Shown piece by piece: positions 1 through 64,000 of a stretch of DNA of 64,000 nt (within the stretch, counting starts at the first letter, position 1; each line of letters begins with the position of its first letter). The translations under genes and the position numbers were made by a program. The notes beneath the pieces are model-generated. The model saw nothing but the letters and a program-made list of their open reading frames with translations. It did not search any database and was not told the DNA's origin. Source of the DNA: Candidatus Obscuribacterales bacterium (GTDB lineage Bacteria > Cyanobacteriota > Vampirovibrionia > Obscuribacterales > Obscuribacteraceae); assembly GCA_965228855.1 (NCBI GenBank), contig CBDDIJ010000005.1, positions 1,440,001-1,504,000 on the forward strand, in the 5' to 3' direction.

Positions 1-2
1 GC

Positions 3-1409
3 GGTTTTGGCGGAGCCGGAGGTGACGGAACCACCGGAAGTGGAGGAAATGGAGGCAACGCCGGCACATATGCAAACGCCGGCGCAGGAGGACTGGTAAG
101 TCTGACCACAAAAAACAAATCGGCACCAGCGAACATCTCTGTCGGTACGATTGACGTCTCAGCATCGACAGCGGCTGATCCCGGCTCGGTCGGAGGTAAT
201 GCAGGCAATCAGACAACACCTTCGAGCGGCACGGGAGGAATTGGTGGAGCAGGAGGATCTGCCGGAACCTCTGCGAATGCTGGCAAGGTAACGGTCAAAA
301 GCGGCGCGGCTGTTTCAATAAACAACCTGGAGGCCGACGGAAGTACTAATCAGGTCGGCCGGGGCGGTCGAGGCGGTAACTCGTCGACAACAGGCGGATT
401 GGGCGGCAACGGCGGATCAGGCAGGATCAGCGGCAGTGGCGGAATCGTCTCGATCAAAGCATCGGGACTTGTTTCGGGTAGCGGCACCTGGAGAGCCGAC
501 GGAGGAAGCACATCCTCGGCTAGCGGCGGAGACGGTGGAGACGGCAGTAATCAGGGTGGAAACGCCGGCACGACCAGCACAGCAGGAGATGCCGGCTCAG
601 GAGGCAGCATAACGGTTTCAACCAAAGCCGGAATCAACCTTTCCACAATTAACGCAAGGGGTGGTTCCGCTGCGGCTGTAAATGTCTCGGGCGTCGGTGG
701 CATTAGTGTAGCCGGCGCCGGCGGCGTCGGTGGAGGTTCGGCGGCCCTCGCCGGAGCCGGAGGTACTGGTGGCAAAGTAATCCTGAAAGCGAAGACGAAT
801 GTGAACGTCAGTTCAGCAGCTCGGGTCGACGGCGGCAGCGGTCAGCGAATTTTCGGCGGAACAGGCGGCAATAGCACCAACGGCACCGGCGGTCAGGGCG
901 GTGCAGGAGGCATCAGCGGTGCCGGCGGAGATGCTGGCTCACTTTCAGTCAAGACATCTGGTCTTGCCACCCTGGTCACCGCATCAGCAGTTGGTGGCGC
1001 CGGCGGCGACGGCGGTTTTGGAGGAGAAGGCGGTAATTCTACGAATGCGCTCGGGGGTGAAGGCGGTGTCGGAGGAGCCGGTGCCCTTGGAGGAGACGGT
1101 GGCAGCATAAGCATCAAAGCCTCTGACGTCACCTTCGTCACCAGTGCGTCAGCCGATGGCGGCAGCGGAGGCGATGGCGGATTCGGCGGGGACGGCGGCT
1201 TAGGTACAACAGTCGGAGCCGGAGGAGATGCGCAACCGGCTGGCAATGGCGGCGACGGCGGAACCATCAAGACTTCGGATCCAACGGGAATAAGCGGCAC
1301 TGCCAACGGTGGAGCTGGCGGTAGCGTCGGGCTTGGTGGCGCCGGACTACCGGCCGGAAACAATTCAACTGCAGGCTCTAACGGAGCAGACGGCACGGTT
1401 TCACCATAG
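3..1409 (+). CDS. C-terminal part of a Gly/Ala/Ser-rich repeat protein (PE-PGRS-like/adhesin-like), 5' truncated by the window
   Basis: Frame is open from base 3 (GFGGAGGDGTTGSGG...) to the stop at 1409; repeated GGxGGxGG blocks alternate with short beta-strand motifs (GGSISIKA, GGKVILKA). Confidence 0.8.
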   Translation, partial: GFGGAGGDGTTGSGGNGGNAGTYANAGAGGLVSLTTKNKSAPANISVGTIDVSASTAADPGSVGGNAGNQTTPSSGTGGIGGAGGSAGTSANAGKVTVKSGAAVSINNLEADGSTNQVGRGGRGGNSSTTGGLGGNGGSGRISGSGGIVSIKASGLVSGSGTWRADGGSTSSASGGDGGDGSNQGGNAGTTSTAGDAGSGGSITVSTKAGINLSTINARGGSAAAVNVSGVGGISVAGAGGVGGGSAALAGAGGTGGKVILKAKTNVNVSSAARVDGGSGQRIFGGTGGNSTNGTGGQGGAGGISGAGGDAGSLSVKTSGLATLVTASAVGGAGGDGGFGGEGGNSTNALGGEGGVGGAGALGGDGGSISIKASDVTFVTSASADGGSGGDGGFGGDGGLGTTVGAGGDAQPAGNGGDGGTIKTSDPTGISGTANGGAGGSVGLGGAGLPAGNNSTAGSNGADGTVSP

Positions 1410-1648
1410 GACGCCTCAAAACACTAATTCTGAGGGCATCCCCAGATTCGGAAAACTCTGTGCGATTACACATTTAAATCGCATGAGTTCTTGGTTACGA
1501 TGTTGGCACAAAGGGAACCCCAATCCCCCGCATCAACAGGAAATGGCAGAACGACGAGGCTTTCTCCCAGCAACCTTCCTCCTCATCGAACTGAACAAGC
1601 GTCCATGGATCCGCCGCAGACCATGGGCGCATTTTCCTTTGCTAAACC

Positions 1649-2194
1649 TCATGGAATCACATACGGCAAACCGCTCGAACCCACGCCTCCCGGAGGCATG
1701 CGGACGACGGGAATGAGATAGCCCGACATCTTCGGATTATTGTTGAGCCAGACGTAAGCTTCCGGTGCCTGTTGTTTTATACAGGTCGCACTATCACCCA
1801 GGGTCACGGAGAAAGGCATCATCCCAGCTTCCGTGCCGTGAAACAGCGGTAAGTTTTTACAGGTGATATCGACCTGAATAGACGGAGCACCTTCAACCGT
1901 TATCTCTTTGATGTCAATCTCCGCCTGAGCCGCGTTAAAACCCATTGCGCCGAGCAAACTTCGCCCCACTTCCTCACCCCGGGTCCGCTTATCTTCATTC
2001 ATCTTCAACTGCGCCGTATAAGTCGCTGTCTGCATCGCCACATATGCAATCTTCTGTTTGTAAAACATCGACATGCCCGAATTTATCAACAGACTAATTG
2101 ATGCTACCGTGATCGAAACAATTAGCCAGAGCGCAACAACGCCCTCAGCCAGAGCCGCGCCACGCTGGTTTCTGCCACGCATATTCTTTTGCAT
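1649..2194 (-). CDS. TadE/Flp pseudopilin-like protein
   Basis: Basic N-terminus followed by RGAALAE plus a hydrophobic helix (prepilin-like G|xxxxE motif). Confidence 0.6.
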   Translation of the reverse strand: MQKNMRGRNQRGAALAEGVVALWLIVSITVASISLLINSGMSMFYKQKIAYVAMQTATYTAQLKMNEDKRTRGEEVGRSLLGAMGFNAAQAEIDIKEITVEGAPSIQVDITCKNLPLFHGTEAGMMPFSVTLGDSATCIKQQAPEAYVWLNNNPKMSGYLIPVVRMPPGGVGSSGLPYVIP

Positions 2195-2291
2195 AAATAC
2201 CTGACCGAGACAAAGGAAGTAGAGGTTGCCCTTACTACATTTCCCAATTTGCCTCGGTCAATAAACGCCAGCCGGTGCGTTCGAAAGCAAC

Positions 2292-2771
2292 TTACGTTGA
2301 AACGCCGGTGCCTACTTTCTGAGATGGTGTCACATACGGTGACTCAACGACCGCTGACTTACAGAACAAAAACTTATCCGCAGAGATCGTTCCAGGTCCG
2401 GTGAAAAACAGCAGCACAGCAGAGCTCAAATAACTGGCCGCGGCCTCGAATGAGTTCGGCCCACCGATCCAGTGCCCTCCTTGAGGCACGTGAACCATAA
2501 AAATGGCGACGGACATCGTAATTGCAATTCCGAGACATGCTAGAGGCGTCAACAGCCCAGCTACCAGGGCTAGACCTCCCCCGAATTCAGACAATGCGGC
2601 ACAAAACTGAAAGAACGCTGGAACGCCACTCCCCATCTTGTCCATCCAGGTAAATGGGTGCAAAATCTTCTCGTATCCATGCATCATCAACGCGACGCCT
2701 GTTACGACGCGGAAGATCAGTAAACCGGTTCCAGCTCTGCCGCCGATAAATGGCGTATAAAGCTTCATCAT
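2292..2771 (-). CDS. DoxX family membrane protein
   Basis: LLIFRVVTGVALMMHGYEK, EFGGGLALVAGLLT, GPGTISAD motifs; start reassigned to ATG 2771 (MMKLY). Confidence 0.85.
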   Translation of the reverse strand: MMKLYTPFIGGRAGTGLLIFRVVTGVALMMHGYEKILHPFTWMDKMGSGVPAFFQFCAALSEFGGGLALVAGLLTPLACLGIAITMSVAIFMVHVPQGGHWIGGPNSFEAAASYLSSAVLLFFTGPGTISADKFLFCKSAVVESPYVTPSQKVGTGVST

Positions 2772-2844
2772 AATAGGTCCCTCGCTACGATTTCTGGTAC
2801 CCATAGCGCAGAAACAGCGCAGCGATGCGCAAATAGTTAAAAGT

Positions 2845-3906
2845 CTAAATGCTTTGACCGTTGGCAATTGCCCACCGAATGCTTCTCCGCATTCCTTCTT
2901 CAAGCGAAATCTTCGGATCGTAGTGCAATTCTCGTTCCGCTTTCGCGACACTACAGGCGATGCTCTTGTTCATCTCGGAAAGAACATGAAACTTTTGATG
3001 ATACAATCCAACACTTTGAAGTGTCGCATCCACAGCTAAAGCGACTTCACTGGCAACGTCCGGCAATCGCATCCGTTTGTGAGCAACCGGCATCTTAAAC
3101 TCGGTTTCCAACAATCGTTCAATCGTGTCGACGATCTCGTTCATCGTGTATGGCTTGCGGTCGGCAATCCAATAGGTCTTGCCCCTGGCGGCCTCAGATG
3201 ACTCCGCCAACATAAGTCCCTGGCAGATGTTATCGATATATGCCATTGAGCGTAGGTTATTGCCATCACCAACGATCGGTACTTTGCCGCTTTTAATCAT
3301 CGAGAAGAAGAGTGCCTGACGGGGAGGTTGACCGGGCCCGTAAAACCATGGCGGTCGAATAATTACCGTTTCCAAACTGCCAGCGAGGGATTTAGAATTG
3401 ACCAGGTCTTCGGCGAGCCGCTTGCTACGCCCATAATGCATGTATGGATTATAGGGAGTGTCCTCGTCAAACAATTTGGTTCGCGTCGGATTACACCCGA
3501 TCGGCGAGTTCGAGGAAACGTAAATAAACCGCTTGGTGCGCGCGTTTTGAGCGCCCTCAAGTAAATTTGCGGTTCCATTCACGTTTACGTCGTAAAACTG
3601 CTTGCGACCTCTGGTGGGGTGCACGACGCCCGCCACATGAAAGACATTCGGCTCCCACGTACCTTCAAATAACCTTGCAACCGAAGCACTATCGGTGATA
3701 TCACAATCGAAAATTTGAACCTGGTCGCCGAATCGGCTCAAACTATTATCCAGACTGCCCGGCTCTCGTGCTACGCGTACTATTCTGGGCTCAACTTCGC
3801 TAAGTACCGGAACCTCGGGCAACCCCTGCAACAAACTCTCCACTAATCTCGAACCCAGCCAGCCAGGAGCACCGGTAACGATTGCAATCTTTGGAGCCAC
3901 TGCCAA
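2845..3906 (-). CDS. NAD-dependent epimerase/dehydratase (extended SDR, 3-beta-HSD-like)
   Basis: TGAPGWLG Rossmann motif, YGRSK catalytic YxxxK, RPPWFYGPG. Confidence 0.85.
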   Translation of the reverse strand: MAVAPKIAIVTGAPGWLGSRLVESLLQGLPEVPVLSEVEPRIVRVAREPGSLDNSLSRFGDQVQIFDCDITDSASVARLFEGTWEPNVFHVAGVVHPTRGRKQFYDVNVNGTANLLEGAQNARTKRFIYVSSNSPIGCNPTRTKLFDEDTPYNPYMHYGRSKRLAEDLVNSKSLAGSLETVIIRPPWFYGPGQPPRQALFFSMIKSGKVPIVGDGNNLRSMAYIDNICQGLMLAESSEAARGKTYWIADRKPYTMNEIVDTIERLLETEFKMPVAHKRMRLPDVASEVALAVDATLQSVGLYHQKFHVLSEMNKSIACSVAKAERELHYDPKISLEEGMRRSIRWAIANGQSI

Positions 3907-5385
3907 CTATCCTCGTTTATTCGCGATGAAGTTTAACACGTTGCGCCGCGCGATCGCCATGATGGTCCCCTGCGGATTGATACCTGGAGATTCCGGCAAC
4001 ATACTTGCGTCGTTCACGAACAAATTCTCAAAACCGAATACCTTCCCATACGAATCCACTGCGCACTTATCACGACGTTCTCCCATCGGGCAGGTTGAGA
4101 ACGCGTGAACGGCAGTCAGGCTGAGCGATGAGCGCGAGAGGTTTTCGTCCAACCATTTAACGGCGTCCAACTCACTGGTGATCGCCGGTAACGATTGTAT
4201 GCACGGATGTACGGACTTCGCGCCTGCACGCAGCAACAGTGATGCCAGCCGAGCCAGTCCCTGACTGAGGTTTCTGATATCCACATCAGAGAGCTCGAAT
4301 CGCAAGATTGCGTACTCGCTTCCAAAACGAGCAGGACGGACGCTACCATATCCGGTGCTTCTCACTGCAACGTTGTAGGTGGCCATCTTGCGGTAGTCGC
4401 GCATGAGGTGCTGACTTTCAGTCCAATTGTCGCTTAGATTCATCGCCAACTGACCTGTGGAGAAAAATGAACCACCAAGTTGAATGTCAGGCCAAAACTC
4501 TTTTACTTGCAATACCGGCATCACGGATTTTTGCGCATCAATCTCCTCGTCGAAGAGGGCTGAAACCTTGAGCATGGGATGGATTTGAAATGTATCACCG
4601 ACGTGAGATTTGATACCACTCCGCCGGAGAAGCGCGGGCGTTTGAGTCGCGCCAGCGCACAGGAATACGTGATCCGCATCAATCCTCACAAGGTCCGTGG
4701 AATTGTCCTCGCGTTTTATCTCAGCAAGCACACCGGTCACCCGATTCTTTGCCTTCAGCAGCAACTTGACCTTGCAGTTAGTAATGAATTTGCAGCCTGC
4801 AGCCTCGGCGAGTGGAACCAGGTTGCGCGTCATACCCTGTTTTGCTCCTTGCGGACAGCCGGACGCGCATTGATTAGTATTCACGCAATCGCCAGCGGCG
4901 CGCGGAATGGCACGGGCGGACCACCCCATCGACTCGACTCCCCGTTTGAACACCTCGCTGTTCTTTTGCAAACGGTCGCCGGTCTCAACCACTTTCAGCT
5001 GTTCCTCGCACCACTGGTAGTGCGGTGCAAGCTGCTCAACCGAGAAGTCATTGATTCCGAACTGGCTGACCCAACGCAACACGAATTCAGGCGGCATTCT
5101 GTGCCAGAAACCGCTATTGATCTCCGTACTCCCGCCCAGACAGCGCCCTTCGACAAAACCGATAGGAACCGACCCGAGAATCGGAGTCATTCCCCGATTT
5201 CGATACAAGGTCTGCATTGCATGCGTCACGCCCTTGCCATAAGCATCTAAACCGTGACGCGCCCCCTCTTCAAGAACGACAACTTCAAAACCAGCACGGG
5301 CGAGTTCCACGGCAGTTATCGCGCCGCCGGCGCCTGAACCGACAACTAAATATTGAACCCGCACGGACTTCGGCTGATTTGTCAT
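3907..5385 (-). CDS. GMC family FAD-dependent oxidoreductase
   Basis: VVGSGAGG FAD motif, GRCLGGSTEIN, CxxxxxCxxGC, VHAFSTCPMG, VNDASMLP...INPQGTIMA. Confidence 0.9.
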   Translation of the reverse strand: MTNQPKSVRVQYLVVGSGAGGAITAVELARAGFEVVVLEEGARHGLDAYGKGVTHAMQTLYRNRGMTPILGSVPIGFVEGRCLGGSTEINSGFWHRMPPEFVLRWVSQFGINDFSVEQLAPHYQWCEEQLKVVETGDRLQKNSEVFKRGVESMGWSARAIPRAAGDCVNTNQCASGCPQGAKQGMTRNLVPLAEAAGCKFITNCKVKLLLKAKNRVTGVLAEIKREDNSTDLVRIDADHVFLCAGATQTPALLRRSGIKSHVGDTFQIHPMLKVSALFDEEIDAQKSVMPVLQVKEFWPDIQLGGSFFSTGQLAMNLSDNWTESQHLMRDYRKMATYNVAVRSTGYGSVRPARFGSEYAILRFELSDVDIRNLSQGLARLASLLLRAGAKSVHPCIQSLPAITSELDAVKWLDENLSRSSLSLTAVHAFSTCPMGERRDKCAVDSYGKVFGFENLFVNDASMLPESPGINPQGTIMAIARRNVLNFIANKRG

Positions 5386-5431
5386 ACTGACACCGCCGGC
5401 GAAGAATCAAAGCATTGGAGCGAAGACCGAT

Positions 5432-7024
5432 TCAGACGGAAACCTCCGGACATGGCGCACCATCACTGTTCATCGAGAGCTTATCGAGCAGCGCTTGAAC
5501 AGCTGGATGGTCGTAGTAGTAAAACAAAGCAAGACTGCGGATCGGTTTCATAAATTTCCTGGTGAGAGAAACCTTCCCAAACGCCCAGGCATCAACGAGA
5601 TTGCGCCGCTGCGCCAGTGGAACGTGACATAAAAATCGTCCGGTACTTAAAACTATCAATGCCTTAAACACCGTCAAACCAATGTCGAAAACAACACGCA
5701 GACGAAACGGCAATCGCTCCAGCTCAGTTACGGTGAAGGTGCTAGCCTCACGCAAAACCGTGTTGAACTCATCCGAATCCGGCAGCCTATGCTCGTCCGG
5801 TATAAAGCACTCACATAACCCCGACCAGAACTTGGTGACTTTCTCTTCCACGCGAGCAGAAATCTCGGGATAAGAAGTTATGAAATTCATGGAGTCCGCA
5901 TGCTCGTCAGGCAAAGCGCGAATAGGCTTGGCTTCATATGCGAGGGCGGCTGTCGAACCGAGTTCCATCGTGTATTTTGCCATCGCATATACACCCCATA
6001 CAGTGACGGTGATGTAGTAAATCGAGTGGACTATGACTGCATAACTTACGGCGATATTCGGATCGACGGCAATCGGATCGGTTGTTCCGGGTGTCATACC
6101 GGGGACAGAGCAAACCTTGATCAGCGCCTCTCGACAGGCGAAATGATACGTGCCGACATGCCCAGGCGTAGACGGAATCAGAATGCCCAGGTTAGTAACC
6201 GACATCGTGATAACGGCCCGGATAAACCCAGGAGGCAATCCGAAACAAGGCATAACAAGCATAAAAAAAATAGATTCGACCAGCCAAATCAAAAAGCTGC
6301 TTGCCAAAATAAAGATGGCACTCTGAGCGTCGCGCAAACAACCAAAGCCGCGATTGATTTGCGTTACCAGCGCCACCACCTTAGTGTGCACCTTCCAGCT
6401 CAAGCGAGACGTGATCGCTGACGCCAGAGCAACGGCGGTCTGTGGTGTGAGAGTAATAATTGCCACACTCAACAAAGCAATAATGAAAAGCAAGGCAGCA
6501 AGCGCGGTCCAGTTTCTCATCTCGGGAGTGGCAGGGACTATCATTGAGGCGGTAACCAACAAAAGCAAGATTACAAGCCCGTCCAGCAGGCGTTCCAGAA
6601 AAGTGATAGTCAGCGACAGAAGGTAGGGCATGCCGGTCCGCTCAGACAGCATTCCGGCGCGAACGAACTCTCCAAGCCGTGCCGGCAATATGTTATTAAC
6701 GGCAAAACCCACAGCAACGATATTACTGGCGGTGCCAGTCGAAATCACTGCTTCGTTTTTAACCAGCAACTGCAATCGCAAACCACGAAGCAGCATCCCG
6801 ACTATGTAAGTCAAGACGGCAAGCGGCAACCACGGTAGCCAGATTGCGTTTTGAAAAGCCGTAATAATTTTATCGGTGGCTAGATTGCGCGAAATCACGT
6901 AGAGAAAAACACAACCGACGACAAACCCGACGATAACAATCGCGCCACGCGAGCGAAAAATCTTCGCCCAAGCAGAGAAGAATCCCTTAACTCCGCGCGT
7001 TATTAAGTTGCCGCCCTGCACCAA
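5432..7024 (-). CDS. Lysylphosphatidylglycerol-synthase TM (flippase-like) domain fused to a soluble C-terminal domain
   Basis: NNILPARLGEFVRA, ERLLDG and IPSTPGHVGTYH motifs with many TM segments; extra ~170-aa C-terminal domain. Confidence 0.8.
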   Translation of the reverse strand: MVQGGNLITRGVKGFFSAWAKIFRSRGAIVIVGFVVGCVFLYVISRNLATDKIITAFQNAIWLPWLPLAVLTYIVGMLLRGLRLQLLVKNEAVISTGTASNIVAVGFAVNNILPARLGEFVRAGMLSERTGMPYLLSLTITFLERLLDGLVILLLLVTASMIVPATPEMRNWTALAALLFIIALLSVAIITLTPQTAVALASAITSRLSWKVHTKVVALVTQINRGFGCLRDAQSAIFILASSFLIWLVESIFFMLVMPCFGLPPGFIRAVITMSVTNLGILIPSTPGHVGTYHFACREALIKVCSVPGMTPGTTDPIAVDPNIAVSYAVIVHSIYYITVTVWGVYAMAKYTMELGSTAALAYEAKPIRALPDEHADSMNFITSYPEISARVEEKVTKFWSGLCECFIPDEHRLPDSDEFNTVLREASTFTVTELERLPFRLRVVFDIGLTVFKALIVLSTGRFLCHVPLAQRRNLVDAWAFGKVSLTRKFMKPIRSLALFYYYDHPAVQALLDKLSMNSDGAPCPEVSV

Positions 7025-7177
7025 ACTTCATCTCCCCGAAGTCTATAGAAGATACTCTTTTATGCCCTTATCGGTTCGCGATATGTATTGACGCGCGTTT
7101 CAGGACTTCACATCGTGTTTATCAGACACGGCGATCGGTTTCTCGAAACTGAAGCCCAGCTGTGAAAAAATAATAGA

Positions 7178-8914
7178 GTGAGAGCACTGTTCGAGGATTT
7201 GATTCTGTCTGAGCAAATCGACGAAAATACGCTGAGAACTCAGCTTCGCAGCATTCTGGATGTACCGGCGGGAGCCTCGCGGCGCCAGATGCGCAAAGCG
7301 CGCGACCGCGAAGTTCAACGCTGCCGCGACGACATGCTTTCCAACGATGCAAAGCTCAACGCCCTTGCGAAAAAACGGCTGGAAGAGCTCGACCGTGCCT
7401 TCGAATATTTGACAGAACCGAAAAAATTTCGCGATTTTCACGAGCTGGTCAATGACAAAATCACTCTTGGAACGCTCGAGCCGGGTAGCCTGGCAGCCAG
7501 CATCGCCAGAAGCGAAGGCTTCGAAAATAAAACCGCAAAAGACGTCGACGCTGAGAGCCTGACGGCAGAGAGTGCGACCTCCGATACTCCTCATATTACG
7601 CTCGCAGAAGAGCGAGAAGTTCTAAAAGAGCTGCGTCGAAAAAGGCTTGAAAAGGCTCCGAAGATTGGACAAAAGCGCATCAAAGCTCGCGAAAAACTGG
7701 TCGCGGAAACCAGTGCCGAAATCGAGCAGGTCGCAAATAGCGCAGCCAAAGCCAAAGCTAGCGAACTGGTCGCAAAAGGCTATACCGGTTCCGAGGAATT
7801 CTTTGAGAGCGTTTACACAGCCGCCCTGCAGGCGGCTCAGTCCACACGCGATCGCGCAGTAAAAACCAGTCAAGAAAAGGACTTGCCCCTCGACGAGAAA
7901 GTGCTGGACGACTGGGAATCGGCGATCCTGGATAGATCGGAGGAAGCGGCGGAGCGCGAATACAACAGTCTGGAAGGCGTGATGGCAACGCAGAAGCCAT
8001 CGCCTTACAAGGGACCGCAATTTGCATTTCGCCTGGCTGTAACCCTTGTCACAGTAGCTGCGGCTCTGGTTGTATTTTGCAACATAAACACCTTAGTTTG
8101 GACGAACAGCCCCGCCGCTCTCAATCAGCAAACCAACGGAAAAAATGCGGCGGACAGCGCCGCCGATCTTTTTCAACAATTGAAAAACTTACCAACTCGG
8201 CTGAGCGCAAACACAAGCATCGCCACAGCTGAAGGTCTGGTCTCCAACGCCGGTACGGCAGGCCCCGCCGGCGCAGCAATGTCGATGGGCATAGACGGTT
8301 CAGCCGATTACAATGCCGGATGCACTGCCATCACCAATGGTGACTTCACAAAATCTATCGCAAGTTTCAATAACGCTATTTCGAAAAACCGAAACATCTA
8401 TCAGTATTGCTATAACCGCGCTATCGGCTGGCTTTCGAGAGGAGATTATCAAGCAGCTCTGCAAGATTTCGATGCTGCCATCGGTTTGCGAACAGATCTA
8501 ATGCAAGCCCGATACAACAAGGGAGTCATCTACCTCATGGGAGGCGCGGACTACGCAGGTCGCGCAGCGCATGAGAAGAATGCGAAATTGAAAGCCGGTA
8601 TGCAAGATCAGGCAGTAGTCAATTTGCGCGCGGCGATTGCAGAGTTTTCCTCGGTAGCTATTAAAATACCGGCGCTTGCCCAACCTCTCTACAACCGAGC
8701 CATCGCGAAGTATCGGCTTGGAGACTTGGAAGGAGCTATCTCCGACTTTGAGGCTGCAATCAATCGCGATTCCAAGATGGCGGCAGCAAAGTACAATCTG
8801 GAAATAGCCAAGAGTGCTCTGGCTGCGCCGAATGCTAAACCGGTAATTCCATCGGGCACCACCCCTAGTGCGCCAATCGGACCACAAGGTCCTTCGGCTC
8901 CGGGATTCTTCTAA
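7178..8914 (+). CDS. J-domain-like / coiled-coil / TM / TPR repeat protein
   Basis: N-terminal ILDVPAGAS...LDRAFEYLTEP J-like pattern, central TM segment, C-terminal TPRs (YNRAIG, YNKGVI, YNRAIAK). Confidence 0.7.
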   Translation: MRALFEDLILSEQIDENTLRTQLRSILDVPAGASRRQMRKARDREVQRCRDDMLSNDAKLNALAKKRLEELDRAFEYLTEPKKFRDFHELVNDKITLGTLEPGSLAASIARSEGFENKTAKDVDAESLTAESATSDTPHITLAEEREVLKELRRKRLEKAPKIGQKRIKAREKLVAETSAEIEQVANSAAKAKASELVAKGYTGSEEFFESVYTAALQAAQSTRDRAVKTSQEKDLPLDEKVLDDWESAILDRSEEAAEREYNSLEGVMATQKPSPYKGPQFAFRLAVTLVTVAAALVVFCNINTLVWTNSPAALNQQTNGKNAADSAADLFQQLKNLPTRLSANTSIATAEGLVSNAGTAGPAGAAMSMGIDGSADYNAGCTAITNGDFTKSIASFNNAISKNRNIYQYCYNRAIGWLSRGDYQAALQDFDAAIGLRTDLMQARYNKGVIYLMGGADYAGRAAHEKNAKLKAGMQDQAVVNLRAAIAEFSSVAIKIPALAQPLYNRAIAKYRLGDLEGAISDFEAAINRDSKMAAAKYNLEIAKSALAAPNAKPVIPSGTTPSAPIGPQGPSAPGFF

Positions 8915-8957
8915 GCGATAGGCTTGCGGCGATGAGGAGCGTTTCCGGTGCCCGCCG

Positions 8958-11900
8958 CTAATCGGGTGACCGTGCCTGCGCCACGGAAAGTGCGGAGGAT
9001 GGAACAGTCGCCGAAGCCTGGCTTGAAACAGGCGCACAGAGATGCAAAACCCCTCCCAGAAGCTCGTCGATCGTATTCGAGAGTTCACATTGCGGCTGCC
9101 CTTTCGTGAGATGCCGTGTAACGCCTAGAGTAAGCGCACTGCGTTCGTCTGCGCTCAAATCCCTGCCGGAATAAATCACCAGCGGGGTGCTCGCGGCGTC
9201 CTCATGCTTCAAAACTTCAACTACCTGAAAGCCGTCTACTTGAGGCAATTGAACGTCCAAAACAATTATATCGGGAGCCTCTTTTCGCGTTAGGTAGATA
9301 GCCTCAAGCCCGTCCTTAGCCTCGATGCATTGAAGTCCGGCAGCGCGCAGCTGGGTTCTCAGCACCGTACGCGTGTCACTGTCATCGTCGACGACTAGCA
9401 CCTTACACCTGCCCGGAATTTTAATCGCGCGCTCCACGGCGACAGCCAACCTCTGTGTATCAAAGGGCTTTAAAAGCCAATCAACAATCGTCGCATTTCC
9501 AACAAATTTATTTTCAGTCTGTTCACCGGTGCTCACGATGACTGGCGTATCTATGGTCTTGGGGTTCGCGCGCAAGAACTCGAGCAGATCCAGACCACAG
9601 CCATCCGGTAGATTCAAATCCAAGATCACTACATCCGGAACTGAGGTTCTAAGATACTTCTTCGCTTCAGCAAGCGATGCAGTCCGAACGAATCGGTAAC
9701 CTTGATGCCGGATAACGGCACCAACTACGGTGGCGAAATCATCATCATCTTCGACTAGCAGAACCTTCCCTTTCTGCCGGCCAATCGCCTTGAGCTCAGC
9801 CGAGATTCTGTTTGCAGGACAGTCTTCGAGCGGCAGTTCAAACCAGAAAGTTGTTCCCTCATTTACAACGCTGTCGAGACCGATGGTGCCCTGATGTTGA
9901 TCCACCAGAGCTCGACATATCGCAAGGCCCAGCCCAGTTCCACCCTTTTGCCGGGTATCAGACGAGTCGATCTGTTGAAACTTATCGAAAAGTTTCGGTT
10001 TGTTTTCCTCTGCGATACCGCATCCCTGATCGGACACAGTGAAGCGAACGCGCTGATTATCCACGACGAAAGCATCGAATTCGACGACGCCACCCTCCGG
10101 AGAGAATTTAATTGCATTGGATCCCAGGTTCGTCAGTATCTGCACAACTTTGTCAGGATCAGCAAATACGATTTCGCGACAGTCTGTTTTGCAAATCAAA
10201 CTGACCTTGGACTCCTCGGCGAATCCAAGCAGTGACTCCACAGTTTTGCGCACTGGATCAACGGCTTCGAGTTTTTGTTTATAAAACTCCATTTTGCCAG
10301 CTTCAATTTTCTTCAGATCGAGCATATCGTTGATCAGGCGAATAAGCCGATCGGATGAGCCTCTGGCGACAGTAATTAATTCCATAAGCTGCGGACTTTC
10401 CGGAGTTATTATTCCGCCTTCGATAAGCCCCAGAGCACCTCGAATCGACGTAAGAGGAGTGCGCAATTCATGCGAAACCATGGAGTAGAACTCGCTCACT
10501 CGCTTTTCAGCAGCTTTGCGCTCAGTGATGTCACGCATAAACACCGATCTTCCGATAACCTGCTTTCTCTCATCATAGATAGGCTCTATGCAGAGAGCAG
10601 CTTCAACTGTTCGCCCATCCTTCTTGAGGACGGGCGCCTCTATGGATAGCCGGTCCTGACAGCGCTTGAACGCATCGAGATGTTCAAAATAGTGATCGAG
10701 TTGAGCAGGCGGTACAAGCATTGACGAACGGCGCCCACAAACCTCTTCTGCTGTGTATCCAAGCAAGTCCTCCGCGCCTTTGTTCCAACTAAGGATGACA
10801 CCATCTATGGTTTCACTAACAATTCCTTCACTGGCGGAATTGACCACTTTCGCAAGCTGGCGATTGGCGTATTCCACGCGGCCGCGAACAACGAATTGAC
10901 CGATCTGATGCGCAATTCCATCGAGCATAACGGTGTCCAATTCTTCCAGCAAATGTTCATGTTGTATGCAGAACTCCAGGACGCCGTATACATCTCCTCC
11001 CGCGAAGATCGGAATGGCAATAACGGTTTCCACCGAGGTGTCCTCGGCAAATTTAGAATCAGCAGTAAAACCGGCGAGGTTTTCTTGATGAACGACTTGC
11101 CGAGAGTCGGCAGCCTGGCGGGCGTGTTTAAACTGGCGCAGTGTCGACAGCAATTCTTTTGAAACGCGTGGTTGATGCTTTCCGATACTGCTGCACAGCT
11201 GAACCTCAGAAATACAGACCAGATCTCGGGACGACGGATCTAGCTCCCACATCGAGGCGCAGACCAACCCAACATCATGAAACAAACCGTTCGAGAGAGG
11301 CCCGAGAATTCGTGGCGCCGCTTCCTGCATCGATTCGCAATCAGCTAAGATTCGGGATACGTTGTACTGCGTTGCCACCTGCAATTCGCTATCCTGTAGC
11401 TCTCGAGTGCGTTCCGCGACCACGACCTCGATTCCATCGCGGGTAAGCTCGATTTCCGCCTGTCGGCGAGCATTCTGGCGCATCTCTGTGACATTCTCTC
11501 GACACGAGTTCATCAAAAATACGTCTTCGAAAATCACCCAGGCTGAGTGCTCAACCCAACGCCAGGGTTCAATTGAGGATACGCCATAAATCGACTGGGG
11601 AAAGGAAATTCCACGCAGCACATGATCGCCTGCGACAATTACCGTCGCAGACAACAATACCCGCCAATCCCTGTAAAAACTCAAAAATGCTAACGATCCA
11701 AACACATGAAAGTGAGTTTCAATGCGCCCTCCCGTTAGATGAATAAGCAGCGCCGAGTAAAGCATTTGCGCCACTGCGATCACGTGACGCGTCAAATCCT
11801 GCCCTGCGTGCCGCATCGAGAGATAGATCGGCCAGAACACGATCAAACCACCCAAGACCACACTGGTCCAAACATGGATGTGAACATCGCTGTACACGCC

Positions 11901-12068
11901 GGTCCACGCCCGCGGTGAAACCAGAACAGCAACTGCTATCCCAGCAAACCACTCGAACGCGAGTAGCAATCCAAATAGTCTATCGACCTTCGCTCGCACC
12001 GCTTTAATCTGTTCATCGAACAAAGCTTCAGAACGCCTACTGAGCTTGTCCGCTATAGAATTCGTCAT
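8958..12068 (-). CDS. Hybrid sensor histidine kinase (TM-GAF-PAS-HisKA-HATPase-2xREC)
   Basis: SHELRTPL, NLGSNAIKF, GTGLGLAI; PAS (SWNKGAEDLLGY); two receiver domains with conserved Asp. Confidence 0.9.
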   Translation of the reverse strand: MTNSIADKLSRRSEALFDEQIKAVRAKVDRLFGLLLAFEWFAGIAVAVLVSPRAWTGVYSDVHIHVWTSVVLGGLIVFWPIYLSMRHAGQDLTRHVIAVAQMLYSALLIHLTGGRIETHFHVFGSLAFLSFYRDWRVLLSATVIVAGDHVLRGISFPQSIYGVSSIEPWRWVEHSAWVIFEDVFLMNSCRENVTEMRQNARRQAEIELTRDGIEVVVAERTRELQDSELQVATQYNVSRILADCESMQEAAPRILGPLSNGLFHDVGLVCASMWELDPSSRDLVCISEVQLCSSIGKHQPRVSKELLSTLRQFKHARQAADSRQVVHQENLAGFTADSKFAEDTSVETVIAIPIFAGGDVYGVLEFCIQHEHLLEELDTVMLDGIAHQIGQFVVRGRVEYANRQLAKVVNSASEGIVSETIDGVILSWNKGAEDLLGYTAEEVCGRRSSMLVPPAQLDHYFEHLDAFKRCQDRLSIEAPVLKKDGRTVEAALCIEPIYDERKQVIGRSVFMRDITERKAAEKRVSEFYSMVSHELRTPLTSIRGALGLIEGGIITPESPQLMELITVARGSSDRLIRLINDMLDLKKIEAGKMEFYKQKLEAVDPVRKTVESLLGFAEESKVSLICKTDCREIVFADPDKVVQILTNLGSNAIKFSPEGGVVEFDAFVVDNQRVRFTVSDQGCGIAEENKPKLFDKFQQIDSSDTRQKGGTGLGLAICRALVDQHQGTIGLDSVVNEGTTFWFELPLEDCPANRISAELKAIGRQKGKVLLVEDDDDFATVVGAVIRHQGYRFVRTASLAEAKKYLRTSVPDVVILDLNLPDGCGLDLLEFLRANPKTIDTPVIVSTGEQTENKFVGNATIVDWLLKPFDTQRLAVAVERAIKIPGRCKVLVVDDDSDTRTVLRTQLRAAGLQCIEAKDGLEAIYLTRKEAPDIIVLDVQLPQVDGFQVVEVLKHEDAASTPLVIYSGRDLSADERSALTLGVTRHLTKGQPQCELSNTIDELLGGVLHLCAPVSSQASATVPSSALSVAQARSPD

Positions 12069-12736
12069 TTACCAATTTCCTGTCCTACTGCGATTTCACA
12101 CTCAACCGGGTTTCCCAATGAGCAGCCAAAAACACCAGTCCTCGGGCAGCGTTGATCGCCATCTCTGACGATGGCAACAACGCTGTCCAAACCCTGGTTG
12201 TCGCCTTCATGTCCTCGGCTGCCAGTTATCCCCCCAACAAAGAGCAATTTGCCGTCGCCGCCAAACAACAGCGTCTCGCCGGACGTCGTAGCTTTGAACC
12301 GGCGGGACTCTCTAGCCCCGTCATCGGAAAAGACCTTCACACCTTGAATCTCAGAAGCGCGCCGCCAGTAGCTCGTCTTTTCCCAGTTTTGTTCAACCCC
12401 GTCCGGTTTGAGGAACACCGCATAGGCATTAACGTTCGGAGAACAGCGCGTCATTAGAATTGCCAACTCGCTCAAGCTGGCGTTCGTGCACGGACACTTT
12501 GGATGTATGAACATCACGAGATTCATCTTCCCGGTCGCCAACTCCAGAGCTGAGCCGCTAGGCCACACGGCCGGCGGTGGAACAACCTTTGCCGGCTTCG
12601 CCTCATAGGCAAGGAAGTGTGCATAGGCAACCAACACGGCGCATACCCACACCAGGCTCACGACCATAAACGGGAATAATTGACGGACCGGTTGCTGAGC
12701 CGTCTTGTCGCGATCAGAGATCCAAACAGAGTTCAT
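12065..12736 (-). CDS. RedB-like membrane-anchored thioredoxin-fold protein
   Basis: MFIHPKCPCTNASL, GGITGSRGHEGDN and VFGC motifs resemble proteins annotated RedB; stop overlaps the kinase start. Confidence 0.6.
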   Translation of the reverse strand: MNSVWISDRDKTAQQPVRQLFPFMVVSLVWVCAVLVAYAHFLAYEAKPAKVVPPPAVWPSGSALELATGKMNLVMFIHPKCPCTNASLSELAILMTRCSPNVNAYAVFLKPDGVEQNWEKTSYWRRASEIQGVKVFSDDGARESRRFKATTSGETLLFGGDGKLLFVGGITGSRGHEGDNQGLDSVVAIVRDGDQRCPRTGVFGCSLGNPVECEIAVGQEIGK

Positions 12737-12751
12737 TCAATGCCACCATAT

Positions 12752-13171
12752 TCAGTGCACAAACACCTGTCCTAATATCTGCTTTATCTCGCCGGGCAAA
12801 GTCAACGGGTCGAACGGTTTACTGATAACGCCGGCAGCGCCGAGCTCGCAATAACTCGCGACCTCTGCTGTTTGGACTTTAGCCGTCATAAAAATTACCG
12901 GTGTTTGCGCCACTTCTTCCATCTCTCGCAGCTTCTGAAACGTCGTCGGTCCATCCATTCCCGGCATCATCACATCGAGCAATATGACATCGGGTTTGAA
13001 CTCCGAAATCAAAGCGAGTGCTTTGTTGCCGGAGTCGACGGTCTTCACCCCCCATTTGCCAACCTTAGACAAACTGATTTCCGCGATCATCAAAATAGAC
13101 AGGTCGTCGTCGACCATCAAAACTTTTTCTATTTCCATCCGCCGCACCCCCGTGCTCCCCATCTCAATCAT
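12752..13171 (-). CDS. Single-domain response regulator
   Basis: VLMVDDD, LLDVMMPGMDG, FMTA, KPF; the true start may be ATG 13138. Confidence 0.9.
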   Translation of the reverse strand: MIEMGSTGVRRMEIEKVLMVDDDLSILMIAEISLSKVGKWGVKTVDSGNKALALISEFKPDVILLDVMMPGMDGPTTFQKLREMEEVAQTPVIFMTAKVQTAEVASYCELGAAGVISKPFDPLTLPGEIKQILGQVFVH

Positions 13172-13277
13172 CGACCAGATGGCGCTTCTGGCGCATCACC
13201 CATATGGGCGTAACCGCAGGTGATTAAACAGGCTGACGAATCAACCGATCGAGTAATTTCGCCGACACCAGTAGAAG

Positions 13278-14303
13278 TTAGGAGAGCTGTTTCAACACCC
13301 AGAGGAGCTTTTCCTTCACGCGCTTTCGATGCGGAGAGCCGTCCTGCTTGTGTTTGAAGACCGAATAATTGGCAATAAACTGATCGTAGTTTTCGCTAAG
13401 CATTTCGACATTCGAATACTTCGGCTTCCAGCCAAGCGCTGTAAGCGGTTTCAAATCGAAGTAGAAATCTTCGCCGTAAGTCAAATAGTGCCAGGGCGCC
13501 AGGGGGCTGAGCCCAAACTTATCGAGCGCTTGCAGTGTTTCAATCGCCAGATGCTTCGGCAAATGTTTTACTTTCGTGTCGGTGCCCGCATGCTGGATGA
13601 GCGCAGTAAGAGTCTCTTCCAGCGTTCCGAACCGATCGGTTCCAACATTGTAAAACCCCGGTCTCTCTTGCCGGCAGAGAAACATATAGCAATCAATCAG
13701 ATCATCGGCATGTAAAAACTGAATCTTGTTTTTGCCGTCGCCCAGCACATAGATGTTTCGCCCCTCCTTGATCCACTCGAACAAAATCTGAAATATGCCG
13801 AGACGCCCGGTACCAATTAGAGTTCGCGGTCTAACGACAATCAGTGGCATGTTGTGTTGCTTCGCTACCTCTTCGACTGCGCGCTCGCCCTGGAGTTTCG
13901 AGAGACCATACTTTTCGACCGGCTTCAATGGCGTCTCGTTACCAGCTGGGCATGGGGGTTTACCGAATATCGCACTGGAGCTAGTGTGCACAAAATACTT
14001 CACACCAGCGCGCGCCGCCTCTTCTGCAACGATTCGGCTACCTTCAACGTTTACTTCGTTAAACTTGTCATTCTGCTTGGTGAGCGGCACGAGCGCCGCA
14101 GTGTGATGAACAACCTCGACATCCTTCATCAGACGCCGCACTAAATCGCGGTCCAGAACGCTGCCCAAAACGAACTCAACATCCGGTAACTGATCCGGCG
14201 CTTCCCAAACATCGAGCGACACCACCTGAATGCCCTTGGACAGGAGGCTTTCAGCGATCACCATTCCAAGAAATCCGCAACCTCCGGTAATTAAGTGCTT
14301 CAT
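13278..14303 (-). CDS. NAD-dependent epimerase/dehydratase (extended SDR)
   Basis: TGGCGFLG, YGLSK, RPRTLIG. Confidence 0.85.
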   Translation of the reverse strand: MKHLITGGCGFLGMVIAESLLSKGIQVVSLDVWEAPDQLPDVEFVLGSVLDRDLVRRLMKDVEVVHHTAALVPLTKQNDKFNEVNVEGSRIVAEEAARAGVKYFVHTSSSAIFGKPPCPAGNETPLKPVEKYGLSKLQGERAVEEVAKQHNMPLIVVRPRTLIGTGRLGIFQILFEWIKEGRNIYVLGDGKNKIQFLHADDLIDCYMFLCRQERPGFYNVGTDRFGTLEETLTALIQHAGTDTKVKHLPKHLAIETLQALDKFGLSPLAPWHYLTYGEDFYFDLKPLTALGWKPKYSNVEMLSENYDQFIANYSVFKHKQDGSPHRKRVKEKLLWVLKQLS

Positions 14304-14423
14304 CTCCCGCTCTTGTAATCTCCCCTGGGTTGTTCGTCCAATTAACTGTGATATCGTTGTGGGTGTATTCTCGCATGGTTTCCCTACCTCAGGTTCGAGG
14401 TCCTGGGCAATGGAGTTGTCGCT

Positions 14424-15383
14424 TTGACCTCTGATTCGAACACGATAGCAAGCGGACGCAGAGTAACCCTTGTCGTTCCTGGAAGTACCAGCAATTTGGG
14501 ACCCGGACTCGACACAATAGGACTGGCTCTAAACATTCAGAGCAAAATGACCTTCCACGTTGCGGACGAGAGCGAGGCGGCGAACATGCCCTTCGTCAAA
14601 CTATCAGGCGCTATAAGGAAAAGCCAGCCAGAGGACCAGGGAAAGCTCGTATACACGATTTTGAGCAAGATCTGGGAGCACGACAATGACCTGTTGAAGC
14701 GCGTGCGCATCACTGTGCAATCTGACATCCCGCTCGGTTGCGGGCTAGGCAGCTCGGCGAGCAGCATACTGGGCGCGCTGTGGGCGTCGTCGGTTTTTTG
14801 CGATAAAATTCCCACCGCTCAAACACTTCTCGCTGAAGGATGCGCTCTGGAAGGGCATCCGGAAACGCTTGCTGCAAGCCTCTACGGCGGCATGGTCGTT
14901 TGCGCGCCGAGCGTCAACGGTAATCGCATAATCACACAACAGATAGCCTGGCCGGACGATTGGCATATTCTGGCAGTGATTCCCGATTACACTTTGCACA
15001 CGGCGGACCTCCGAGCAGCGCTGCCCAAGCAGGTTAAACTAGAAGACGCAATCTTCAACGCCCAACGCGTCGGGCTCCTGGTCGCCGCCGTCACGCGCAG
15101 CGACGAATCGGCGATGAAAGAAGCGCTCAACGACAGGCTTCATGAACAATACCGCGAAAAATTTGTTCCGGAACTGAAACAGCTGCGCCGCGAACTCGTC
15201 AACGACCCTGTGATCGGCTGCGTCCTCAGCGGCGCCGGCTCGTCATGCGTCATCATCGTGAAAAGCAAGAAGAAAGAACAGGTAAAAGAACGCCTCGAAC
15301 ACTTCGCCCAAACCGCCGAAAAACCCCACCGCATCCTGGACCTCCAGGTCGCCAAAGAAGGCATGCAAGAACTCGAAATTTAG
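14424..15383 (+). CDS. thrB: Homoserine kinase
   Basis: VPGSTSNLGPGLD, IPLGCGLGSSAS GHMP motif, EGHPE, DRLHEQYR, LSGAGSS. Confidence 0.9.
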   Translation: MTSDSNTIASGRRVTLVVPGSTSNLGPGLDTIGLALNIQSKMTFHVADESEAANMPFVKLSGAIRKSQPEDQGKLVYTILSKIWEHDNDLLKRVRITVQSDIPLGCGLGSSASSILGALWASSVFCDKIPTAQTLLAEGCALEGHPETLAASLYGGMVVCAPSVNGNRIITQQIAWPDDWHILAVIPDYTLHTADLRAALPKQVKLEDAIFNAQRVGLLVAAVTRSDESAMKEALNDRLHEQYREKFVPELKQLRRELVNDPVIGCVLSGAGSSCVIIVKSKKKEQVKERLEHFAQTAEKPHRILDLQVAKEGMQELEI

Positions 15384-15395
15384 AAAAAATTTTTA

Positions 15396-15514
15396 TCTAC
15401 TATATACCAGAGTATCAACATTTCCCCAAAACCCCTGTCCAGCCAGCCTTTCCAACCTCAGTCCTCCGTTTCAGGCTCAGTTTGGCTATCCCACGATGAC
15501 GGAATTCGCGAAAT
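15396..15514. repeat. Dispersed ~115-nt intergenic repeat, copy A (unoccupied)
   Basis: Shares colinear blocks TCTACTATAT, CCCAAA, GTCCAG, CTTTCC, TTTGGCTATCC and ATGACGGA with 21298-21410 joined to 22676-22690. Confidence 0.6.
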
Positions 15515-15649
15515 CTGTCTATGCCTGATAGACACCCAGAAGCGCTGCCAACAACACGCACGTCTTCTGGCGTCGCGAGTTTGCGAACGAAGCAACAAAA
15601 CACATAGGAGGTTCAGTCGGTCCGGAAAAGAACTTCGTCTTCTACTGAT

Positions 15650-16012
15650 TCACCAGCTGCCCCGGAATAAGTTTAAGGCGCTTGTGAGCGCAATGGCGAG
15701 TACGTAGGCGAAGAGACAAATCGTCACTCCGAACAAGCAAAATTTATAGAACCCGCTGCGAAGTTCGTACCCCCTATCTTTCGCGAAGACGTGTAGCAAC
15801 AATCGAACCGGCGGCAAAATCAAAAAAGATAGGAAGAACCGCAGGCTCCAGCCGTCGTTGAAGCCCCACGTGAATCCGAGCACCAAGCAAAAGAAAATCA
15901 GAGCGACGTAAATCGTCCTGGCACGAAGACGCTTCGCCAGATCCACAGCCACCACTAAGGTAGTTGCTATCCAGCCGAGGTAAAAAGCGACAATACAATA
16001 GACCACACTCAT
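15650..16012 (-). CDS. Small multi-pass membrane protein, paralog array member 1
   Basis: Hydrophobic; WIATT..RTIYVAL..LGFTW..LPPVRLLLH..GYELR..YKF shared with 17970-18344. Confidence 0.7.
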   Translation of the reverse strand: MSVVYCIVAFYLGWIATTLVVAVDLAKRLRARTIYVALIFFCLVLGFTWGFNDGWSLRFFLSFLILPPVRLLLHVFAKDRGYELRSGFYKFCLFGVTICLFAYVLAIALTSALNLFRGSW

Positions 16013-16050
16013 ACGCCACCACCAACGACACCACCGAACAGACTAGACCT

Positions 16051-16452
16051 TCAACCATGCGACGGCATATTTTGAAACGCCCAGGTCGCGAGCATCGTCA
16101 ACCCCAATGCCGACATTACGCTCGCCCCAAACACCGCGCGGCGATACAGCGCAAACTGACCCAGGTAATCACCTTTTGCTTTGTTCAAGAAATACACCAC
16201 TGTTCTCACCGGAGCAATCGCCAGGAAAAACACCGGGAGGTACTCAACAATCGCCCACGCCTGCGACCAAAGAAAACCAATCGTCAGGAAACTCCCCATC
16301 AAAATCAGGTAAATCGTTCGCGCCTTAAACCGAAAAGAATGGCAGAAAAACTCAACGCAGATCGCGCCCACGACCGCAAAATAAGCGGCGGCGAGAATCG
16401 TCAGAAAGAACGAAAGTGCAAAACCGATTGCTACTATGCCTAAACCGTTCAC
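16051..16452 (-). CDS. Small multi-pass membrane protein, paralog array member 2
   Basis: VEF..ARTIYL..IGFLW..IAPVR..Y pattern; GAGGG RBS-like sequence upstream. Confidence 0.7.
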   Translation of the reverse strand: MNGLGIVAIGFALSFFLTILAAAYFAVVGAICVEFFCHSFRFKARTIYLILMGSFLTIGFLWSQAWAIVEYLPVFFLAIAPVRTVVYFLNKAKGDYLGQFALYRRAVFGASVMSALGLTMLATWAFQNMPSHG

Positions 16453-16563
16453 AAGCAGAGTCCCTCGATGAATTTGACTCGACCTACTCCTTGTTCTTGA
16501 GTCTAAAACGATCTTACAAGCTCCTTGATTTGTACGCTTGCCTCACCTATCATCCGTTTCCCT

Positions 16564-16959
16564 TCAACGCGCCAGGCTGACGTACAACACCATAACGATC
16601 CCAGTAAGAGCGAGAATCACAGCAACAAAACCCGCAGGAACCGACGAACTCATCACGAGAGTTTTGTACCTGGGATGCGTGAACAGCCTGTCATTTTCTG
16701 GCTTTATAAAGCGGCTTACAAACAACCTGAGCGGACAAAGTCCCAAAATTGCAACTCCCAAAAGGATCGCTCCCCAACAACTGTTCCATGTGAGTCCGAA
16801 AATCACAGAGAGTGCGACGAGGCTTGCATAAAAGTAAGTGGGGTGCGTTTTTGCGACAAGCGAGCCAAGCTCAGCTGCGACATAGATCGTGGTACCGAGC
16901 CAAACAAGCACAAAGGTTCCGGCGGTCAAGCAAACGAAAACTATAGCCAGTTGTCCCAT
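16564..16959 (-). CDS. Small multi-pass membrane protein, paralog array member 3
   Basis: WLGTT..Y..FGLTW..LCPLRL..YK..SSVP. Confidence 0.7.
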   Translation of the reverse strand: MGQLAIVFVCLTAGTFVLVWLGTTIYVAAELGSLVAKTHPTYFYASLVALSVIFGLTWNSCWGAILLGVAILGLCPLRLFVSRFIKPENDRLFTHPRYKTLVMSSSVPAGFVAVILALTGIVMVLYVSLAR

Positions 16960-17037
16960 TGTTCACTTACCGTCTAAAGGTCCTGAAACCTATTGTACAG
17001 CGAGGTGACGAATGGAGGTAACTTGCACCACATGTCG

Positions 17038-17688
17038 TCACGGTAGCGGTATATTCGGTCCTCGACGGAATTTGTCAGGGTCAGTATCAGCTCCCAGCCC
17101 AAATCTTCTTTGCCACTTCAGCGGAACAGAAATGCGCTGTTTCACATCGCCGTTCCATTCAGGCTTGAAACCGTTCTCGCGCATAACATCGCAAATCTCT
17201 TGCGCTATCGAAACACCATCAAAACCCTCACAAGCCGAATGTGCAAGCCAAAGTTCACGCCCGGCAATCGCACCTTCGACGTCCTGCCCGTGATAGACGC
17301 AGCCGCCGCGAACCTTCGACACCAGTCCCGCCGCCTTCCACTCGTCGTAAACCAGCTCATTCCAATCAGACCAGGCATCGCTCATAGTGTAGCCCAAGTT
17401 CTCAGCACTCAAAATACCGCGGGACGTCAGCTTTTCGAACGCTTTTGTCAAACGGTCGCAATCGGTTTCATCCGGCCAAGTGCGCTCTGCTTCAGCCTTT
17501 TTATCGAACTCCTGCTGCACCAGGGTCGAAACCAACTCCTCATCGACCTCGTCTGGTGGCTCGTCCGAGAATTGCCCCTCCTCTACCGCCTCGAGCGCAG
17601 CTTCAAGAATTTCCTCGGGCGTGCAAAAACCGCTCCAGACCTGTAACGGAAGGAAGTTCTCCTTCAGTTCAACATACGCTTCGTGCAT
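17038..17688 (-). CDS. DUF6891-like hypothetical protein
   Basis: WPDETDCDRLTKAFEKL..GI...ENLGYTMSD..YHGQD..WNG....RI...L.WQRR pattern; start reassigned to ATG 17688. Confidence 0.65.
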   Translation of the reverse strand: MHEAYVELKENFLPLQVWSGFCTPEEILEAALEAVEEGQFSDEPPDEVDEELVSTLVQQEFDKKAEAERTWPDETDCDRLTKAFEKLTSRGILSAENLGYTMSDAWSDWNELVYDEWKAAGLVSKVRGGCVYHGQDVEGAIAGRELWLAHSACEGFDGVSIAQEICDVMRENGFKPEWNGDVKQRISVPLKWQRRFGLGADTDPDKFRRGPNIPLP

Positions 17689-17969
17689 TCTAAAAACCCT
17701 TTTTTCACGTAGCCATATTTTACCGCTGACGAAGTCGATGCCTGCGTCAATAGCTATTGAAATTTGGCGCAATTTTACCATTCGCGCTAAGCTTGAGGTT
17801 GAATCTCTGTTCGGCACTTAACTGCGATTTTCTTCGAAGATTGTATGTCGCAATTGCCTTCTTGGAGATCCAAAACACGACCACCTGAGGATACAACCTA
17901 TGCGAGCGATCGCACCACAAAACCTCACCGTATGTGGTGCCATCCTCCTCTAACTGCCGTGGTGTTGCG

Positions 17970-18344
17970 ATGTTGTTCATGTTGGTTATTGCATTACTTG
18001 GTCTCTACGTGTTTTTCTGGATCGGCACAACTTGTATCATCGTTGTAGAATTCGCTAGACAGTTCAGCACGAGAACTTTGTACCTGGCCTTAATCACCCT
18101 TTTTCTGCTGCTTGGTCTCACTTGGTGTTCAAATTCACCAGCATGGTGCCTAGGAGGAGTATGCGCCAGTTGCTTCGTTCTTCCGGCGGTGCGGCTTTGG
18201 TTGCACCTTTCATTTGCGTCGGAAGGCTACGAACTTCGAGGCGACAGAGGCTACAAGTTTCTTGTCTACGGGTCAACCATTCCAATTTGCACGGTCTTCA
18301 CGCTGATCTTCATATCGCTTCTGTTCATTGCCATGAAAACATAA
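17970..18344 (+). CDS. Small multi-pass membrane protein, paralog array member 4 (inverted)
   Basis: WIGTT..VEF..RTLYLAL..LGLTW..LPAVRLWLH..GYELR..YKF. Confidence 0.7.
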   Translation: MLFMLVIALLGLYVFFWIGTTCIIVVEFARQFSTRTLYLALITLFLLLGLTWCSNSPAWCLGGVCASCFVLPAVRLWLHLSFASEGYELRGDRGYKFLVYGSTIPICTVFTLIFISLLFIAMKT

Positions 18345-18446
18345 TTCAACCACAGCGCTGTCGATGGAGCGTTCTGATGCGGCGATGACACCTACCAGTG
18401 CTATCGGATTCTTTGAATAGCAAGACAACTTGAGTAGCCTTTCAGC

Positions 18447-18842
18447 TCACAGCGAAACAAGCCAAACTATTGCCACTGCGCAAAGTCCTAGGATTGACAC
18501 CGTCGCGCTAAAGAACACTCCATAACAGAAAAACTGATTTTGGTCTAACCAGTCTTTAGCAGACGATGCTGGGTTCCGGCGCGCAGCAGCGAGAACTCGA
18601 AGCGGAGCAATTAACAGCACAGGGACTTCGACGACTAGCGCGTTATCGAAGCGAAACCAAAGCAATCCAATGGCCGTACTAGCGAAAATGACGAAGAGAT
18701 ACAACCTCCAGCTTTTGTATCTGCCCAATTTCAGAACGAACTCAACTACTATTGCCAGCTGAATACAGATATAAGCGAGCGGCAAAAGCGCTGCCAGCGC
18801 CAGCGAAATAGGTCCCACCCAATTGGCAGAAATCGATCCCAT
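18447..18842 (-). CDS. Small multi-pass membrane protein, paralog array member 5
   Basis: VVEF..RLYL..IGLLW..IAPLR pattern. Confidence 0.65.
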   Translation of the reverse strand: MGSISANWVGPISLALAALLPLAYICIQLAIVVEFVLKLGRYKSWRLYLFVIFASTAIGLLWFRFDNALVVEVPVLLIAPLRVLAAARRNPASSAKDWLDQNQFFCYGVFFSATVSILGLCAVAIVWLVSL

Positions 18843-18917
18843 AGCATTATGCTAGCGCAACATAAGATTGAGTGCTCCAGCACAGGCAATCGCGTTCTGG
18901 CAACGACACTTAGCTTT

Positions 18918-19325
18918 TCACGTGCCCAAAAGTGACGTTAAGAACGTGAATCCGTAGACAAATGCGACTCCTGCTCCAGCCAAACCCATCAACCCGGTCG
19001 GAACACTTGAAAGAACGAGCATCCATCTGTAATCCGAATTTGCTACAACCGGGTCTCTCGGAATTTGCACCACACGGGAGAGTAAAAGACGGAGGGGACA
19101 TATAGAAATTGCGAGACACAGAAGAAAAAAACAGCTCCAGGGCTTGTTCCATAAGAGTCCGCAAAGAGCCGACAGAGCTATGACTAGGCGGTTGCGTATT
19201 GCCTGGACGCCGATTTTGTTTGCGCCCCAGTAGTCGCGACAAACTCCACATCGCGACAGCTCGCGCCCGCTCCGCAAACGCCCGCTAATTGTTAACAGAT
19301 CAAAAAGAGATCTCCGAGTTCTCAT
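18918..19325 (-). pseudogene. Paralog array member 6, probably degraded at its 5' end
   Basis: C-terminal two-thirds match member 3 (GLLWN..W..ICPLRL..SSVP); the N-terminal frame is non-hydrophobic, and the family-like VEF...QYAT lies in another frame that contains stops. Confidence 0.5.
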
Positions 19326-19666
19326 TAGAGCTATGTATAGCGAGCTTCAAATACCACCAAGGTTCAGTACATTCGCGCGATGTCTTAGAGTCTCGCTAAC
19401 TCCTCTCTTGATTAAACATGCTCTTGACCTTTGTCCCGCCTGAACCCTAGGGTGGTCGACGTACGTGTTTTAATTTTCAACCAGAGGCAAACTTTCCAAC
19501 CGGAAAACCTCTCCCTCTTTCTCAACCTGACGTAAGTTCTCTAGCTACTCGCTAGGCGATAGGTGTGGGCTTTGCCGCGCCTTCTGTTTGAGCACCCGAT
19601 GCAACCGGATGCCCGAACTAGCCACGCTTTGTAGCAGAGCTGTCAATCAAACCCAAGGAGACAGCC

Positions 19667-20842
19667 ATGTTTGGTATCGACACCTCAGTGCTCATCGCAC
19701 TGCTGCTTATTGCTGTGGCGGTTGGCGCGGTTTTCGCAGCCAAGCGACGCAACAACATCGACAATCGGGTCATCGTCGTTTCCGACGAAGACTTCGACCC
19801 CGTTCACCGCGGCTGGGGCCACCGTCACGACGACGAAGGTCCTTGCAAGTTCGACCGCAACGAAGTCCGCCGCACGATGCACAACGCCGTGCCGCCCATC
19901 GACATGTCGAACATCCCGGCGCCCGAAGCCTTCGTCCAGAAGCTGCTGAAGTGCGTCAACGCCGACGAACTCGCCGAACTCGTCGCTGGACTGTCCGGCG
20001 AAAAGCCGGTCTACGTCGGCGACCAGCACGTCACCCTCAAGAGCCGCAGCACCCATGGTCCGGGCGTGTGGCTGGCGATGACGTGGCTCGAGCAGTTCTA
20101 CCGCTCGCTCGGAATCGAAGTGAAGCGCATCCCCTACAAGGTCGGCGGCGAAACGCTGTTCAACCTCGAGGCGATCAAGCGCGGCAAGTCGACCGGCAAG
20201 AAGCCGAAGGTCTACATCGCGGGCTCGCACCTCGATTCGACCGCCGGCAACACCTGGAGCAACGAGAAGGTCGCTCCTGGTGCGGATGATGACGGCTCCG
20301 GCACCATCGCCGTTCTGAAGCTCGCCGAAGCGATGAAGGACCTCGTCCTCCCGGACGACGTCGAAGTTCGCTATCTGCACTTCACCGGCGAGGAGCAGGG
20401 GCTCTGGGGCAGCAAGAAGTACGCTCAGGCGTGCAAGGCTGCCGGCGACAACATCATCCACATGTGGCAGTGCGACATGATCGGCTACTGCCGCACCGAG
20501 GAGCACATGTTCGACATCCACGACAACGTGGACCAGAACGGCAGCCACGAGATGACCGTGCTCCTCGTTCGCACCATCGCCCAGTACGGTCTCAACCTGA
20601 AGCCCATCGACACGCACAACCGCGCGGTCGAAGGTCGCAGCGACCACGCTCCGTTCACGGCCTACGGCTGGAAGGGCGTGCTCGTCAGCGAGCGCTTCAC
20701 GGACGAGGACTTCACGCCGTACTACCACACCACCGAAGACCGCGTCGGCAAGTTCCGCATGCCGTTCTACGTGGCGATCGTTCAGGCGATGATCGCGACC
20801 CTCATCCACGACTCGGGCGCCAAGCCGGCCAGCCTGCGTTAA
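19667..20842 (+). CDS. M28 family metallopeptidase (aminopeptidase-like) with N-terminal TM anchor
   Basis: GSHLDS, PGADDDGSG, FTGEEQGLWGS, CDMIG, SDHAPF, YHTTED; AAGGAG RBS; strongly GC3-rich. Confidence 0.9.
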   Translation: MFGIDTSVLIALLLIAVAVGAVFAAKRRNNIDNRVIVVSDEDFDPVHRGWGHRHDDEGPCKFDRNEVRRTMHNAVPPIDMSNIPAPEAFVQKLLKCVNADELAELVAGLSGEKPVYVGDQHVTLKSRSTHGPGVWLAMTWLEQFYRSLGIEVKRIPYKVGGETLFNLEAIKRGKSTGKKPKVYIAGSHLDSTAGNTWSNEKVAPGADDDGSGTIAVLKLAEAMKDLVLPDDVEVRYLHFTGEEQGLWGSKKYAQACKAAGDNIIHMWQCDMIGYCRTEEHMFDIHDNVDQNGSHEMTVLLVRTIAQYGLNLKPIDTHNRAVEGRSDHAPFTAYGWKGVLVSERFTDEDFTPYYHTTEDRVGKFRMPFYVAIVQAMIATLIHDSGAKPASLR

Positions 20843-20923
20843 CGCTTCGCAAGGGTGAGTTGCACACCCTCGCTTAGCGTGCGTCAGGTTGAATCCGGTT
20901 GGACCTCCAACGAAAGGGACATT

Positions 20924-21175
20924 TTGAGAAGAACTCATCGTGAAACGGTGCTGATGCGCAATCGTCAGCGCCTCTCCATGCAGCACCACAACCTCTCCGC
21001 AGAAGAGGCTCCGCAGGGGCGTTTCCGCAAACGGCATCCGCTGGATTGTGGTCGTGCCAAGTGCAAGCTCTGTTCTGGCGAAAAGCTCTTCGGCAAGCGT
21101 TCGGTAAATCGCCAGCGCGCCGACGAAGCCTTCTCCTGCCAGCTCGCCGAAGTCGAGTCTGCTGTTAGCGCGTAG
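20924..21175 (+). CDS. Small basic Cys/His-rich hypothetical protein
   Basis: AAGGGA RBS then TTG at 20924; HPLDCGRAKCKLC motif. Confidence 0.6.
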   Translation: MRRTHRETVLMRNRQRLSMQHHNLSAEEAPQGRFRKRHPLDCGRAKCKLCSGEKLFGKRSVNRQRADEAFSCQLAEVESAVSA

Positions 21176-21193
21176 GTGCAGTCCCATCAACCT

Positions 21194-21236
21194 GGGGCGG
21201 TTGGAGTAACAGTCGCAAGACAACTCTGACCGCCCC
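21194..21236 (+). other. Long GC-rich stem-loop with GCAA tetraloop
   Basis: GGGGCGGTTGGAGT pairs with ACTCTGACCGCCCC; inner GTC-GCAA-GAC. Confidence 0.6.
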
Positions 21237-21297
21237 GCACGAGACGAAGAACAAGGCCACAAGCCAACCTTCTTCGCCTCGTGTTTTCCAGAACTTG

Positions 21298-21410
21298 TCT
21301 ACTATATGCCGACATAGTCCGCAACACCCAAAGTGCAGTCCAGGCATGCTTTCCCACCCAAACGCCCTTGCCCAACCTCCTGCAAACCCGGTTTTGGCTA
21401 TCCAGCTATG
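21298..21410. repeat. Dispersed repeat copy B, interrupted by IS110 (continues at 22676-22690)
   Basis: Removing the IS restores TTTGGCTATCCAGCTATG|ACGGATTTAGAAAAT, versus copy A TTTGGCTATCCCACGATGACGGAATTCGCGAAAT. Confidence 0.6.
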
Positions 21411-21425
21411 AGATAGTGTGTTCGC

Positions 21426-21431
21426 TGTCAA
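21426..21431 (-). promoter_or_regulatory. -35 box TTGACA of the IS circle-junction promoter (paired -10 TACGTT at 22673-22668)
   Basis: Joining the two IS ends gives TTGACA-gcgaacacactatcttg(17 nt)-TACGTT just upstream of the bridge RNA. Confidence 0.8.
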
Positions 21432-22393
21432 CAATGAACGCTTAGATGATTGGGATTAAATGGTGTCTTTGTCCTGTAGATCGCCATCATGATGCGAAGT
21501 AGCTTGCGCATGGCGGCGCACAAGATGACTTTCCTTGGTTTGCACTTCTCTGCCAACTTTGTCGCGAATTTTTGAATGGCAGGGTTTGATCGAACTGCGC
21601 TCAGAGACGCCATGTAGAAAACTTTCCGGAGGCGCTTGCAGCCTTTCTTAGACATCTTCGGACGCCCTCGAACAGAAGTTCCAGACTCGCGCAATTCCGG
21701 AGTCAAGCCGCAGTAGCTCTCGACTTCTCTCAACGACTCGAAGGAATCCAAGCCGGAAATTTCCGTGAGAAACGTGAGTGCCGAGATCAAACCGACTCCA
21801 GGGATGGTTTGCAGTAAGGCGAGATCGTTCTGAAATTGCGGTTCGGACTTGATCAAGAGGTCTCGAGCCTGTTCCAGCAGCAAAATCTCATTGTTGATGA
21901 ATTCGATTTGCCGCTGAAGCGAGATACTCACAGGTTCGTCGAGCCGACCGGACTCGGTACGATTCACGGTTCTGGTTCGGTCGGTCTTGAGCGCATCAAT
22001 GTGACGCTCAATGTTGCGAATCTTCCGGACCACGTCCGGGAGGGGCGTCCAGGTCTTCGGTTGAATCAGTTTGCAAAACTGTGCGATTACCTCGGCATCA
22101 ATTGCGTCCGTCTTTGAACGCTTCAACAGGCTTTTGCCAAAGTTTTTGATCTGAACAGGATTGACGACGCTGACGGCAAAACCTTTGTCGCAGAAGTATT
22201 CTGCGAGTGGCTCCCAGAGCTTTCCAGTGGCCTCCATGCAAATTTGTACTTCGCTTTCGGTGTGCTGATTCAGCCACTTCTCAATTCGCCGAAATCCGCT
22301 GTCAGAGTTGTCAGCGTGCAACTTCCGCCCTCGTTCCGAGAGCAGATAGCAATCCACAGTCTCTTTAGAGATGTCTATCCCAAGTGATATCAC
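21428..22393 (-). CDS. IS110 family bridge recombinase/transposase (321 aa)
   Basis: DEDD RuvC-like residues (GIDISK, CMEATG, KTDAIDA), IPGVG, catalytic-Ser motif ESGTS; GGAGG RBS before GTG. Confidence 0.95.
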   Translation of the reverse strand: MISLGIDISKETVDCYLLSERGRKLHADNSDSGFRRIEKWLNQHTESEVQICMEATGKLWEPLAEYFCDKGFAVSVVNPVQIKNFGKSLLKRSKTDAIDAEVIAQFCKLIQPKTWTPLPDVVRKIRNIERHIDALKTDRTRTVNRTESGRLDEPVSISLQRQIEFINNEILLLEQARDLLIKSEPQFQNDLALLQTIPGVGLISALTFLTEISGLDSFESLREVESYCGLTPELRESGTSVRGRPKMSKKGCKRLRKVFYMASLSAVRSNPAIQKFATKLAEKCKPRKVILCAAMRKLLRIMMAIYRTKTPFNPNHLSVHC

Positions 22394-22444
22394 GATGCGC
22401 CTCCATTTAGACTTGCCAACCTACACAGGACGCGGATAGAATCT

Positions 22445-22662
22445 TGTCAGGGCGAGCCTTGTACGCATGCTAAATCGTTCTAGGATTTGCATCTGATAGT
22501 GTTCAGCCTCAGAGGACAAGACAGAAACGGAAGTCCAAACCTCATAGCCTGACTTCGCGGTCATACGCTTTTTCCTGGTTTCTTCCGTTTCTCTATCCTC
22601 GCGTCCTCGGATAGCCTTGCCGACAGCAGGACCTGGTGTCAATTGATTGGGTCTGCTGTCAA
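22445..22662 (-). ncRNA. Bridge RNA (5' hairpin, target-binding loop, donor-binding loop)
   Basis: 5' hairpin 22622-22660; left target guide AAAAAGCGT (22573-22565); right target guide GCTATGAG (22548-22541); left donor guide ACACTATC (22502-22495); right donor guide CGTACAAG (22465-22458); RNA ends approximate. Confidence 0.85.
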
Positions 22663-22744
22663 TCTCTAACGTACAACGGATTTAGAAAATTCCGGCATCG
22701 TAGCGTAGACAAACCACCTTGTATTACTGCGACTACAGCGACGT

Positions 22745-22926
22745 CAAAACCGGTCAACGCTTGCGGCACAGACTCTTCCAGCTTTCACAAACCAACTACG
22801 ACGTTTAGTAGTCTTTCGCGTGACTGCAAAACCGGTCAATGCTTGCGGCACAGACCTTTTCAGCATTTGCATATCCACCACTGCATCTAGTAGCAAAAGC
22901 CGACAGCCACTACTGCATTTAGTAGT
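22745..22926. repeat. 82-bp-period direct repeat with three palindromic boxes
   Basis: CAAAACCGGTCAAYGCTTGCGGCACAGAC at 22745 and 22827; boxes TACGACGTTTAGTA (22797), CACTGCATCTAGTA (22879), TACTGCATTTAGTA (22911). Confidence 0.75.
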
Positions 22927-23011
22927 AAATTTTTCAAGAGAACCAGCCGCAGAATTGAGTTCTGCAGCCGGTTCTGAGAAGACCACTCGTCAGAGCGGTT
23001 CAATAGCGGTT

Positions 23012-23248
23012 CTACGCGCTTCGCCGAAGTGCTACGCGCTCCACACGCAACTCAGGATGCACCTGCGCGCCCTTGTCGCGAGTCCTACCAATCGTTTTGC
23101 CGCAGCACTCACACACGTCTAACTGACGGCTGTGCACGCGACAACAGAGGTGACCGCGAGGAATGCTGAATTTGCAGCCTTCAGCCGTACACTTGCGAGT
23201 GCCCTCGCCTTCATGATTTTCGTTTGCAGAACATTTTTTGCAGACCAT
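23012..23248 (-). CDS. Small Cys-rich putative zinc-binding protein
   Basis: GGAG RBS; CKKC, CTAEGC, CCRVH, CECCG motifs. Confidence 0.6.
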   Translation of the reverse strand: MVCKKCSANENHEGEGTRKCTAEGCKFSIPRGHLCCRVHSRQLDVCECCGKTIGRTRDKGAQVHPELRVERVALRRSA

Positions 23249-23327
23249 AAAGTCTCCAGGTTAGAACTTGAACTCGGCCGGAAGCCGAGGCACGCGCCTC
23301 ACGCTTCCGACCGAAAACACCCACGAA

Positions 23328-23855
23328 TCAGTTATTGCACCTTGAACTGCTGAACCACCGTGCCGACAGGAACGCGGAATCCTGACGCACGTAGCGTTCG
23401 CGTTCCTTCAGGAAGATGCCCCAGTTGTACAGCGCCGAATCCGGATCGCACTCGCGAATCGTCGTGCGCCAGTAACCGACGTCCTTCAGCTCCGGGTCTT
23501 CGATGAGGCGCACGAGATCATTGGCGTACACCGAGCGGGGAGCCAGGCTGCCGTCGTCCATGCGCTGCATGAAGTTGTAGGTCACGGTGCTGTTGACGGA
23601 GCCGGAGCCCCAGATGAAAGTACCGGACAGCCCGTCCGAGCTGCGCATCGAGACGAGCGTGCCCGGTCCGTATACCGTGTCCTTCATCGGCACGAATGCA
23701 CCGACCACCATCGCACAGATGAAGCCGACGAAGGCACCAGCGCAAGGTCCGGCGATGCCGCCGAACAGGAACTTGCCCCAGCTGCGCTCGCCGAAGACGG
23801 CGATGATGACACCGAGCAGAAAACCGACGGCGACACCAAGCAGAATTGAGTTCAT
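23328..23855 (-). CDS. GC-rich hypothetical membrane protein (phage-like), probable 1-nt frameshift near its 3' end
   Basis: Two N-terminal TM segments, SGTFIWGSG; a shifted frame after CAG GA reads FRVPVGTVVQQFKVQ-stop with matching codon style. Confidence 0.6.
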   Translation of the reverse strand: MNSILLGVAVGFLLGVIIAVFGERSWGKFLFGGIAGPCAGAFVGFICAMVVGAFVPMKDTVYGPGTLVSMRSSDGLSGTFIWGSGSVNSTVTYNFMQRMDDGSLAPRSVYANDLVRLIEDPELKDVGYWRTTIRECDPDSALYNWGIFLKERERYVRQDSAFLSARWFSSSRCNN

Positions 23856-24332
23856 ATCAGTTGTCCTTTGCTAGTAGTGAGCGGTTTCAGTCCGCTTCCA
23901 GCCACGAGTTGAAGGTGATAGACGCGCTTCTCCACGAAAATCGAACGCAGAGCGAAACGACCTCGTGCCGAAACAGCTGACAGAGCCAACGGTTTCAATC
24001 TCGAAGAGATAGTCTGGTTGTTATTCTTGGCTGAGTCTCTCGGAAAATAAAAAGCGCGAATACGTTCTCATCTTGTTCTTCTGTTCTTCCAACAAGCAAA
24101 CATTGTGAACAGAATCAAACCAAAATCGCGTTCTTTGACCTAGCGCGCTTTCACTAGCAAGCGCAGGCCGCGCGCCGGCGCCAACGATTCGCGAGCAATA
24201 TCCGATCTCGAGGTGCTGCGTATTTTCCCCACTGCAACTGCGAAAGTCGCGATTGGTACAGCCTCGGTCTTTCTATGCAAGTCTCCGAGACGCCCTCCGT
24301 GTGCTACAGAGCAGTCGGAGGACTGGACTCTC

Positions 24333-24671
24333 ATGAAAAACATGGTTTTAATCGCGACACTGTTATCCTCGATGGCGGGACAGGCATTAGCGGACCAACT
24401 CAGCGTGGATGCGCCGCAGCTCGATCAGAAGGACACTGCTGTGAATCAGCAAATTTTTGAGCTGGAAAAAAACAACGTGCTGTCGAGCACGGAGGCCGCT
24501 GTTCTGCAGGCGCGCCGCGGCAACATCATGAGAGAGGCAAACATCCGCCGGAAGAAAAACAATGGCATCCTGCCAACTGCCGACCTTCGCGAACTAAGTA
24601 AGCGCATGGACAACATGTCAAAGCAGGTCAGCAGGCGCGTAGCAGCCCGTTCCACAACGACTACGCAGTAG
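24333..24671 (+). CDS. Secreted helical hypothetical protein
   Basis: Signal peptide MKNMVLIATLLSSMAGQALA; GGAGG upstream. Confidence 0.7.
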   Translation: MKNMVLIATLLSSMAGQALADQLSVDAPQLDQKDTAVNQQIFELEKNNVLSSTEAAVLQARRGNIMREANIRRKKNNGILPTADLRELSKRMDNMSKQVSRRVAARSTTTTQ

Positions 24672-24673
24672 TC

Positions 24674-25324
24674 CTATTTCTTCATCATCGAATTCATCAG
24701 GCGAAATAACTCGTCGAGATCACTGTGCCTAACGAGAAATGTAAGCTCGGTGTATGTCGAAATCAATTCAACAATGTTGAGTTTTCTAACCGCGAGCGAC
24801 CGCAGCAGAGCAAAATACATGTTCGGAGTGTCGATGTACTGTTCGCCAAATTGCACGGTAAGTGCTGCCAAATTCTCCAGGTGAATCTTCGGCTTGTCTG
24901 GCTGAAAGTTCTTCAGGATTGGCTTGGATAGAGACATTGGTGCAAAGATGGAAATCTCTCCGGCACCGTAAGTGACCGTCAAAAAATCGGCCTGTGCGAA
25001 TTCAACTGCCGTGTAGAGCCGCTGGGCACGTAGCTTATTCTCCGCAGTTTTATTGAACGCGACTTCCACAAGATTCGACTTCACGGATATGCTATCCATC
25101 TCAACCTTGGGCAGAAGCGGATCTTCAGTGGTCAACTCGGCACTCAAGCGCGACAGTGCCACCACTATGGTGCCTATTTGAACTGGTTTCATGGCTTTAC
25201 GCTCTACATCAGCTTGAATTCGCTTAGCGTAAGCGGAAAGATTGAGAGCTTTACGCGAAAGCACCGTCAGCTCAGGCTCTGACGATAAAACTATTGCGCG
25301 GACGATATCGCTGACTTTGTTCAT
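24674..25324 (-). CDS. ACT-domain protein (aspartate-kinase-regulatory-like, no kinase domain)
   Basis: LNLSAYAKRI..GTIVVALSR N-terminus; C-terminal ACT-like NIVELISTYTELTFLV. Confidence 0.7.
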   Translation of the reverse strand: MNKVSDIVRAIVLSSEPELTVLSRKALNLSAYAKRIQADVERKAMKPVQIGTIVVALSRLSAELTTEDPLLPKVEMDSISVKSNLVEVAFNKTAENKLRAQRLYTAVEFAQADFLTVTYGAGEISIFAPMSLSKPILKNFQPDKPKIHLENLAALTVQFGEQYIDTPNMYFALLRSLAVRKLNIVELISTYTELTFLVRHSDLDELFRLMNSMMKK

Positions 25325-25548
25325 TTTGTAATAAATATAACAAATAGAACTTAAATGTACCAATGCTTTAGAAATTTTACTTCAGAACCGCATGACGGTA
25401 GAGTGAATAAGCCGCAGACGACACTCTGCGAATGGCAAATATCGCTAAGACATATTAAATAGAGACCACGCGCAGAAGCTGACTGCACGCGCGTCTCGCC
25501 ACGCCTCCGCCAACCGTATAGATTCAGCGCATATAAGAGGAAAAACAT

Positions 25549-26076
25549 ATGACAGTCTTAACTAGACAAGCAGTCCCCGAAGACGCTCACGAAATCTATG
25601 AGATGATTCGCGCTCTTGCGGAGTACGAGAAAGAAGAAAACAGCGTGAAAGTTTCTGCTGATGACTTGCATGAGCAAATGCAGCTGTCGGAGCGCCCCTT
25701 CGAGTGCCTGCTGGCCATTCAAAATGGAATGACCTGCGGATTCGCCTTGTACTTTTATACTTATTCTACGTGGGAAGGCAGTCGCTCTCTATATCTCGAG
25801 GACCTGTTTGTTTATCCGACTGCAAGAGGCACCGGTGCTGGTGCAGCCTTAATGACAGCGCTGGCGACGATCGCTCAAGAAAAGCAATGCCGGAGGTTCG
25901 AGTGGTCCGTGCTGAATTGGAACTCGTCGGCTATCCACTTCTATGAAAGGCTAGGCGCGGAGCCAGTTTCCGGCTGGACGCGTTATCGAATGGACGGCGA
26001 TACTTTGCGAAACTTTGCACGCGAAAGATCGACACCAATTACCACCGCCGATCGACCACAAGCGAAACGCGCATGA
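25549..26076 (+). CDS. GNAT family N-acetyltransferase (SSAT/diamine acetyltransferase-like)
   Basis: LAEYEK, YSTWEG, LYLEDLFV, RGTGAG, WSVLNWN..AIHFYERLGA. Confidence 0.9.
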   Translation: MTVLTRQAVPEDAHEIYEMIRALAEYEKEENSVKVSADDLHEQMQLSERPFECLLAIQNGMTCGFALYFYTYSTWEGSRSLYLEDLFVYPTARGTGAGAALMTALATIAQEKQCRRFEWSVLNWNSSAIHFYERLGAEPVSGWTRYRMDGDTLRNFARERSTPITTADRPQAKRA

Positions 26077-26346
26077 GAAGCAAATCTCCGCCTTCCTTTC
26101 TTCAGAATGTCAGTATTGGTGGGCATTTCTGCAGCATCACCGATATACTATCGCGCTATTGTAAACTCGACGGAGAGGAACGTCTGACCTAGCAAGAGAA
26201 GCACCGCGAGTAGTGCAGGGATCGCGACCTTCCATCTCCCGAAAGTTGAAAAACTCAATAGAAGATTTAGTGTTCAGCTGCTTAACAGCTTGCTGAACCG
26301 ATTACACGCAGGCGAATGCGTTCAAGACAAGGAAAGGAGATAAGTC

Positions 26347-27384
26347 ATGTTTGGAAGGAAATTGCAGATACCCCTGGCACTCAGCGCATTAATAGCGGTA
26401 GGAGCCCTGTACACGCCGCTGGCGTCGCAGGCAGACAATCTGCTGGTCAAGGAAACACGCTCGATCCACCTGTGCGGTGACCTGTTCGAGATCGAGGCGA
26501 ATGCGGACAAAATGACTGCTGCAGAGCGTGCCAAAATTATTCAAAAGAACCTGGATGATGCATTGATCAAGGCGCTTGATCGCAGCCCGGACTCAGTGGC
26601 CGTGCGAGTGAAGAACAAACAGCCGGTTGTAGAATTGAACGGTTATCATATCGCGACAGCAGACTCCAACAGCGCAATCCGAAAAGGTGTTTCGCAAATG
26701 GAACTGGCGAACGAATGGGCGCAGAGTATTCGTGAGTGCCTCGCTGACCAAACTTCAGTAGAGAGGTATATATCAGCTCTTCAAGAGCCCGCGAAGGTCT
26801 CGACCGGTTTGGTGAAAACCCACAAGCACATCGCCGTGGTCCCGCCGGAGACTCGAATGCCAATTAAACTGTTGAGCGCATTCCACTTTGATGGCACCAC
26901 CATTGGTGACTCCGTTACCGCTGTCATCAGCAGAGACGTTCCATTGGGTCCGCAGTTCGACACATACTTGCCCGCAGGAACACTGGTGCACGGTAATGTG
27001 CTGGACGCTGAAGAATTCACTTATAACGGTTTTCCAGGTGACTCGACTGTGACCATTCAGTTCACCAAGTTGGAAACGCCGGATGGTCAACAGATCCCCA
27101 TCCAAGCCTTTGTGGTTGGCGGCGTCAACGAATTTGAAATCGCTGCGAAAGAGCAAGTTGATCCGCAGGGCGCTCTCGACATGACCACTGGCGCGACCAG
27201 CACGAAAGGTCTGATCTCGGGTGCATGGGTTGGCAACCAATACGCTAAGGACGAACAATCCCGATTGCCGCGTCTGTTCATGAGCCGAGGAGCGGTCTTC
27301 GACATCGGCCCCATGGAAGAGCTACAGCTTGAAACTACGGCGACAACAAGCATCGCCATTGCTGAGCCAGTAGGCACTATCTAG
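26347..27384 (+). CDS. Secreted hypothetical protein (paralog 1) with a TrbI/VirB10-like C-terminal beta domain
   Basis: Signal peptide; AAGGAG RBS; N-domain homologous to 27455-28345; LPAGTLVHGNV..IQFTKLETPDG. Confidence 0.7.
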   Translation: MFGRKLQIPLALSALIAVGALYTPLASQADNLLVKETRSIHLCGDLFEIEANADKMTAAERAKIIQKNLDDALIKALDRSPDSVAVRVKNKQPVVELNGYHIATADSNSAIRKGVSQMELANEWAQSIRECLADQTSVERYISALQEPAKVSTGLVKTHKHIAVVPPETRMPIKLLSAFHFDGTTIGDSVTAVISRDVPLGPQFDTYLPAGTLVHGNVLDAEEFTYNGFPGDSTVTIQFTKLETPDGQQIPIQAFVVGGVNEFEIAAKEQVDPQGALDMTTGATSTKGLISGAWVGNQYAKDEQSRLPRLFMSRGAVFDIGPMEELQLETTATTSIAIAEPVGTI

Positions 27385-27454
27385 GCGCCGCGCGTTATCA
27401 ATTCAAACGCGCAAATAATTAGGATTATTCAAAAAAATTTTTAGGAGTTAGATC

Positions 27455-28345
27455 ATGAAATTGAAATTCAAAACGCTACTAGGTTTGGTGGCATTAACTA
27501 TCGGACTTGGAACCTTGCCTGCTAACGCAGGGTTCAACCAGGGTAACTGGGTCACATTCAGCGGCGAACCGATGTTCCAGGTCAAAAGCGGAGCTGCCGG
27601 CTTATCAGCTGAGCGCCGCGCCTGGGTCGCCCAGGACAACCTGGACAACGCGCTCGCAGTGAACCCGAGCAAGTCGCCGAGTACGGTCCAGGTCTGCAAA
27701 GTCAACGGTGGATACACCGTCCAGGTCGGTGGGAAATATATTCTCACAGCCGATGCCGATAGTGCACGAATGGAGAACATGAGCGCGCTCGAATTGGCCA
27801 ACGCCTGGGCCGGCGCCATAAAGGACCGACTCGCCAATCGAGACGACTCTCAACGCTACATCTCGACACTGCGAGACGAACATGCATTGCAAGCCAACGT
27901 TTCTGTAACCGAAACAGATATCGTCCGCTCGCGCGAAGAGGGCATTCCGTTCAGAATGGCTGAAGGAACACTGACCATGAGCCCCGATGTTGCTGATCAG
28001 TGCATCCTCGTGCTCAAGAAGAACGTTGTTCTCCAAAACGGCTACCTGCCGGAACGCTCTATCCTCACTGGCGTGATCTCGAAGGACGGTCAAGGTGAAT
28101 ACGTGACCTTCACGCAAGCCACCACACCGGCTGGAAACACAGTTAAGTTGACCAACGTGGTCGCCTCGGCTGCATTCTCGACAGACGCACCACATCCGGT
28201 GCTGACGCTGAACATGCCGGCTAACCCGCAAACCAGCAGTCGAGAGCCTGCACTAGTCGGTGTTGGTGCTCAAGAGAGCGACATTGCGGTCATCGAGGAG
28301 CGCAACAACATGGTCGCAGTAACCACCGACGACCTGCAAATGTAG
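27455..28345 (+). CDS. Secreted hypothetical protein (paralog 2)
   Basis: Signal peptide; AGGAG RBS; NLDNAL..TAD..ELANAWA..RYIS matches paralog 1. Confidence 0.7.
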   Translation: MKLKFKTLLGLVALTIGLGTLPANAGFNQGNWVTFSGEPMFQVKSGAAGLSAERRAWVAQDNLDNALAVNPSKSPSTVQVCKVNGGYTVQVGGKYILTADADSARMENMSALELANAWAGAIKDRLANRDDSQRYISTLRDEHALQANVSVTETDIVRSREEGIPFRMAEGTLTMSPDVADQCILVLKKNVVLQNGYLPERSILTGVISKDGQGEYVTFTQATTPAGNTVKLTNVVASAAFSTDAPHPVLTLNMPANPQTSSREPALVGVGAQESDIAVIEERNNMVAVTTDDLQM

Positions 28346-28420
28346 TTACATTCACCTCGTAAGAATCGCGAGATCCGCAAAACTCGCAGTTAACGAAGGA
28401 TTATGGATGTACATGAAAAG

Positions 28421-28454
28421 GAAAAGGACCATCTGACGGATGGTCCTTTTCTTT
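28421..28454 (+). terminator. Rho-independent terminator (likely bidirectional)
   Basis: GAAAAGGACCATC-TGACG-GATGGTCCTTTTC perfect stem followed by T residues. Confidence 0.8.
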
Positions 28455-28680
28455 GGTTCGACGGAACCGCACTATTTCAAGAGACCATAATGCTACTTCC
28501 GTTTTGTTTGCTCCTACCTGCCCGCTCCTTATGATTAGTGACAAACTGAGCTGATCCTTACTCTAATGCGCCTGCCGCTCCCAAGCCAAAAAAGAGGTCG
28601 CTTCCGCGACCCCTTCCTTTTTTCGTGGATAGAACCCGTCTTCCTGGACAGCTACCCACTAGTCATTAACAGGCTGTGCG

Positions 28681-28890
28681 TTAACCGCAGCAGTTATTCC
28701 CGTCCATGAATTCATTCACTTCTTTTTCGGCGATTTCTTTGGTGTGACCATAGCGCTTTTGAATACGACCAACCAACTGGTCGCGTTCGCCTTCGATTGC
28801 CAGCATATCGTCATCTGTGAGCTCAGCCCACTTCTCTTTGACTTTGCCTTTCATCTGGTTCCAATCACCCTTCAATTGAAGTTTATTCAT
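28681..28890 (-). CDS. csbD: CsbD family stress protein
   Basis: LKGDWNQMKGKVKEKWAELTDDD..G.RDQLVGRIQKRYG. Confidence 0.9.
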   Translation of the reverse strand: MNKLQLKGDWNQMKGKVKEKWAELTDDDMLAIEGERDQLVGRIQKRYGHTKEIAEKEVNEFMDGNNCCG

Positions 28891-29268
28891 TACTGCTCTC
28901 CTAAAGTTATGGGGAACTCGTTATCTTCGGGCCTGGCCGCAATTCAATCGGCTCTCCCATTGCCGGCGAGTACATCGCCTCTGCGATCTAATTAGCATGT
29001 GCAAATTGGGCTAATGACTCTTGTCAGCCAACTGTTGCAAAACCTGGTGTAGAAAACCGAAACGCTCGGTAGATACAAGCTTGAGCAAAGAAATTTGCAA
29101 ATTCTGCACAAGTTTAAACACGAAAAGCGCCATCAGCAGCGGCGATCCATCGAAACATACACGTTTGTGCTATATCATCTCTGTGAATTTACGGGTTGCA
29201 GTTCTACCCATATGATTGATGCATAGTCTCAACCCCGCCCAATCCCCTTACTCAAAGAGATCATTGAG

Positions 29269-29589
29269 ATGACAGTTTCCAGCAAAGACAACGAGCAAAT
29301 AGGCAGTCTCCTCGTAGACGCAGAAATCGTATCCCCCGATATGGTCGAAATTGCTCTTCAAATATCCGCCGGCTTCGGCGAATCGATCGTTCAAGTTCTC
29401 GCTGATACCAATAGAATCAGCGATTGCGATGTGCAAAACGTCCTGCGCGCTCAGGACATGGTCAACACCGGTAAAGTGGAAGCGAAAGTTGCGACACGCG
29501 CTCTCAATTTCGCACATAAGACCAGACGCGCTTTCAACGACACAGTCTGGACCGACTTCCCCGCCGAGGACATTGCTCGCGCAGCATAA
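29269..29589 (+). CDS. Small protein with an MshEN-like motif
   Basis: QIGSLLVDAEIVSPDMVEIAL resembles the RLGxxLxxxGxI motif, but is degenerate. Confidence 0.5.
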   Translation: MTVSSKDNEQIGSLLVDAEIVSPDMVEIALQISAGFGESIVQVLADTNRISDCDVQNVLRAQDMVNTGKVEAKVATRALNFAHKTRRAFNDTVWTDFPAEDIARAA

Positions 29590-30237
29590 TCGGTAAAAGT
29601 TTTTTCGTGACACTGCAGAATTGGACTTGGTGCTCGGGCGCATCAAGTCTTTTTCTTTGCGGCGAAACCGAAACAGTCGCCTCGACTAGCGCAACTTATC
29701 GTTTCGTCAGCCGGGTCCTTCGACCGTGGCGTGGATCACGTTCGCAAGCGACCGTCAGTTGTGTGCAAACCATTTTGATATTGAACCGCAGAAAAAAACT
29801 TTTCGGGAAGAGCACTTTACTGCAAATGCCCATGAATAGCGCGGTTACACCAAACTCATCATCATGCCAACGCGCATCCCCTTGAATTAATTTGATTACG
29901 ATATGACGCGGTGAAATACTAGTTTTGCGCAAAGTGCGCCATGGGCTTCAATTACGCCCACCCCGATTCCCCGCACCAGATGCAATACCATTGGCGCGAA
30001 GTTCTTATTAAACTAAAACAGTGTCAAACGTCACGGCGAAGACGCAGCGCAATATAACCAGGTTATAGCGTCGCTCATCCGTCCGACTGTCGTACCTGAT
30101 TCATCTATTCAGACGATGCCACCATCGTCGGCTTCTGTCGCACCCGTTCGGTGAGACGAGGCATCCCTTATCCTATAAATGCAATTGACGCAATCCGCCT
30201 TCCGCAGCGGATCGTCACATGCCGCCGGAGTTTCCTC

Positions 30238-31656
30238 ATGGTCGAATTAAACGCAAACAGGGAAATACAGAATCCCTATAATCAGACGCCGGACTTCACA
30301 TTCGAATTGAAGAAGTTCGAAAATTCCACCACGCTCGACTTTTCGCCATACCAGAGCGCGGAAGTACATCTGCTTTCTCCGTTGTCCAACACAGAAAACC
30401 TTCCCGGACTTGGCATTTCGCAAGGACCGGATCTGTTCCTGCCAGATGTTCAAATCGAGCCTGCATACGACTTCAAGGGAGAGCAAAGACTGGCTCAACG
30501 TGGACATAGTGCAGAAATATCAGTGGCACCATCTCCGCCTTCAGATGGTTCTGAGCAACTCAAACCAGCTCAGCCGAAGACTTCAGATCTTCCAGCCAAT
30601 GCAAGAATCGCGCTCGCGGCGGAACGCAACGCCGAAGCCAAACCATGGGTTGGTTCGCGCTATGAGCCGCAGGTGCAAAATGGTCGGTTAGCCGGTGCCG
30701 CAGCGGTTTCAATGGTGCTTCAAGACATCGGCTATGATTACGCCGACTCAGCCAATGTCGGAAAACTGTCGAGCCAACTCGAGCAAAAGGGTTGGCAAAA
30801 GGTTCCGTTGGATCAAGCGAAACCAGGTGATGTCATATATGGTGGTAGGCTAGGAAAGGATTGGCGCGCCGGCGGTGGGAATGCTCATATCGGCATCGTC
30901 GGTCAAGACGGAAAAGTCTGGCACAATGACTCGAAGACCGGCAACTGGCAGGCTGATTCAGTCGCAAGCAGTTTTCCCCCGGAAAAATATGGAGAGCAGG
31001 TCTGGGTCCTTCGCCCGCCACAGTCAGACGTCCCCAACATACCGGTGCCGAATGGTCCGGTGCGCCCGGACCGACCGCATCCGCCCTCACCCGGGCGCGA
31101 TCACCGCCCACGACCTCATTATGTACCGGACGACGTCACGCCCCGCCCGGACGACTATTCGCCACGACCTGGTGACGACCCGAACATCCGACCAGAGGAC
31201 AGCGAAAGAAACATCGAAGCAAACAAACGCATCCTCAAGAAAGCGGCTGCAAACGTCGATAGACGTCTCTGGGCTCAGTCAGACTTTGCAAATTCAGTCA
31301 AAGGCGGTCGGCTTGGGTGCGCAGCATCTGTTTCCGAAGTTCTAAAAATGTCCGGGCTTCATTACGCAAACAGCGCCGGCGTAGGCGGTTTGGTAGACAT
31401 ACTCAAACAACAGGGTTGGACCCGCGTCCCGCTTAGCCAGGCGCAGGCCGGAGACGTAGTCTATGGTGGCAAGCCCGGCACACGCTGGTGGGAAGGCGGC
31501 GGAAACGCTCACATCGGCGTCGTCGGTGAAGATGGACAGGTCTTTCATAACAGTTCCGGACGCAAGCGCTGGGTGCAAGACAATCTCACCACCGTATTCA
31601 ACTCGAAGCGCTTCGGCGACAATCGTTGGGCGCTTCGTCCGCCTCGCAACGGCTAA
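30238..31656 (+). CDS. Protein with two tandem NlpC/P60/CHAP-like amidase domains and a Pro-rich linker
   Basis: Duplicated A.VS.VL..GW..VPL.QA..GDV.YGG..GGGNAHIG.VG.DG.V.HN; GGAG RBS before ATG 30238. Confidence 0.7.
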   Translation: MVELNANREIQNPYNQTPDFTFELKKFENSTTLDFSPYQSAEVHLLSPLSNTENLPGLGISQGPDLFLPDVQIEPAYDFKGEQRLAQRGHSAEISVAPSPPSDGSEQLKPAQPKTSDLPANARIALAAERNAEAKPWVGSRYEPQVQNGRLAGAAAVSMVLQDIGYDYADSANVGKLSSQLEQKGWQKVPLDQAKPGDVIYGGRLGKDWRAGGGNAHIGIVGQDGKVWHNDSKTGNWQADSVASSFPPEKYGEQVWVLRPPQSDVPNIPVPNGPVRPDRPHPPSPGRDHRPRPHYVPDDVTPRPDDYSPRPGDDPNIRPEDSERNIEANKRILKKAAANVDRRLWAQSDFANSVKGGRLGCAASVSEVLKMSGLHYANSAGVGGLVDILKQQGWTRVPLSQAQAGDVVYGGKPGTRWWEGGGNAHIGVVGEDGQVFHNSSGRKRWVQDNLTTVFNSKRFGDNRWALRPPRNG

Positions 31657-31776
31657 AATCGAACAGGCCTGGTCTCGGAGCTTTCGGAACATGAACTGTT
31701 GCAACGCGTCATAAGTGGCAGTTGTAATTTTTAAAGCAGGTTAGTAATAGCCTCGGTAGCCGTTGTTACACCAACA

Positions 31777-32073
31777 ATGGCACCATATACGGCACTGCAG
31801 TCGAGCGACCGCAGGCACGACCTTGCTCGTCGTAAAGGAGACGCGATCATGTATAAGTGCACGCACGAAAGCGATGATGGAACCGCCAGGATTTTCTCCG
31901 AGTCACAATGCTCAATCCCGCCAGATACAATCTTCGGTCAGACCGGCACGCAACAAGAACCGCAGCCTGATATACAGTCAGCCAATTTGCTCGATTCCTC
32001 CTCATTCATGCAGGAATCCGATTGCGAAGGCGGGATATGTTCGCTCAACTGGACGCCGGGGACGCGGCATTAG
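31777..32073 (+). CDS. Small hypothetical protein
   Basis: Fills an intergenic gap; AAGGAG before an internal ATG; C-terminal CEGGICSLNW. Confidence 0.4.
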   Translation: MAPYTALQSSDRRHDLARRKGDAIMYKCTHESDDGTARIFSESQCSIPPDTIFGQTGTQQEPQPDIQSANLLDSSSFMQESDCEGGICSLNWTPGTRH

Positions 32074-32121
32074 ACCGACGCCTGGAACGCAAGCACTGGA
32101 ACGCTACCCTGAACCCCTGAG

Positions 32122-35100
32122 CTAGTCGTTATCGCCAGCTGGAAATTCATCATCACGGTTAAGCATCGTATAAATCGTCGGAACAACGATCAATGTAAGT
32201 GCCGTCGCCGTCACCAATCCACCGAGAACAACTGTCGCAAGTGGTCTTTGCACCTCCGCACCGGTGCCGTTCGAAAAAATCTTCGGCAACAAACCCATAA
32301 TCGCGACTAACGCGGTCATCGCAACCGGACGCAGTCGAACTTTCGCGCCTTCGATGGCCGCGTGCTTAACGCGAAGACCACGCTGTTGCAATTGCATAAT
32401 GTAGCTCACCATAATCACACCGTTTTGAACGGCAACACCGAATAAAGCGATGAAACCGATAATCGCTGGAACCGACAAAGGTTGCCGCGAGAGGAACAAT
32501 GCAACGATGCCACCGACCATGGCGAACGGCACGTTCAACATAATCAATCCAGCATTTTTCAGCGAGTTGAATGAAGCGAAAAGCAATATGAATATGAGCA
32601 ATAAAACCACGGGAACAACGATGGCAAGCCGCTGCATAGCACGCTGTTGATTCTCGAATTGCCCCCCCCAAACAATCTGATAGCCCTTCGGAATTTTAAC
32701 CTTACCCTTTATTTTCGCCTGACACTCCTCTACGAAACCGCCCAGGTCCCGTCCGCGTACATTAGCTAAAACAGCCGTTCTTCGTTGTCCATCTTCGCGG
32801 TTGATCATAACGGTGCCTCGCGGTTTACTAATGGTCGCGAGACTCTTTAAGGGAATACGAGCACCATCGGAGGTTTCAATCGGAATAGATTCGATGTCGG
32901 AAACTTCGTCGCGCAAACTGTACGGGAAGCGCACCAGAAGTCCGAAGCGCTTAGTGCCTTCAAGAACCTCTGTGACAATTTTTCCGGCAAGAGCGGTTTG
33001 CATAATGTCTTGAATATCGGCGACGTTTAAGCCATACCGCGAAATATTGTCGCGGTTAAGTTTGATATTTAACTGCGGCAGACCCAAAATCTGTTCTCGC
33101 TGAATATCTGCAGCTCCCGGTACTTCGGAAACGATTGCTTCGATTTCAGCAGCAATTTTGTCGATTGTCTCGAGATCTTCTCCAAAAATTTTGATTCCAA
33201 GGTCCGCTTTAATACCGGCAATCAGGTCATCGATCATGTCGCCGATAGGCTGCGAGAAAGAGTATTTCAAACCCGGGATTTCATCGAGTTCTTTAGCCAT
33301 TGAATTGACGAGCTCTTCCTTAGTTTTAGCTTTCCAGTGCTCTTTGGCTTTCAAACTAATGAAGATGTCTGCGTTATCAACGCCCTCGAGGTCACCGCCC
33401 ATACCGGATCTACCGATCTTGGTTACGACGGTATCAACTTCCGGAAATTTCACCATGGACTGTTCTACTATCGTGTTGATGCGCTGCGATTCAATGTGAG
33501 AAACACTCGGAGCTTGCTTGGTACGGAGCAAAATACTCCCTTCATCGAGCGTAGGAATAAATTCGGAACCCAGGAACGGAATCAGGCATAGGCTGGCAGC
33601 CAGACAGGCGACACAAATGCCGATAGTCCTCTTCGGATGCTTTAGCGCCAGGTAGAGACCGGGATTCGATACTTTCTTGAAAGCGGTAACAATCGGACTG
33701 TGCTTCTCGACGATTTGCCCGCGCATAAACCAGAAACAAAGCAGTGGTATCAATAGGAGTGCACAGAGCAGCGCACCAATCAATGCGTAAATGAACGTGA
33801 GAGCAAGCGGATGGAACATCTTGCCCTCCACGCCCTCAAGTGTGAATAGAGGAAGATACACTGCGATGATGATCGCAATTGCAAAAACGATCGGGCGCCC
33901 AACTTCTTGAGCAGCATTGAGAACAATATTCCATCGCTCTTTCGGAGGTTTGCCGTGAGCGGACGCTTCGGCAAGATGCCTGAAAATATTTTCGACCATA
34001 ACAACGCCGGCATCAACCACAACGCCGAAATCAACAGCCCCAAGCGTCATGAGGTTAGCGGACAAGCCGGTAAACTTCATCAACACGAAGCTGAATAGAA
34101 GAGAGAGCGGAATAATCACAGACACGATCAAAGCGCTGGGAATGTGCAGCAAAACCGCGAATAACACAACGATTACGAGCCCGCCGCTGAACAGCAGAAT
34201 TTCTTTTACGGTCTCAATCGTTTTATCTACTAACTCGGTCTGGTCATAGTAAGGATGAAGGGTGACGCCCTCCGGCAAGTCAGGCTGAATCTCGGCGATT
34301 CGCTTCTTAACTTCCTCAACTACCGCTTTGGTGTTGACGCCTTTTCGCGTAAGCACCATTCCGGTCACGACTTCGCCTTTGCCGTTCATCGAAGCGGAAC
34401 CACGCCTGAATGCAGGACCAATTTCGACTCGCGCGACCTTACCAACCTTTACCGGTATACCGTTTACTTCTTTGAGAACAATGTTCTCGATATCTTTGAT
34501 GCCTTCAATCAGCCCCAAACCGCGGATGATGACTTCTTCTCCGCCCTGCACTATGAAGTTGCCGCCCGCGTTGACGTTGTTATCCGCCAGTGACTTATTC
34601 ACATCAATAAGGCTCAAACCGTAGGATTTAAGCGCCTGCGGCGACACGTAGACCTGATACTGTTTTACGAAACCGCCATAACTGACAATGTTTCCAACTC
34701 CGTGTACGGCTCGCAAACGCCGCGCTACATACCAATCTTGAATGGTACGCAGTTCAGTAAAATCGTGACGGTCGCTGACCATGTAATAGTCGTAGACGTT
34801 GCTGAACGTTGATACCACCGGACCGAGAACCGGTCGCGGTGAGCCTGCCGGAAGTTCAATCGTCCCCAACCGTTCATTGACTACATTTCGAGCCCAATAA
34901 ACATCGGTGCTGTCTTCAAAAATAACCGTAACAACCGACAGCCCAAAACTAGAGTTGCTGCGAATCTTGGTGATGTTAGGCAAGCCGTTCATTCCCGTTT
35001 CGATTGGAAACGTGATCAGCTTCTCGACTTCTTCGGTCGCCATGCTCTCAGGCTCTGTGATGACTTGAACCTGAACGTTACTCACATCCGGAAACGAGTC

Positions 35101-35208
35101 GATGCGGATGTTCAGCATCGACCAGATGCCCAAACAAGCGATACCAACCACCGCTGCAGCGGTCAGGAGCCGGTTTGTCAAAGCGAATTTAATTAGCTTC
35201 TCAATCAT
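32122..35208 (-). CDS. CzcA/CusA family heavy-metal efflux RND permease
   Basis: IDSFPDVSNVQVQVIT, GAVDFGVVVDAGVVMVEN, EGKMFHPLA, RLRPVAMTA, AEVQRPLA. Confidence 0.95.
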   Translation of the reverse strand: MIEKLIKFALTNRLLTAAAVVGIACLGIWSMLNIRIDSFPDVSNVQVQVITEPESMATEEVEKLITFPIETGMNGLPNITKIRSNSSFGLSVVTVIFEDSTDVYWARNVVNERLGTIELPAGSPRPVLGPVVSTFSNVYDYYMVSDRHDFTELRTIQDWYVARRLRAVHGVGNIVSYGGFVKQYQVYVSPQALKSYGLSLIDVNKSLADNNVNAGGNFIVQGGEEVIIRGLGLIEGIKDIENIVLKEVNGIPVKVGKVARVEIGPAFRRGSASMNGKGEVVTGMVLTRKGVNTKAVVEEVKKRIAEIQPDLPEGVTLHPYYDQTELVDKTIETVKEILLFSGGLVIVVLFAVLLHIPSALIVSVIIPLSLLFSFVLMKFTGLSANLMTLGAVDFGVVVDAGVVMVENIFRHLAEASAHGKPPKERWNIVLNAAQEVGRPIVFAIAIIIAVYLPLFTLEGVEGKMFHPLALTFIYALIGALLCALLLIPLLCFWFMRGQIVEKHSPIVTAFKKVSNPGLYLALKHPKRTIGICVACLAASLCLIPFLGSEFIPTLDEGSILLRTKQAPSVSHIESQRINTIVEQSMVKFPEVDTVVTKIGRSGMGGDLEGVDNADIFISLKAKEHWKAKTKEELVNSMAKELDEIPGLKYSFSQPIGDMIDDLIAGIKADLGIKIFGEDLETIDKIAAEIEAIVSEVPGAADIQREQILGLPQLNIKLNRDNISRYGLNVADIQDIMQTALAGKIVTEVLEGTKRFGLLVRFPYSLRDEVSDIESIPIETSDGARIPLKSLATISKPRGTVMINREDGQRRTAVLANVRGRDLGGFVEECQAKIKGKVKIPKGYQIVWGGQFENQQRAMQRLAIVVPVVLLLIFILLFASFNSLKNAGLIMLNVPFAMVGGIVALFLSRQPLSVPAIIGFIALFGVAVQNGVIMVSYIMQLQQRGLRVKHAAIEGAKVRLRPVAMTALVAIMGLLPKIFSNGTGAEVQRPLATVVLGGLVTATALTLIVVPTIYTMLNRDDEFPAGDND

Positions 35209-35241
35209 AAGCTGCTAAAGCCTTTCAGGAGCGCGCCGTAT

Positions 35242-36681
35242 TTACTCGTTCGATGAAGCGAAAGTAATCTCGTTCTTGAGCATTAAGCTTCCCTGGGTGG
35301 CAACAACGTCACCGTCCTTAAGTCCGGAAACGATCTCAGTGAATTTGTCGCCCTCAATCCCCGTCTTGATCTGTCTTTCAACAAAACCATCGTTTGTTTT
35401 CACGAACACAATCTTTTGCTCGCCGTGTTGTTGAATTGCATCTTTCGGGCAGGCAAGAACCTTTTGCGGACTGCCTTCAAGGAAAATTTCGGCGAACATG
35501 AACTTTTTCAAGCGCCCGTGAGGATTGGCCAGACGCGCTCTGGTGGATATAGTGCGAGTCTCCGCGTGAACGCCCACTCCCATATAGTCGACCGTGCCGA
35601 GGAAGACTTCATCCGGATAGCTTGGAACCTTCACTCGGACCTGGTCTCCCAGCTTGACCTTCGGAAGGTCGATCTCAGGCAAATCCGCTTGAATCAAAAC
35701 AGTCGACATATCGGAAACAGTGAACAAAATCGTCGACGGCTGCACGACTTGTCCGACCGCAACATCGCGGAAGGAAACAATCCCGCCTATCGGGGCATGT
35801 ATATTGATAGTTCCGCTTATCTGACCATCATGAGTTACGTCATCAAGCATCTCTTTATCAACACCAAGGAACGTCAAACGCTGCATCAAAGTGTTGATAT
35901 GATTTCGTATCCGATCCGCTTCCGCCTGAGCGAGCTGATAGTCTCGCTTAAGCATTGAACGGTTTTGATAAAGATGTTCTTCGCGCTTCAAGTTTGATTG
36001 AGCTTCTTCAAATTGCGTGTTGGCTTGAGCCAGTTTCGCCTGCGCCGCCATGTAGTCTTTGGCGGCTACGATTTTCTCGGCATTGAGCTCCTTGGCGCGT
36101 TTGAATTCCGTTTCGTACAGATCCTTATTAACTCTGGCCTCATTGAAAAGCGCTCGGGCTCTAATCAATGTTGCTGGGCGCCGAATCAACTCCTCGTAAA
36201 TTTGACGCTCACGCTCTTCTTGCAATGCGGCAATTCTGAGCTTGGAGCGCGACTCTAAAAGATCAGACTCGAGGTCGCTGACTTCAGAGCTATCGAGCTC
36301 GGCTATCACAGCGCCTTTCGCGACGGTCTGCCCGGGTGAGACATTGATCAATGTGATTCTTCCGGCGATACGCGTCGAAATATTCACGTCCTTGTGCACG
36401 TCCGGTTCTATGCGTCCGGTTAGATGCAACGGCACGGTGACAGGCTTTTTAGAAACCGTTTCCGTCTTCAAATCAATCTTGGTCAATGCTTCGTCAGACA
36501 GCTTGAGCACACGCGGCCCCGCCGTCGGTGCCTTTGCATCGGCATCATCTGTTTTTGGAGCTTCACCGCAGCCGGTGAGGCTAAGGGCGATCGTGCCAAC
36601 GAGAAAAACCGTTGCGCACCTTGACACTAAACTACCGAAATTACGGCGTGCGTCGCTATGCTGTGTTGCGGCTATATTCAT
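35242..36681 (-). CDS. RND efflux periplasmic adaptor subunit (CzcB-like lipoprotein)
   Basis: Lipobox LTGC, barrel-sandwich motifs (IHAPIGG, GQVV), long coiled coil; adjacent to the RND permease. Confidence 0.9.
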   Translation of the reverse strand: MNIAATQHSDARRNFGSLVSRCATVFLVGTIALSLTGCGEAPKTDDADAKAPTAGPRVLKLSDEALTKIDLKTETVSKKPVTVPLHLTGRIEPDVHKDVNISTRIAGRITLINVSPGQTVAKGAVIAELDSSEVSDLESDLLESRSKLRIAALQEERERQIYEELIRRPATLIRARALFNEARVNKDLYETEFKRAKELNAEKIVAAKDYMAAQAKLAQANTQFEEAQSNLKREEHLYQNRSMLKRDYQLAQAEADRIRNHINTLMQRLTFLGVDKEMLDDVTHDGQISGTINIHAPIGGIVSFRDVAVGQVVQPSTILFTVSDMSTVLIQADLPEIDLPKVKLGDQVRVKVPSYPDEVFLGTVDYMGVGVHAETRTISTRARLANPHGRLKKFMFAEIFLEGSPQKVLACPKDAIQQHGEQKIVFVKTNDGFVERQIKTGIEGDKFTEIVSGLKDGDVVATQGSLMLKNEITFASSNE

Positions 36682-36813
36682 TTTTTCGGCGAACTTCTGT
36701 TTCCGGGTTCTCTTAACTAAAGCTCAGAAAACCCCCTTCTCTCAAGTACAGAATACACGATCAGAATGCTCTGTCGCTCAACAGATCACACAATTATTAC
36801 GGCCGCGTGATCC

Positions 36814-39189
36814 CTACATCTGGGTCGCGATGCGGGTACGCCGCACCGTTTCCGGCATGGTGCGCTCTTCTAGCAGTATCGTATTGGATGCAGTCGCGTA
36901 CCTTGTGCTTGTATTAGAATCGCTTCCATTTTCAATAGCATCTTGCGCGGAACTGGCGATCATTGTGTTTCGCGCCTGATTAGAGGAAGGCGAAACCGTG
37001 CTGTAAGTTGTACGCTGATACGTGCGATTGTATCCGTTCTGATCATAACTATTTTGAATCGAATCATTTTTTGCGATCATACTTTCGCGCAGTCGCTTGA
37101 CCGCTTGAAGTTTCTGCAAATCGTAGGCGCGGGCGATGCCCTTCTGCTCTATGGTTACAAGGTCGCCGAGGTTGTTAACTTGTGCGGCCAAACGCGCGCT
37201 GTTGTACTGGAAACCGTCAACCGTTTGATCGATAGCCTCGTGGAACAACTGATTGTCAGCGTATTTTGTCACTTCACTCTGCAGTTCGGTGGCAGGTTTG
37301 GCAAACGCGACGCTTTCAGGTTTGCGGTTTTTCAATAGCGGTGACATGTAATCGTGCCAGATCTTCGCCATTACGACGCCGCCTGTGACGCGAGTTCCGC
37401 GAACGGCCTTGTGTTTGTCGTTACCAGCCCAGACCGCCGTGACGATATCAGGGGTGGTGCCGACGAACCAGATATCCTTGGAGTCGTTAGCGGTTCCTGT
37501 CTTGCCGGCAACAGCAACTCCCGGGATGCGAGCCCGAGTTCCAGTGCCGCACCGTACCACATCCTCGAGTGCGCCTAGCAACTGAAGTGTTGGCTCGGTC
37601 GGTAGATTCGCACTGGGAGTAGCTTTATAAACACGCGCTTCGAGTCCTTTTTCGGTTTCGATCTTGCGAATAAACTGCGGTGCCATGTATGTTCCGCCGC
37701 GAGCGATGGTTGCATAGGCGGTCGCCATGTCGAGCGGTGAGATAGCACAGCAGCCTAACGCAAGAGCGGGATACGCATCAAGCTGAGAACGCACACCGGC
37801 ATTTCTCGCCATTTCGATGACCTGAGGAAGACCGGCGGCTTGAGCTACTCTTACCGCACATATATTTCGTGAGGTTGCCAGCGCAGTCCTCGCAGGCAGC
37901 CAGCCTTTAAACCGTCCGTCGAAATTCTTGGGCTCGTATGGCTTCGATGGTGGCTGCTCAATCACAAGCGGCGCATCATTGATCAGGGTGTCAGGTTGAA
38001 TAATTCCCTGATTGAGGGCTGCGAGATAAACGAATGGTTTGAAAGAGGAACCGGCAGTGTGAGGTTTTATCGCTCGATTCCACTGAATGTCTTCATAATT
38101 GCCGGCACCGCCGACGATGGCAAATACCGAGCCGTCCTTCACGGACATAGAAACTAGAGCGCCCTGGTCGATGCCTTTAGGGGCAGTCTTTATGCCTTTA
38201 TTGATGGTCGCTTCAGCAAGTTTCTGAGCGTTGACATCCAGGTTGGTGTATACCCTCCAGCCCTTCTGCCACAGGTCCGAGCCCAGCTCACGCTTTAACT
38301 CTTGCTCGACGCATCCGATATAGTGGGGCCACGGGCGAGAGAGCGGACCGCGTGCAAAAGCCAACTTCTCGCTCATTGCGCGTCGTTTTGAGTCAGGTGT
38401 TAAATAGCCATACTCGGCCATTTTGGCTATCACATCCTGCTGCCTTTTTAGAGCAATTTTCTTGTTTTTCGACTTTGTCAAATCCGTCGGAGCTTTTACA
38501 AGTCCAGCAAGATAGGCTGACTCAGCGACGTCCAGCTGGCTCGCGTGCTTATCGAAGTAGTGCTGAGCGGCGCGCTCGACACCACATACGCCACCACCGA
38601 AGTAAGCGACGTTGAGATACGTCTCCAGGATTTTGTTCTTTGAATATCTTGAGTTAACATCCCAGGCTATGAATGCTTCCTTCACTTTCCTAGTATACGA
38701 GCGCTCCTTCGGGTCTAGAAACAAATTCTTTACAAGCTGCTGGGTAATAGTAGAGCCGCCTTCGACAATCCGACCTGCTGCATGGTTTCTCCAACAAGCA
38801 CGAGCGATGCCGATTGGGTCGACACCGTGGTGCTCGTAAAAGCGCCGATCCTCGGCGGAAATAATTGCATCACGCATGTTCTTAGAGATTTTGTCCAGCG
38901 GAACAGCCTGACGGTCAGCTTCGGCTCGCAGCGTACAGACGTATTTATCGTGGCAGTCGTAAATCGTCACTCCGCGATTCAACTCTGCCAGTGTCGGAAG
39001 CGTTCCATCAGGTAGATGAAGATTACTCCGCACCTGGAAAAAAGTGAGGACTGCGCCAGTGATAAGTGTCACTGCAAACAGTCCCCACCATAGTTGCGGC
39101 TGCGCCTTTCTCAGCGCGAAGCCAATAGTCGTGAGCTTTTCGTTGTTGTCTCGACTAGTTGAGGTCGAGCGCTGGGTCACGCCTTTCAA
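36814..39189 (-). CDS. Class A penicillin-binding protein (PBP1A family)
   Basis: EDRRFYEHHG, GGSTITQQLVKN, SSFK (SxxK), SRN, KTGT; start uncertain because it overlaps the upstream gene. Confidence 0.9.
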   Translation of the reverse strand: MKGVTQRSTSTSRDNNEKLTTIGFALRKAQPQLWWGLFAVTLITGAVLTFFQVRSNLHLPDGTLPTLAELNRGVTIYDCHDKYVCTLRAEADRQAVPLDKISKNMRDAIISAEDRRFYEHHGVDPIGIARACWRNHAAGRIVEGGSTITQQLVKNLFLDPKERSYTRKVKEAFIAWDVNSRYSKNKILETYLNVAYFGGGVCGVERAAQHYFDKHASQLDVAESAYLAGLVKAPTDLTKSKNKKIALKRQQDVIAKMAEYGYLTPDSKRRAMSEKLAFARGPLSRPWPHYIGCVEQELKRELGSDLWQKGWRVYTNLDVNAQKLAEATINKGIKTAPKGIDQGALVSMSVKDGSVFAIVGGAGNYEDIQWNRAIKPHTAGSSFKPFVYLAALNQGIIQPDTLINDAPLVIEQPPSKPYEPKNFDGRFKGWLPARTALATSRNICAVRVAQAAGLPQVIEMARNAGVRSQLDAYPALALGCCAISPLDMATAYATIARGGTYMAPQFIRKIETEKGLEARVYKATPSANLPTEPTLQLLGALEDVVRCGTGTRARIPGVAVAGKTGTANDSKDIWFVGTTPDIVTAVWAGNDKHKAVRGTRVTGGVVMAKIWHDYMSPLLKNRKPESVAFAKPATELQSEVTKYADNQLFHEAIDQTVDGFQYNSARLAAQVNNLGDLVTIEQKGIARAYDLQKLQAVKRLRESMIAKNDSIQNSYDQNGYNRTYQRTTYSTVSPSSNQARNTMIASSAQDAIENGSDSNTSTRYATASNTILLEERTMPETVRRTRIATQM

Positions 39190-39712
39190 TTAACGTCTCC
39201 TTATGAACGCTTTGTTCTGTCTGCTCGATAACGGTCGGTGGAGTCACAACCTTTTCTTCGACAACCTTCTTTGTTCTCTGGGCGACGTAGCGTTTCTTAG
39301 GCGCCTTTCGATGAGCAACGTGACGTGCCTTTGTCCGCTTTTTCGCTACGTATTTCTTCTTGGCCGGCGTCGACGCTTTGGTTGTTGCCTTATAGGTCTG
39401 CTTTTCAGTCCGCACCACCGCCGGTGGCGGCTGAACAACATTGGTGGTCGTTGTGGTTTCCGTGGTTGGGACAACTACCCGCTCGTGACGCTCCATGATG
39501 AGCGGTTCTTCAACTGTGTGGCTGACGTCTCCATCCGCATCCCTAATAGCACGAGAGCGCGTTACCGTTGGCTGCATCCAGCTGTCAACTACTTGTGCCG
39601 GTCCCTGCTCAACTGTTTTTTGCGTGTATGTCTCCGCATTCGCGACCTGGCAGGTAAAAGCTAGTCCAGATGCGAGGATCGCGAGCGAAAGGCCGGCAAT
39701 AATGTTTCTCAT
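39155..39712 (-). CDS. Secreted hypothetical protein with a Lys-rich segment
   Basis: AGGAG RBS, signal peptide ending ANA. Confidence 0.75.
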   Translation of the reverse strand: MRNIIAGLSLAILASGLAFTCQVANAETYTQKTVEQGPAQVVDSWMQPTVTRSRAIRDADGDVSHTVEEPLIMERHERVVVPTTETTTTTNVVQPPPAVVRTEKQTYKATTKASTPAKKKYVAKKRTKARHVAHRKAPKKRYVAQRTKKVVEEKVVTPPTVIEQTEQSVHKETLIERRDPALDLN

Positions 39713-39876
39713 CTCAACTTCTCCTATTACGTCGCATTCGCGACAATCTCAGCAATCTGATTTTCGTCTAGCACGAATTTGATGAATAAAAGTCGTAACA
39801 GTTCAAGTGACACGGGGATAGAACGTCTCATCTGGTGCTAATCTTGAGAGACTGCTTTCACCGTGAGAAAAAAAGT

Positions 39877-40176
39877 TTGCGTCTCGATAAGTGGTTAAAA
39901 GTTTCAAGATTGATCAAGCGGCGCACAGTCGCTCAAATGGCGTGCGAACAAGGTCGAGTGTTTATAAATGACCGTCCTGCCAAGTCTGCGGCGACAGTGA
40001 AAGTGGACGACGTAGTCCACCTGGAACTCGGGTCTCGCGCATTAACGATCAAAGTTCTTTTAGTGCCGGAAAAGGCGGTTCGCGCGCAAGAAGCATCCAG
40101 CACTTACGAAGTGATTGAGGAACTGAAACGCGCGCCTGAGATTCTGGAATGGCTACCGGCGGATGAGGGCTGGTGA
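39877..40176 (+). CDS. RNA-binding S4 domain protein (Hsp15/YabO-RqcP-like)
   Basis: MRLDKWLKVSRLIKRRTVA...GRVFIND; TTG start. Confidence 0.85.
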   Translation: MRLDKWLKVSRLIKRRTVAQMACEQGRVFINDRPAKSAATVKVDDVVHLELGSRALTIKVLLVPEKAVRAQEASSTYEVIEELKRAPEILEWLPADEGW

Positions 40177-40215
40177 CGTCCGTTCACCCAAAATATACAT
40201 ATAAGGATTAAGTTC

Positions 40216-40392
40216 TAAGTAGTTTGACGAAACAATCGATGGATCAAGCCCGTGATGGGGAACGATCCGATAGCAGGATCTTGAAGTCGGGAGGGAAGTC
40301 CGAATGTCAGATCTGGAGTCCAGAGCTTGTTCGTTCGCCACTCCGAGAACGCCCTAGACGGAAGGCGTGGCGAAAGAAAACCTATGCTACAT
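40216..40392 (+). ncRNA. Candidate 6S RNA (SsrS/SsaA-like)
   Basis: Rod-like pairing TGGGGAACGA/TCGTTCGCCA and GATCTTGA..TCGG/CCGA..TCAGATC; CTCCGAGA followed by a small hairpin recalls cyanobacterial 6S; ends uncertain. Confidence 0.45.
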
Positions 40393-40454
40393 AAAATTTG
40401 ACCCCTCTGATGGTCAGTTGTTTGGTTTGAACTAACTGCAGGCGAGATAAGAGC

Positions 40455-42611
40455 ATGGACAAGACAACAATCAAGTTGTTGCTGATAGAAGACAACCCAC
40501 TGGATGCGAAGCTATTCCAGAAACTTCTGGACAGGAGTTCCCGCGTGTCATACAAAGTCGAGTTTGCCGGCTCGCTTAAGGATGGGCTCGAATTTCTCGA
40601 TGAAAGTGACGAAATCGATGCAGTCGTTATAGACCTCAACTTGCCAGACTCGCAGGGTTTAGACACATTTCGAGCAGTACGCATTAATCATCCGTCAATG
40701 CCGCTTATCGTCCTGACCGCCGATGATGATGACCGCACCGCTCTCCAGGCTGTTCAAGCAGGCGCTCAGGACTACATCGTTAAAGGCGATCTGAGCCCGA
40801 TGTTCCTTGGGCGAGCGATTCGGTATGCGATTGAACGGCAAGCGAGCGAATCTCGCATTCATCAGCTCAACCAGGACCTAGAAAAGAGAGTGATAGATCT
40901 CGCAGCCGCCAACAAACGCCTGGACGCGCTGTCTCACACCCTGTCCCTCGCTCGCGACCAGGCCGTTCAAGCAGCGGCCTACAAATCCGAGTTTGTCGCG
41001 AAGATGAGCCACGAGATTAGAACACCGATTGCGGCAGTTCTTGGAACAATCGATTTGTTGAAAACAACCCCTCTTAATGAAGAGCAGAAGGATCTCGCCG
41101 ACATTATCAACGCGTCGGCGGAGAGCCTGCTCAGCTCGGTAACAGATGTCTTGGACTACTCGAAGCTGGAGTCCGGACAAATAGAGTTAGACATAAAAGA
41201 CTTTTCTCCGGTGAAACTGATTGAAGGCACCGCCGATTTAGTCCTGCCTGCTGCCACAAAGAAAGGCTTGAGCGTTATGTCGTTCATCGACCCGTACATC
41301 CCTGAGATGCTGCAGGGTGACCCGGTTCGCATCCGGCAGGTGTTGTTGAATCTGCTCGGCAATGCAATCAAGTTTACGAAGAAAGGCGAGATCAGCGTCC
41401 AAGCCAGCAAAGAATCTTACGATGACCTCTCGATGCTGGTGCGCTTCTCGGTCATCGACACCGGACCAGGCTTGAGCGAAACCGAAATGGCTTCTCTGTT
41501 TCAACCCTATTCGACCTCCGGAGTGCGCAGCGATTCCGGAGAAGCTACCGGTCTGGGACTGACAATTTCCAAACGACTGGTCGAACTCATGGGCGGGCAG
41601 ATGGGCGTCGAGAGTGACGAGGGCAGAGGATCTACCTTCTGGTTCTCAATACGTTTGCGGCGCTCGACAAACAAACGTTTTCTCGAAGCACTGCCACTAC
41701 CTTCGATGGCATCCGATTTGATTGGTCTGCGAGTGCTCGTCGCCGACGACACCAAGAGCACGCGTCAAATTATTCAGGGCTATTTGAAAGCCGCACGCTT
41801 CCACACGAGTGCGGCCGCCAATGCCGAAGAAGCCCTTGAAATGCTTCGCCACGCGCGCCAGAAAGACACACCTTATGACGTAGCGATAATCGGTTTATCC
41901 AAAAAAGATGGAAGCCTGAAACTCGCTACCGAAATTCAAGACGACCCCACAGTCTCGCGTACGAGACTTATCTATTTGACAGAGTACTCGCAGACTGTAG
42001 TCAACGAAGATCTCTGGAAAAAAGGTTTCTCTTCATATCTGACAAAGCCGATCCGCCAGGCCGCGCTCATAGCCAGCATCTTCGACGTCATGTACGGAAC
42101 TCTGGACAATGAAGTCGCCGTTTCGGAAGCTGAAGACGAAGACGCTGTAATCGAGTTAGACCTGCCAAAACCCGGTCGTGAAGCGTCAAAAGCCATGTCG
42201 ATTCTGGTAGCAGAGGACAACAAATTTCTCTTGCAGGTCATGAAGCGAACCCTCAAACATCTGGGCTACTCTGTCGACCTGGCTAGCAACGGCAAAGAGG
42301 CTGTGAAGAAGCATGCGTCCAACCACTACGACCTGATCCTGATGGACTGCCAGATGCCCATCATGAGCGGCTATGAAGCGACTGTCGCCATTCGCAAAGC
42401 AGAAGACGGTAGTAAGCACACGCCAATCGTCGCCATGACAGCCAGCATTCAGAAGAGTGTTCGCGACCAGTGCTTCGAATGCGGCATGGACGATTTCCTG
42501 AGCAAGCCGGTTACGATCGAGCAACTGCAAAAGGTTCTGACGGTGGTAGCTCGCGGCTCTGAAGCCGAGTCAATAATCAAAGACGAAAAGACACCGGACG
42601 ATCGCAAGTGA
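40455..42611 (+). CDS. Cytoplasmic hybrid histidine kinase (REC-HisKA-HATPase-REC-REC)
   Basis: SHEIRTPI, NLLGNAIKF, TGLGL; three receiver domains. Confidence 0.9.
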   Translation: MDKTTIKLLLIEDNPLDAKLFQKLLDRSSRVSYKVEFAGSLKDGLEFLDESDEIDAVVIDLNLPDSQGLDTFRAVRINHPSMPLIVLTADDDDRTALQAVQAGAQDYIVKGDLSPMFLGRAIRYAIERQASESRIHQLNQDLEKRVIDLAAANKRLDALSHTLSLARDQAVQAAAYKSEFVAKMSHEIRTPIAAVLGTIDLLKTTPLNEEQKDLADIINASAESLLSSVTDVLDYSKLESGQIELDIKDFSPVKLIEGTADLVLPAATKKGLSVMSFIDPYIPEMLQGDPVRIRQVLLNLLGNAIKFTKKGEISVQASKESYDDLSMLVRFSVIDTGPGLSETEMASLFQPYSTSGVRSDSGEATGLGLTISKRLVELMGGQMGVESDEGRGSTFWFSIRLRRSTNKRFLEALPLPSMASDLIGLRVLVADDTKSTRQIIQGYLKAARFHTSAAANAEEALEMLRHARQKDTPYDVAIIGLSKKDGSLKLATEIQDDPTVSRTRLIYLTEYSQTVVNEDLWKKGFSSYLTKPIRQAALIASIFDVMYGTLDNEVAVSEAEDEDAVIELDLPKPGREASKAMSILVAEDNKFLLQVMKRTLKHLGYSVDLASNGKEAVKKHASNHYDLILMDCQMPIMSGYEATVAIRKAEDGSKHTPIVAMTASIQKSVRDQCFECGMDDFLSKPVTIEQLQKVLTVVARGSEAESIIKDEKTPDDRK

Positions 42612-42651
42612 GCGCGTCGAAAACTTGCTCTTACGAGCATCTCTGCCCGGT

Positions 42652-42698
42652 CGCATGATCTGGGAACGCATGATCTAGGAACGCACGATCTGAAACGC
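42652..42698. repeat. Short tandem repeat, 3 x ~15 bp
   Basis: CGCATGATCTGGGAA CGCATGATCTAGGAA CGCACGATCTGAAA between convergent genes. Confidence 0.7.
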
Positions 42699-42733
42699 GC
42701 GCGTGCCTCTAGTCAGAAGAACAGCATCGCTAG

Positions 42734-43798
42734 TTAGTCGTCGATGTACTCTCGCAGACGGCGACTGCGATTCGGATGTCTGAGTTTTCTAAGCGCCTTC
42801 GCTTCAATTTGACGAATCCGCTCTCTCGTGACGCCGAACAGCTGCCCGACTTCCTCGAGTGTGCGGGTTCTTCCATCGTCGAGTCCGAAGCGTAAACGCA
42901 ATACATCTCGCTCACGGGGCGATAATCCAGCCATGACTTCGATGATGTCTTCGCGCAAAAGATCTTGCGTTACACTGCTGGCAGGCGTCTCGGCTTCTTT
43001 GTCTTCGATGAAATCACCGAGCTTGCTGTCCTCTTCTTTGCCTATTGGCGTTTCTAAGGAAACCGGCTCCTGCGCGACCTTGACGATCTCACGCAGTTTG
43101 CTCACCGTGATCTCCATCGCTGCGGCAATCTCTTCCTCTGTTGGCTTACGACTCAGGTCCTGAGCAAGTTTTCGCGTTATCTTCTTGAGCTTGTTGATGG
43201 TCTCAACCATATGGACCGGAATACGAATTGTTCGCGCCTGGTCCGCAATTGCTCTGGTAATAGCCTGACGAATCCACCAGGTAGCGTAAGTGGAGAATTT
43301 GTAGCCGCGCTCGTAGTCGAATTTTTCAGCAGCCCGGATCAAGCCGAGGTTGCCTTCCTGAATCAGATCGAGGAACAGCATGCCGCGCCCAACGTACTTC
43401 TTCGCGATCGAAACGACCAGTCGCAAGTTGGCTTGGACCAGCTTTCTCTTCGCGATAGCGCCTTCGGAACCGCCTGATTCAATCCGGCGTGCCAGTTCAA
43501 TTTCCTGATCGGCTGTCAGCAACGGAATGCGACCGATTTCGCGAAGATACATTCTAACCGGATCGTCTGACGACAAGCCCTTCGACGCTGCTTCCTCGAA
43601 GTGTTCCGGGTCGCTATTATCGGTTTCATCAACCTCGTTGCGAATGGAAACGTCATCAGGCGTATCCATTTCATCGTCGCCTGAATCCAGAAGCTCATCC
43701 AGACCGGAGCGCTGCCGCTCTTTGCCCTGCTCCTCCAGCTTATCCAGCCGTTTTATAAAGCTTTCTTCTTTGTCCTTGGTACTCTTGCCTTTGGTCAC
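42734..43798 (-). CDS. rpoD: Primary sigma factor RpoD/SigA
   Basis: [74 protein letters not shown]. Confidence 0.97.
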
Positions 43799-43841
43799 AC
43801 CCTGGTCTCCAGAAGTATTTTCAGATTGTCACGCGTGCAGG

Positions 43842-45890
43842 TTAGAGATTGAACTCGACTTCGATTTGTTCGATTCTGCGTTTTAGCCCGTCCAATTCTT
43901 CGTCGGTCTTCGCTGAAACTAATTCTACCTTGATTAGCTGATTAAGCTCCTTAATACGCGTCATGATTTGCGTAGCCATCGCACTATCGTTAGACATACC
44001 CAACATCTGCGTTAATCTACTTAAGCAATTCTTCGCCAATGAAAGCAGGATGCGGCTTTTATAGTCACTAATCACCACCCGCACGGGTAGATTCTGCTTC
44101 CGAATCTGCTCAACTATTAATATTATTTCGGTGAGCGGTCCCCTCAATTCCTCCAACCCGGCCAGACGGTCCATCAGTTGATACTGAAGGTCGTCCATAG
44201 TGTTGAACTGCGTGCCGATTCCCTCCAGAGCCACCTTGATCTCTTGATGCTCGGGCGTCAGTAGTTGCCAGTCAGCAAGGGAGTTGGACACGATCTCAAG
44301 GTCGTCACGCGAGACCAGATAAAGCGCGAGTAGCTGCCGTTCCGCATTAGTTAAACCAACTGTGGCTATCTCTCTATGCTTGCGAGTTAGCGGTGCGCCC
44401 TCGTCCTCTTCCTTCTTCTGGAATTTGCCTTTGCCTTTGCCTTGAAACTTATTGCCGCCACCGCCGCCTTTTCCGCCTCCACCACCGCCGTTTTTACCCT
44501 GCCAACCGCTGCCGTTCTGCGGTTGAAACGGCGAGGCGCCCTTGGACGGCGCGTCTAAACGATTATCAGTACGATACTGCCTTACATCGACGAGAAGTTC
44601 TTCTTCTCGAATGTTCAAAAGCGATGCGCATTGACGCACGTACTCGACTCGAGCAGCAGCCGTTTTAATTTTACCGACAACGGCTATAACCCGCCTGGAC
44701 GCTTCGATACGACCGCTGTGGCTTTTCAAATCGATGCCGTTGATCGATTCTTCAATTTGCCAGTCGGTTATGTGCGGCGCCGTTTCCAGCGCTTTTTGAA
44801 ACCCTTCCACGCCGGCGGACGGTTCAGTGGAACGCAAACACTCGTCAGGGTCCTTGCCTCCCGGGATTCGAATGATGCGCAATTCGATACCAATGCCCTC
44901 GGCAATCTGAGACAGCGTTTCCACGCCACGTTCAATCGCCTTCTGCCCCGCAGCATCGGAATCGAACGAGAGATAGACGCGCTTGCTATCCGTGTATCGG
45001 ATCAATCGCTTCGCTTGAGCCTCAGTCATCGCCGTCCCAAGAGTGGCTACCGTGTTAGTGAAACCAAACTGGTGCGGTGTGATTGCGTCGAAATATCCTT
45101 CGACAACAATCACGGCATCATTCTTCTTGATCGAGTCCTTAGCCAGGTTTAGCGCATAAAGATGCTCACCTTTCTTGTAAATTGGACTTTCCGGCGAGTT
45201 GATGTATTTGACCTGGTCATCCCCCAAAGTCCGGCCACCAAAAGCGATTACACGACCTTCAACATCGCAGATCGGGACCATGAGTCGATGCCGAAACAAA
45301 TCGTAGTGCGAACCGCCACCTTGCTTTTCCCGCACCAGACCTGCCTCTGCAAGCAAGTGAGTGGAGACGTTCATGCTTCGAGTGAGATAAGTAAGCAGCC
45401 CATCCCATGCGTTAGGCGCATAACCCATGCGGAACTTCTCGATCGTCGCGGCATCCATCCCACGCTTTTTCAGGTACTCGCGACCGATGTATCCTTCTTC
45501 CGGATGCGCGAGGAGACTCTGAAAGTACTGACAAGACTCTTCGTAGAGCTTGTACATCATCGACTTCCTGTCGTGCTCCTGCCGATCCTCAACGGTCTCT
45601 ACGAGCGCAACTCCGTACCTGTCAGCAAGATCGCGCACCGAATCAATGAAACTGGCGCTTTTAATCTTTTGAATGAATGCGAAAACATCCCCGCCTTCAT
45701 TGCAGCCGTAGCACTTGAAAATTCCCTTCTCCGGCGTCACGTTGAACGACGGAGTCTTTTCTTTGTGAAACGGACAGAGCCCCTTGTACGAATTTCCAGC
45801 GCGCTTGAGAACCACGAATTCGGCAATCACATCTACGATGTTTGCTCGCGAACGAACCTCAGCGAGAACTTCCTTGGTTACAGCAGACAC
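43842..45890 (-). CDS. dnaG: DNA primase
   Basis: CPFH..TPSF..CYGC zinc finger, FGGR, KYINSPE, VEGYFD, FDSDAAG TOPRIM, KDPDE. Confidence 0.97.
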   Translation of the reverse strand: MSAVTKEVLAEVRSRANIVDVIAEFVVLKRAGNSYKGLCPFHKEKTPSFNVTPEKGIFKCYGCNEGGDVFAFIQKIKSASFIDSVRDLADRYGVALVETVEDRQEHDRKSMMYKLYEESCQYFQSLLAHPEEGYIGREYLKKRGMDAATIEKFRMGYAPNAWDGLLTYLTRSMNVSTHLLAEAGLVREKQGGGSHYDLFRHRLMVPICDVEGRVIAFGGRTLGDDQVKYINSPESPIYKKGEHLYALNLAKDSIKKNDAVIVVEGYFDAITPHQFGFTNTVATLGTAMTEAQAKRLIRYTDSKRVYLSFDSDAAGQKAIERGVETLSQIAEGIGIELRIIRIPGGKDPDECLRSTEPSAGVEGFQKALETAPHITDWQIEESINGIDLKSHSGRIEASRRVIAVVGKIKTAAARVEYVRQCASLLNIREEELLVDVRQYRTDNRLDAPSKGASPFQPQNGSGWQGKNGGGGGGKGGGGGNKFQGKGKGKFQKKEEDEGAPLTRKHREIATVGLTNAERQLLALYLVSRDDLEIVSNSLADWQLLTPEHQEIKVALEGIGTQFNTMDDLQYQLMDRLAGLEELRGPLTEIILIVEQIRKQNLPVRVVISDYKSRILLSLAKNCLSRLTQMLGMSNDSAMATQIMTRIKELNQLIKVELVSAKTDEELDGLKRRIEQIEVEFNL

Positions 45891-46177
45891 GGCGGCTCCC
45901 AGATAGCGAAGATATATACACTCTCCCGCCAGGTCCGCGGGCTTCAGGTTTGGATCTTACAACACAATCCAGTCAGGCAGCGGCGCTCGCGCCGAGCCGA
46001 TCTTGCGCGTTTGTGTCGTCAGGCGAAAGTAGCACAGCATTATTAGCAAGTAGTAAATTCTTTCACACATCAAGCATATCTTCTGGGATACTATTCCGAA
46101 TTGCTGGTCCCGCGTTCCTCGCGACCGCCGACCGGCTCGGAAACCGTGTTGGCGTCAGAGAGCAAAGGTAAGTCCTC

Positions 46178-47611
46178 ATGAAAACACTGATTAAAAACGG
46201 ACGAGTCATTACGGCAGTCGACGATTACTACGGCGACATTTTGATCGATGGCGAGACCATCAGCATGATCGGCAAAGAACTCACCATGGAAGTGGACAAA
46301 ACCATCGACGCCAAAGGCAAGCTGGTGATTCCAGGCGGCATCGATGCACACACCCACATGGACATGCCTTTCGGTGGGACGACATCCGCCGACGACTTTC
46401 AAACGGGAACGCTTGCTGCAGCCCACGGTGGCACAACTACTATTGTAGACTTCGCAATTCAGCAGAAGGGCCAATCCATACTAGAGGCGCTCGACATCTG
46501 GCACCAGAAGGCCGCGGATAAAACCGCTATCGATTATTCGTTCCACATGATCGTCACGGATCTGCCCCACGAGCGCACGGGCGAACTTAAGCAGCTGATT
46601 AACAACGAAGGCGTTACCAGTTTCAAACTTTTCATGGCTTATCCCGGAGTGCTCCTGGTGGACGATGCCACGATCTATCGAGCTATGTCGCTCGCCTCCG
46701 ATCACGGAGCCATGGTTTGCATGCACGCTGAAAACGGCGTCGTCATCAACGAAATCATAGATCAAGCACTCAAGGCTGGTAAAACCGCTCCCAAGTATCA
46801 CGCTCTCACTCGTCCAACAAAGGCAGAAGCAGAGGGCGTCTTCCGCGCGATTGCACTTGCCGAAATGGCGGGCTCTCCCGTTTACATCGTCCACTTAAGC
46901 TGCTACGACGCCCTCAAACGAGTTCAGGAGGCGCGAGATCTCGGCGTTCCAGCATTTGCCGAAACATGCCCGCAGTACTTGTTCCTCGACTACACATGCT
47001 ACGAGAAGGAGGGTTTCGAGGGCGCCAAGTACGTCATGACTCCTGCTCTGCGCGACAAATGGAATCAGGATGAACTCTGGACAGGCTTGCGCATGAATGA
47101 TTTGCAAGTGGTTTCAACCGACCATTGTCCCTTCTGTTTCAAAGATCAAAAACAGCTGGGCAAGGATGATTTCAGCAAAATTCCAAACGGCGGACCTGGT
47201 GTTGAAAATCGAATGAGCCTGATCTACAACGGCGGTGTCGTTCAAAATCGAATCAGCATCAATCGTTTCGTAGAAATTACGTCGACGAACCCGGCCAAGC
47301 TATTCGGTTTATTTCCCAAAAAAGGCACGATTGCAGTAGGTTCAGACGCGGACATCGTGATCTTTGATCCGGAGAAGAAGGTTACAATTAGTGCAAAGAC
47401 GCACCATATGAACGTAGACTACAGTTGTTATGAAGGCTTTGAAGTACAGGGTGTTGCTGAAACGGTTTTGTCCCGAGGTAAGGTCGTCGTTGAAAATGGC
47501 AAATACACTGGCAAGGCTGGAGACGGCAGATATATAAAACGCTCTACAATCGACGTAAAGCATGGCCGTCCATCGGAGATAAGGCGGGAGACGGCACTTT
47601 CACGAAGTTAA
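46178..47611 (+). CDS. hydA: Dihydropyrimidinase / D-hydantoinase
   Basis: PGGIDAHTH, GVTSFKLFMAY, HAENG, ETCPQYL, STDHCPF, IPNG.PGVE. Confidence 0.92.
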   Translation: MKTLIKNGRVITAVDDYYGDILIDGETISMIGKELTMEVDKTIDAKGKLVIPGGIDAHTHMDMPFGGTTSADDFQTGTLAAAHGGTTTIVDFAIQQKGQSILEALDIWHQKAADKTAIDYSFHMIVTDLPHERTGELKQLINNEGVTSFKLFMAYPGVLLVDDATIYRAMSLASDHGAMVCMHAENGVVINEIIDQALKAGKTAPKYHALTRPTKAEAEGVFRAIALAEMAGSPVYIVHLSCYDALKRVQEARDLGVPAFAETCPQYLFLDYTCYEKEGFEGAKYVMTPALRDKWNQDELWTGLRMNDLQVVSTDHCPFCFKDQKQLGKDDFSKIPNGGPGVENRMSLIYNGGVVQNRISINRFVEITSTNPAKLFGLFPKKGTIAVGSDADIVIFDPEKKVTISAKTHHMNVDYSCYEGFEVQGVAETVLSRGKVVVENGKYTGKAGDGRYIKRSTIDVKHGRPSEIRRETALSRS

Positions 47612-47701
47612 TTAAGGGATAAATTGCAATACATCCCGTTTCAAATTAAACGAATCCATAGGACAATCGTAAATTACAACGGAAGCTCTGGAGAATGGCA
47701 G

Positions 47702-48625
47702 ATGGGATACACAACGGAATTCACAAGACCGGTAACCGAAGAACGTAACGACCAAACAATGGATCTCGACTTGCTGAACACATCAGAGCTTGTCGAGCGC
47801 GTTCAAGCGGAGGACCTCATCGTGGCCCAGAAGGTCAAAGAGGTCGTGCCGGATATCGCGAAAGCAGTAGACATCGTTGTTGAGAAACTGAGAGCAGGCG
47901 GACGACTGATTTATTTCGGAGCGGGCACCTCGGGACGCATCGGGGTACTCGATGCGGCAGAATGCCCTCCTACCTTCGGTGCCACCGGCGAGCAAGTGAT
48001 TGCATACATCGCCGGCGGAAAAGAAGCGATGTTCAACGGATTCGAAGACGCTGAAGACGCGACGGAACTCGGCGCCAAAGATGCAGAAGCAGCAAAGGTC
48101 GGTCCCGGTGATGCCGTAATTGGTATCACAGCATCGGGTCGAACACCGTATGTTGTCGGCGCCTTGAACAAAGCTAAAGAGCTGGGTGCTGCGACAATCA
48201 TGCTCGTAAACAATCCAAATCCGGAACTCGCAGCAACCTGCGATATTTCAATTACAGTAATCGTCGGACCGGAAGCTCTGTCGGGCTGCACCCGCATGAA
48301 GGCAGGCACAGCGCAGAAGATGGTCTTGAACCTGATTTCGACATGCTCAATGGTGCGCCTCGGTAAGGTGTATGAAAACTTGATGGTCGACCTGCAGCCT
48401 ACCAATGAAAAGCTGAGAGAGCGTGCTGTTTCCATCATCTCTCTACTTGGTGGCGTGCCGCGTCATCTGGCAGAAGGCGCTCTGGTGGCATCGCACGAGA
48501 AGGCCAAAACAGCCATTCTAATGGTCAAGCGTAAAGTTGGTCGCGTCCAGGCAGAAGAGCTTCTCGATCGCTCCAAAGGCTCGCTTCGCAACGCTCTCAT
48601 CGCGGACGCCGAAGACAGCCAGTAA
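47702..48625 (+). CDS. murQ: N-acetylmuramic acid 6-phosphate etherase
   Basis: GAGTSGRIGVLDAAECPPTFG, ASGRTPYV, GPE..G.TRMKAGTAQK.VLN; start set to ATG 47702. Confidence 0.95.
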   Translation: MGYTTEFTRPVTEERNDQTMDLDLLNTSELVERVQAEDLIVAQKVKEVVPDIAKAVDIVVEKLRAGGRLIYFGAGTSGRIGVLDAAECPPTFGATGEQVIAYIAGGKEAMFNGFEDAEDATELGAKDAEAAKVGPGDAVIGITASGRTPYVVGALNKAKELGAATIMLVNNPNPELAATCDISITVIVGPEALSGCTRMKAGTAQKMVLNLISTCSMVRLGKVYENLMVDLQPTNEKLRERAVSIISLLGGVPRHLAEGALVASHEKAKTAILMVKRKVGRVQAEELLDRSKGSLRNALIADAEDSQ

Positions 48626-48662
48626 GGAAATTCCCTGAGCGAGTCGGCAAGGCAGTTCGCGA

Positions 48663-49529
48663 GTGAGCGACGACATAAAAATCGGAACTATCCTCGGATC
48701 GAAATTCGAACTCATGTCCGTTTTGGGCAAGGGGAAAAACTGCACTATCTATAAGGGCTACCAGAACTTCTCGAAGAAGACGGTAGCCCTTAAGGTTTTA
48801 AATCTATCAGCGCTCGCCGATATGAATGAACTTCAGCGATTCAAGCATGAGGCGAAAATCGGAGCGGAATTGGCAGCTCACACGGGAATTATAGACATTC
48901 TCGATTTCGGCGCAGCTGCGTCCGCAGGTCAGGTTTACATAGTGATGAACTTGCTCGAAGGCGCGTCGCTCAAAGAAGTACTGGCACAGAAAGGCAGATT
49001 GAATGCGGATCTCGCGTTAGCAGTCTTCAAACAGATTATCGACGCACTTGCATTTGCACACGAAATGAAAATTGTTTATCGCAGTCTTGATCCGAGCGAA
49101 ATCATGCTCACGCCACGGTCCGGGAAGGACGGCGACGGCTACATTGCAACGGTCATCGACTTTGGTTGCGCCATCAAACAAGGCGACAACTTTCAATTCG
49201 CATTACCAGGAAACGAAGTCGGCAAGCCTGGTTACATGAGTCCGGAACAATCCATTGGCGAAGAAGTCGACGCTCGTTCCGACATCTATGCCGTCGGTCG
49301 GATGATGTATGAAACCATCACAGGACAGCTACCAGAGGGTGTCCTGACCTTCGCTTCAGAACTGCAAATTCCGGAGAACGTTCAAACAGCGATTGTTAAA
49401 TCGACCGAACAGGATAAAAATAAACGATTCCAGTCAATGAAAGAATTCGCGCACGCGCTGCAGGGAAGCAGCGGTCAGGGCGACAAAAAGAATGACACCT
49501 GGGGTTGGACAAAGAAATTTTTCAAGTAA
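48663..49529 (+). CDS. Ser/Thr protein kinase-like protein, probably a pseudokinase
   Basis: VALK, DFG, YMSPEQ and SDIY present, but the catalytic loop reads YRSLDPSE instead of HRDLKPxN. Confidence 0.8.
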   Translation: MSDDIKIGTILGSKFELMSVLGKGKNCTIYKGYQNFSKKTVALKVLNLSALADMNELQRFKHEAKIGAELAAHTGIIDILDFGAAASAGQVYIVMNLLEGASLKEVLAQKGRLNADLALAVFKQIIDALAFAHEMKIVYRSLDPSEIMLTPRSGKDGDGYIATVIDFGCAIKQGDNFQFALPGNEVGKPGYMSPEQSIGEEVDARSDIYAVGRMMYETITGQLPEGVLTFASELQIPENVQTAIVKSTEQDKNKRFQSMKEFAHALQGSSGQGDKKNDTWGWTKKFFK

Positions 49530-49593
49530 ACCCCGCCACTACCCGCGGTGACCGAGTTTATAGCAAACGCCGCTCTAAATGCGGTGACAAACC

Positions 49594-49833
49594 TCACAGC
49601 AAGCGCCGCCGACAGTCCGCGCAGAAGACCTTCAAATTGTTCTGCCGAAAGAACTTCACTTCGTTCCAAGTTCTGGAATAAGCAACATATTGCTTGTCGT
49701 CACTCAGCCCTCTGTAAGCAATGTGAACTTGCCCTGCGCAACAAGTCTCATCCGCCTCGGCTTCTGGAACGGGCGGCAGCGCAGGTTTCTTACCCGAAAG
49801 TTTGTCAACCAGTTGCCGAAATTTCTCCAGCAT
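49594..49833 (-). CDS. Small hypothetical Cys-containing protein
   Basis: AAGGTG upstream; CC..H and C-terminal CADCRRR. Confidence 0.55.
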   Translation of the reverse strand: MLEKFRQLVDKLSGKKPALPPVPEAEADETCCAGQVHIAYRGLSDDKQYVAYSRTWNEVKFFRQNNLKVFCADCRRRLL

Positions 49834-50117
49834 TCACCTTACCGCCGATACCACTCAAAGCGTAACACACGCACTTTAGCACTAAAGCCAGTTGCCAACG
49901 AAACGCGACAAAAAGGGCTAAATCGAACCTTTGGCGAACCGCGCTAGCTATTGCGGATTAGAACCGAAAAGCTGACCATACGGCGATGGGAGTCTCCCCA
50001 TTGTTTGAAGCTGCCCGAGATCATAAAGTTGTCATATAGACCTAGAGGTGTCGTTCGTCACCTCACCTGCCAAATCATACGTAACTAGCTCATAGCCGTT
50101 TCAGCTGGTTGTTTTTA

Positions 50118-52373
50118 ATGACAGAATCCCTCGCCGCCGGCGACCAACATTTCGAATCAAGTATGCCTGTCGACAAACAGGCCGCGCTTAAGGACAACGT
50201 GTGGCTCAGACACGCGATGACCGAGGTTAATCTTACTAGAGCCCAGAAATTTGACAGGGACAACTCCGCCAGCGCCACCGACTTGTTGCTGGAGGCCGGT
50301 CACAGCCTCGTCTATCAAGGCGGGCAAGCTTGGGTCACCAGCCTTGCGCAGCTCGTCGACGACGCGACCGGGAGCGGGACGAAATACGCTGACATGGTTT
50401 CGATTGTGCAGCGACCACAGGAAGCGGAGTACCAATCGAGCCGTTGGTACGCGCAGCAAGTCGGTGCCGGCATCGGCTTCGCCGCGCCCTTTGCACTGGC
50501 GCACGGTGCGCTCAAGTCATCAGGTCTTTCGCTTGCAGCAAGAACGGAACAAACAATCGCATCCACCGGGAGATTATTCTCCTCGGCAAACGGTATCCGT
50601 CTCGCCGATGGAGCAATCACCGGATTCGTCGCAGATTTCGCCCTGCGACCGCTGGACGAGCACGAAGAAAATCACCTGATCGCGCGCACCAAAAATGGTA
50701 TCACCGGTGCCGCTGTACTGTCGACAATGACAGCAGGGTCTCTGGGATTGAGAACGGCGAGTCGCTCATTTGCAGCGGCTCTTGCAGGCGAAGGCGTAAC
50801 CAAACAAACCGGTCGCATGATTTACGACGGAAGCATAGGCGCGTTGTCTGGTATTCCCGGTGGTGCGGCAAGCGCTCATACTCATTCGCTTATAAACGAA
50901 GGACGACTGGCTTCCAGTGAGGAAGTTTCTCAGTCCATCTATGCAACCGCCTGGACCGGTGGAGTTCTCAGCGCCGGTCATGTAATCGGAAGAGATCCCA
51001 AAGTTCTCACACCCGCGGCACCGAAAGAGTTCGAACTGCGGGGCTTGAACAAGTATCGATTCAACAAACGCGAAACTGTTTTGGAAAAAACACTTGGCGC
51101 CATCGGTGATGCCCATGCGAACACAAAGTACGCAGTTCGCGATGGAGTCGAGTCGGCAAGAGGAACGACCTATTCGTTTCTAAACAAGTACGATTTGCGA
51201 CATCCCGTCCAACGGGCTCGCGAATTCCTCCGCACACCGGAGGTCGAGCAACCACGCGCCCCTCTCACGAAGGAGAACAATCCGGTAGAAGCCTTTGAAC
51301 GCGAGTTACCCAGGTACATCAAAGATATCGAAGCGAAAGAAATAGAGATGGAGAGCACGAAGGACCGCGGCGAATCCTATGAGCGCTTCAAAGAGATGCG
51401 AGACATTCGCACAAATTTCGCAGCCAGAATGCTCGACATGTGGAACGGAACCGAAACATCTCCAGGCATCCGCCAGCTCACCGATGCACAGCTAGCGACG
51501 ACGGACGTTCCCGTGCAACGCGTGGCTGAGATTCGAGCAGCATTCACTAAACCGGCTCGCGCAGAGAGTTATAGCAGCACAAGCCCACTCACAGAAGCAT
51601 TGTTGAAACTGTACGGCAAAGAAACCGACGTCGACTATCAACATCTTGATGTTCTAGGAGAAATCGAGTATGCCAAGCAAAAGCACTATGGATTCTCGGT
51701 AGATGAGATGGTCAAACGAATGCAAATGCCCCGAAATCACTCGATCAAAGATCATGAAGGTGACACGCCTGTAGATTGGATGCCTAACAAGAGAACTGCA
51801 GACAATGCAGACTTCTATCATGGAACCGTGTCCGGCAGCCTATCTTCGATCATGGTGGAGAGAACGCTTCTGCCTCCAGGCGAGTTACGCTTGCGCGGCA
51901 TCAAACAAACGACCGGCGAAAGCGCTAATGAAAGCCTGCACAGGAAGAACGTTTCCATAACTCGCGATTTCAACGAAGCATACGCCTATCATCGCCACAG
52001 TCCGGCGAGCCTCACGGATTTCCCTGTCATATACGGCATCTCCCGCGATGTCGCCCCGCGTTCGCGCCTGGCTGGAATGCTAGAACGAGGAGAACTTCTT
52101 GTTCCAAAGCTGGGGCTCGGCGAGAATACCGCAGTCAAACTCGGTTTAAAAACTCAAGACATCACTCACATGTTCGTTCCCGATACGGAAGTACCGACGG
52201 TGCAGCGGATGCTGCGCAATCACGCCATCGGCGGCATCGATGTCGTCGGTTTCGGCAACATGAAAAAGCCTGAGTGGATTCCAGAGGCCGCTCCGGTGTA
52301 CGACGAACACGGCTTTCGGGTAATCGACCAAACAGCGGATAAACTTGGTCAAACACCGGCGCACGCATTCTAA
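50118..52373 (+). CDS. Large hypothetical protein with a Gly/Ala-rich helical N-terminus and an ADP-ribosyltransferase-like C-terminus
   Basis: FYHGTVSGSLSSIM..LLPP..VSIT..EAYAY..GE near the C-terminus. Confidence 0.55.
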   Translation: MTESLAAGDQHFESSMPVDKQAALKDNVWLRHAMTEVNLTRAQKFDRDNSASATDLLLEAGHSLVYQGGQAWVTSLAQLVDDATGSGTKYADMVSIVQRPQEAEYQSSRWYAQQVGAGIGFAAPFALAHGALKSSGLSLAARTEQTIASTGRLFSSANGIRLADGAITGFVADFALRPLDEHEENHLIARTKNGITGAAVLSTMTAGSLGLRTASRSFAAALAGEGVTKQTGRMIYDGSIGALSGIPGGAASAHTHSLINEGRLASSEEVSQSIYATAWTGGVLSAGHVIGRDPKVLTPAAPKEFELRGLNKYRFNKRETVLEKTLGAIGDAHANTKYAVRDGVESARGTTYSFLNKYDLRHPVQRAREFLRTPEVEQPRAPLTKENNPVEAFERELPRYIKDIEAKEIEMESTKDRGESYERFKEMRDIRTNFAARMLDMWNGTETSPGIRQLTDAQLATTDVPVQRVAEIRAAFTKPARAESYSSTSPLTEALLKLYGKETDVDYQHLDVLGEIEYAKQKHYGFSVDEMVKRMQMPRNHSIKDHEGDTPVDWMPNKRTADNADFYHGTVSGSLSSIMVERTLLPPGELRLRGIKQTTGESANESLHRKNVSITRDFNEAYAYHRHSPASLTDFPVIYGISRDVAPRSRLAGMLERGELLVPKLGLGENTAVKLGLKTQDITHMFVPDTEVPTVQRMLRNHAIGGIDVVGFGNMKKPEWIPEAAPVYDEHGFRVIDQTADKLGQTPAHAF

Positions 52374-52517
52374 GAAGGTCAGTATAGTCATGTGGGCTTT
52401 TCGAGCTTAGCTCTTACAGGCAACAGTGCTTCTTTACCGCGCTATTTAGTGAAAGAACTGTAAAACGAGATGCGCCATGCCGAATCAACCAGGCGCGGGT
52501 CTCAGGAGGTGGATAGC

Positions 52518-53276
52518 ATGACCACATTTGTAACCCCGAACTCGCACGACCTGGTTATTGCCAGCTCGCCATTAACATCGCCTGACTTGCTACGCGATTA
52601 TGGAGATTCGGAAGACGCTTCCCTTCGCCGGAAAGTCGCTGCCAATGTAGCCGTGCCGCATGACGTTTGCGTGAAACTAGCAAGCGACAAAAGCGTTACC
52701 GTGCGCTGCGAACTGGCTCGCAATCCAAGAGTTCCATACATTGTCTTAAAAGCGATGGCGAGTGACGAGAATTCAGCGGTTCGTTTCGCAGTCGCGGAAT
52801 GCGCATACACCCCAATTCCTTTGCTTCACCGCCTTGAAGTAGATCCTAATTCCAAAGTCCAGGCGCGAGCACGCAAGACACTGATGAACGTCACGAAGTG
52901 GCATGAAGACGAAAGCTCGTACGAAGATTTCGGTCCGGGTTCTCTTCAAGACGCAGAACTATCCCCTAGAGCAAAGTACGAAGAAAGCGCGGAACTAGTG
53001 CTTCACGACGTGCGCACCGAATTCTCGATCTTGAAAGAGCAATTGGAGAGAAGCGCAGCTGAAGCCAAAGAAAACTTGATGAACTCAGACCTATGGGAAG
53101 GCGTCCAGGCGAAGATTGGCAAGCTTGATGATGATCTCAGGAAGCTGAAAGCGTCTTCAGACGATACCTGGGGTGGTGTCAAAGACCACGTAGACAACGC
53201 CCGCACTGAATTGATCGCAGGTTGGAAACATCTGCAAGAATCACTTGAGAAAGCAGCATCTCGATTCAAAAGCTAG
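52518..53276 (+). CDS. LRV/HEAT-like repeat protein with a C-terminal coiled coil
   Basis: Repeated LASD...VR..LA.NP units; GGAGG RBS before ATG 52518. Confidence 0.7.
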   Translation: MTTFVTPNSHDLVIASSPLTSPDLLRDYGDSEDASLRRKVAANVAVPHDVCVKLASDKSVTVRCELARNPRVPYIVLKAMASDENSAVRFAVAECAYTPIPLLHRLEVDPNSKVQARARKTLMNVTKWHEDESSYEDFGPGSLQDAELSPRAKYEESAELVLHDVRTEFSILKEQLERSAAEAKENLMNSDLWEGVQAKIGKLDDDLRKLKASSDDTWGGVKDHVDNARTELIAGWKHLQESLEKAASRFKS

Positions 53277-53285
53277 CCAAGAAAA

Positions 53286-54815
53286 CTACGCGCTAGTCCT
53301 CTCGGTCGGAAAACGGCTTGCCGGAAGCGTTACCTTAAACGTCGATCCACGACCGACCGTCGATTCAACGTCAATCTTTCCGTAGTGCCTGGCAATAATT
53401 TCGTTCGTGATCGCCAGTCCAAGCCCGGAGCCACCGGCTTCCCGATTTCTCGATTTCTCGCCGCGATAGAACCGTTCAAAAATATGTGGCAGGTCATCCG
53501 CTGCGATTCCAGCACCAGTGTCCTGAATGATGACCTGAACACGCGAGTGATCAGACTCTTCCACCGTCATCGTCACTCGCCCACCAGACGGTGTGTAATT
53601 CACAGCGTTGCCGAGAAGATTGATGAATGCCCGCTGCAGCTGCTCTGAATTGCCTTTCAAGCGGAAACTATTTTGTGCAGTCGATTCCAACCACTCAGGC
53701 ACCACAAGCTCGATGTCCTTGTTTTGAGCCTGCGGTCGCACCTGATCGACAGCCTCGGCAAGAATATGGTCGAGCATTACTTCGTGCTGCCAATCGGTCA
53801 TGTCCATCGTCGACGAATCAAGTTTTGAAATATCCAGAAGATCTCTGATCAACAAAGTCTGGCGCTCCACCAGCTTTTCCAGAGACTTGAGAAACTTTGC
53901 TCTCAGTTCAGGATCTTCAGATGCGCCAGCGAGCATAGCGTCCACTACAGAGCCTATTGCCATCGTAGGTGTTTTCAACTCATGACTGGCGTTGGCGATA
54001 AACTCCTGCCGGAGCCGCTCTTGCTCACGCAGACGACCAATCATCTGGTTGAATGACAAACTCAATTCGCCGATCTCGTCCGATCTGTGAACGGGCAAGA
54101 AACTCGACAGATCGCCGGAAATCGAGATATTTTTCGCAAGCTTACTAATTTCCTTCACGGGACTATTAACTCTTGCTGCAAGCCAGAGACTGATGAGAAC
54201 CGTGATTACACCTGTCAGAAAGATCATCCCAAGGAACACAATCAGGTTGTACCGAAGACGTGTCTCAACTTCATTAGTCTGGACACCTACCCTGACTACC
54301 CCCGCAGTCATACCAGCAGATCTGATTGGAGAGGCGACGTAAAGCCAGTTCGTATTCGTCGAGCGAACATTTCTTCTGACGATCGCTGTGATGCCGGCGA
54401 GCGCGTCGTTGATTTCGGAATCGGAGGAGATGTTCTCTCCAGCGGGCGTTCCCTGCGACGAGCCAATCCCGTCCTCGTCAGGTCCGGAGTCAGCGAGAAC
54501 ATGTCCATCCTTATCTACAAGGGTAATTGCGAAACCATTTTTAGTGGCACGACGATCGACAGCTTCCTGAATGCGTTGACGCGAAGCCTTGGAATCAAGC
54601 GTCAGATCGCTGTCTATTTCAAGCGCGAGATTATTCCCCTCAACCTGAAGTTGGCGTTGCAACTCCGTTGTAGATTCAGCCTTGATTGTCAGTAGAGCCC
54701 AGAGACTTACGGCAAGAAGCGCAATAGTAATGATGAGCAAATACGTAAACAGAAGTTGGTTCGCCAGCGAGCTGAATAACCAACCTAAAACTCTGTTCTT
54801 TACTAGCGTTTTCAT
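53286..54815 (-). CDS. HAMP sensor histidine kinase (PhoR/WalK-like)
   Basis: Two TM segments, DEIGEL HAMP, ASHELKTP, NLLGNAVNY, GGSGLGL; start set to ATG 54815. Confidence 0.9.
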   Translation of the reverse strand: MKTLVKNRVLGWLFSSLANQLLFTYLLIITIALLAVSLWALLTIKAESTTELQRQLQVEGNNLALEIDSDLTLDSKASRQRIQEAVDRRATKNGFAITLVDKDGHVLADSGPDEDGIGSSQGTPAGENISSDSEINDALAGITAIVRRNVRSTNTNWLYVASPIRSAGMTAGVVRVGVQTNEVETRLRYNLIVFLGMIFLTGVITVLISLWLAARVNSPVKEISKLAKNISISGDLSSFLPVHRSDEIGELSLSFNQMIGRLREQERLRQEFIANASHELKTPTMAIGSVVDAMLAGASEDPELRAKFLKSLEKLVERQTLLIRDLLDISKLDSSTMDMTDWQHEVMLDHILAEAVDQVRPQAQNKDIELVVPEWLESTAQNSFRLKGNSEQLQRAFINLLGNAVNYTPSGGRVTMTVEESDHSRVQVIIQDTGAGIAADDLPHIFERFYRGEKSRNREAGGSGLGLAITNEIIARHYGKIDVESTVGRGSTFKVTLPASRFPTERTSA

Positions 54816-55135
54816 GCAGAATCGGTTTATGCCAGACGTTATTAGCGTGTGGAAACAAGTATCTTTTAGGAAACCAGTTTCTAAACGGAAACCGTTAACT
54901 ACTCCATCGTAACGTGAATTCACGCCGATTTATTTTTCTCACCAGATTTTTACGCTAGCCTGACATCGCCCACGTGACGGAGAATAGAGAGAGCTCGATA
55001 TTGTTTATCAGTCTTATGCACGAGAAAAACGATCCAGACGCTTAAGACAAAACGAGCTTTCTGTGGGAAACTGATGTTTTGTAACTATAATTCCGAAAAG
55101 GAAGGATAGTAGTAAGTTCTGGAGGTCTATACCGA

Positions 55136-55462
55136 ATGTCTACGGTGGCAAATGTAACCGATGCAACCTTCGAACAGGAAGTTCTGAAGGCTGATATCCC
55201 GGTTCTGGTAGACTTCTGGGCCCCTTGGTGTGGTCCTTGTAAGGCGGTAGCGCCTGTTGTAGAGGATTTGTCCAAGGATTTCGCAGGAAAGATCAAGGTA
55301 GTCAAATTGAATACCGATGAGAATCCTAAGACGGCTCAGGCGTATCACATAAGAGGCATTCCAAGCCTTTACCTGTTCAAATCCGGACAGGTTGTCGAAC
55401 AAGTGGTTGGAGCGGTTCCGAAGTCGACACTGGCTTCGGCGATCAACAAGCACGTAGGTTAA
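55136..55462 (+). CDS. trxA: Thioredoxin
   Basis: [21 protein letters not shown]. Confidence 0.95.
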
Positions 55463-55534
55463 GACGAAGGCTCCCTGAATCAATTCGAATCCGCGTATCG
55501 ACGCGGGTCTGTTTTGACTTGATTGAGAAAAAAG

Positions 55535-56038
55535 ATGCCGCGCATAATCACGCAAACACTCACGGCACTGGCGACTCTCGTAGTCGCCAGCGCTTCTGTA
55601 CCCGCGGACTTCTTGGGAACCGCAATCGCAGCGGAAACCGACGGCAAGCTCATAGCCGCGAAGTCTAAGAAGAAGAACAAGTCCGACGGAGATGCATCCA
55701 AAGGCGGTTCGAACCCAGGTGGCGTGCTGGACGTCACCGACAAGACCTTCTCAAAGGAAGTCTTGAAATCCAGCAAACCAGTTCTCGTAGACTTCTGGGC
55801 TCCCTGGTGCGGTCCCTGCCGCATTCAAGGTCCCATAGTCGAAGAGACGGCTGCAGAGCTCGGTGGGAAGATGAAGTTCGTCAAACTCGACACCCAAACC
55901 AACCCCGAGGTCGCGTCGAAGTACGGTATCACCGGCATTCCCGCCATTTATGTGTTCAAGAAGGGAAGAGTCGTTGAACAGGTTGTCGGTCTGAGACCAA
56001 AAGAACAACTTTTGGAGCTCGTGAAAAAGCACATCTAG
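55535..56038 (+). CDS. Thioredoxin with an N-terminal signal peptide
   Basis: Hydrophobic leader, Lys-rich linker, WAPWCGPC. Confidence 0.9.
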   Translation: MPRIITQTLTALATLVVASASVPADFLGTAIAAETDGKLIAAKSKKKNKSDGDASKGGSNPGGVLDVTDKTFSKEVLKSSKPVLVDFWAPWCGPCRIQGPIVEETAAELGGKMKFVKLDTQTNPEVASKYGITGIPAIYVFKKGRVVEQVVGLRPKEQLLELVKKHI

Positions 56039-56092
56039 ATTGACGCTCGCAAGAGCAATTCACAAACATACTACACAAGGGGAACGAAGGTT

Positions 56093-56617
56093 ATGAACTC
56101 AAACAAGGTTTCGGCAGCAACGTTGCTGGCTTGTTCACTCCTGGTCACAGGATTTCTCGCTCCTGATGCCGCGCTCGCAAAGAAGAAAGCGAAACGCGCA
56201 GTTAGCCAAGGCAACGATATCGTTGAAACAGCTAAGAAAGACGGTTCATTCAAGAACTTGAGCGAAGGTCTTTCGTCCACCGGCCTGTCGAAAACCTTGA
56301 AGTCCAAAGGACCTTTCACTGTTTTCGCTCCTAACGATGAAGCATTCGGCAAGCTTCCCAAAGACAAGAGAGAAGCACTTCTCAAAGATCCTAACGTTCT
56401 CAAATACCACGTAGTCAAAGGTATCGTTCCTGCCGACGCGCTCAAAGAAAAGCGCTCAGTAGCCACGGTTCAAGGCGAGTCGTTGATGGTTGACACCAAA
56501 AACGACGGCGAAGTCATCGTCGTTGACGGCGCTATCGTCACGAAGCCCGACATCAAATGCAGCAATGGGGTTATCCACGTAGTTGACTTCGTGCTTGTAC
56601 CAGAGCGCGGTAAGTAA
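56093..56617 (+). CDS. Fasciclin (FAS1) domain protein, secreted
   Basis: GPFTVFAPNDEAF, LKYHVV, NGVIHVVD.VL. Confidence 0.92.
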   Translation: MNSNKVSAATLLACSLLVTGFLAPDAALAKKKAKRAVSQGNDIVETAKKDGSFKNLSEGLSSTGLSKTLKSKGPFTVFAPNDEAFGKLPKDKREALLKDPNVLKYHVVKGIVPADALKEKRSVATVQGESLMVDTKNDGEVIVVDGAIVTKPDIKCSNGVIHVVDFVLVPERGK

Positions 56618-56700
56618 ATAGAAGCGTGCACGGAAACACTGCATATGGGAATATTAAGGTAGGTCGCAAGACCTACCTTTGTTTTTATTGAGGGAAGTCC

Positions 56701-57240
56701 ATGAAAGAAATGTTCGTTGCCTTCATCATCGCGTTGGTGGCAGGTAGCGTTTGGAATGGCATGAGAGGCGACCAAAACCTCGGAGCTCTTGGTGACACCA
56801 TGAGCGGTGCCGCTGGCGGCATCGCTGGAGGAGGAGCGCCTGCAGCGTCCCCAAATTTAGAACCGAGCCCGCAATCGCTGGCTGGCCAACAGATAATTGC
56901 GGACGTGGATGAAGGCAGTTTTCAGGGAATTGTATTGGATTCAAACGAACCTGTGCTCGTGGAGTTCTACACAGACAATTGCCCGCACTGCAAAAAGATG
57001 GCGCCCGTGCTTGGTCAGCTTGCCTACAATGGTCAAGGTGTAGTGACTCTTTGCAAAATCAACGCAGCCAAGGCGACCTCAATAGCTGAAAGATACAATG
57101 TTTTGGGAGTACCAGCTTTCGCACTTTTCGTAGATGGTCACTTGATTGATTCGACTTCAGGTGCACGAACATTTGAAGATCTTCGAAGTTGGCTCAGCAT
57201 CAATAACGTATCGGTCCCGGCCGTTGCTCCACAATCATAA
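56701..57240 (+). CDS. Membrane-anchored/exported thioredoxin-family protein (CPHC)
   Basis: N-terminal hydrophobic segment, VEFYTDNCPHC, GVPAF. Confidence 0.85.
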   Translation: MKEMFVAFIIALVAGSVWNGMRGDQNLGALGDTMSGAAGGIAGGGAPAASPNLEPSPQSLAGQQIIADVDEGSFQGIVLDSNEPVLVEFYTDNCPHCKKMAPVLGQLAYNGQGVVTLCKINAAKATSIAERYNVLGVPAFALFVDGHLIDSTSGARTFEDLRSWLSINNVSVPAVAPQS

Positions 57241-57343
57241 CGTCAAAGAAAAGTTCGAGATGACGGACAGAAGCGTCAAACGGAGTTACGATTAAGGGAA
57301 ACAGATAGGTCTACCGTCATAGAGACGCAGGAGCAGATAATCA

Positions 57344-57598
57344 ATGAGACGGGCGTTTATATTTGCATTCCTATTTGCCCTTGTGGTGTCGTGCGCGTTC
57401 GGACAGACGGCCCATTATAGTTACGGCGTACGCGTTTCTGATGTCATCAACAATCCAAACTACCCAGGGAAGATCGAAGAATGGCAAATTGGCGAAATCG
57501 ATATCAAGGATCAGAATGCACCGAATAGATTGATTACGGGAGTAGCGGAAAACGGCGACAGGGCACGCACACCATTTCCTTTCCGTATGAATAATTAG
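57344..57598 (+). CDS. Small secreted hypothetical protein
   Basis: AGGAG RBS, signal peptide. Confidence 0.6.
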   Translation: MRRAFIFAFLFALVVSCAFGQTAHYSYGVRVSDVINNPNYPGKIEEWQIGEIDIKDQNAPNRLITGVAENGDRARTPFPFRMNN

Positions 57599-57628
57599 AG
57601 ACCCAGTCAGCAACAAGGAAAAACGCAA

Positions 57629-60600
57629 ATGAAAACGTGGGCTAGATGGACGCTGTTAGTACTATGGACGGTGCTGCTGATTGTAACGTCAGAGTACTGG
57701 AATCCGTTCACATCATTCCCTGCTCTGGCGAAATATTCCATCACGGCCGTAGTATCTTCAGCCATATTCGGCGTTTTAGTGATGATTGCGCAGTTCTTCA
57801 TACTGATAGCAGTCATTTTTCCGCTCCCTCCTCGGGCTGACTCGAAAGCAAAAAAAACAATTCTCAGAAAGATGTTTTCGTTCGTGTTCAAGGATCCACC
57901 GATTAGTCCAAAAGCGCCGAAACTACTCGACGAGTTGATTGGAAACGAGAAAGCGAAAACAGAAATTCGCGAAGTAATCGACATGCTTAAGAATCGGGAA
58001 CACTATGTCGCTTCAGGTGCCGAAGTTCCGAAAGGTATGCTTTTCATTGGTCAGCCTGGAGTCGGCAAAACCTTATTTGCAAGAGCTATTGCGAATGAGG
58101 CGGACATTCCATTCTATGTCGTCGAAGGGAGTGCATTTAGTGGCGTCATCTACGGCTTAGGTGTCTTCAAACTAAAAACCCTTTTTCGAAAACTCCGTGA
58201 GCACAAGCAAGCAATCCTGTTCATAGATGAAATTGAATCTATGGGTTCGAGAAGAAAAGAAGACCGAGGAATGGGTGCTCAAGCGGATCAAAACATCACG
58301 CTTAACACATTGCTTACGGAAATGGATGGTTTCCACGGAAGTCGTTTGCTGATTATCGGAGCCACCAACAATGACTCAATGCTCGATCCGGCTCTTATGC
58401 GTGCAGGACGGATGGAACGTCGCATTTACTTCCAACCCCCCACAGGTACGGAGCGAAAGCAACTTCTCAAATACTACATAGGAAAAGTCGCCCATGCGGA
58501 CGACATTGACTACGATGAAATCGTTGAGTTGACAGCGAATTACAGCCCCGCCGAAATCTCCAGTGTGGTTAACGAAGCCGCACTCGTTTCACGCAGACCG
58601 GGTGGCGAAAACAAGGTCACGACCACAGCTCTGAAATTGGCGCTGGAGAATGTTACCGTGGGCACTGAAAGGACCTTAACTTCCGGTGTTGAGCTCATTG
58701 CTCACGATCCGACTATAAGGTTTGACGACGTGATTGGTATCGATGACGTAAAACAAGACCTAGTTGAGATCGTTGATTTTCTAAAACGGGGAGATGACCT
58801 TAGAAAAATTGGCGCGAAGATTCCGAAAGGCGTCATCATGATCGGACCACCTGGAGTAGGAAAGACTCTTCTGGCCAAAGCCATCGCAAACGAGGCTGGC
58901 GTGCCATTTTATGGACTATCTGCAAGCTACTTCTCTAGCTTCCTCGCCGGGGAAGGCGCCGCACGTATTCGTGCTTTATACAACCAAGCCAGAAAGAACC
59001 CGGCATCAATTGTATTTATTGACGAGATTGACGCCGTCGGTGGAACAATGACCGAGACCGGGACCAAACGCACAACCGAACTAAATCAAATACTGGTTGA
59101 GCTCGATGGCATAGGACGCAGCAACGTAATAACCCTGGCCGCAACTAACGCTGAGCAAAATCTCGATCCTGCGTTCATGAGGTCCGGGCGATTCGATCGC
59201 AAAGTATACGTTGGACTTCCGGATTCAAAATCGAGAAAGGCTATGTTTACTCGGTATCTATCGAAAGTAAAAATGGCGGCAGAGGTCGATTTAGACAGAC
59301 TTGCTAAAGCCTCATTCAACTTCTCTGGAGCTGACGTGGCAGCGTGCGTGAACGAAGCAGCAATGCTCGCTGTGAGAAGCGGAAAAACTGAGGTTGATCA
59401 AGAGTCTCTGGAAGAAGCGGCGATAAAAGTTTCAGCGACCGCCGGCCATAAGCTGAATACAACTGGTATCAGTATGTCTAAAGTGCCTGACTTAGAAGTA
59501 AAGTTGGATGACTTGAAGGGCATCGACGAGGCGAAAGCAGAGGCTGCAGAAGTTGTTGCGCTCTTGAAAAACGCACATATCGTTGAAAAAAGCGGTCTTA
59601 AGTCGCCCAAGGGCATTCTCCTTTCAGGACCACCTGGAACCGGTAAGACCATGCTAGCCAAGGCAATCGCTAATGAGGCAGGCGTACCGATTTATGCTCT
59701 ATCCGGTACGGATTTCGTTCAAGTACTCGTCGGTCTAGGTGCTCAGCGTGTTCGGGCCGTGTACGAGATGGCAAGACGAAGTGGCAAACCAGCTATCGTT
59801 TTCATCGATGAGATTGATGCAATTGGAAGCAAACGAGCACATGACACTGGCGGTGGGGGACAAAACGAGGTAAACCGCACCCTTAATCAGTTATTGACGG
59901 AGATGGACGGCTTTGGAAAACATAAAGTGTTGACCATCGGTGCAACGAACGCTCCGGATATGCTCGATCCGGCTCTATTACGCGCGGGAAGGTTTGATCG
60001 AGTCATCGACGTACCTCTTCCCAACCTGGAAGGCCGTGAAGGAATTCTTCATCACTACTTGAAGAACCTTCAACTCGACGCGTCCGTCAACATTTTGGAA
60101 ATCGCCAGGATGACCGTATTTTCGGCAGGCGCAGAACTAGCGAGCATAGTGAACGAAGCTGGATTAATCGCAATTCGTCACGGTCGTTTGAAAATCACTC
60201 AACCAGATATGATTCAAGCAATTCAAAGGGTGCGCTTTGGATTAAATCGCAGCCAACATATCAGTCTTAGAGATCTTTGGGAAACCGCCTACCATGAAGC
60301 TGGACACACGATGGTGGCGTATTATCGAGACCAACTAGAACGCATTCAAGTCGTGACTATCATTCCCACGGGGCGAGCTTTGGGATACATGTGGTCGGTG
60401 GCTAAAGATGACCGTTTTCATCACTCACCGAATAAACACGAATTGCTAGTGGACATCGAAGTAAGTTTAGGCGGCTATGTCGCCGAGCACATGCGTATGG
60501 AGACTAACACCGCCGGAGTGAGCGCAGACCTGGACAACGTAGCTCGTGTCGCAGCTTCCATGATTCGGGAATACGGCATGGGTTCCTTCAAGTTCAACAC

Positions 60601-61006
60601 ATACACAGCGATTTCGAATCCATCAGCGGAAACTAGTAGAGAGATTGAGCTTGAAATTAAGTCTATCGTAGACGGTTGCCTGGAGAACGTAGAAAATCTG
60701 ATTCGCACAAAACGAGCGGAGCTAGATAGGCTCGCTACGGCTCTGGTCGAGAAAGAGACTCTGTATTATGCTGATATTGTGCAAATTCTCGAACCGACGA
60801 AGACAAACGAAGAAATTCAAAGAGAGGTCGAAGCTGTGTCAGAGCGAAAACTCGTCGGTAAGAGACCTGTGATTGACATGGACTTTCTAGCTGGAGTTTC
60901 GAGCATTGGACGAAACGGAAAAAACGGCTCCAACGGAACCGGGCTAAACCCACTTGGTCTACCGGACACAGATATCGACTTGAACAATCGGGATGGTAAT
61001 AGCTAG
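57629..61006 (+). CDS. FtsH-like ATP-dependent zinc metalloprotease with three tandem AAA domains
   Basis: Two N-terminal TM segments; three Walker A/B/SRH sets; one M41 domain with HEAGH. Confidence 0.9.
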   Translation: MKTWARWTLLVLWTVLLIVTSEYWNPFTSFPALAKYSITAVVSSAIFGVLVMIAQFFILIAVIFPLPPRADSKAKKTILRKMFSFVFKDPPISPKAPKLLDELIGNEKAKTEIREVIDMLKNREHYVASGAEVPKGMLFIGQPGVGKTLFARAIANEADIPFYVVEGSAFSGVIYGLGVFKLKTLFRKLREHKQAILFIDEIESMGSRRKEDRGMGAQADQNITLNTLLTEMDGFHGSRLLIIGATNNDSMLDPALMRAGRMERRIYFQPPTGTERKQLLKYYIGKVAHADDIDYDEIVELTANYSPAEISSVVNEAALVSRRPGGENKVTTTALKLALENVTVGTERTLTSGVELIAHDPTIRFDDVIGIDDVKQDLVEIVDFLKRGDDLRKIGAKIPKGVIMIGPPGVGKTLLAKAIANEAGVPFYGLSASYFSSFLAGEGAARIRALYNQARKNPASIVFIDEIDAVGGTMTETGTKRTTELNQILVELDGIGRSNVITLAATNAEQNLDPAFMRSGRFDRKVYVGLPDSKSRKAMFTRYLSKVKMAAEVDLDRLAKASFNFSGADVAACVNEAAMLAVRSGKTEVDQESLEEAAIKVSATAGHKLNTTGISMSKVPDLEVKLDDLKGIDEAKAEAAEVVALLKNAHIVEKSGLKSPKGILLSGPPGTGKTMLAKAIANEAGVPIYALSGTDFVQVLVGLGAQRVRAVYEMARRSGKPAIVFIDEIDAIGSKRAHDTGGGGQNEVNRTLNQLLTEMDGFGKHKVLTIGATNAPDMLDPALLRAGRFDRVIDVPLPNLEGREGILHHYLKNLQLDASVNILEIARMTVFSAGAELASIVNEAGLIAIRHGRLKITQPDMIQAIQRVRFGLNRSQHISLRDLWETAYHEAGHTMVAYYRDQLERIQVVTIIPTGRALGYMWSVAKDDRFHHSPNKHELLVDIEVSLGGYVAEHMRMETNTAGVSADLDNVARVAASMIREYGMGSFKFNTYTAISNPSAETSREIELEIKSIVDGCLENVENLIRTKRAELDRLATALVEKETLYYADIVQILEPTKTNEEIQREVEAVSERKLVGKRPVIDMDFLAGVSSIGRNGKNGSNGTGLNPLGLPDTDIDLNNRDGNS

Positions 61007-62192
61007 CGTGGTGCGTCCAGCATCACTCAAGTTTGGCTATTTAGCTTTATGTTGGTTCGCCTCGTCCCTAAATTCACCTACGTTCGCGAATAGTCTGACC
61101 GTAGCGAAGGTAGAACCTTTCAACCTTACCAGCGCCTTTCGCTCCCACCCGGGACCCTGGAGCGGCGCTGACGGCGCCTATTCCATACGGTTGAACGACG
61201 GCACGGCGATATGGACGTTCGGCGACACCTTCATCGGCAAGGTAGAGAACAACAAGCGTTCCGCAGATACGAAGATGGTCAACAACACGGCTGCGATTCA
61301 ATCATCGCAATCGCTGGACCTGCAATTCATCTGGTCGGGAACGAAAGAAAAACCGTTCTCCCTCTGGCGACCGACGGAGCCGGACACCTATTACTGGCCG
61401 GGTGATGGTATCGCTTTTGATGGCAAACTGTTTTTGTTTTTACACAAGATAAAAACGGACAAGACTCGGCCGGAACCGTTTCAATTTAGAACGCTGACTG
61501 ACACAATTGTTCGCATCGATAATCCGCTCGACAAGCCTGATCAATGGCGGATGAAGTATACGGAACTGGGCAACGATGCCGAGAAGCTGCAGTTCGGCAC
61601 TGCCACTATCAGCGATGGCAACTACGTCATGGTATTTTGCAGCTACCCGACCCGGAGAGAAGGACTGAATATTCACCCGGTGATTCTTGCCAGAATTCCA
61701 AAAGACAGTCTGCAAGCGCTAAAGGTTTCAGACTTTGAGTATTATTGTTCGAAAAATGAAAACGATGAAGTAACGTTTTTCTGGTCCAAGCAGGCTAAGG
61801 ATCCGTTTATTCTATTCAGCGACGGCGCGCCAGAAATGTCAGTCACAAAACTGTCCGGTATCGGCGGAGAACCGCAGCATTCGACTAAGAACGATGGCAC
61901 CTTAGACCGTTATGTGATCGTATACATGCCGCCTTTGACTCGAGAAATTGCCATTCGCCAGGCACGAAAACTGACCGGGCCGTGGAGCGAAAAAATAAAA
62001 ATCTACGATTGCCCTGAGAAAGATCCGGAAATTTTTCAGTACAGCGCCAAGATGCACCAGGAGCTCGCGAAACAGCCTGGAGAGCTGATTATCACTTATT
62101 GCAGAAACGCTAAAAACTTCCAGACGCACTTCGACAACGCATCGGTTTATTACCCGCAAGCAATTCGCGTGCAGCTCAAAACTGGCGATTGA
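60993..62192 (+). CDS. Secreted DUF4185/DUF5005-like beta-propeller glycoside-hydrolase-like protein
   Basis: WSGADG.YS, WTFGDTF, YWPGDG, GPWS, YSAKMH; overlaps the FtsH-like stop. Confidence 0.7.
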   Translation: MVIASVVRPASLKFGYLALCWFASSLNSPTFANSLTVAKVEPFNLTSAFRSHPGPWSGADGAYSIRLNDGTAIWTFGDTFIGKVENNKRSADTKMVNNTAAIQSSQSLDLQFIWSGTKEKPFSLWRPTEPDTYYWPGDGIAFDGKLFLFLHKIKTDKTRPEPFQFRTLTDTIVRIDNPLDKPDQWRMKYTELGNDAEKLQFGTATISDGNYVMVFCSYPTRREGLNIHPVILARIPKDSLQALKVSDFEYYCSKNENDEVTFFWSKQAKDPFILFSDGAPEMSVTKLSGIGGEPQHSTKNDGTLDRYVIVYMPPLTREIAIRQARKLTGPWSEKIKIYDCPEKDPEIFQYSAKMHQELAKQPGELIITYCRNAKNFQTHFDNASVYYPQAIRVQLKTGD

Positions 62193-62231
62193 GCGCAACT
62201 GTTTTTCCCTGAAAGAACAGCAGTAGCTTCG

Positions 62232-63260
62232 TCAGGGGTTAAACGCGAACAAAAACGTTGTGATGAAATTGAAGCCGCAGTGCCCGATCATCGTAGTCGT
62301 CGTGTTGGTGAAACGCCTTGCGATACCAAAGACTATCGACCAGAGTGCTACCTGAATTATCAAAGTGGGCGCATGTGAAAACTGAGCGTGGAGCACTCCG
62401 TGCAGTAACGCGGCTGGAACGATTCCCAGTGCCGGCTGAAGGGCGCCGCGCGTCATGGTTTCCTCGCCGACACCCGCACAGATTGCCACGAAAAGCGCGA
62501 TCACAATTGACGCAGACAGATCGCCGCCGGTCGCGAATGTCCCGGAGTTGTATCCCGAGATCTTGGTCGCCATGTCCTGACCCGGCTGAGCGTGCGTGTA
62601 GAGCGACCAGACCAGATCGTAAACGAAGCTGAACACAATGAGCCCCACCCCAACTCCGACCTGCGGCCAGGTAGGTTTCTCCCATCCCAGGCGCTTTAGG
62701 GCGCTCTTCCAGTCACGGCTTACGAAGAGTCCAACCCCGCTGAAGCTCAACAGGACCAGACCCAGTCCGTTGTACGAAAAGATCTGAGACAGTTGAACGG
62801 GCATCGGCAATGGAATTGCAGGGAAGTCAAAGCCTCCGGGATTAATCGTTTGCATGAAGTAACCCAGCACGGTGATATATATGAACATGCCGGTCAAATG
62901 CGGAAAAGATGTTGGAATGAACATCACCCAGTCATTCAGGGCTTTGGTCCAGGACATCTTGTGACGGATTGGTCCGGTCAAGACACGCAGGGAAACCAGC
63001 CCGTCAAGAGGGGTCAGGACTGCCGAAATCGCCCTCCTTCCCCAGTAGAACAGAATGACAACGGTCGATACGACCATCGTGACCAGGACGTTGTTTGAAA
63101 ATGACGAATTGTTCGCACCAATGGTCACCAGCGACAGTTCGAACAAAATTACAAAAACGATAAGCGTTCTGATCAGCCACTTCAAACCGTTAACTTTCAC
63201 GGCGCCGTGACCAAGTAATGCTAAGACTGATACAAAGGTGACAAGAATGAAATCTGACAA
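62232..63260 (-). CDS. CPBP family intramembrane metalloprotease
   Basis: GEETMTRG (EExxxR), HGVLH, GHCGFN; many TM segments. Confidence 0.85.
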   Translation of the reverse strand: MSDFILVTFVSVLALLGHGAVKVNGLKWLIRTLIVFVILFELSLVTIGANNSSFSNNVLVTMVVSTVVILFYWGRRAISAVLTPLDGLVSLRVLTGPIRHKMSWTKALNDWVMFIPTSFPHLTGMFIYITVLGYFMQTINPGGFDFPAIPLPMPVQLSQIFSYNGLGLVLLSFSGVGLFVSRDWKSALKRLGWEKPTWPQVGVGVGLIVFSFVYDLVWSLYTHAQPGQDMATKISGYNSGTFATGGDLSASIVIALFVAICAGVGEETMTRGALQPALGIVPAALLHGVLHAQFSHAPTLIIQVALWSIVFGIARRFTNTTTTMIGHCGFNFITTFLFAFNP

Positions 63261-63430
63261 GGGAAACTCCCGCAGAGGCTATGGTTACTAGGGTTCTTAC
63301 TATTTTTAATCTTGGATTGGCATGCTATTATATTGTCAAGATGGACCAGTCCGGGTACATTCTATGATAGATAAAATAACTCAGGTTAGCCCGGCTAATA
63401 ACACCTGAAGTTCGGAGGTGAAAATACTAG

Positions 63431-63652
63431 ATGAAAAAACGGATTCTCGCATCAGCAATGTTGGCTAGTGTACTGGGACTCGGCGTATTTGCGACATCGT
63501 CGTTCGCAAGTGGACCGATAATTCTGGGACCGACAGTAGCTCCAGCAGTACCGGTAGCTCCAGTCGTTCAGACTGCACCGCTAAAAACGAAGATGCTTAT
63601 GACTTATCGGACAGTCAGAGCGTTCTGGCTCTCCAGAGCTATTGTTCGCTAA
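63431..63652 (+). CDS. Small secreted Pro/Val-rich hypothetical protein
   Basis: GGAGG RBS, signal peptide ending SFA. Confidence 0.65.
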   Translation: MKKRILASAMLASVLGLGVFATSSFASGPIILGPTVAPAVPVAPVVQTAPLKTKMLMTYRTVRAFWLSRAIVR

Positions 63653-63687
63653 GACCAGACCGAGCTAAAAAACCTTCGGACTTGAGA

Positions 63688-63726
63688 ACAGGTCACCCAT
63701 TGATGCGTGGGTGGCCTTGTTGTTTG
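63688..63726 (+). terminator. Putative rho-independent terminator
   Basis: AGGTCACCCA..TGGGTGGCCT stem followed by TGTTGTTT. Confidence 0.55.
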
Positions 63727-64000
63727 ATCAATTTTCACCCGTTAAAAGTCTTGGGAATGAATATGCCTTTTGGGAATCTCGCGACCCTAAGGCAAAACTT
63801 CAAGGTCAGCAAACTCGCAAAGAACTCGATTCGGGCGTCAAAGAAGCCGATTGCCACACCGAAACCTCAACGAAAAAGCGGCAGGTCGCATTTGCATACC
63901 CGCCGCTTTCATTCCGTTCTCAGACCGCGCTATTTGGCGATACGAATGATTACTTCGTCGGTCCCTGCCAGATTTAGCCTCTCGCGTGCAAGACGCTCTA

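Follow-up and report, generated by a model that had tools for sequence, protein, structure and literature searches.

An IS621-like IS110 element carries the core GT at its left junction and the core CT at its right junction, with the T alone in common, and this asymmetry is encoded by its guides; it is real and repeated, and is neither a chance event nor a one-off case. The element lies in a stretch of 64,000 nucleotides from Candidatus Obscuribacterales bacterium, referred to here as the window, and apart from its core asymmetry it is an otherwise ordinary IS621-like element. Its features are listed in Table 1.

Table 1. Features of the element, its guides and its target, in window coordinates
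Feature	Position	Strand	Basis
IS621-like IS110 element, 1265 bp with donor CT taken as right end	21411-22675	-	copies and empty-site skip
Recombinase gene, 321 aa	21428-22393	-	Pfam PF01548 and PF02371; match to IS621
Left-junction core GT (target positions 8-9)	22676-22677	-	junction reading; empty site L031 is GT
Right-junction core CT (probable donor positions 8-9)	21411-21412	-	CT in 19/19 right junctions
Left target arm TAAATCC	22678-22684	-	guide match 4/7
Right target arm CATAGCT	21404-21410	-	positions 10-14 match guide 5/5
Right donor arm TGTAC (left end begins)	22671-22675	-	copy comparison
Left donor arm ACACTAT (right end finishes)	21413-21419	-	copy comparison
Predicted bridge RNA, approximate limits	22430-22640	-	guide complementarity and covariation
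Left target guide (LTG) AAAAAGC-GT, AAAAAGCGT	22565-22573	-	alignment
Right target guide (RTG) GGCTATG, core-reading AG (reads CT), handshake GT; GCTATG-AG at 22541-22548	22539-22549	-	alignment
Left donor guide (LDG) ACACTAT-C, ACACTATC	22495-22502	-	alignment
Right donor guide (RDG) GTACA, core-reading AG, handshake GC; GTACA-AG at 22458-22464	22456-22464	-	alignment
-35 hexamer TTGACA, predicted circle-junction promoter	21426-21431	-	17-base spacing to TACGTT across CT core
-10-like hexamer TACGTT, predicted circle-junction promoter	22668-22673	-	sequence
Interrupted REP-like palindrome, left part	22676-22715	-	sequence
Interrupted REP-like palindrome, right part	21390-21410	-	sequence

The element, its junctions and its empty sites

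The recombinase matches the structures of IS621 (8wt6, E 4.6e-50) and ISCro4 (9t56, E 8.3e-47). Based on the alignment with IS621, it contains D7, E54, D96, D99 and S237, and its residues A55, G57 and N78 correspond to the core-contacting A61, G63 and N84 of IS621. The features that define the IS110 family are present, namely a DEDD RuvC-like domain and a Transposase_20 domain with the catalytic serine. The long non-coding end lies upstream of the gene, as in the corresponding IS110 group, with 282 bases from the left junction to the start codon, and the right end is short. The window's genome (G000) harbors four copies, the proteins of which are identical, and a near-identical copy was detected in a congener (L001).

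On the minus strand, the window junctions read TAAATCC-GT-TGTAC on the left and ACACTAT-CT-CATAG on the right. GT on the left and CT on the right were found in all four copies of G000 and in the L001 copy (5/5). The preliminary description had read the same pair of cores, sharing T alone, from the window copy; the junctions are confirmed, and the sites before insertion agree with them. The window site is empty in genome G007 (L031), where it reads AATCC-GT-CATAG, and the site of the L001 copy is empty in G000, again with the core GT. The empty sites for copies B and C, represented by homologous repeat units in G007 that are 84-88% identical, are GT as well; no empty site was found for copy D. 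A 1265-base skip with one ambiguous base was recovered in contigs from four of eight metagenome runs, with a short side of only 27 bases in two of them. The GT empty sites and this skip with its one ambiguous base therefore identify GT as the target core, with only the T shared. The two-base core shared by both sides, a hallmark of IS621-type elements, is thus absent from this element (GT vs CT). A reading of the target as GT and CT in tandem was rejected: it had no match in the genome, and the empty sites do not fit it.

CT stands at the right junction and agrees with the donor guides and the 17-base promoter spacing, and the core of the donor circle is therefore probably CT. No circle junction was seen in the contigs of the eight metagenome runs, contigs being a form of data from which rare forms are dropped.

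The REP-like palindrome interrupted by the element was surveyed with anchors outside the core, and among 258 hits the core column was GT in 154, GG in 97 and CT in 1; both orientations were taken in this census, and a single repeat may be counted twice. The ten hits with the right arm CATAG comprise nine GT and one GG. Given that the left arm in the window matches its guide at only 4/7 positions, the REP structure may also play a part in targeting. Immediately left of the REP, at window 22720-22900, is an imperfect tandem repeat of about 70 bases, and similar larger units are found around other REP copies. The same genome contains a sister IS110 element in three copies, with 52% protein identity to the GT element, located at G000:C2 near 775673, 859534 and 1121743 (L028-L030). 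The sister is CT/CT, has a left guide with CT as its last two bases and occupies the opposite arm of the same REP palindrome; its RNA scaffold and donor are nearly those of the GT element.

The predicted bridge RNA and the cores of related insertions

As in IS621-type elements, four guides are complementary to the target and donor arms and covary with them, and a promoter (TTGACA/TACGTT, 17-base spacing) would be rebuilt at the predicted circle junction. The predicted RNA fold consists of two long stem-loops in which the guides are partly paired, and its stability is no better than that of shuffled sequences (z -1.14). The bridge RNA region had no match in Rfam.

The main difference among copies is found in the LTG (AAAAAGC, AAAATGC and AAATTGC; window 22569-22570; L002, L001 and runs X9, X14 and X16). 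These variants match their own flanks at 6/7 positions, which suggests continuing retargeting among REP variants. An RTG variant with two changed bases (window 22546-22547; runs X6 and X8) is predicted to recognise another REP arm, and its contigs still align through the left GT. In a contig of run X16 (window 22092-22617), a sister-type RNA with a CT guide is joined to the start of the GT element's gene; this joint may have arisen by a natural swap or by chimeric assembly, as the two elements have more than 31 bases in common there.

Related loci were drawn from overlapping sets of 61, 401 and 104 genomes, and a metagenome scan supplied 6 loci. Nineteen distinct insertions with both junctions locatable were kept, and their guides were read from alignment columns. 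Three of the nineteen rows (G031, G002 and G286b) are misaligned at the left junction and stand outside the sixteen aligned insertions; by eye they read TT/CT, CT/CT and CT/CT. Duplicates of one site were left out (L003 and L044; L037 and L041), as were loci with a single junction (L009, L012, L038-L040, L052, L055, L056 and L091; the left junction is AT in all seven that retain one), a divergent subfamily with an unfixed register (L007, L013, L021, L080-L082, L090 and L093) and other distant loci.

In all sixteen aligned insertions (5 GT, 6 AT and 5 CT), the left core is identical to the two final bases of the LTG. This supports the earlier proposal that the LTG itself encodes GT, and guide and junction agree across all three core types. 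The right side is constant: the right core is CT in 19/19 insertions, the RTG core is AG in 19/19 and the RDG core is AG in 16/16. Tabulated over copies and relatives, asymmetry is present in 11 of the 16 (the GT and AT types) and CT/CT in the other 5. The polarity is identical in 11/11 asymmetric insertions (p=4.9e-4 vs 50:50), or 12/12 with L006, which is TT/CT by eye and has a left guide ending in TT. Kin are not independent with respect to the guide pattern, and insertions at different sites are counted as separate events. Of the 19 right junctions, 18 carry donor AT at positions 6-7. The sole deviation at these positions is the right junction of copy B (L025), where position 7 is C and not the donor T; repair of a T:G heteroduplex to C:G could account for this single case, as could a simple mutation. 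Left arms match their guides at 4-6 of 7 positions, and right arms in the AT group at 2 to 5 of 5.

For two AT-type insertions, the homologous empty sites are AT (L058, L060 and L063; L066 after a small indel). These are diverged homologs (71-94%), and three of four aligned homologs of the L051 site are too diverged there to be read. For L047 no homolog of the site was found, and the matches of L046 end before the junction, leaving no empty site. In the protein tree, the GT and AT types are located on separate branches among CT relatives, with many deep forks open; a single AT clade has low support (53/10), and the branch of the GT element is long. Four plasmid homologs outside the family were read by eye, and in the three with both junctions no asymmetry was found (two CT/CT and one CA/CA). 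The CA/CA case, the IS621-like L097 (plasmid CP008939.1), does not have T at position 9.

Proposed mechanism and competing explanations

It is likely that the element enters GT empty sites from a CT-core circle, with top-strand cuts after the shared T, an LTG that reads G and right guides that read C. Because the guide RNA is predicted to spell the GT/CT mismatch, the element likely joins two DNAs with one common core base. Cleavage of the IS621 top strands falls between positions 9 and 10, and that of the bottom strands at 9*/10* (PMC11208158), which corresponds to positions 5/6 in the numbering used here. By analogy with the IS621 structures, the present element would have its top strands cut at 9/10 and its bottom strands at 5/6. 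The overlap would then comprise positions 6-9, which are already mismatched at 6-7, and base 8 would be one more tolerated mismatch. The LTG would read the bottom strand and follow the target G, and both right guides would keep G; the donor C would be paired by this G in the donor loop first and, once exchange has taken place, in the target loop. The RTG of the element fits the strand present after exchange, with the core of the donor, as had been noticed from the window copy, and the RTG of IS621 also pairs with the donor core after exchange (PMC11208158). T9 alone would have to be common, since the protein reads T9; it was reported that the IS621 protein reads T9 through a G63 contact and does not read C8, and that G80/G165 of the right guides contact A61 (PMC11208158). 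A non-C target would be reachable by one LTG change, and a full core switch would take four guide positions plus the donor.

The bottom strand would stay nicked and be rewritten from the top strand, fixing target positions 1-9 on the left and donor positions 1-9 on the right. In IS621 products, the bottom strand is expected to remain unligated and mismatched (PMC13626964; PMC11208158). None of the eleven asymmetric insertions is reversed where equal strand inheritance predicts half, which suggests that the top strand templates repair of the nicked, mismatched bottom. The base-pair count over positions 6-9 is net +2 for the GT layout vs 0 with a target loop fully reprogrammed to GT and a CT donor, with stacking and kinetics left aside. 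By our own reasoning, this difference may explain the absent CT:GT cross-reaction in IS621 designs.

A broader reading can be put forward tentatively, with chances somewhat short of even. It holds that bridge recombination does not require a two-base shared core and that a natural rule operates throughout the clade, by which one CT donor reaches any NT target when the LTG carries target base 8 and the right guides carry donor C. The rule would have been reached at least twice (for G and A, and probably T), the top strand alone would dictate the product, one change in a guide would suffice to transfer the layout to IS621 and ISCro4, and mining filters that demand a repeated core would have removed such elements.

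Among the alternatives, dependence of the asymmetry on a special recombinase, and not on the RNA layout alone, is unlikely but retains the most weight. The 52% identity to the CT sister and the long branch of the GT element leave room for an adapted protein. Against this, the IS621 core-contacting residues are conserved in the element, and the GT and AT types stand on separate branches among CT relatives, although the support values for a single AT clade (53/10) are weak.

A little less likely still is the view that the asymmetry is a directionality device, with a core mismatch that promotes integration and prevents excision. Like a handshake base, the RTG is indeed mismatched with the target at position 8 until exchange and paired with the donor afterwards, and the direction of IS621 is set by handshake pairing (PMC13626964). 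The RDG behaves oppositely, however, and position 8 therefore nets zero base pairs, with one pair before exchange and one after. The same net +2 was obtained for a guide-encoded GT target, a hypothetical CT target, the CT sister and the AT group, and the window's own site gives +1. The bias toward integration over excision that the preliminary description had proposed is accordingly not upheld, the net being alike for GT, AT and CT. The GT layout would be explained more simply by access, as the census suggests: C is almost never found in the REP column, and altering one guide base makes that column reachable.

It is also improbable, to a greater degree, that both heteroduplex outcomes (GT/CT and CT/GT) arise and that the reversed form is lost or overlooked. 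The 4-base stagger of IS621 would yield both products after replication (PMC11208158), and the target-type C at position 7 in copy B could trace bottom-strand information. On the other hand, the absence of reversed forms comes from searches anchored on the protein, the RNA scaffold or the donor arms and never on the cores, the donor AT at positions 6-7 is retained in nearly all right junctions, and a reversed copy would be expected to be immobile, not deleted. The weakest explanation, ordinary CT/CT insertion at tolerated off-targets or later mutation or conversion without any encoding in the RNA, can draw on the non-CT off-targets of IS621 (15/117 sites without CT; PMC11208160) and on the imperfect left-arm matches, but it is very improbable and is largely refuted by empty sites that were GT already, a REP column with just one CT and a guide base 8 that follows junction base 8 across three states.

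Relation to known systems and consequences for core design

The element resembles IS621 in its RuvC-like DEDD and Tnp-serine recombinase, its predicted upstream RNA, which carries four guides and handshake bases and may fold into two loops (PMC11208160; PMC11208158; PMC13626964), its near-identical donor form, its circle-junction promoter (predicted here), its REP targets and the T at core position 9. It differs in its cores: those of IS621 are CT at the left and at the right, and the two IS621 target guides read CT, whereas here the LTG reads G and the other three guides read C. The architecture is also shared with IS622/ISCro4, in which CT or GT cores occur (10.1101/2025.05.14.653916; PDB 9t56); the IS622/ISCro4 site pairs, unlike those of the element, were filtered to identical cores (10.1101/2025.05.14.653916). 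Like ISPpu10 and ISPpu9, the element has a fixed insertion point in a REP palindrome and tolerates natural guide mismatches (10.64898/2026.03.19.712850; PMC1525189); the ISPpu elements, in contrast, have a two-base repeat on both sides, and the CT core of ISPpu10 was confirmed at both junctions. In the seekRNA view of IS110/IS1111, no duplication occurs and one copy of the apparent repeat belongs to the element (PMC11187229). This view fits the junctions described here and makes their pattern less surprising, and the guide rule is absent from the available text of that source (PMC11187229). The novelty of the finding is lowered by the seekRNA repeat argument and by the IS621 off-targets without CT. 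No natural guide-encoded core mismatch was found in the available text of the bridge-recombinase and IS110 literature; guide-binned target logos, preprint supplements and the final ISCro4 papers may contain examples.

Several reports bear on whether mismatched cores can be used. RNA pairing with both core strands is strongly preferred in IS621 (PMC11208160), which counts against the mismatched-core proposal. The AT, GT and TT cores of IS621 were tried only as full sets, in which the target, the donor and the four guide positions were all altered at once (PMC11208160). Orthogonal CT:GT cores abolished cross-reaction and were used as an orthogonality barrier, in a guide layout that differs from that of the element (10.64898/2026.04.29.721476). 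The published bridge RNA designer stops with an error when target and donor cores differ (PMC11208160), site pairs in the human-genome work were filtered for identical cores (10.1101/2025.05.14.653916), and in both large mining pipelines a core that recurs at the two ends is used to define elements or to extend them (PMC11208160; 10.64898/2026.10.21.760802).

The published design rules thus forbid mismatched cores, and the layout of this element contradicts that working rule. GT x CT and AT x CT are apparently normal reactions in natural elements, and they offer a one-base recipe. If the recipe works, every site with a T at position 9 could come within reach of one CT donor, and genomic site pairs for inversion or excision need not match at base 8; the widened targetable space proposed in the preliminary description is plausible in this respect. 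Core orthogonality would depend on the setting of the right guides, and the one-way polarity bears on how cells resolve a mismatched bottom strand.

The targets of the AT-core relatives (L004, L047, L051, L058, L060, L063 and L066) form a pattern of their own, consisting of CATAA, 6-7 bases and then TTAT or CTAT, and presumably resemble Xer/dif-type recombination sites.
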